Below, piece by piece: positions 1 to 32,000 of a stretch of 32,000 nucleotides of DNA. The stretch is from Cereibacter sphaeroides 2.4.1 (GTDB lineage: Bacteria > Pseudomonadota > Alphaproteobacteria > Rhodobacterales > Rhodobacteraceae): assembly GCF_000012905.2 (NCBI RefSeq), contig NC_007493.2:1110001-1142000 (forward strand). The letters are read 5' to 3'. The position numbers and the translations under genes are program-made. Under the pieces are notes generated by a model. It was not told the origin of the DNA, ran no database searches, and saw only the letters and a program-made list of their open reading frames with translations. Position 1 is the stretch's first letter; each line of letters starts with the position of its first letter.

Positions 1-160
1 GCTGCTGACCGAGATCGAGCTCTGGGAGGTCTCGCTCGTCACCTTCCCGATGCTGCCCGAGGCGCGGGTCGCCGCCAAGGGCGAGGACCGTGACGGGCTG
101 GACTGGCAGGACATCGCCGACCTCTTCGAGGACGCCCGGCGAAGCCTCTCCGGGGGCTGA
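1..160 (+). CDS. HK97-family prohead (maturation) protease, C-terminal fragment (RcGTA g4 equivalent). The 5' end lies outside the window.
   Basis: Reading frame 2 is open from the window edge to TGA at 158-160. It reads LLTEIELWEVSLVTFPMLPEARVAAKGEDRDGLDWQDIADLFEDARRSLSGG. The E-x-SLV-x-x-P motif is typical of HK97-type prohead protease C-termini. The fragment sits directly upstream of the capsid gene. Confidence 0.6.
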   Translation, partial: LLTEIELWEVSLVTFPMLPEARVAAKGEDRDGLDWQDIADLFEDARRSLSGG

Positions 161-225
161 ACAGGAGGCCGGACCGGGAAGCTCCGCGCCTGACCCGAAC
201 CACCGCAAGTCAGAGGAAGACGAGG

Positions 226-1422
226 ATGACCGAGACCTGGGCTCGGGCCGGGACAGGCATGTCCGCAGGCCCCGATCCGGCCGTGGAGGCGAAAGCCGCA
301 ATGGCCGGTTTCCTGAAGGAGATCAATCGCTTTCAGGAGGAGGTGAAGAATGTGCTGCAACAACAGGAAGAGCGTTTGACCATGCTGGACCGCAAAACCA
401 TGATCTACGGGCGCCCGGCGCTGGCGGCCGCGGCCGACCAGGAGGCGCCGCATCGCAAGGCGTTCGGGGCCTATCTCCGCTCGGGCGACGACGACGGTCT
501 GCGCGGCCTCGTCCTCGAGGGCAAGGCGATGACGGCGAGCGTCGCCTCGGACGGCGGCTATCTGGTCGATCCGCAGACCTCGGACGCCATCCGCTCGATG
601 TTGCTGTCCACGGCCTCGATCCGTCAGATCGCCGGTGTGGTCCATGTGGAAGCCACGAGCTTCGACGTGCTGATCGACCGCACTGAGGTGGGGTCGGGCT
701 GGGCCACGGAGGCCGCCACGATCAGCGAAAGCGCCTCGCCCACCATCGAGCGGATCTCGATCAAGCTGCACGAACTGTCGGCGATGCCGAAGGCGAGCCA
801 GCGGCTTCTGGACGACTCGGCCTTCGACGTCGAGAGCTGGCTGGCGGGCAAGATCGCGACGCGCTTCATGCGGGCCGAGAGCGCGGCCTTCGTCAGCGGC
901 GACGGGATCGACAAGCCGCGGGGCTTTCTGGCGCCGGCGAAGGTTGCGAACGCGAGCTGGAGCTGGGGCTCGATCGGCTATGTCCCCTCGGGTGCGGCGA
1001 GCGATTTCCTCGCCACGAACCCGGCCGATTGTATCATCACCCTGATCTATTCGCTCGGCGCCGATTACCGCGCGAATGCGACCTTCGTGATGAATTCGAA
1101 GACCGCGGGCGCGGTGCGGAAGATGAAGGACTCGGACGGCCGCTTCCTGTGGTCGGACGGGCTGGCGGCGGCGGAGCCTGCGCGGCTGATGGGATATCCG
1201 GTTCTGCTGTGCGAGGACATGCCGGACATTGCCGCGGGCGCCTTTGCCATCGCTTTCGGGGATTTCGCCGCCGGCTACACGATCGCCGAGCGGCCCGAGG
1301 TGCGGGTCCTGCGCGATCCGTTCTCGGCCAAGCCCCATGTCCTCTTCTATGCGACGAAGCGCGTGGGAGGCGATGTCAGCGACTATGCGGCGATCAAGCT
1401 CCTGAAGATCGCGGTGTCCTGA
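226..1422 (+). CDS. HK97-fold major capsid protein (RcGTA g5 equivalent)
   Basis: 398-aa ORF with GAGGAAGACGAGG just upstream of the ATG. The N-terminus is a coiled delta/scaffold-like segment (FLKEINRFQEEVKNVLQQQEERL). The body is capsid-like (GGYLVDPQTS..., KLHELSAMPKASQRLLDDS, ANATFVMN, LMGYPV). Its position after the protease matches GTA/HK97 order. Confidence 0.9.
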   Translation: MTETWARAGTGMSAGPDPAVEAKAAMAGFLKEINRFQEEVKNVLQQQEERLTMLDRKTMIYGRPALAAAADQEAPHRKAFGAYLRSGDDDGLRGLVLEGKAMTASVASDGGYLVDPQTSDAIRSMLLSTASIRQIAGVVHVEATSFDVLIDRTEVGSGWATEAATISESASPTIERISIKLHELSAMPKASQRLLDDSAFDVESWLAGKIATRFMRAESAAFVSGDGIDKPRGFLAPAKVANASWSWGSIGYVPSGAASDFLATNPADCIITLIYSLGADYRANATFVMNSKTAGAVRKMKDSDGRFLWSDGLAAAEPARLMGYPVLLCEDMPDIAAGAFAIAFGDFAAGYTIAERPEVRVLRDPFSAKPHVLFYATKRVGGDVSDYAAIKLLKIAVS

Positions 1423-1461
1423 GGGCCCCGCGGACGGCCGCCCTCGCACGGGGCGCAGCGG

Positions 1462-1489
1462 GCGCGCGCCGGCTTCGTCCGGCGCGCGC
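1462..1489 (+). promoter_or_regulatory. Perfect 11-bp GC-rich stem-loop in the g5-g6 intergenic gap. It may be an intra-operon attenuator or an mRNA-stabilising hairpin.
   Basis: GCGCGCGCCGG (1462-1472), loop CTTCGT, CCGGCGCGCGC (1479-1489). No U-tract follows. It lies in the only sizeable gap (95 nt) in an otherwise overlapping operon. Confidence 0.5.
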
Positions 1490-1516
1490 ATCCCTCGGGA
1501 GCTTTCGGAGGCATTC

Positions 1517-2116
1517 ATGATGTTGATCGAGCAGACGGCCGTGCCAGACAGCGCGCTGCCGATGGCCCGGTTCAGGGAGCATCTGCGGCTCGGGTCGGGC
1601 TTTACCGAAGAGGGGCTGCAGGAGGCGCTGCTCGCGGCGTTCCTCCGGGCGGCCATCACCACCATCGAGGGCCGGACGGGCAAGGTGCTGCTGTCGCGGC
1701 GCTATCTGCTGATGCTGGAGGAATGGCGGACAGACGAGGCGCAAGCGCTGCCGATCGCGCCGGTGGGCGAGATCCTGTCGGTGACGCTCGTCGATGCGGC
1801 GGGGCGGACTTTTCCCCTTGTGCCGACGCTCTGGCGGCTGGTGCGGGATCAGCATCGCCCGAAACTGGTGCCGCGCGGGTCGGTCCTGCCGGCGGCGCCG
1901 GAGGACGGGCGGATCGAGATCCTGTTCGAGGCGGGCTTCGGAGCCGACTGGTCCGTCGTGCCGGCCGATCTGGCGCAGGCCGTGATGCTGCTGGCGGCCG
2001 ACTATTACGAGAACCGCTATGAACCCGGCCTCGGGGCCGCCGGCCTGCCTCGGGCTGTCACGGGCCTTATTGAACGCTGGCGCACCGTCCGTGTGCTGGG
2101 TGGAGGGGCGGTCTGA
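1517..2116 (+). CDS. Head-tail connector/adaptor protein (RcGTA g6 equivalent)
   Basis: 199-aa ORF with GGAGG 5 nt upstream of the ATG. Its stop overlaps the next start (TGATG at 2114-2118). Its position and size match the gp6-like connector of GTA clusters. Confidence 0.8.
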   Translation: MMLIEQTAVPDSALPMARFREHLRLGSGFTEEGLQEALLAAFLRAAITTIEGRTGKVLLSRRYLLMLEEWRTDEAQALPIAPVGEILSVTLVDAAGRTFPLVPTLWRLVRDQHRPKLVPRGSVLPAAPEDGRIEILFEAGFGADWSVVPADLAQAVMLLAADYYENRYEPGLGAAGLPRAVTGLIERWRTVRVLGGGAV

Positions 2117-2451
2117 TGAGCGAGAGGCTGAACCGCCAGCTGGTCCTCGAGGCGCCCGTGGCAGGGGCGGACGGCGCCGGGGGATCGATCCTGTCCTGGA
2201 CGGCGCTCGGGATCGTCTGGGGGCGGATCGAGCCCGGCGCAGGACGTGAGACGCGAGGGATCGAAATCCCTCTCGGAACGGTGCCGCTGAGGATCACGGT
2301 GCGCGCAGCCCCCGCGGGCGCTGCCGCCCGGCCGCAGCCGGGTCAGCGCTTCCGCGAGGGCGCGCGTCTCTATCCGGTGCTGGCCGTGACCGAGAAGGAT
2401 GCGGACGGGCGATACCTCATGTGCTTTGCGCGCGAGGAGGTTCCGGCATGA
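2116..2451 (+). CDS. Head-tail adaptor / head closure protein (RcGTA g7 equivalent)
   Basis: 111-aa ORF coupled to its neighbours by TGATG and ATGA overlaps. Size and position are typical of SPP1 gp16-like head closure proteins. Confidence 0.8.
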   Translation: MSERLNRQLVLEAPVAGADGAGGSILSWTALGIVWGRIEPGAGRETRGIEIPLGTVPLRITVRAAPAGAAARPQPGQRFREGARLYPVLAVTEKDADGRYLMCFAREEVPA

Positions 2452-2846
2452 GCTATGCGGGAGCGGTCGCGCTTCAGGCGGCCCTGTATGAGCATCTTTC
2501 GGGCCAGCCCGCGCTGGCGGGCGTGCCGATCCACGACGCGGTTCCCCGCGGCGGCGGGCGCGGAACCTGGATCCTGATCGGTCCCGAGGAGGTCCGCGAT
2601 GCCTCGGACGGCAGCGGCCGCGGCGCCCGGCATGACTTTACCGTCAGCGTGATGTCCGATGCGGCAGGGTTTCTCGCAGCGAAGCGCGTGGCCCTGGCCC
2701 TGTCCGACGCGCTGGTGACCGCGCCGCCCGCGCTCGAACGGGGTCGGCTGGTGCGGCTCGATTTCCTGAAGGCGGTGGCCCGACGGCTCGGCTCGGGAGA
2801 CGCGCGGCGCATCGACCTGACCTTCCGGGCCCGGATCGAGGAATGA
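2448..2846 (+). CDS. Tail terminator/completion protein (RcGTA g8 equivalent, DUF3168-like)
   Basis: The start was chosen at the ATG at 2448 (MSYAGAVALQAALYEHL...), which forms an ATGA overlap with the g7 stop. 132 aa. The assignment rests on position between the head closure and major tail genes. Confidence 0.7.
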   Translation: MSYAGAVALQAALYEHLSGQPALAGVPIHDAVPRGGGRGTWILIGPEEVRDASDGSGRGARHDFTVSVMSDAAGFLAAKRVALALSDALVTAPPALERGRLVRLDFLKAVARRLGSGDARRIDLTFRARIEE

Positions 2847-2883
2847 GGCCGGCCCGAGGCCGGGATTGGCGAGGAGTGATCGC

Positions 2884-3297
2884 ATGAGCGTGCAGAATGG
2901 CAGGGATCTTCTGGTGAAGGTGGATCTGACGGGCAGCGGCGGGTTCGAGACGATGGCGGGCCTCCGGGCCACGCGCATCGGCTTCAATGCCGAGACGGTC
3001 GATGTGACGTCGCTGGAGAGTCAGGGCGGCTGGCGCGAGCTGCTGGCGGGGGCCGGGGTGAAATCGGCTTCCATCTCGGGCTCGGGCGTGTTTCGCGACG
3101 CGGCGACGGACGAGCGGGCGCGGGCGCTCTTCTTCGCCGGAGAGGCGCCCCGCTTTCAGGTGGTGATCCCGAGTTTCGGCACGGTCGAGGGCCCCTTCGT
3201 GATCTCGGCGATCGAATATGCGGGGACCCACGATGGCGAGGCCACCTACGAAATGACGCTCGCCTCGGCGGGCAAGCTCACCTTCACGGCGCACTGA
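2884..3297 (+). CDS. Major tail protein (RcGTA g9 equivalent, TP901-1-like)
   Basis: The start was chosen at the ATG at 2884 (MSVQNGRDLLVKVD...), with GAGGAG 7 nt upstream. 137 aa. The sequence is tail-tube-like (FETMAGLRATRIGFNAETVDVTS ... ATYEMTLASAGKLTF). Confidence 0.85.
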   Translation: MSVQNGRDLLVKVDLTGSGGFETMAGLRATRIGFNAETVDVTSLESQGGWRELLAGAGVKSASISGSGVFRDAATDERARALFFAGEAPRFQVVIPSFGTVEGPFVISAIEYAGTHDGEATYEMTLASAGKLTFTAH

Positions 3298-3613
3298 TGG
3301 CCAATCCCTGGACGGGCGAAGTGGCGATCTGGCTCGACGGCCGGTGCCACACGGGCAAGCTCACGCTCGGCGCGCTGGCGGAGCTGGAGGCGGACCTCGG
3401 CGCGGACAGTCTGATCGCGCTGGTGGAGCGGTTCGAGGAGCGGCGCTTCTCGACACGCGACGTGATCGCCGTTCTCGTGGCGGGGCTCCGGGGCGGCGGC
3501 TGGCAGGGCACGGCCGAGGAGCTCGGCCGGGCGGAGGTGGGCGGGGGGCGGCGGGAGCGGCGCGCGCTGCGGCGGAACTTCTGGTGCGTGCCTTCGCACT
3601 GCCGGAGGGGTGA
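3297..3613 (+). CDS. Tail assembly chaperone-like protein (RcGTA g10 equivalent). As written it needs a -1 frame change at a G6 run (3543-3548) to reach its plausible C-terminus.
   Basis: The N-terminal part (MANPWTGEVAIWLDGRCHTGKLTLGALAELEADLG...AEVGGG) is in the frame of 3297. The protein-like C-terminus AAGAARAAAELLVRAFALPEG-stop (TGA 3611-3613) is in the -1 frame. The unshifted frame instead gives an Arg-rich junk-like linker fused to g10.1. Confidence 0.6.
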
Positions 3614-3614
3614 G

Positions 3615-3815
3615 ATGGGCCGGCTCGACTGGCCCGCCCTCCTGCGGCTGGGGCTCGAGGGGTTGCGGCTGTCGCCAGAGGCGTTCTGGCGGCTCACGCC
3701 TGCCGAACTGAGGATCATGCTGGGCGCGTCCGCCGTGGCGCCCCTGTCGCGCGCGCGCCTCGACGAGTTGCTGCGCGCCTTTCCGGATGTCGAGAAGGAA
3801 GAGGGTCATGGCTGA
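3615..3815 (+). CDS. Small GTA tail-assembly protein (RcGTA g10.1 equivalent)
   Basis: The ATG at 3615 lies one base after the -1-frame stop of g10. The 66-aa product is MGRLDWPALLRLGLEGLRLSPEAFWRLTPAELRIMLG.... It sits between the chaperone and the tape measure. Confidence 0.65.
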   Translation: MGRLDWPALLRLGLEGLRLSPEAFWRLTPAELRIMLGASAVAPLSRARLDELLRAFPDVEKEEGHG

Positions 3816-4458
3816 CATCGAGTCTCTGGAAGAGCAGGTGGCGGCGCTCGAGAGCACGCTCGGCAGTGCGGCCGGGATGACGGCGAGCTTCGAGAGCGAA
3901 CTGGCGCGGATGCGGGACGCAATGGTCTTCACCAGCCGCGAGGTGGATCGTTTGTCGAGCGGCATGGGGACGGGCCTCAGGCGCGCCTTCGACGGGGTGC
4001 TGTTCGACGGCATGAAGCTCTCGGACGCGATGCAGGGTCTCGCGCAGTCGATTTCGCGCACCGTCTATTCGGTCGCGATGAAGCCGGTGCAGGATGCGGT
4101 GTCGGGCTTTCTGGCCGATGGGCTGAACTCGATCCTCGGCGGGCTGATGCCCTTCGCGAAGGGGGGCGCGTTCTCGCAGGGGAGGGTCATGCCCTTCGCG
4201 CGCGGCGGTGTGGTGGCAGGGGCGACCCCCTTTCCCATGCGCGGGGCCACCGGGCTCATGGGCGAGGCGGGCCCCGAAGCGATCCTGCCGCTCGCCCGCG
4301 GGGCAGACGGTCGGCTCGGCGTGCAGGCGGGCGGCGGCCGCGCGGTGCAGGTGGTTATGAACGTGGCCACGCCCGATGTGCAGGGCTTCGAGCGCAGCCG
4401 GGGCCAGATCGCCGCGCAGGTGAGCCGGATGCTCGCGCGCGGCCAGCGCAACGGGTAG
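3808..4458 (+). CDS. Short tail tape measure protein (RcGTA g11 equivalent)
   Basis: The start was chosen at the ATG at 3808 (MADIESLEEQVAALESTLG...) after GAAGGAAGAGGG. 216 aa, with a coiled N-terminus and a Gly-rich C-terminus (MPFAKGGAFSQGRVMPFARGGVV...GLMGEAGPEAILPL) typical of tape measure proteins. Confidence 0.8.
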   Translation: MADIESLEEQVAALESTLGSAAGMTASFESELARMRDAMVFTSREVDRLSSGMGTGLRRAFDGVLFDGMKLSDAMQGLAQSISRTVYSVAMKPVQDAVSGFLADGLNSILGGLMPFAKGGAFSQGRVMPFARGGVVAGATPFPMRGATGLMGEAGPEAILPLARGADGRLGVQAGGGRAVQVVMNVATPDVQGFERSRGQIAAQVSRMLARGQRNG

Positions 4459-4467
4459 GGGGGCGCC

Positions 4468-5100
4468 ATGGGCTTTCACGAGGTCCGGTTTCCGACTAAC
4501 CTCAGCTTCGGCTCGATCGGAGGGCCGGAGCGTCGGACCGAGATCGTCACGCTGGTCAATGGCTTCGAGGAACGCAACAGCCTCTGGGCCCATTCGCGCC
4601 GCCGCTACGACGCGGGCGTGGCGCTGCGCTCGCTCGACGATATCCAGGCGCTCCTGGCCTTCTTCGAGGCGCGCCGTGGCCAGCTTTACGGTTTTCGCTG
4701 GAAGGACTGGGCCGACTATCGCTCGTGCCCGGCCACCGCCTCTCCGGGGCCCAAGGATCAGCCTCTCGGCATCGGCGACGGGATCAGCCGGGAGTTCGCG
4801 CTGGTCAAGACCTATCGCTCGGGAAGCGAGCAGTATGTGCGGCCGGTGGCGAAACCCGTTGCAGGCTCGGTGAAGGTGGCGGTGGCAGGCGCGGTGCTGG
4901 TAGAAGGCGCGGGCTTCTCGGTCGACGAGACCAGGGGGCTCGTCACGCTCGCCGCGGCCCCTGCCGAAGGCGCCGCGGTCACGGCGGGGTTCGAGTTCGA
5001 CGTGCCGGTGCGGTTCGATACCGACCGGATCCAGATCTCGATGGCCTCCTTCCAGGCAGGCGAGGTTCCGAGCGTTCCGGTGATGGAGGTGCGGGTCTGA
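4468..5100 (+). CDS. Distal tail protein (RcGTA g12 equivalent, DUF2460/TIGR02217-like)
   Basis: 210-aa ORF beginning MGFHEVRFPTNLSFGSIGGPERRTEIVTLVNGFEERN, with FRWKDWADY, which I recognise as the GTA g12 family. Its stop overlaps the g13 start. Confidence 0.85.
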   Translation: MGFHEVRFPTNLSFGSIGGPERRTEIVTLVNGFEERNSLWAHSRRRYDAGVALRSLDDIQALLAFFEARRGQLYGFRWKDWADYRSCPATASPGPKDQPLGIGDGISREFALVKTYRSGSEQYVRPVAKPVAGSVKVAVAGAVLVEGAGFSVDETRGLVTLAAAPAEGAAVTAGFEFDVPVRFDTDRIQISMASFQAGEVPSVPVMEVRV

Positions 5101-5984
5101 TGGGCGCGGCAGAGCTTCATGCGCATCTGAAGGGCGGCGCTGCCACCGTCTGCCGGTGCTGGGCCGTGACACGGCGGGACGGGACGGTGTTCGGCTTCAC
5201 CGATCACGACCGGGATCTGACGTTCGAGGGGCGGCTGTTCCGGGCAGAGACGGGGCTCACCTCGTCGGCGTTGCAGCAGACGACGGGCCTGTCGGTGGAC
5301 AATGCCGAGACCGTCGGGGCGCTCTCGCATGTGTCGGTGACGGAGGCAGATCTGCTCGCAGGCCGGTTCGACGGCGCGGAGGTGCTGGCATGGCTCGTGA
5401 ACTGGGCCGATGTCAGTGAGAGGCTGCTGCAGTTCCGCGGAACGCTGGGCGAGATCACCCATTCCGGGGGACGGTTCCGGGCAGAGTTGCGTGGCCTGAC
5501 CGAGGCGCTGAACCAGCCGCAGGGGCGGGTCTATCAGCGGTCTTGTCAGGCGGTTCTGGGCGACCGGGCCTGCGGTTTCGACCTGAGCGCCGAAGAATTT
5601 GCCACCGAACGGGCTGTCGAAACCGTCGTCGGGCGGCAGAGCTTCAGTTTCGAGGGTCTGCACTCTTTCCCGGATCGCTGGTTCGAGCAGGGGCGGCTTG
5701 TGGTGATGACCGGTGAGGCGGCAGGAGCGATGGGCGTGATCAAGTCCGACCGGCGCCGGGGAGAGGTGCGAACAGTGGAGCTGTGGGAGGCGCTCGGTCC
5801 GCAGATCACCGTGGGCGACCGTGTCCGTCTTGAGGCGGGCTGCGACCGGATGGCCGAGACCTGTCGCCTGAAGTTCAACAATCTCAGAAACTTCCGGGGC
5901 TTTCCTCATCTTTCGGGAGAAGACTGGCTCAGTGCCTATCCCGCGGCGACGGGGACGCATGACGGTGGGAGCCTGTGGCGATGA
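5100..5984 (+). CDS. Baseplate hub protein (RcGTA g13 equivalent, DUF2163 plus BR0599-like C-terminal domain)
   Basis: The start was chosen at the ATG at 5100 (TGATG overlap with g12): MGAAELHAHLKGGAATVCRCWAVTRRDGTVFGFTDHDRDLTFEG.... 294 aa. The upstream part of the 419-aa track ORF is an off-frame extension. Confidence 0.85.
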   Translation: MGAAELHAHLKGGAATVCRCWAVTRRDGTVFGFTDHDRDLTFEGRLFRAETGLTSSALQQTTGLSVDNAETVGALSHVSVTEADLLAGRFDGAEVLAWLVNWADVSERLLQFRGTLGEITHSGGRFRAELRGLTEALNQPQGRVYQRSCQAVLGDRACGFDLSAEEFATERAVETVVGRQSFSFEGLHSFPDRWFEQGRLVVMTGEAAGAMGVIKSDRRRGEVRTVELWEALGPQITVGDRVRLEAGCDRMAETCRLKFNNLRNFRGFPHLSGEDWLSAYPAATGTHDGGSLWR

Positions 5985-6421
5985 ACGGGGCCGATGTGGT
6001 GGCCGAGGCACGGTCCTGGCTGGGCACGCCCTACGTCCACCAGGCTTCGGCCAGGGGGGCCGGCGCGGACTGTCTCGGCCTTCTCAGGGGCATCTGGCGG
6101 TCGTTGATCGGCCCGGAGCCGCTGAAAGTGCCTGCCTATACGCCGGACTGGTCGGAGCCGTCTGGCCATGAAGAGCTGATGGCGGCCTGCGACCGGTGCC
6201 TTGTCCGCAAGCCGCTTGAGGCTGCGGCGGAGGGAGACGTCCTGCTCTTCCGCATGCGGCCGGGCGCGGTCGCCAAACATCTCGGCATTCTGGTTCGTCC
6301 GGGCCCGAATGCCTCGTTCATCCACGCCTATGGCGGCCATGGCACCGTCGAAAGCCCGCTCTCCGAGCCCTGGGCCGAGCGGATCGCGGCCCGTTATGCA
6401 TTTCCGGAAAGGACGGACTGA
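5981..6421 (+). CDS. NlpC/P60-family cell-wall peptidase (RcGTA g14 equivalent)
   Basis: The ATG at 5981 forms an ATGA overlap with the g13 stop; an alternative GTG lies at 5975. The sequence WLGTPYVHQASARGAGADCLGLLRGIW contains the catalytic Cys context of NlpC/P60 enzymes, and a His lies downstream (KHLGIL). Confidence 0.85.
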   Translation: MNGADVVAEARSWLGTPYVHQASARGAGADCLGLLRGIWRSLIGPEPLKVPAYTPDWSEPSGHEELMAACDRCLVRKPLEAAAEGDVLLFRMRPGAVAKHLGILVRPGPNASFIHAYGGHGTVESPLSEPWAERIAARYAFPERTD

Positions 6422-9400
6422 TGGCGACGCTTCTGCTGGCCGCGGCCGGATCGGCGATCGGAGCAGGCTTCAGCGGCACGGTGCTCGGGCTGACAGGGGC
6501 GGTCATCGGGCGCGCGATCGGGGCGACGGTCGGCCAGCTGATCGACCAGCGGCTGATGGGCGCCGGATCGCAGACGGTCCGCACCGGGCGGATCGAACGT
6601 TTCCGTCTGATGGGCGCCGGCGAGGGCGCCCCCGTGGCCCAGCTGTTCGGTCGCAATCGGGTGGCAGGACAGGTGATCTGGGCCTCGCGCTTCCTCGAGA
6701 GCCAGTCCGAGAGCACGGGCGGCGGAAAGGGCGGCGGCCCGAGATCGACCGTCGTGAGCTATTCCTATTCCGTCAACCTCGCCGTCGCGCTGTGCGAGGG
6801 AGAGATTCTGCGCGTGGGCCGCATCTGGGCCGATGGTGCCGAGATCGCGACGGGGTCGCTCAACCTTCGGCTCTATCGCGGGACGGAGGGTCAGCTGCCG
6901 GATCCCAAGATCGAGGCAGTGGAGGGGGCGGGCATGGCGCCGGCCTACCGCGGGATCGCTTATGTGGTGATCGAGGATCTCGACCTCGCCCGGTTCGGCA
7001 ACCGGGTGCCGCAATTCTCGTTCGAGGTGATGCGGGCAGCGCAGGGGGCTCTGGCGGATCGGGTGATGACGCTTCAGCGCGCGGTGAAGGGCGTGGCACT
7101 GATCCCGGGCACGGGAGAATACGCTCTGGCCACGAGCCGTCTCGCCTACAGGCCCGATCCGGGAGAGACCGAGGTCGCCAACGTGCACACGGCGTCGGGG
7201 GAAAGCGACATGCGCAGCTCGCTTGCACAACTGAGGGGCGAGCTCCCGGCCTGCCGGTCGGTGTCGCTGGTCGTGTCCTGGTTCGGGAGCGACCTGCGCT
7301 GCGGCGCCTGCGAGATCCGCCCCAAGGTCGAGGGCCATCTCGACGCAGCGACCATGGCCTGGCGGTCGGGTGGGATCGACCGCGCGCAGGCCGAGCGGGT
7401 GGCGCGGATCGACGACCGTCCGGTCTATGGGGGAACGCCTGCGGATGCGGCGGTGGTCGAGGCGATCCATGCCCTGAAGGCGCAGAACCTCTCGGTGCTC
7501 TACTATCCGTTCATCCTCATGGAACAGCTTCCCGGTAATGATCTGCCGGACCCCTGGTCAGGTGCTGCGGGCCAGCCGGTGCTGCCCTGGCGCGGGAGGA
7601 TCACGCTCTCGACAGCGCCGGGTCAGCCGGGGACGCCTGACAGAACGGGAGCCGCCGAGGATGAGGTGCGCGCCTTCTTCGGGGATGCGGAGCCTCGCCA
7701 GTTCCGCATCGAGGACGGGCGCGTGCTCTATGACGGCGCCGACGAATGGCGCTACCGGCGCTTCATTCTCCACGCGGCCTGGCTCTGCCGGCTGGCCGGC
7801 GGGGTGGAGGCCTTCTGCGTGGGCTCCGAGTTGCGCGGGCTGACGGCGATCCGGGGGGCGGACGACAGCTTCCCGGCGGTGGCCGAACTGCGGAGGCTCG
7901 CGGCCGACGTCCGCGGCATCCTCGGGCCCGAGGTGAAGATCGGTTACGCCGCCGACTGGAGCGAATGGTCCAGCCTCCATGCCGATGGCAATCTCTACTT
8001 CCATCTCGATCCGCTCTGGTCGGATCCGAACATCGATTTCATCGGCATCGACAATTACATGCCGCTCTCGGACTGGCGCGAGGCCGAGACTCATGCGGAC
8101 GCGCGGTGGCCCTCGGTGCAGGATCTGGGCTACCTCAAGTCGAACATCGCCGGAGGCGAGGGTTTCGCGTGGTATTATCCCGACGAGGCCGCGGCGGCGG
8201 CTCAGGACCGGCGGCCGATCACGGATGCGGATTTCGGAGAGCCTTGGGTGCATCGCCCCAAGGACCTCCGATCCTGGTGGTCGCTGCCCCATCACGAGCG
8301 CATCGACGGCGTGCGGTTGGCGCAGCCGACCGGCTGGGTCCCGCGCTCGAAGCCGATCTGGTTCACCGAATATGGGTGTCCGGCGCTCGACCTCGGGAGC
8401 AATCAGCCGAACCTGTTCATCGATCCCAAAAGCTCGGAATCCGCGCTGCCGCGGGGCTCGTCCGGACGACGCGACGACGGGATCGCGATGAATTACCTGC
8501 GCGCGATGGCCGAATACTGGCAGGACGAGGCCAACAATCCGGTGTCGGACCTCTATGGTGGCTCCATGGTCGACATGGACCGCGCCCATGCCTGGGCCTG
8601 GGACGCCCGTCCATTTCCGGCCTTTCCCGCGCTCGGCGATGTCTGGTCCGACGGTTCGAACTATGCGCGCGGTCATTGGCTGAACGGTCGCGCGGCCTCG
8701 CAACCGCTGTCCGCCGTGGTGGCCGAGATCTGCGAACGGTCCGGGGTAACCGCCATCGACGTCACGCAATTGCAGGGCGTGGTGCGCGGCTATGGGATTT
8801 CCGAGGTCGTCAGTGCCCGGGCGGCCTTGCAGCCGCTGATGCTGGCCTATGGCTTCGAGGCGCTGGAACGCGATGGCAAGCTGATCTTCCGCATGCGCGA
8901 CGGGCGCGCGAAGGCCGAGGTCTCGCGCGAGGACCTGGTGGCATCGGACGATCTCGAGGGCGCGCTCGAGCGCGTGCGCGCGGCGGAGGTCGAGACCGCA
9001 GGCCGGGTTCGGCTGCATTTCCTCGAGGCGGAAGGCGACTATGAGGCACGGCAGGTCGAGGCGGCCTTCCCGGACGAAGCGACCTTTGCCGTCTCGCAAT
9101 CCGAAGTGCCGCTCGTGCTCACCTCGGGTGAGGCGCGGGGCGCCGTCGAGCGGTGGCTGGCCGAGGCCCGCGTGGCGCGCGACAGCCTGCGTCTGGCCCT
9201 GCCGCGGTCGGCTCTGGCCTTCGGTGCCGGCGACGTTCTGGAGATTGAAGGCCGGCGCTATCGCATCGACCGCCTCGATCAGGCCGAATGCCAGCTGGCG
9301 GAGGCGGTTCGTGTGGAACCCGGCATCTACCGCCCCGCCGATATGGCCGAAGAGCAGGTGCGCGCGCGTCGCATTGCGGCTTCCGGTCCGGTCCGGCCGA

Positions 9401-10311
9401 TCTTTCTCGATCTGCCCCTGCTCACGGGAACGGAGCTGCCCCATTCCCCCCACTTCGGTGTGGCAGCAACGCCCTGGCCGGGGCAGGTTGCGGTCTGGAG
9501 CGCGACGCAGGATGCGGGCTATCGCCTGAACCGGCTTCTGGGCGTGGCTGCGACGGCGGGCGTCACCGAGACGATCCTGCGGGCTGCACCGATGGGGCGA
9601 TGGGACATGGGCGCGCCGCTCCGGGTGCGGCTGCTGGGGCCGCCGCTCGCCGCGGCTTCGGATCTCGAGGTGCTGAACGGAGCCAACCTCATGGCCATCG
9701 GCGACGGCCGACCCGACGGGTGGGAGCTCTTCCAGTTCGCGGACGCGCGGCTGGTTTCGCCGCGGGTCTGGGAGCTTTCGCGCAGGCTCCGGGGGCAGGC
9801 GGGAACGGATGGGCAGATGCCCGAGATCTGGCCCGAGGGCAGCACGGTCGTTCTCGTCAACGGCGCCCTGACGCAGCTTCAGATGCCGCTCGCCGACCGG
9901 GGGCTCGCCCGGCATTATCGGATCGGCGCCGCCGCCCGCGGCTACGACGACCCGGACACAGTCCACCGGGTTCAGGCTTTCGCAGGGGTCGGGCTCCGGC
10001 CCTATTCGCCGGTCCATCTGGCGGTGGAGCGGGACGGGGAGCACATCCTGCTGCGCTGGATCCGTCGCACCCGCATCGACGGCGACAGCTGGGAGGGGCG
10101 CGAGGTGCCGCTGGGAGAGGAGAGCGAGCTTTATCTGGTCCGCGTCGTGGCGTGGGGAGAGGTACGCCGGCAGGAGGAGGTGAGGGAGCCCCGCTGGACA
10201 TACACCGGGGCCGCGCAGGCGGCGGATGGTGTGGGAAGCGCCTTCGTCCTCGAAGTCGCCCAGGTATCGGAGAGCTTCGGGCCCGGGCCGTTCCGGCGCA
10301 TCGCGCTCTGA
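6421..10311 (+). CDS. Large host-specificity / tail baseplate protein (RcGTA g15 equivalent)
   Basis: 1296-aa ORF whose start overlaps the g14 stop (TGATG). It has a Gly/Ala-rich hydrophobic N-terminus and conserved-looking blocks (YSYSVNLAVALCEG, RIWADG, YRGIAYVVIEDLDL, FGNRVPQFSFEV). It is the last and largest gene of GTA clusters. Confidence 0.9.
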   Translation: MATLLLAAAGSAIGAGFSGTVLGLTGAVIGRAIGATVGQLIDQRLMGAGSQTVRTGRIERFRLMGAGEGAPVAQLFGRNRVAGQVIWASRFLESQSESTGGGKGGGPRSTVVSYSYSVNLAVALCEGEILRVGRIWADGAEIATGSLNLRLYRGTEGQLPDPKIEAVEGAGMAPAYRGIAYVVIEDLDLARFGNRVPQFSFEVMRAAQGALADRVMTLQRAVKGVALIPGTGEYALATSRLAYRPDPGETEVANVHTASGESDMRSSLAQLRGELPACRSVSLVVSWFGSDLRCGACEIRPKVEGHLDAATMAWRSGGIDRAQAERVARIDDRPVYGGTPADAAVVEAIHALKAQNLSVLYYPFILMEQLPGNDLPDPWSGAAGQPVLPWRGRITLSTAPGQPGTPDRTGAAEDEVRAFFGDAEPRQFRIEDGRVLYDGADEWRYRRFILHAAWLCRLAGGVEAFCVGSELRGLTAIRGADDSFPAVAELRRLAADVRGILGPEVKIGYAADWSEWSSLHADGNLYFHLDPLWSDPNIDFIGIDNYMPLSDWREAETHADARWPSVQDLGYLKSNIAGGEGFAWYYPDEAAAAAQDRRPITDADFGEPWVHRPKDLRSWWSLPHHERIDGVRLAQPTGWVPRSKPIWFTEYGCPALDLGSNQPNLFIDPKSSESALPRGSSGRRDDGIAMNYLRAMAEYWQDEANNPVSDLYGGSMVDMDRAHAWAWDARPFPAFPALGDVWSDGSNYARGHWLNGRAASQPLSAVVAEICERSGVTAIDVTQLQGVVRGYGISEVVSARAALQPLMLAYGFEALERDGKLIFRMRDGRAKAEVSREDLVASDDLEGALERVRAAEVETAGRVRLHFLEAEGDYEARQVEAAFPDEATFAVSQSEVPLVLTSGEARGAVERWLAEARVARDSLRLALPRSALAFGAGDVLEIEGRRYRIDRLDQAECQLAEAVRVEPGIYRPADMAEEQVRARRIAASGPVRPIFLDLPLLTGTELPHSPHFGVAATPWPGQVAVWSATQDAGYRLNRLLGVAATAGVTETILRAAPMGRWDMGAPLRVRLLGPPLAAASDLEVLNGANLMAIGDGRPDGWELFQFADARLVSPRVWELSRRLRGQAGTDGQMPEIWPEGSTVVLVNGALTQLQMPLADRGLARHYRIGAAARGYDDPDTVHRVQAFAGVGLRPYSPVHLAVERDGEHILLRWIRRTRIDGDSWEGREVPLGEESELYLVRVVAWGEVRRQEEVREPRWTYTGAAQAADGVGSAFVLEVAQVSESFGPGPFRRIAL

Positions 10312-10314
10312 CCC

Positions 10315-10728
10315 ATGCGGCGGGTTCTCCTCGCCGACCTCCTTGCCGTAGCAAACTGGCTCGCGCCGATGCCGCCGGGGCAGAGACCGGAGGCGCTGGC
10401 AACCCTCATCGAGCGGGCGCATCTCGCTCACAAGGTCTCCAGACGGCTCGGCCACGCGCATCCCTTATGGGGAAACGGGTGCCTCGCCTCGGCCGTGGCC
10501 GGGCTCGCGCACCGCAGCGAGGGGCACGACCCGGATCCCGACCAGCTCGAGTCCCTGGCCCTGGTGGCCGCTGCCGTCGCCGGACGGCAACGGCGGGCGC
10601 AGGCCCTCCGCGAGGGGCGAGGCCGAAAGAAGGCACCTTCGGAAAGTGAATGCGTCCCTTCCCCTGTCGGCCGGAGTGACTATGTGGTATTTTCGGCGGT
10701 GACGAGGAAAGGACGCTGCAATGGCTGA
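10315..10728 (+). CDS. Hypothetical protein, possibly co-transcribed with the GTA cluster. No function assigned.
   Basis: The ATG lies 3 nt after the g15 stop. GC3 is high (about 85%) through roughly the first 100 codons. The last ~30 codons run through a lower-GC, promoter-like stretch and overlap the cysE start by 8 nt. There is no clear Shine-Dalgarno sequence. Confidence 0.35.
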   Translation: MRRVLLADLLAVANWLAPMPPGQRPEALATLIERAHLAHKVSRRLGHAHPLWGNGCLASAVAGLAHRSEGHDPDPDQLESLALVAAAVAGRQRRAQALREGRGRKKAPSESECVPSPVGRSDYVVFSAVTRKGRCNG

Positions 10729-11527
10729 GGCAAGACCCCGTGTTGCGACAGTGGACCCGGTCTGGCAACGGATCGTGGAAGAGGGCCATGCCGCCATCCT
10801 TGCCGAGCCTCTTCTCGGCGGACTCGTTCATTCGAGCCTCCTGCACCATCCGTCCATGGAACGGGCGCTCGCCTACCGCTTTTCGCTGAAGCTCGCTTCG
10901 GGCGAGATGAGCGAGCAGATCCTGCGCGAGATCGCGGACGAGGCCTATGCGTCGGATCCGGAGCTCGGGCAGATGGCGCGGGCCGACATGGTCGCCGTCT
11001 ACGAGCGCGACCCCGCCTGCCATCGCTTCCTGCAGCCGATCCTCTTCTTCAAGGGCTATCAGGCGGTTCAGGCCTATCGCGTGGGCCACTGGCTCTGGAC
11101 GAACGGACGGCAGGACCTGGCCTATTTCGTGCAGATGCGCGTGTCGGAAGCCTTCGGCGTCGATGTCCACCCAGCCGCCCGGATCGGGCGCGGCATCATG
11201 ATCGACCATGCGCATTCCATCGTCATCGGCGAGACGGCCGTCGTGGGCGACAATGTCTCGATGCTCCATTCGGTCACGCTCGGCGGCACCGGCAAGGAGG
11301 ATGGCGACCGCCATCCGAAGATCGGCAACGGGGTGCTGATTGGGGCAGGGGCCAAGGTGCTCGGCAACATCCATGTGGGCCATTGCAGCCGGATCGCGGC
11401 CGGCTCGGTCGTGCTGCAGGACGTGCCGCCCTGCACGACGGTGGCGGGCGTGCCAGCCCGCGTGGTGGGGGAAGCGGGCTGCGCACAGCCCGCCGTCACG
11501 ATGGACCATCTGCTCAGCGACGGGTGA
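10721..11527 (+). CDS. cysE: Serine O-acetyltransferase
   Basis: 268 aa. It has an N-terminal SAT helical domain (VDPVWQRIVEEG...LAYRFSLKL) and left-handed beta-helix hexapeptide repeats (IHPAARIGRGIMIDHAHSIVIGETAVVGDNVSMLHSVTLGGTGKEDGDRHPKIGNGVLIGAGAKVLGNI). Confidence 0.9.
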   Translation: MAEARPRVATVDPVWQRIVEEGHAAILAEPLLGGLVHSSLLHHPSMERALAYRFSLKLASGEMSEQILREIADEAYASDPELGQMARADMVAVYERDPACHRFLQPILFFKGYQAVQAYRVGHWLWTNGRQDLAYFVQMRVSEAFGVDVHPAARIGRGIMIDHAHSIVIGETAVVGDNVSMLHSVTLGGTGKEDGDRHPKIGNGVLIGAGAKVLGNIHVGHCSRIAAGSVVLQDVPPCTTVAGVPARVVGEAGCAQPAVTMDHLLSDG

Positions 11528-11536
11528 GCTGCCCGA

Positions 11537-11580
11537 CATGAAGAAGGGGCCGATCCGCAAGGATCGGCCCCTTCTTCATG
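11537..11580. terminator. Bidirectional terminator hairpin between the convergent genes cysE and pdhC
   Basis: Perfect 20-bp inverted repeat: CATGAAGAAGGGGCCGATCC, loop GCAA, GGATCGGCCCCTTCTTCATG. Confidence 0.7.
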
Positions 11581-11596
11581 TCCAGAGCGTGCAGCG

Positions 11597-11619
11597 GGCG
11601 CTCCCTCGCGAGGAGCGCC
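11597..11619 (-). terminator. Second stem-loop immediately downstream of the pdhC stop
   Basis: GGCGCTCC, loop CTCGCGA, GGAGCGCC (8-bp stem), 8 nt beyond the pdhC stop codon. No clear U-tract. Confidence 0.4.
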
Positions 11620-11626
11620 GCCGGCG

Positions 11627-12955
11627 TCAGGCCAGCATGGCGATCGGGTTCTCGAGATTCTCGACGATCGCCTTCAGGAACTCGGCCCCCAGCGCGCCGT
11701 CGATCACCCGGTGGTCCACCGAGAGCGTCATCGACATCATGGTGGCCGTCGTGATCGCGCCGTCCTTGCCCACCACCGGCTTGCGGATGCCTGCGCCGAC
11801 GGCGAGGATCGAGCCGTGCGGCGGGTTGATGACCGCATCGAAATTCTCGACCCCGAACATGCCGAGGTTCGAGATCGCGAAGCTGCCGCCCTGATATTCG
11901 TGCGGTGCGAGCTTCTTCGTGCGGGCGCGGGCGGCGAGATCCTTCATCTCGGCCGACAGCGCCGACAGGCTCTTCTGGTGCGCATCGCGCAGGACCGGCG
12001 TGAAGAGCCCGCCCTCGATCGCCACGGCCACCGCCACGTCCGAGGGCTTCAGCCGCAGGATCCGGTCTCCGGCCCAGACGGCATTCGCGTTCGGCACCTG
12101 CTGGAGCGCCACCGCACAGGCCTTGATGATGAAGTCGTTGACCGAGAGCTTTACGCCCCGGCTCTCGAGCTTCGCATTGAGATCGGCGCGGAAAGCCATC
12201 AGCGCATCCAGAGCCACCTCGCGCCGGAGGTAGAAGTGCGGGATGGTCTGCTTGGCCTCGGACAGACGCGCGGCAATGGTCTTGCGCATCCCGTCGAGGG
12301 TCACTTCCTCATAGTCGCGATCCGCGAAGAGCTTCGCCACCGAAGCCGCGGAGGCGGCCGGCGCGGCGACGGGCGCGGCCGCAGCGGCGGGCGCTTCTGC
12401 CTTCGGTGCCGCGGCGTCCGCCTTGGCGGCGGGAGCGGCCGAGGGTTGCGCCCCCTCGACATCGGCCTTCACGATCCGGCCGCGCGGGCCCGAGCCCTGC
12501 ACCGCGGCAAGGTCGATCCCCTTCTCCTTGGCGATCCGGCGGGCGAGCGGCGAGGCGAAGACGCGCTCTCCCTCGGATCGGGCCGCCTGCGCCGCGGGCG
12601 CCTTGGCGGCCGGGGCAGGGGCCTCCTTCGGAGCCCCCTGCGCGGGTGCGGCCTCGTCGGCCGGTTCCTGCGGCTCCGGCACCTTGGCGGAGGACACGGC
12701 GTCCACGCTCTCGCCCTCTTCCACCAGCACGGCGATGGGCGTGTTGACCTTCACGCCTGCCGTGCCCTCGGCGATCAGGATCTTGCCGAGGATGCCCTCG
12801 TCGACCGCCTCGAACTCCATGGTGGCCTTGTCGGTCTCGATCTCGGCGATGATGTCGCCCGAGCGGACCTCATCCCCTTCCTTCTTCAGCCATTTCGCGA
12901 GCGTCCCCTCCTCCATCGTCGGAGACAGCGCGGGCATCAGGATCTCGGTTGCCAT
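11627..12955 (-). CDS. pdhC: Pyruvate dehydrogenase complex E2, dihydrolipoyllysine-residue acetyltransferase
   Basis: 442 aa. It has a lipoyl domain ([15 protein letters not shown]), an Ala/Pro linker, an E3-binding domain ([16 protein letters not shown]) and a catalytic domain with the DHRVIDGA motif. Confidence 0.95.
12716..12955 (-). repeat. DNA encoding the pdhC lipoyl domain, paralogous to 14118-14357
   Basis: The first ~80 codons of pdhC and pdhB encode near-identical lipoyl domains ([23 protein letters not shown]... versus [23 protein letters not shown]...). The DNA is visibly similar by eye, roughly four-fifths identical (not computed). Confidence 0.8.
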
Positions 12956-12965
12956 GGGCTTCTCC

Positions 12966-14357
12966 TCAGCGGTAGCAGACGGATTTCGCGGCCTCGACCA
13001 CCTCGGCCGTGGTCACGAGCGCGTGCTTCTCGAGATTGGCGGCATAGGGCATCGGCACGTCCTTGCCCGTCAGGTTCAGCACCGGCGCATCGAGCCAGTC
13101 GAAGGCCTGCTGCATGATCGTCGCGGCGAGATGGTTGCCGATGGAGCCCACCGGCCAGCCCTCCTCGACGGTGATGCAGCGGTTGGTCTTCTTCACCGAC
13201 TCGATCACCGTCTCGTAATCGATGGGGCGCAGCGTGCGCAGGTCGATCACCTCGGCCGAGATGCCCTCGGCGGCGAGCTTGTCGGCCGCTTCCAGCGCAT
13301 AGGTCATGCCGATGCCGAAGGAGACGATGGTGACATCCGTCCCCTCGCGCCAGATCCGGGCCTTGCCGAAGGGGATCGTGAAATCGTCCATCACCGGCAC
13401 CTCGAAGGACCGGCCGTAGAGGATCTCGTTCTCGAGGAAGATCACCGGGTTCGGGTCGCGGATCGCGGTCTTCAGAAGACCTTTCGCATCCGCCGCCGAA
13501 TAGGGCATCACCACCCTGAGGCCGGGGATCTGCGCATACCACGCCGCATAATCCTGGCTGTGCTGGGCGCCCACGCGCGCGGCGGCGCCGTTCGGGCCGC
13601 GGAACACGATGGGGCAGCCCATCTGACCGCCCGACATGTAGAGCGTCTTGGCGGCCGAGTTGATGATCTGGTCGATCGCCTGCATGGCGAAGTTGAAGGT
13701 CATGAACTCGACGATGGGGCGGAGCCCGCCGAAGGCCGCGCCGACCGCGATGCCGGCGAAGCCATGCTCGGTGATCGGCGTGTCGACCACGCGCCGGTCG
13801 CCGAACTCGTCCAGAAGGCCCTGGCTGATCTTGTAGGCGCCCTGATACTCGCCCACTTCCTCGCCCATCAGGAAGACATGCTCGTCGCCGCGCATCTCTT
13901 CCGCCATCGCCTCGCGGAGCGCCTCGCGCACCGTCATGGTCTTCATCTGCGTGCCGTCCGGCCAGTCGGGCGAGCGGTCGCGCTTGCCCGGCACCGGGGC
14001 GCCCGGCGAGGAGACGAGCGGCTCGTCCACGGCCTTGCCTTCCGAGGCTTCGGCGGGCTCGGGCTGCTTTTCCTTCTGGGTCGGGACCGGAGCCTGCACC
14101 TCGTCGGCGCTCTCCCCCTCCTCGACCAGAACGGCGATGGGCGTGTTCACCTTCACGCCGGACGTGCCCTCGGCCACGAGCAGCTTGCCCACCGTGCCCT
14201 CGTCGACGGCCTCGAATTCCATCGTGGCCTTGTCGGTCTCGATCTCGGCGATGATCTGGCCGGACTTGACCGCATCGCCTTCCTTCACCAGCCATTTGGC
14301 GAGCGTGCCTTCCTCCATCGTCGGCGACAGGGCGGGCATCAGAACCTGGGTTGCCAT
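12966..14357 (-). CDS. pdhB: Pyruvate dehydrogenase E1 component beta subunit with an N-terminal lipoyl domain
   Basis: 463 aa. A lipoyl domain and linker are followed by the transketolase-like beta subunit ([15 protein letters not shown]..., [35 protein letters not shown]). This fusion is typical of alphaproteobacteria. Confidence 0.95.
14118..14357 (-). repeat. DNA encoding the pdhB lipoyl domain, paralogous to 12716-12955
   Basis: See the partner repeat. Same orientation, about 1.4 kb apart. Confidence 0.8.
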
Positions 14358-14370
14358 GCGTCTTTACTCC

Positions 14371-15360
14371 TCAGGCGTAGATGTCGGTCCAGAGTTCCTC
14401 GAGCGCGGGCTCGGGGCTCTCCTTGGCGAAGTCGGCGGCCTCGTTCACCACGGCCTTGATCTCCTTGTCGATCGCCTTGAGGTCGTCGTCGGTCGCGAGA
14501 TTGCCCTGGATCAGCAGGTCGCGGACATGTTCGATCGCGTCCTTCTCGTCGCGCATCCGCTGGACTTCCTCGCGGGTGCGATATTTGGCCGGGTCGGACA
14601 TGGAGTGGCCCCGGTAGCGGTAGGTCATCATCTCGAGAATGTAGGGCCCCTGGCCCGCGCGGCAGGCGGCGACCGCCTTCTCGCCCGCGGCCTTCACGGC
14701 CAGCACATCCATGCCGTCCACCGACTCGCCCTTGATGCCGTAGGCCGCGCCGCGCTCCCAGAGCGAGGGCGATTTCGTCGAGCGCTTCACGCTGGTGCCC
14801 ATCGCATACTGGTTGTTCTCGATCACGAAGATCACCGGCAGGCTCCAGAGCCGGGCCATGTTGTAGGCCTCGTAGACCTGGCCCTGGTTCGCGGCACCGT
14901 CGCCGAAATAGGTGAAGGTGACATTGTCGTTGCCGAGATAGCGGTCGGCGAAGGCCAGCCCCGCGCCGAGCGGCACCTGGGCGCCCACGATGCCGTGGCC
15001 GCCGTAGAAATGCTTCTCTTTCGAGAACATGTGCATCGAGCCGCCCTTGCCCTTCGAATAGCCGCCCTCGCGGCCCGTGAGCTCGGCCATCACGCCCTTG
15101 GCATCCATGCCGCAGGCCAGCATGTGGCCGTGGTCGCGGTAGGAGGTGATGCGCTTGTCCCCCTCCTTGGCGGCGGCTTCGAGGCCGACCACCACGGCTT
15201 CCTGGCCGATGTAGAGATGGCAGAAGCCGCCGATGAGGCCCATGCCGTAGAGTTGGCCCGCCTTCTCTTCGAAGCGGCGGATCAGGAGCATCTCGCGGTA
15301 GTAACGGACAAGCTCCTCCTTCGATGCGTTGGATTGCTCCGGCGATTTTCTGGTGGCCAT
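14371..15360 (-). CDS. pdhA: Pyruvate dehydrogenase E1 component alpha subunit
   Basis: 329 aa with a ThDP-binding region (YFGDGAANQGQVYEAYNMA...PVIFVIENNQYAMGTS) and YRYRGHSMSDP. GGGAGG lies upstream of the ATG. Confidence 0.95.
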   Translation of the reverse strand: MATRKSPEQSNASKEELVRYYREMLLIRRFEEKAGQLYGMGLIGGFCHLYIGQEAVVVGLEAAAKEGDKRITSYRDHGHMLACGMDAKGVMAELTGREGGYSKGKGGSMHMFSKEKHFYGGHGIVGAQVPLGAGLAFADRYLGNDNVTFTYFGDGAANQGQVYEAYNMARLWSLPVIFVIENNQYAMGTSVKRSTKSPSLWERGAAYGIKGESVDGMDVLAVKAAGEKAVAACRAGQGPYILEMMTYRYRGHSMSDPAKYRTREEVQRMRDEKDAIEHVRDLLIQGNLATDDDLKAIDKEIKAVVNEAADFAKESPEPALEELWTDIYA

Positions 15361-15582
15361 GGCGGCGCCTCCCGTCGAGACAAGTAGTTCAAGGCTAAAC
15401 TACCTTTAGCGCATCCCAGAAGCGGGGGCGAGAGCGAATCTGCGGCCCGGCGGGGGCGCGCTCTTCAGGCCCCTCCGGGGCCATCATCGCGCGCCGCTGC
15501 CGCGGACGCGGCACGGATCGCGCCCCGAAGCGAGGATGCAGGAAGACAAACGACAGGAAAGGGCCGGCGGTTTCCGCGCGTG

Positions 15583-15885
15583 TCAGCGGATGACGATCTC
15601 GTCGGCGCGGACATAGCCCAGCACCGAGCGGGCCTGCTCGTCCAGAAGGTCGAGATCGAGATAGCTGTCCGACAGCCGGCGCGTCCTGTTCTCCATATCG
15701 GCCAGCTCGGCGGCGATCCGGTCGCGCTCGCTGCGCAGCGCCTCGGCCTCGGCCTGGATCTGCACTTGCCGGAAGACACCATAGTCGCCCTGAACCGCGG
15801 CGAAGGTGAAATAGACGGAGAGCGAGAAGGCCAGCGCGAAATAGAGGCTGGCGCCGATGGCGGGGCGGGAGGTCGGGATGTTCAT
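15583..15885 (-). CDS. ftsB: Septum formation initiator family protein (FtsB/DivIC-like)
   Basis: 100 aa with one N-terminal transmembrane helix (ASLYFALAFSLSVYFTFAAV), a coiled coil (QIQAEAEALRSERDRIAAELADMENRTRRL) and a LDLDLLDEQAR tail. Placement upstream of pdhA is a common alphaproteobacterial arrangement. Confidence 0.8.
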   Translation of the reverse strand: MNIPTSRPAIGASLYFALAFSLSVYFTFAAVQGDYGVFRQVQIQAEAEALRSERDRIAAELADMENRTRRLSDSYLDLDLLDEQARSVLGYVRADEIVIR

Positions 15886-16090
15886 GCTCTGCCTCTGGTC
15901 ACGCCCCTCGTTCGGCGGGGGCGATGGCGCGCATCATGCCAGAGCGGGCCGTACTTGGGAAACGGAAAACGCGCGCTGGCCGTGGCGGCATGAGAGGCGA
16001 TCCCGGCGTAGGTCGGCCATCTGCCGACCGCGGGAAGATCGATGGCGGGGCTTATCGGTCGGGCCGGGGCATTCTGGCGTGCGGAGGAGC

Positions 16091-16150
16091 GAAAAGCCCG
16101 GAAGGGGCCCTTCGAAGGGCGGGGTTGGCCCTCCCCCGAGGGGAAGGGCC
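16091..16150 (-). terminator. GC-rich hairpin cluster downstream of the aldolase gene (candidate terminator)
   Basis: On the minus strand: GGCCCTTCCCC/GGGGAGGGCC (imperfect stem), the GCCCTTCGAAGGGC palindrome, then GCCC-CTTCC-GGGC followed by TTTTCG. The stems are short and the structures overlap, so the call is weak. Confidence 0.3.
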
Positions 16151-16163
16151 GGCAGGGCAGGCC

Positions 16164-17093
16164 TCAGGCGCGGCCCTTGTAGATGTCGACGAGCTTGCCG
16201 AGCATCGCGAGCGCGTCCTCGCGGCTGCGCTGGAAGCTGTTGCGGCCGATGATCGAGCCGTTCCCGCCGCCGTCGCGGATCGCACGGGCGTCGTCATAGA
16301 CCGAATCCTCGCCCTTCTTGGCGCCGCCCGAGAAGACCACGATGCGGCGGCCGGCGAAGGCCGAATCCATGCAGTGCTTCACGCGCGCGGCCTGGGTGGA
16401 GACGTCGATCTGCTGCGCCTCGTAGACCTTCTTCGCTTCGCCCAGCATCAGATGATCGGTCGAAAGCTTGATCTTGATGATATGGGCGCCGATCAGGGCC
16501 GCGATCTGCGCGGCATAGGCCGCCACGTCGATCGCCGTCTCGCCGTCCTTGCTGATCGCCTCGCCGCGCGGATAGGACCAGATCACGGTGGCGATCCCCT
16601 TGGCCGCGGCTTCCTTCCGCATGGCCACGATCCCTTCATACATGTCGAGCTGCGCATCCGAGCCCGGGTAGATCGTGAAGCCGATGGCCGCGCAGCCGAG
16701 CCGCAGCGCATCGTCGACCGACGCCGTGACCGCCTGGTTCTTGCCCGCGGTGTCGCTCATCAGCGAGTTGGCCGAGTTCACCTTCAGGATGGTCGGGATC
16801 TGGCCCGCGAACGTGTCGGCGCCGGCTTCCAGCATGCCGAGCGGGGCCGCATAGGCGCTGAGTCCCGCATCGATGGCGAGCTGGTAGTGGTAGTGGGGAT
16901 CGTACCCCGCCGGGTTCGGCGCGAAGGTGCGGGCCGGGCCGTGCTCGAAGCCCTGGTCGACCGGCAGGATGATCATCTTGCCCGTGCCGCCCAGTTTCCC
17001 CTCCATCAGCATCCGGCACAGGTTGGCCTTCACGCCGGGCGTTTCGCCCTCATAGTTGGCGAGGATCTTCTGAACTGCTCTGCTAGCGCGCAT
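16164..17093 (-). CDS. fbaB: Class I fructose-bisphosphate aldolase (DhnA/FbaB type)
   Basis: 309 aa. LPVDQGFEHGP, IIKIKLS (Schiff-base Lys context) and VVFSGGAKK...GGNGSIIGRNSFQR match the DhnA-type class I aldolase family. It is adjacent to pgk. Confidence 0.88.
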   Translation of the reverse strand: MRASRAVQKILANYEGETPGVKANLCRMLMEGKLGGTGKMIILPVDQGFEHGPARTFAPNPAGYDPHYHYQLAIDAGLSAYAAPLGMLEAGADTFAGQIPTILKVNSANSLMSDTAGKNQAVTASVDDALRLGCAAIGFTIYPGSDAQLDMYEGIVAMRKEAAAKGIATVIWSYPRGEAISKDGETAIDVAAYAAQIAALIGAHIIKIKLSTDHLMLGEAKKVYEAQQIDVSTQAARVKHCMDSAFAGRRIVVFSGGAKKGEDSVYDDARAIRDGGGNGSIIGRNSFQRSREDALAMLGKLVDIYKGRA

Positions 17094-17194
17094 TCCGCGG
17101 GTCCTTTCAATTGGGTCCCACGGGACTTAGACCGGCGAAATGCGCATATCAATGTTGTTCGCGCTAACTTGGCGCTGCGGCGCGGAAATTCGCC

Positions 17195-18388
17195 TCAGAC
17201 CGTGAGCGCGGCCACTCCGGGCAGCTCCTTGCCCTCCATCCATTCGAGGAAGGCACCGCCCGCCGTCGAGATGTAGGAGAAGCCTTCGGCCGCGCCCGCC
17301 TTGTTGAGGGCGGCCACCGTATCGCCGCCGCCCGCGACCGAAATGAGCTGGCCCGCCTTGGTGAGCTGCGCCACCTGAAGCGCCGCCGCATTCGTCGCGG
17401 CGTCGAAGGGCTCGATCTCGAAGGCGCCGAGCGGGCCGTTCCAGATCAGCGTCTTAGCCGAGGCGAACACTTCGGAGAGGGCGGCCACGGTCTTCGGACC
17501 GGCATCGAGGATCATCGCGTCGGCCGGGCAGGCCGCCGTCTCGACCGTCTCGTTCGCGGCCCCCGCCTTGAACTCGCGCGCCACCACCACATCGAGCGGA
17601 AGATGGATCGTGCAGCCCGCGGCCTTCGCCTTGGAGAGGATCTCGCGCGCCGTATCGGCCATGTCGCGCTCGGCCAGCGACTTGCCGACCTCGATCCCCT
17701 GCGCCACGAGGAAGGTGTTGGCCATGCCGCCGCCGATCACCAGATGATCGACCCGGCCCACGAGATTGCCCAGAAGGTCGAGCTTGGTCGAGACCTTGGC
17801 CCCGCCCACCACGGCCACAACGGGGCGCTCGGGATGGCCGAGAGCGGCTTCGAGCGCCTTCAGCTCGGCCTCCATCAGCCGGCCGGCGGCCGAGGGCAGA
17901 AGACGGGCGAGGCCCTCGGTCGAGGCATGGGCGCGGTGCGCGGCCGAGAAGGCATCGTTGACATAGACCTGCCCCAGCTTCGCCATCGCGGCGGCCAGCT
18001 CGGGGTCGTTCTTCTCCTCGCCGGCATGGAAGCGGGTGTTCTCGAGGAGGAGCACCTCGCCCTCGAGCATGGCGGCCACCGCCTGCTCGGGCTCGGGGCC
18101 CACGCAGTCGGCGGCAAAGCTCACCTTGGTGCCAGGCAGCGCGTTCTGCAGCGCGGGCAGCACGAGGCGGAGGCTCATCTCGTCCACGACCTTGCCCTTC
18201 GGACGGCCGAAATGGGCGAGCAGGACGGGCTTGCCGCCCTTCTTCAGGATATCCTCGACGGTGGGGACGATCTTCTCGATCCGGGTGGCGTCGGTGACTT
18301 CGCCATTTTCCATCGGCACGTTCACATCCACGCGCACCAGCACGACCTTGCCGGCAAGATCCATGTCGTCGAGTGTCTTCCAGCCCAT
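17195..18388 (-). CDS. pgk: Phosphoglycerate kinase
   Basis: The true start was taken at the ATG at 18388 ([26 protein letters not shown]), with GGAGGAACC upstream. 397 aa. The 92 upstream codons of the track ORF are an extension through the intergenic region. Classic PGK motifs are present ([23 protein letters not shown]). Confidence 0.95.
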
Positions 18389-18536
18389 TCCGGTTCCTCC
18401 TGAAGCGACGTTTCCCGCTTCCAAGCCGATCGACGTGCGCCCGTCAACCGGCGTTCGGCCGCAGGGGCGCGAATTCAGACCTTTTCCTGACCGCGCGCGG
18501 CCACTAGGTTGACCCCGATTGCAAGAGGAGGGCCCC

Positions 18537-19046
18537 ATGGCCGAGATCAAGGATCCCGAGAACACCATCATCATGACGCTGAAGGACGGCGAGGTGGTGA
18601 TCGAGCTTCTGTCGGACGTCGCCCCGAAGCACAGCGAACGGATGAAGGCCCTGGCCCGCGCCAAGGCCTATGACAACGTGGTCTTCCACCGCGTGATCGA
18701 GGGCTTCATGGCCCAGACCGGCGATGTCGCGAACGGAAACACGGAAGACGGCTTCAACATCCGCCGCGCCGGGACGGGCGGGTCGGACATGCCGGACCTG
18801 CCGGCGGAATTCTCGAAGCTGCCGCACGCGCGCGGCACGCTCGGTGCGGCCCGGTCGCAGAACCCGAACTCGGCCAATTCGCAGTTCTTCATCAACTTCC
18901 GCGACAACGACTTCCTGAACGGCCAGTACACCGTTTACGGCCGCGTGATCTCGGGGATGGAGCATGTGGACAAGATCGCCCGCGGCGAGCCGCCGGCGAA
19001 CCCGGACAAGATGCTGACGGTGCGGGTGGCGGCCGATGTCGTCTGA
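18537..19046 (+). CDS. ppiB: Cytoplasmic cyclophilin-type peptidyl-prolyl cis-trans isomerase
   Basis: The ATG at 18537 is preceded by AGAGGAGG; the track ORF begins at an upstream TTG. The sequence has [22 protein letters not shown] and GQYTVYGRV. 169 aa. Confidence 0.9.
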
Positions 19047-19629
19047 GAAATTTCTCTTCGCCGGGCTGATGTCGCTGGGCCTCGCGGTGCTCGGCGGCTA
19101 CGGCCTCTCGCAATCGGCGGTCTTCGCGCAGGCGGCCGAGGACGGGCCGGGGCCGAACCTCGTGATCGAGTTGACGGGACAGGCCGAGGGCGAGGTGGTG
19201 ATCGACCTCCTGCCCGACGTGGCGCCCGCCCATGTCGAGCGCATGGTCACGCTGGCCCGCGAGGGCGCCTACGACGGCGTGGTCTTCCACCGCGTGATCG
19301 AGGGCTTCATGGCCCAGACCGGCGACGTGGAATTCGGCAAGGGGAACAACCTGCGCCGCGCCGGCACGGGCGGGTCGAGCTATCCCGACCTTCCGGCCGA
19401 ATTCTCGGACGTGCCCTTCACGCGCGGCGTGGTGGGCATGGCGCGCTCGGACGATCCGAACTCGGCCAATTCGCAGTTCTTCATCATGTTCGCGCCGGGC
19501 GAGTTCCTGAACGGCCAGTATACGGTGGTGGGCCGCGTGGTGCAGGGCATGGATGTGGTCGACAGGATCGCCCGCGGCGAGCCTCCGCGGACGCCGGATG
19601 CGATGGCGAAGGTGACCGTGGCCGAGTGA
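19036..19629 (+). CDS. ppiA: Secreted (periplasmic) cyclophilin-type peptidyl-prolyl cis-trans isomerase
   Basis: 197 aa. It has an N-terminal signal peptide ([28 protein letters not shown]) followed by the same cyclophilin motifs as ppiB. It overlaps the ppiB end by 11 nt. Confidence 0.9.
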
Positions 19630-19691
19630 GGCCGCGGTCGGACGGGGGGCTGTCTGCCCCCCGCACCCCCCGAGGATATTTGGGCAGAGTG

Positions 19692-19717
19692 AAAGGGCGC
19701 CGGAAGGCGTCCTTTTT
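19692..19717. terminator. Intrinsic terminator after the ppi genes, possibly bidirectional
   Basis: AAAGGGCGCC, loop GGAA, GGCGTCCTTT (10-bp stem with one G-U pair), continuing into a T-run (CCTTTTTG) with an A-run on the left side. Confidence 0.6.
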
Positions 19718-19870
19718 GCGTCCGGCCCGGCAGGATGGTTGGCTGCAAGGCCGCGCGGCTCGCCGGGGGCCGGTCGAGCGGCGCGGGGCGCAGCGCAGCG
19801 GCCCGAGCACCGCGCCCCGGCAGGGCGGAGAGACCGGGCAGAGCGGCGGACGGCCGCCGCGCGCGGGCCG

Positions 19871-21121
19871 TCAGGAGAGACGGACGAGCTTGTGCTTCTT
19901 CCTGCCGATCGAGACCTTCAGCTCCTCGCCCACGGTCGCGGCCGTGACCGGGGTGTTGGCATCGCCCACCGGCTCGTTGTTGAAGCGCAGCCCGTTCTCG
20001 GCCACGAGGCGCTTGGCCTCCTTGCCGGAGGCGACGAGGCCTGCGGCCACGAGGAAATGTGCGACCGAGAGGCCCTCGCCCAGCGTCGCGGCCGGAAGCT
20101 CCACCACTTCGAGGGCGCCGCCCACGCCGCCCTCCTCGAAGACCGCGCGCGCGGTGGCCTCGGCCGCTTCGGCGGCGTCCCGGCCGTGGAGGAGCGTCGT
20201 CACCTCGTTCGCGAGCAGGATCTTGGCCGCGTTGATCTCCGAGCCCTGCAGCGCGCCCAGCCGGTCGCACTCCTCGACGGGCAGCTCGGTGTAGAGCTTG
20301 AGGAACCGGCCCACATCCGCATCGGTCGTGTTGCGCCAGAACTGCCAGAAGTCGTAGGGCGCCAGCATCTCGCCGTTGAGCCAGACCGCGCCGCCCGCGG
20401 ACTTGCCCATCTTGCGCCCGTCCGAGGTTGTGAGCAGCGGCGAGGTCAGCCCGAAGATCTCGCCTTCGAGCACGCGGCGCGTCAGGTCGATCCCGTTGAC
20501 GATGTTGCCCCACTGGTCCGACCCGCCCATCTGCAGCCGGCAGCCGGTGCGGCGGAACAGCTCGAGGAAGTCGTAGGCCTGCAGGATCATGTAGTTGAAT
20601 TCGAGGAACGACAGCGACTGTTCGCGGTCGAGCCGGCTCTTCACGCTTTCGAACGAGAGCATCCGGTTGACCGAGAAATGCCGCCCGATGTCGCGCAGGA
20701 AATCGAGGTAGTTCAGCTGGTCCAGCCATTCGGCATTGTTGAGCATCAGCGCGTCGGTCGCGCCCTCGCCGTAGGAGAGGTAGCGCGCGAAGACCTTGCG
20801 CATGCCTTCGATATTCTCGTCGATCCTGTCGGGCGTGAGCAGCGGACGCTCTTCGGAGCGGAAGGAGGGATCGCCCACCTTCGTCGTGCCGCCGCCCATC
20901 AGGGTGATCGGCTTGTGCCCGGTCTTCTGCAGCCAGCGCAGCATCATGATGTTGAGAAGGTGCCCCACATGCAGCGAGGCCGCCGTCGCATCATAGCCGA
21001 TGTAGGCAGGAACGACCCCTTTCGACAGGGCCTCGTCCAGTGCCTGCATGTCGGTGCAGTCGGCGAGGTAGCCGCGCTCCTGCATCACGCGCAGGAAATC
21101 GGATTTGGGATGGTAGGTCAT
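19871..21121 (-). CDS. tyrS: Tyrosine--tRNA ligase
   Basis: The true start was taken at the ATG at 21121 ([24 protein letters not shown]). 416 aa. It has a HIGH motif (ASLHVGHL), KMSKS as KMGKS, and a C-terminal S4-like domain. The rest of the 913-aa track ORF is an upstream extension antisense to anmK. Confidence 0.95.
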
Positions 21122-21196
21122 CGGTCCCTCGTGCCTTGGCCGGTCGTCGCGGCTATGATGGCGGGATATATCCGGGGCGGTCGTGGAGGGAAAGCC

Positions 21197-22312
21197 ATGT
21201 TGAAGGGCGGAGCGGTCTGGGCGCTGGGGACGATGTCGGGCACCTCGCTCGATGGGGTCGATGCGGCGATGGTGCTGACCGACGGCGAGCGGATCCTCGA
21301 GTTCGGCGAGACGCGGTATCGCGCCTATTCCGAGGCCGAGCGCGCGGTGCTGCGGGCGGCCCTCGGGCGCTGGCCGGGCGAGGCGGCGGTGGCCGAGGCC
21401 GCAGAGGTGGTCGAGGCGGCCCATGCCGAACTGCTCGCCGCGTTCCGCGGGGCGGAGATCGTGGGCTTTCACGGCCAGACGCTCGCGCATGAGCCGGGCG
21501 GGCGGGGCACGCATCAGGCGGGCTCGGGCGAGCGGCTCGCGCAGGCGCTGGGGGTGCCGGTCGTGTGGGATTTCCGGTCGGCGGATGTGGCGGCCGGCGG
21601 GCAGGGCGCGCCGCTCGCGCCCTTCTACCATTTCGCCTGCGCGCGGCGGGCAGGCGCCGACCGGCCGGTGGCCTTCCTCAATCTCGGCGGCGTCGGCAAC
21701 CTGACCTGGGTCGATCCGCGCCAGGCCGCGCCCGAGGCGCCCGGCGCCTGTCTCGCCTTCGACACCGGCCCCGCCAATGCGCCGATCAACGATCTGATGC
21801 AGGCCCGCCTCGGGCGGAGCCACGACGAGGGCGGGCGGCTCGCGGCCGAGGGAGAGGTGGCCGAAGCGGTGCTCGCGCGCTTTCTCGATCATGCCTTCTT
21901 CGCCCGGATGCCGCCAAAATCGCTCGACCGGGATGCGTTCGCGGATCTCCTCCCGGCGGTCGCGGATCTCTCCGATGCGGATGCGGCGGCGACCCTGACG
22001 GCGGCGGCAGCGGCGGCGGTGGCGCGCGGGGCCGCGCATTTCCCCACGCCGGTGCGCCAGCTTCTCGTGACCGGGGGCGGGCGGCACAATCCCGTGCTGA
22101 TGGCGATGCTCGAGGCGCGCACCGGGATCGAGGTGGTGCCGGTCGAGCAGGCGGGCCTCGACGGCGACATGCTGGAGGCGCAGGCCTTCGCCTATCTCGC
22201 GGTTCGGGTGGCGCGGGGGCTGCCGACCTCGGCCCCCTCGACCACCGGCGTGCCCGCCTGCCTCGGCGGCGGCCGCATGAGCCGGCCCGAGGCTCTGGCG
22301 CTTCAGCCCTGA
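21197..22312 (+). CDS. anmK: Anhydro-N-acetylmuramic acid kinase
   Basis: The true start was taken at the ATG at 21197 ([26 protein letters not shown]). 371 aa. It has the GxMSGTSxDGxD signature, [17 protein letters not shown] and a GGGRHN motif. Confidence 0.9.
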
Positions 22313-22349
22313 AGGTCCGGTCTCCGCTTGCCGGGAGCGCCGGCGCGGC

Positions 22350-22772
22350 TCAGGCGCGGGGGATGTCGAACCCTTCCGGCGCCAGCTCGAAGCCCTCGAA
22401 GCGGAAGCCGGGGCTGACGGTGCAGCCGACGAGGCTCCAGTCGCCTGTCGAGCGCGCGGCCTGCCAGTGGTGGGGCGGCACGATCCCCTGCGGGCTCTCG
22501 CCCGCGAGCACGTCCGGCCCGAGCCGGATCTCGCGCGCCGGTCCCGCGCCGTCGGCGGCCACCGACAGGATGAGCGGTGCGCCGGCATGGAAGTGCCAGA
22601 TCTCGGTCGCATCGATCCGGTGCCAGTGCGACCGCTCGCCGGCCTTCAGGAGGAACAGGATCGCCGTCCCGGGCGGGCGCCCCTCGGCCGGGGCCCGCCA
22701 GGTCTCGCGATACCAGCCGCCTTCCGGGTGACGGGCGAGCCCGAGGCGGGCGATGATCCGGTCTGCATCCAT
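22350..22772 (-). CDS. Cupin-fold protein of the DUF985 family
   Basis: 140 aa. [17 protein letters not shown] ... [17 protein letters not shown] ... [15 protein letters not shown] matches the DUF985 cupin pattern. Confidence 0.8.
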
Positions 22773-22994
22773 GCTCTCTCTCCGACGCGCCGTTGCGGCG
22801 CCAGTCTGGCGCAGGGGCCGCGGGCTGCAAGCCCGCTCTGCGCCGGATTGCGCGCTTCGGTTGAGGGGCCTTGAGGGAGGAGGTTGTATTCTCCTCCACC
22901 CCCCTCGTCAAAGCGGCCCAACCCGTTGTCAGATATGGCCCTTCGGCCAAATTCGATCCGGCCGGAGACCCATCCGACACAGGGGAGACGAGAT

Positions 22995-23171
22995 TTGGAC
23001 AAGGCAATCACCACCGCCGACTGCGCCTACGAGGCGCCGGTCCTGCGCGTTCACGGCACACTCGAGGAAATGACCCACGGCCGCGGCCATGGCGGCTTCG
23101 GCGGGGGCTGGGGCTGGGGCGGCGGCCGTCCGCACCGCCCGCACGATCCCTGCGACTACACCTTCTCCTGA
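22995..23171 (+). CDS. Small standalone ORF (58 codons): a RiPP-precursor-like peptide with a lasso-type leader motif and a Gly/Trp/His-rich C-terminal region
   Basis: The in-frame TTG at 22995 is preceded by AGGGGAG with a 7-nt spacer. Alternative ATG starts lie at 22936 and 22884 without a Shine-Dalgarno sequence. Translation: (M)DKAITTADCAYEAPVLRVHGTLEEMTH-GRGHGGFGGGWGWGGGRPHRPHDPCDYTFS. GC3 is about 88% in this frame. A 13-bp terminator hairpin follows 20 nt after the stop. The leader fits YxxPxLxxxGxxxxxTx exactly. Confidence 0.55.
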   Translation: MDKAITTADCAYEAPVLRVHGTLEEMTHGRGHGGFGGGWGWGGGRPHRPHDPCDYTFS

Positions 23172-23190
23172 TCGCCCGCGCGGCAGGCAA

Positions 23191-23220
23191 AAGGCCCGGA
23201 CGCATGCGCGTCCGGGCCTT
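23191..23220. terminator. Bidirectional terminator hairpin between the small ORF and eno
   Basis: AAGGCCCGGACGC, loop ATGC, GCGTCCGGGCCTT (perfect 13-bp stem), lying between convergent stops at 23171 and 23242. Confidence 0.7.
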
Positions 23221-23241
23221 CGCATGTCCGGGGCCCGGGCC

Positions 23242-25438
<2,197 letters not shown>

Positions 25439-25502
25439 GTCTGTCCCAATCTTGGGGAGCCTGTCCCCGGATGCGAGCGAAGGGCCGCCCTGATGTCGGG
25501 CG

Positions 25503-25916
25503 TCAGCCCTTCCGGACGGGCCGGCCGAACAGTTCGAACCGGTGGCCCACCAGCCGGTAGCCCAGCCGGGCCGCGATCTTCTCCTGCAGAGCCTCGATCT
25601 CGGGATCGACGAACTCGATCACCTCGCCCGTGGTCACATCGATCAGATGGTCGTGGTGGTCGCGCTCGGCGTCCTCGTAGCGCGAGCGCCCGTCGCCGAA
25701 CTCGAGCCGCTCAAGGATGCCCGCCTCCTCGAAGAGCTTGACCGTGCGGTAGACCGTGGCGATCGAGATCCGCGGATCCACGGCCGAGGCGCGGGCGTGC
25801 AGTTCCTCGACATCGGGATGGTCGGCGGATTCGCCGATCACGCGCGCGATGGTGCGGCGCTGTTCGGTCATGCGCAGGCCCTTGGCCTCGCAGCGGGAAA
25901 TGATCGAATCCTGCAT
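25503..25916 (-). CDS. fur: Fur-family metalloregulator of the alphaproteobacterial Fur/Mur type (no structural Cys motifs)
   Basis: 137 aa. GLRMTEQRRTIARVI...HPDVEELH...ISIATVYRTVKLFEEAGIL...GRSRYE...HHDHLIDVTTGEVIEF..PEIEALQEKIA...GYRLVGHRFELFG closely resembles my recollection of rhizobial Fur/Mur. The CxxC pairs of enterobacterial Fur are absent. Confidence 0.85.
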   Translation of the reverse strand: MQDSIISRCEAKGLRMTEQRRTIARVIGESADHPDVEELHARASAVDPRISIATVYRTVKLFEEAGILERLEFGDGRSRYEDAERDHHDHLIDVTTGEVIEFVDPEIEALQEKIAARLGYRLVGHRFELFGRPVRKG

Positions 25917-26497
25917 GTGGATCTCCGGTATCGCGGGCCGGTTTCAGGGCAGGTCTAAGCGATCACCGCGGCCTGGGCCAGACCTTTCCGAAGCGCCGCG
26001 GGCCGGGGAATCGCCCTGCCGCCAGGATGCCTTGAGGGCCCGTGCGCGTTGTGCGGATGCCACCTGAAAGATTCGCCTTTTCCGCGACTTGCGGAGCCGC
26101 GACTCGGCGCGGGGCCGTTCTTCCCCATTTTGCACCATCCGTGCAAGCGCCCGTCCCGGCGAGGCTTTGGGCGCTTGTCCGCCAGACCGCCCGCACTTGT
26201 CCACACAGATACCCACAGCCTTTCGGATGATACCACCCATGGAGCCAGATGCCCCGTCAAGCACATTATCTTGGGGGTAGGCCGAAGAATCGCGTTGCCA
26301 CCCTGTAGGGTTTGAGACAATTTGAGTGAGCAGCGCGGCCGGCCACACCTCGTGGCGGCGGGCGCGGATGAACCACCGACACATGCCCGATCGACGGGCC
26401 GATCCAGCTCGCCTGCGCGGGCCGGTCCGGCTTTGCGCGACCGGCGCACGAGATCAACCAGGGGCTCACGGCCCCCGAGGCACAACGGAGAGGCGAG

Positions 26498-29400
26498 ATG
26501 AAGATCGAGCGGAAGTTCACCACGGCGGAGGGCGGCGCCTATGGCGGCGTCGGCTTCACCACGACGGTGTCCGAGATCCGGAACCCCGACGGCACCGTGG
26601 TCTTCCGCAACGAGAGCGTCGAGGTGCCCGAGGGCTGGAGCCAGGTGGCTTCGGACGTGCTGGCCCAGAAATACTTCCGCAAGGCGGGCGTGCCTGCCCG
26701 CCTCAAGCGCGTGAAGGAGAAGGGGGTCCCGGACTTCCTGTGGCGCTCGGTGCCCGACGAGGCGGAGCTGGCGAAGCTGCCCGAAGAGGAGCGGTTCGTC
26801 GGCGAGACCTCGGCCCGGCAGGTGTTCGACCGTCTGGCCGGCGCCTGGGCCTACTGGGGCTGGAAGGGCGGCTATTTCTCGACCGAGGCCGATGCGCGCG
26901 CCTATTACGACGAGATGCGCCACATGCTGGCCCGGCAGATGGCCGCGCCGAACTCGCCGCAATGGTTCAACACCGGCCTTCACTGGGCCTATGGCATCGA
27001 TGGCCCGTCGCAGGGCCACTTCTATGTCGATCACGCGACCGGCAAACTCCAGAAGTCGGACAGCGCCTACGAACATCCCCAGCCGCACGCCTGCTTCATT
27101 CAGTCGGTGCAGGACGACCTCGTGAACGAGGGCGGGATCATGGATCTCTGGGTGCGCGAGGCCCGGCTGTTCAAATACGGCTCGGGCACCGGCACCAACT
27201 TCTCGAGCCTGCGCGGCGAGGGCGAGAAGCTCTCGGGCGGCGGCAAGTCCTCGGGCCTCATGGGGTTCCTGAAGATCGGCGACCGTGCGGCGGGCGCGAT
27301 CAAGTCGGGCGGCACCACGCGCCGCGCGGCCAAGATGGTGATCTGCGACATGGATCACCCCGACATCGAGCAGTTCATCAACTGGAAAGTCATCGAGGAA
27401 CAGAAGGTCGCCTCTCTGGTCGCCGGTTCGAAGCAGCATGAAGCGAAGCTGAACGACATCTTCGCCGCCATCCGCAGCTTCGACGGCTCGATCGAGGGAG
27501 CGACCGACCCGGCCGGAAACGCAGGCCTCAAGACCGCGATCCGCGCCGCCAAAAAGGCCATGATCCCCGAAACCTACATCAACCGCGTGCTGCAGTATGC
27601 GCGGCAGGGCTTCTCCTCGATCGAATTCCCGACCTACGATACCGATTGGGATTCCGAGGCCTACACGACCGTCTCGGGCCAGAATTCGAACAACTCGGTC
27701 CGCGTGACCGATGCCTTCCTGCAGGCGGTCAAGGACGACGCCGACTGGGCGCTCGTCCGGCGCACCGACGGCAAGGTCGCCAAGACCATCAAGGCGCGCG
27801 AGCTCTGGGATCAGGTGGGCCATGCCGCCTGGGCCTGCGCCGACCCAGGCATCCAGTTCCACGACACGGTCAACGCCTGGCACACCTGCCCCGAGGACGG
27901 GCAGATCCGCGGCTCGAACCCGTGCTCGGAATACATGTTCCTCGATGACACGGCCTGCAACTTGGCCTCGATGAACCTGCTCACCTTCTTCGAGGCCGGC
28001 CGCTTCGATGCCGAGGGCTATGTCCACGCCACGCGGCTCTGGACGGTCACGCTCGAGATCTCGGTGATGATGGCGCAGTTCCCCTCGAAGGAGATCGCGC
28101 AGCTTTCCTACGACTTCCGCACGCTGGGTCTGGGCTACGCCAACATCGGCGGGCTGCTGATGAACATGGGGCTGGGCTACGATTCCAGCGAGGGCCGGGC
28201 GCTCTGCGGCGCGCTCTCGGCGATCATGACCGGCGTGGCCTATGCCACCTCGGCCGAGATGGCAGGCGAGCTCGGCGCCTTTTCGGGCTACGAGCGCAAC
28301 GCGGGCCACATGCTGCGCGTCATCCGCAACCACCGGACCGCCGCCCACGGCCACACGACCGGCTACGAGGGCGTCAACGTGAGCCCGGTCGCGCTCGATC
28401 AGGTGAACTGCCCCGATCCGCGTCTCGTGGCGCTGGCCAAATCCTCCTGGGACGAGGCGCTGCGGCTCGGCGAGGCGCATGGCTACCGCAACGCGCAGGT
28501 GACGGTGATCGCGCCCACGGGCACCATCGGTCTCGTGATGGACTGCGACACCACCGGCATCGAGCCCGACTTCGCGCTGGTGAAGTTCAAGAAGCTCGCG
28601 GGCGGCGGCTACTTCAAGATCATCAACCGCTCGGTGCCCGCGGCGCTCGAGACGCTGGGCTACGCTTCGGCGCAGATCTCGCAGATCGTGGCCTATGCGG
28701 TGGGCCACGGCACGCTCGCCAACTGCCCGACGATCAGCCATTCGGCGCTGGTGGGCCATGGCTTCGGCGCCCGCGAGATCGAGAAGATCGAGGCCGCGCT
28801 GCCCTCGGCCTTCGACATCCGCTTCGTCTTCAACCAGTGGACGCTGGGCGAGGATTTCTGCAAGGGCGCGCTCGGCATCCCGGCCGACAAGCTCGCCGAC
28901 CCGACCTTCGACCTGCTGCGCCATCTGGGCTTCACGCGGGCGCAGATCGAGGCCGCCAACGACCATGTGTGCGGGACCATGACGCTCGAGGGCGCGCCGC
29001 ATCTGAAGGCCGAGCATCTGCCGGTGTTCGACTGCGCCAATCCCTGCGGCAAGAAGGGCAAGCGCTACCTCTCGGTCGAGAGCCACATCCACATGATGGC
29101 CGCGGCCCAGAGCTTCATCTCGGGCGCGATCTCGAAGACGATCAACATGCCGAACTCGGCCACCATCGCCGAGACGCTGGCGGCCTACGAGCTGTCGCAC
29201 TCGCTGGGGATCAAGGCCAACGCGCTCTACCGCGACGGATCGAAACTGAGCCAACCGCTCGCATCGGCGCTGGTCGAGGACGATGAGGAGGCCGAGGAGA
29301 TCCTCGCCACCGGCACGCCTCAGGAAAAGGCCATCGTGCTGGCCGAGAAGATCGTCGAGAAGGTGATCGTCAAGGAGATCGTGCGCAGCCACCGCGAGAA

Positions 29401-30154
29401 GCTGCCCGAGCGCCGCAAGGGCTATACGCAGAAGGCCATCGTCGGCGGCCACAAGGTCTATCTGCGGACCGGCGAATACAAGGACGGCAGCCTCGGCGAA
29501 ATCTTCATCGACATGCACAAGGAAGGCGCGGGCTTCCGGGCGATGATGAACAACTTCGCCATCGCCGTGTCGGTGGGCCTGCAATATGGCGTGCCGCTCG
29601 AGGAGTTCGTCGACGCCTTCACCTTCACCAAGTTCGAGCCCGCGGGCATGGTGCAGGGCAACGACTCGATCAAGAACGCGACCTCGATCCTCGACTACAT
29701 CTTCCGCGAGCTGGCGGTGTCCTACCTCGACCGGACCGACCTTGCTCATGTGAAGCCGGAAGGGGCGAGCTTCGACGATCTGGGCGGCGGCACCGACGAG
29801 GGCCGGAAGTCGAACCTGACCGAAGTGTCGGAGGCGGCCGCCTCGCGCAGCCTCGAGGTGCTCAAGCAGATCAGCTCGACGGGCTATCTGCGCAAGCGCC
29901 TGCCGCAGGAACTGACGGTGCTGCAGGGCGGGATGGCCGTGGGCTTCGACACGGTCCCCGTGGTGGGCACCATCGGCGAAAGCCGGGGCGTGACCGCGAT
30001 TGCCTCCGGCACCGTAACGATGGACGCGCGCACCAAGGCCAAGATGCAGGGCTACGAGGGCGATCCCTGCGGCGAATGCGGCAACTACACGCTGGTCCGC
30101 AACGGCACCTGCATGAAGTGCAACACCTGCGGCGGCACGAGCGGCTGCAGCTGA
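26498..30154 (+). CDS. nrdJ: Class II (adenosylcobalamin-dependent) ribonucleoside-diphosphate reductase
   Basis: 1218 aa with GGAGAGG upstream of the ATG. The motifs are typical of the long alphaproteobacterial NrdJ ([41 protein letters not shown]). The C-terminal Cys-rich tail is [28 protein letters not shown]. Confidence 0.95.
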
Positions 30155-30526
30155 GGGAATTGAGGTTGGAGCGTGAACGAGGGGGGAATAAACGCCCTTT
30201 TCCCGTGATTTCGGCGCCCTTTTGTCGAGGTTATGGCGCCCTGTCCCAGTAAGCGGTTGATATGATTGCGGTGGAGCGGCAACGCTGGTCGCTCCACCCC
30301 GCGACCTCCCGGTCGGACCACCCGCGTTCCGCCAGGCGACTGCTTGGCGCCGCTTACACGGTCGCTGCCATGGCGATCCGGACGTCCGGCACCAGGAACC
30401 CGAGCGGCGGATGTGATCCGTTCCTGGCGCCGAGGCCCCTCGCCGCGCGACGAGAACATCCGCCGACACCCGCCTTTCGCCGTCAGCGCAATCGACGGAG
30501 CCTCAACCCTTGCAGATGGACCAGCG

Positions 30527-31027
30527 ATGAGCCTTCCCCGAGCAAGATCGACCATTGCCATGTGCCTCGCCCTGACAGCGCTGCTCGGGGCCTGCGGACG
30601 CAGCCCGCAGGAGTGCATGGAGCGGGCGATGTATTTTGAATCCAATCGCTCCAGCCGCGACGGGATGGTCGCTGTGGGCAGCGTGGTGATGAACCGTGTC
30701 GAGTCCGGCCAGTACCCGAAGTCGGTCTGCGGCGTCGTCGGCCAGCGGTTCCAGTTCGCTCCTCGCATCATGTCCCGCCGGATGGACTCGCGGTCCTTGC
30801 CGCTGGTGCGCGAGACCGCCCGCTCCGTCCTGAAAGGCGAACGCCATCCGATGATCGGCGACGCGATGTTCTTCCACACCGCCGGCCACCGCTTCCCCTA
30901 CGACAACATGCACTATGTGCTCGTGACGGGCGGGAACGCCTTCTACGAGAGGCGCCCGAGCGCCCTCGTGACGCAGCCTGTGCCGCCGCAACCCATGGAA
31001 GGCCTGACGGGCTGGCGAGGCTGGTGA
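30527..31027 (+). CDS. SleB-like cell-wall hydrolase, probable lipoprotein
   Basis: The start was taken at the ATG at 30527: MSLPRARSTIAMCLALTALLGAC, with a lipobox (LGAC). The hydrolase_2/SleB-like core follows (AMYFESNRSSRDGMVAVGSVVMNRVESGQYPKSVCGVVGQRFQFA...AMFFH). 166 aa. The longer track ORF is an upstream extension. Confidence 0.8.
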   Translation: MSLPRARSTIAMCLALTALLGACGRSPQECMERAMYFESNRSSRDGMVAVGSVVMNRVESGQYPKSVCGVVGQRFQFAPRIMSRRMDSRSLPLVRETARSVLKGERHPMIGDAMFFHTAGHRFPYDNMHYVLVTGGNAFYERRPSALVTQPVPPQPMEGLTGWRGW

Positions 31028-31120
31028 TCGTCCGCACTGACGGCAATCCTGGATCTGCAGCGATCCAGTAGTCCTGCTCCGGCGTCACGGTGCCTCCTTC
31101 GCGCGCCAATGTGACCAGGC

Positions 31121-32000
31121 TGTCAATCGGCTTCCAAAACTGACCCCGGATCGGCGTCCAATTTTCACCCCCCCCGGCTCTGCGAGATCAGGGCCTGAGC
31201 CGACGGAACGGTCAGGGTGTGGAGGCGGCTCAGGCGCTGAGCGGGCTCGCGTGCTGAGGGTCAAGCGCGGTTCTTGAAGCGCCAGCTCTCGTTGCCGGTC
31301 TCGATGATCTCGCAGTGGTGCGTGAGCCGGTCGAGGAGCGCGGTGGTCATCTTGGCGTCGCCGAAGACGGTCGGCCACTCGCCGAAGGCGAGGTTGGTGG
31401 TGACGATGATCGAGGTGCGTTCGTAGAGACGGCTGATGAGGTGGAAGAGCAACTGTCCGCCAGCCTGGGCGAACGGCAGGTAGCCAAGTTCGTCGAGGAT
31501 CACGAAGTCGAGGCGGCCGAGATAGTCGGCGGTTCGGCCCTGCTTTCCGCTGCGGGTTTCGGCTTCGAGCTTGTTCACGAGGTCGACGACGTTGAAGAAG
31601 CGACCGCGGGTGCCATTGCGGATGAGCGCGCGGGCAATGGCGATGGCGAGATGGCTCTTGCCGGTGCCTGTTCCGCCGATGAGCACGACGTTGCGCTGGT
31701 CGGCGACGAGGCTCCGGTGGCCAGTTCGCGCACCAGGGCTTCGTTGACCGGCGTGCCGGTGAAGTCGAACTGCTCTATGTCCTTTACCAGCGGCAGCTTG
31801 GCGATCGTCATCTGGCAGCGGATCGAGCGCGCCTGCTTCTCGGCTATCTCGGACTGGAGCAGGTCGCCGACGATCCTCGGTGGCTCGTGCTGGCGCTTGA
31901 TGCCGTTCGCCATGACCTCGTCATAGGCGCTGCGCATCCCGTAGAGCTTGAGGGCGGTCATCAGGTCGAGGATCTGGGTGCGGTCCATGTCGGCTGGTCC
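31121..32000 (-). mobile_element. IS21-family insertion sequence, istB-proximal end. The element continues past the right edge of the window, where istA is expected.
   Basis: An IstB ATPase gene is followed by a terminal region starting TGTCAATCGG at about 31121. That region carries two related 15-nt motifs, TCCAAAACTGACCCC (31133-31147) and TCCAATTTTCACCCC (31157-31171), consistent with the multiple terminal repeats of IS21-type ends. The exact boundary is approximate. Confidence 0.75.
31261..31988 (-). pseudogene. istB: IS21-family helper ATPase IstB, split by a 1-nt frameshift near 31700-31720
   Basis: The N-terminal frame (31988 downward) reads [26 protein letters not shown]...[13 protein letters not shown] and then becomes Ser/Pro/Ala junk. 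A second frame reads [30 protein letters not shown]...[12 protein letters not shown]...[15 protein letters not shown]...[25 protein letters not shown] (Walker A and B intact). It could also be a sequencing error. Confidence 0.75.

Follow-up and report, generated by a model that had tools for sequence, protein, structure and literature searches.

Lasso pathways are defined by ring closure; RSP_6057, a small gene situated between a cupin gene and eno in Cereibacter sphaeroides 2.4.1, encodes a paralogue of a lasso precursor that lacks the ring acceptor, and its leader and kinase-site terminus are under purifying selection. This selection holds across several species and suggests a second, non-lasso substrate for some components of the lasso machinery, namely RRE, protease, kinase, and exporter. 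The gene co-occurs with an intact set of lasso enzymes encoded elsewhere on the same chromosome. We assign a probability of roughly 50% to the reading that RSP_6057 is this trans-encoded second substrate, which would be bound by B1, phosphorylated on its terminal Ser, cleaved, left uncyclised, and exported.

Position and signals of RSP_6057

The window, i.e., the whole 32-kb stretch of DNA that was analysed, starts with an RcGTA-like gene-transfer-agent structural cluster (1-10311; capsid, tail chaperone, DUF2460, baseplate hub, and GTA TIM-barrel protein). The remaining part contains cysE, pyruvate dehydrogenase genes, ftsB, an aldolase gene, pgk, two PPIase genes, tyrS, anmK, the cupin gene, eno, an EamA gene, a Fur-family gene, nrdJ, and nadC. 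As stated in an earlier note on this DNA, lasso enzyme genes are not encoded within these 32 kb. The following features were assigned at the RSP_6057 locus.

22861-22954, plus strand: two conserved upstream boxes (conserved columns in the three-species alignment), candidate promoters only
22981-22987, plus strand: Shine-Dalgarno sequence AGGGGAG, 7-nt spacer to the start codon
22995-23171, plus strand: RSP_6057, a 58-codon gene with TTG start and TGA stop; lasso-precursor paralogue that has diverged
22995-23078, plus strand: leader, residues 1-28, with Y-17/P-14/L-12/G-8/T-2; predicted B1 (RRE) site and predicted B2 cut after His28
23079-23126, plus strand: variable Gly/Arg/His/Phe/Trp tract, core residues 1-16, in place of the canonical ring and loop
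23127-23168, plus strand: conserved C-terminal block RPHRPHDPCDYTFS, ending in D-Y-T-F-S-COOH, which corresponds by homology to the lasso-family terminus GDLTFS-COOH
23191-23220, no strand assigned: hairpin between the convergent genes RSP_6057 and eno, perfect 13-bp stem and 4-nt loop

The cupin gene (22350-22772) and eno (23242-24519), both on the minus strand, enclose a gap of 469 bp (22773-23241), and the GC3 value of RSP_6057 is 0.864; the earlier note, which had given 470 bp and about 88%, was close in both cases. Its view that a real small gene with an AGGGGAG sequence and a TTG start is located here agrees with the ORF at 22995-23171, and the product is as quoted there, namely MDKAITTADCAYEAPVLRVHGTLEEMTH / GRGHGGFGGGWGWGGGRPHRPHDPCDYTFS (leader / core; ORF translation). 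The TTG start is supported by the C. azotoformans orthologue, in which an in-frame stop is situated five codons upstream. Furthermore, the GGAGAC core of the Shine-Dalgarno sequence is kept in the C. azotoformans-type and NSM orthologues (alignment). The exact protein is deposited as RSP_6057 of strain 2.4.1 and as Rsph17029_1158; in GenBank both are given as 78-aa versions, which are over-extended, and in many C. sphaeroides assemblies with an identical enolase (e.g., WS8N CM001161 and CP033434/CP033446) the 58-aa gene is called at the same position.

The hairpin (-39.6 kcal/mol, z -4.0) is kept, with changes, at the orthologous loci (alignment). The perfect stem described before stands; due to the location of the U-run on the eno strand, the hairpin is chiefly the terminator of eno or bidirectional. 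A scan of the RSP_6057 region for sigma-70 promoters and terminators yielded nothing, the hairpin failing the T-run rule of the scan on the plus strand. The two upstream boxes read TTGAGG-N17-TTGTAT (22861-22889) and TTGTCA-N17-AAATTC (22926-22954). No credible Rfam match was obtained in the cupin-eno intergenic region, and Pfam holds no family for the RSP_6057 peptide.

In RefSeq, the RSP_6057 protein is named "lasso RiPP family leader peptide-containing protein". Due to this annotation by its leader, the existence of RSP_6057 is not new. The annotation was missed in the earlier note, as were the paralogy to a canonical precursor and the C-terminal Ser as a likely modification site. RSP_6057, RSP_2553-2558, and the string 'DLTFS' occur in no searchable paper, and an expression, proteomic, or mass-spectrometry report was not encountered there; RSP_6057 is also not among the genes of the RpoH regulon supplements. 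In the literature covered, we found no description of the relationship to RSP_2554, of an acceptor loss conserved under selection, or of the recurrence of such cores.

Leader, core, and C-terminus

With Gly29 as position +1, Tyr-17, Pro-14, Leu-12, Gly-8, and Thr-2 correspond to the motif YxxPxLx3Gx5Tx, as read from the sequence. The lasso-type leader recognised in the earlier note is thus borne out by its positions as well as by the NCBIfam model NF033521 (lasso_leader_L3), which matches with 19.8 bits (E 5.8e-4) at a curated cut-off of 19. The models NF033534 'rhodolasso' (20.4 bits vs. a cut-off of 30) and NF033528 'lasso_cyano' (19.4 vs. 33) match in the leader region only and stay below their cut-offs.

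Gly29, situated after Thr27-His28, represents core position 1 in all orthologues, which agrees with the small residue (Gly/Ala/Ser/Cys) typical of lasso precursors at this position. The core of RSP_6057 comprises 30 residues, of which D23 and D26 are the sole acidic ones. Core positions 7-9 are occupied by FGG in C. sphaeroides and C. johrii, PGH in the C. azotoformans type, GPG in NSM, and HGH in CZR27. Due to the absence of Asp and Glu at these positions in all four lineages, a canonical Gly1-Asp/Glu7-9 macrolactam is impossible, as had been concluded before from the single sequence. RSP_6057 lacks two defining features of lasso precursors, i.e., the acceptor at core positions 7-9 and the adjacency to B and C genes.

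In-frame length differences of the middle tract, such as an extra GW in C. johrii and a missing RPH in the C. azotoformans type, are explained by short tandem repeats, namely GGCTGG (3.5 copies, 23100-23120) and the RPH repeat CCGCCCGCA (2.1 copies, 23126-23144). GTLEEMTH and D-P-x-D-Y-T-F-S are invariant among all lineages of the eno-locus orphan (alignment), including the terminal Ser of the ...DYTFS-COOH end. The Cys of the C-terminal block is not invariant, since it is replaced by Gly in NSM (CDYTFS to GDYTFS, each directly before the stop codon). Ser58 is the predicted phosphorylation site and, as a conserved C-terminal Ser, the likely site of modification. An ATCUN-type N-terminal metal site in the core was dropped as a candidate, because the His in question occupies core position 4 and lacks conservation. 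A match of RPHDPCDY in Patescibacteria (L006) was regarded as a chance match; it falls within an M23-peptidase gene, in antisense orientation.

Conservation and selection

Synteny of the type anmK-(cupin)-peptide-eno-EamA-Fur-nrdJ is shared by C. johrii, the C. azotoformans/ATCC 17025 type (CP031750, KA25), and Rhodobacter sp. NSM, and a fourth lineage with an RSP_6057 orthologue is given by Rhodobacter sp. CZR27 (P0183). In a three-species DNA alignment, the RSP_6057 ORF is far better conserved than both of its flanks. Substitutions in the leader are located at third positions, and the lengths of all indels are multiples of three. Conservation of the reading frame in relatives, which the earlier note had proposed as a check, was observed together with a synonymous bias. 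By the Nei-Gojobori method, every pair gave a dN/dS value of 0.05-0.22, and dS exceeded 1 in comparisons between lineages. In case of the C. sphaeroides strains, 2-6 nucleotide differences to RSP_6057 of the window were found, all of which are synonymous; L001 and L005 are nearly identical strains and thus give no information on selection within their lineage. A tblastn search with the RSP_6057 peptide against plasmids gave no match. RSP_6057 is confirmed as a real gene under purifying selection.

Paralogy with the precursor RSP_2554

The cluster precursor RSP_2554, (M)ANNIQTLAYEAPVLRVHGTLEAMTH / GATDGWALDASFPVDTPKGDLTFS, has a canonical core with Gly1, Asp9, and a tail with a terminal Ser. 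In the leader block AYEAPVLRVHGTLE(A/E)MTHG, RSP_6057 and RSP_2554 are identical in 18 out of 19 residues, and their codons show 10 synonymous differences and 1 non-synonymous difference. Due to this combination we regard the two genes as old copies, both leaders of which are held by selection. One would expect such a constraint in both copies if a single set of recognition proteins had to accommodate the two. At the C-terminus, GDLTFS of RSP_2554 and CDYTFS of RSP_6057 directly precede the stop codon.

A profile search identified approximately 80 relatives in Paracoccus, Roseobacter, Sphingomonas, Zymomonas, and metagenomes. The core of this family is uniform (GxSxGxxLD9AxFPxGTPxxDLTFS), with D9 in nearly all of the approximately 80 other members. 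Among the family members, Asp or Glu at core positions 7-9 is missing only in the Cereibacter eno-locus peptides and in the distant, low-scoring members P0243 and P0248. Compared to the RSP_2554-type precursors, which occur in A-B1-B2-C-K-D clusters of Rhodobacterales and Sphingomonadales, the leader and the C-terminal D-x-T-F-S-COOH of the orphan are homologous. However, Asp is absent from core position 9 (as well as from 7 and 8) of the orphan, a Gly/Arg/His/Trp tract takes the place of the ring and the loop, and the gene lies between the cupin gene and eno rather than beside B1. The core of the NSM orphan, with 23 residues, is close in length to the 24 residues of RSP_2554-type precursors. 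The cognate leaders of the same species (LEAMTH, LEMMTH, LEAMTQ, and LEDMTQ) vary more than the orphan leaders.

A lasso operon on the same chromosome

With the peptide as query, a metagenome contig (L014) was retrieved on which genes for B2, a cyclase, an HprK-like kinase, and an ABC exporter accompany a precursor gene whose leader reads ...HGTLEEMTHA. A search with the cyclase of this contig yielded a Paracoccus plasmid cluster with the gene order A-PqqD-B2-cyclase-serine kinase-ABC and the precursor MVKTYSRPVLRVQGQLEAMTH / GNSRGSALDNTFQAGTPVSQLTFS. The Paracoccus cyclase in turn, used as query, retrieved the cyclases of C. sphaeroides, C. changlensis, Rhodobacter sp. CZR27, and Rhodobacter sp. 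NSM. Of the lasso B, C, and PqqD genes, a search for which was recommended in the earlier note, C. sphaeroides has a complete set. The C. sphaeroides locus (L018) is composed of a divergently oriented NTP_transf_5 gene, a 50-aa gene, and genes encoding PqqD (88 aa), the Transglut_core3 protein B2 (157 aa), an Asn-synthase-like cyclase (626 aa), an Hpr_kinase_C protein (306 aa), and an ABC exporter (618 aa), and it sits amid Wzy/Wzz-type exopolysaccharide genes. For C. sphaeroides S3W10 and SS15, one antiSMASH 'lassopeptide, RRE-containing' region has been listed (PMC11676352, Table S7).

The individual proteins of the locus are in agreement with this assignment. B2 scores above the cut-off of NF033537. 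For the PqqD protein, similarity was observed to lasso chaperones and to TbiB1 (E 2.8e-6), a lasso RRE of solved structure, and the lasso isopeptide cyclase is the best model for the cyclase. In case of the kinase (11878-12798 of the locus), a Pfam Hpr_kinase_C match, partial TIGR00679 and TIGR04352 matches, and matches to HPr kinases of the PDB were obtained; with H116, G134-x-G-K-S-T139, and D154-D155 the motif H...GxGKST...DD, described for lasso precursor kinases (PMC10368454), is intact.

Judged by the offsets of protein accessions in five genome records, the orphan, the cluster precursor, and the cyclase are located approximately 55-58 genes apart on the same replicon. Orphan, precursor, and cyclase are ABA78654, ABA78712, and ABA78715 in strain 2.4.1, ABN76268, ABN76323, and ABN76326 in ATCC 17029, and ACM00670, ACM00727, and ACM00730 in KD131; two further records contain the orphan/cluster precursor pairs AXC60868/AXC60926 and AZB55708/AZB55653. 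The designation as an orphan, introduced in the earlier note, consequently holds within the 32 kb only. In NSM, a single contig holds both the orphan and the lasso cluster, at a distance of 187 kb. Sphaeroides, johrii, NSM, and CZR27 contain the lasso cluster, and all four contain the orphan as well. An exception is given by C. changlensis, with the cluster and no detected orphan. In the orphan-bearing lineage of the C. azotoformans/ATCC 17025 type, a cyclase was found neither among the named matches nor on plasmids, and P0065 proved to be MAG-derived; if this lineage is truly devoid of the cluster, the orphan must act there independently of it. The regions upstream of the orphan and of the cluster show no similarity (score 17 vs. 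a shuffle mean of 17.3).

The cognate precursor of NSM carries a 1-nt deletion and an exchange of Tyr-17 to Cys, an assembly error being possible, while the orphan and all enzyme genes are intact. A damaged cognate precursor alongside an intact orphan and intact enzymes fits the orphan as a genuine substrate. Processing in trans by a distant cluster, which was one of the options in the earlier note, gains strong circumstantial support from the complete operon on the chromosome of the orphan and from the operon precursor, which shares the leader (18 of 19 residues) and the TFS-COOH end.

Acceptor-less peptides elsewhere

Three further acceptor-less peptides emerged when the orphan profile was used for an exhaustive HMMER search, namely P0254 (...YDAPALRIHGTLEDLNH / GLGSGKGFPGKGHACGHDKKHQELTFS), P0255 (...YEAPALRVQGSLEEATH / GLTNPGLGLGHCIGKGLGHVKGKGQGHLKFDDCTFS), and P0257 (...YAAPELVVHGTVEELTH / GKAGGKKKGGGKPKAPRS). 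P0254 is an orphan as well, with genes for RadC, an AraC-type regulator, an RTX/Hint protein, and Opp proteins in its neighbourhood, and has Asn instead of Thr at position -2. The Gly/Lys-rich P0257 of a soil contig ends in Ser and is located directly after PqqD and B2 genes; it is followed by an ORF whose N-terminus aligns with lasso-cluster kinases (hhalign probability 77.5%, E 1.9e-5). Non-cyclisable Gly/basic/His-rich cores with a terminal Ser are thus found repeatedly behind leaders of the lasso type, at least once within a PqqD-B2 cluster in which the next ORF resembles the kinase N-terminus.

Proposed processing and alternative explanations

In kinase-type lasso systems, the precursor receives a phosphate on its C-terminal Ser from an HprK-like kinase while the leader is still present, the kinase is accelerated by the B1 RRE, the nucleotidyltransferase PsmN adds a hexose to the phosphate, and B2 cleaves directly after position -1, the residue next to Thr-2 (PMC6993621, PMC10368454). 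Unlike all previously characterised cases, BsfK, a tested kinase of another clade than that of the Rhodobacterales, targets Ser3 (PMC10368454). The Cereibacter system resembles those of paeninodin and pseudomycoidin (PadeA/PsmA; PadeK, PsmK, and PsmN) in several respects: the leader is of the lasso type, B1 and B2 are separate proteins, the HprK-like kinase has the same catalytic motif, a gene for an NTP-transferase is present, and the last residue of the precursor is Ser. PadeA and PsmA, however, possess a ring acceptor, become lassos, originate from Firmicutes, and are encoded inside their clusters. RSP_6057 is a descendant of a lasso precursor of such kinase-type (paeninodin/pseudomycoidin-like) clusters and would work like one.

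For the origin, the processing, and the final function of RSP_6057 we infer the following course. RSP_6057 would have arisen by an old duplication of RSP_2554, the precursor of the A-B1(PqqD)-B2-C-K-D and NTP_transf_5 operon. Two parts were kept under strong selection, namely the leader, which the PqqD-type RRE and B2 would recognise, and the C-terminal ...D-x-T-F-S-COOH, at which the HprK-like kinase of related clusters phosphorylates the Ser, while a slippage-prone Gly/Arg/His/Trp tract without Asp acceptor took the place of the ring and loop segment. Translated from a transcript of its own promoter at the eno locus, the peptide would be captured by B1 and phosphorylated at Ser58 with the leader still attached, with a possible further glycosylation by the nucleotidyltransferase. 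Cleavage by B2 after Thr27-His28 would release a 30-mer with a predicted monoisotopic mass of 3166.39 Da, or 3246.35 Da if phosphorylated. Since the core offers no acceptor, the cyclase would close no ring, and the ABC exporter of the cluster would secrete a linear, weakly cationic, His/Gly-rich 30-mer. Due to the loss of the ring-closing residue, RSP_6057 thus probably yields a linear modified peptide. A different RRE-dependent chemistry, another option of the earlier note, is compatible with processing in trans, because a peptide kinase of the HprK-like type and a nucleotidyltransferase are encoded in the cluster.

Some observations stand against a trans-encoded substrate, i.e., the dissimilar orphan and cluster promoters, the orphan-bearing C. 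azotoformans/ATCC 17025 type with no cyclase among the named matches or on plasmids, the cluster of C. changlensis without a detected orphan, and the Ser3 target of the one tested kinase of a different clade. The most serious competitor, although we consider it rather unlikely, is a small His/Gly-rich peptide, intracellular or secreted, which acts independently of lasso enzymes, e.g., in metal binding, and whose 'leader' has another role. In addition to the C. azotoformans-type lineage, with the orphan and no detected cyclase, it is favoured by the cores of the orthologues as well as of P0254 and P0255, all of which are His/Gly-rich with 2-4 His and usually one Cys, and by P0254 being an orphan with an altered position -2. 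On the other hand, the exact lasso recognition residues and the kinase-site end of the family are the best-conserved parts, and sphaeroides, johrii, NSM, and CZR27 all have the cluster; against metal binding in particular stand the Gly of NSM in place of Cys and the His positions, which are out of register between lineages. Somewhat less probable still is a decoy or regulator, the intact leader of which binds B1, B2, or the kinase without cyclisation and thus titrates or reports the machinery and tunes the output of the true lasso. The very strong constraint on the leader, the absence of the ring acceptor in every lineage, and a separate promoter at a housekeeping locus, with an upstream region unlike the cluster promoter, would agree with such a role. 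A decoy needs the leader alone, yet 13-14 C-terminal residues including TFS-COOH are conserved too, and the apparently damaged NSM cognate alongside an intact orphan and intact enzymes is a poor fit to a pure regulator of that cognate.

We regard a non-canonical lasso as improbable. Here, a second cut in the Gly tract would free a Gly 7-9 residues before Asp51 (e.g., GRPHRPHD) and give a 15-residue lasso. The cyclase of pseudomycoidin does work without leader or B proteins (PMC6993621), and some Gly is present 6-8 residues upstream of the conserved Asp in every lineage. Such a Gly is trivially found in a Gly-rich tract, however, and the Gly-to-Asp register is not the same throughout, with 8 for sphaeroides and NSM, 7 for CZR27, and 7 or 9 for the C. 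azotoformans type; the alternative G1-D8 ring considered in the earlier note is not conserved in register across lineages. Moreover, this cut would take place without Thr-2 and without a known protease, and the tail would comprise 7 residues only. The decayed remnant, the third option of the earlier note and here understood as a decaying, non-functional copy of a duplicated precursor gene, has very little probability left. The missing acceptor, the low complexity, the slippage-prone tract, and the location away from the cluster would suit a remnant, but it is rejected due to purifying selection and synteny conserved across species. At the dN/dS and dS values given above, the frame, the start codon, the Shine-Dalgarno sequence, and both termini were kept, and differences among sphaeroides strains are exclusively synonymous.

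Returning to RSP_6057 as a trans-encoded substrate, precursors encoded away from their enzymes are familiar from the prochlorosins, in case of which the ProcA genes are served by one ProcM. As for ProcA, one enzyme set would be faced with conserved leaders and very different cores encoded elsewhere in the genome. In contrast to RSP_6057, which cannot form the class-defining ring, the ProcA cores all get the class-defining modification. It is tempting to speculate, though we hold this only tentatively, that RSP_6057, P0254, P0255, and P0257 represent an unrecognised RiPP subclass in which a lasso-type leader delivers a non-cyclisable, Gly/His/basic-rich core to a B1/B2/kinase module, with or without nucleotidyltransferase, giving a linear, C-terminally phospho(glyco)sylated peptide whose His/Gly/Trp tract may bind metal. 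If a second substrate of this kind is true, a wider range of products would be acceptable to genome miners of 'lasso' clusters; RODEO-type tools are built on the canonical ring-forming core. The RSP_2554 family itself is apparently uncharacterised and very conserved, and its operon is located within exopolysaccharide loci across the Rhodobacterales.

Start codon, tandem repeats, and upstream boxes of RSP_6057

The conserved start of RSP_6057, the peptide gene at the eno locus, is the TTG at window position 22995. The 78-aa version in GenBank (start MALRPNS...) is over-extended, as its upstream frame (window 22935-22994) is unconserved and carries a stop in C. azotoformans. Inside the gene, two short in-frame tandem repeats are situated within window 23100-23144:

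GGCTGG, 3.5 copies, encoding GW units
CCGCCCGCA, 2.1 copies, encoding RPH units

Due to these GW-unit and RPH-unit repeats the orthologues differ in length between species: C. johrii has one more GW, and the C. azotoformans type lacks one RPH.

Two conserved boxes, common to the sphaeroides, C. azotoformans-type, and Rhodobacter sp. NSM loci, are located upstream of the gene within window 22861-22954:

First box, TTGA(A/G)G-N16/17-TTGTA(T/A)
Second box, TTG(A/T)CA-N17-AA(A/G)(T/C)(T/A)(C/T)

Both boxes are candidate promoters. The first box loosely resembles RpoH-type TTG...-10 promoters; RSP_6057 is not listed in the RpoH regulon tables examined.

Lasso operons and precursor families

The lasso operon is arranged in the order precursor (A), RRE protein (PqqD), leader protease (B2), cyclase, and HprK-like kinase; an ABC exporter usually comes next, and an NTP_transf_5 gene is found alongside. 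In Cereibacter, and likewise on a plasmid of Paracoccus, the operon lies inside a Wzy/Wzz/GT2/GH16 exopolysaccharide locus, and in an unrelated MAG it is adjoined by glycosyltransferase genes. This linkage of lasso and exopolysaccharide genes is kept across loci (L018 1-21881, L019, L020, L021, L016, and L022/L023).

A large and highly uniform family of lasso precursors (proteins P0150-P0252), with the 24-residue core GxSxGxxLD9AxFPxGTPxxDLTFS-COOH, was observed in Paracoccus, Roseobacter, Sphingomonas, Zymomonas, and metagenomes; our literature search found this core motif in no paper. Three further peptides, analogues of RSP_6057, have in common a lasso leader, a Gly/His/Lys-rich core, and a C-terminal Ser, and lack a ring acceptor:

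P0254, L025 8001-8189, orphan, Asn at -2
P0255, L024 702-875, on a 1-kb contig
P0257, L026 830-973, within a PqqD-B2-peptide cluster, upstream of a kinase-like ORF

In the cluster's own precursor of Rhodobacter sp. NSM (L019 9025-9194), Cys replaces Tyr-17, and the His-9 codon has lost 1 nt, which shifts the frame; the five enzyme/exporter genes of the cluster and the eno-locus peptide are all intact. The damaged precursor is either a true pseudogene or an assembly error. In the metagenomic lasso cluster on L014 (region 2424-3624), the precursor ORF ends in ...DGSRDLRLR, without a terminal Ser, and the start called for the kinase gene lies within this ORF. The overlap, approximately 77 nt long, may reflect a frameshift or a mis-called start.

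Gene-transfer-agent cluster

Window 1-10311 (+) is occupied by an RcGTA-like gene-transfer-agent structural cluster, followed by cysE (10721-11527):

226-1422, +, HK97-type capsid
3297-3815, +, GTA-gp10/TAC
4468-5100, +, DUF2460
4725-5984, +, baseplate hub
6421-10311, +, GTA TIM-barrel/host-specificity protein, 1296 aa
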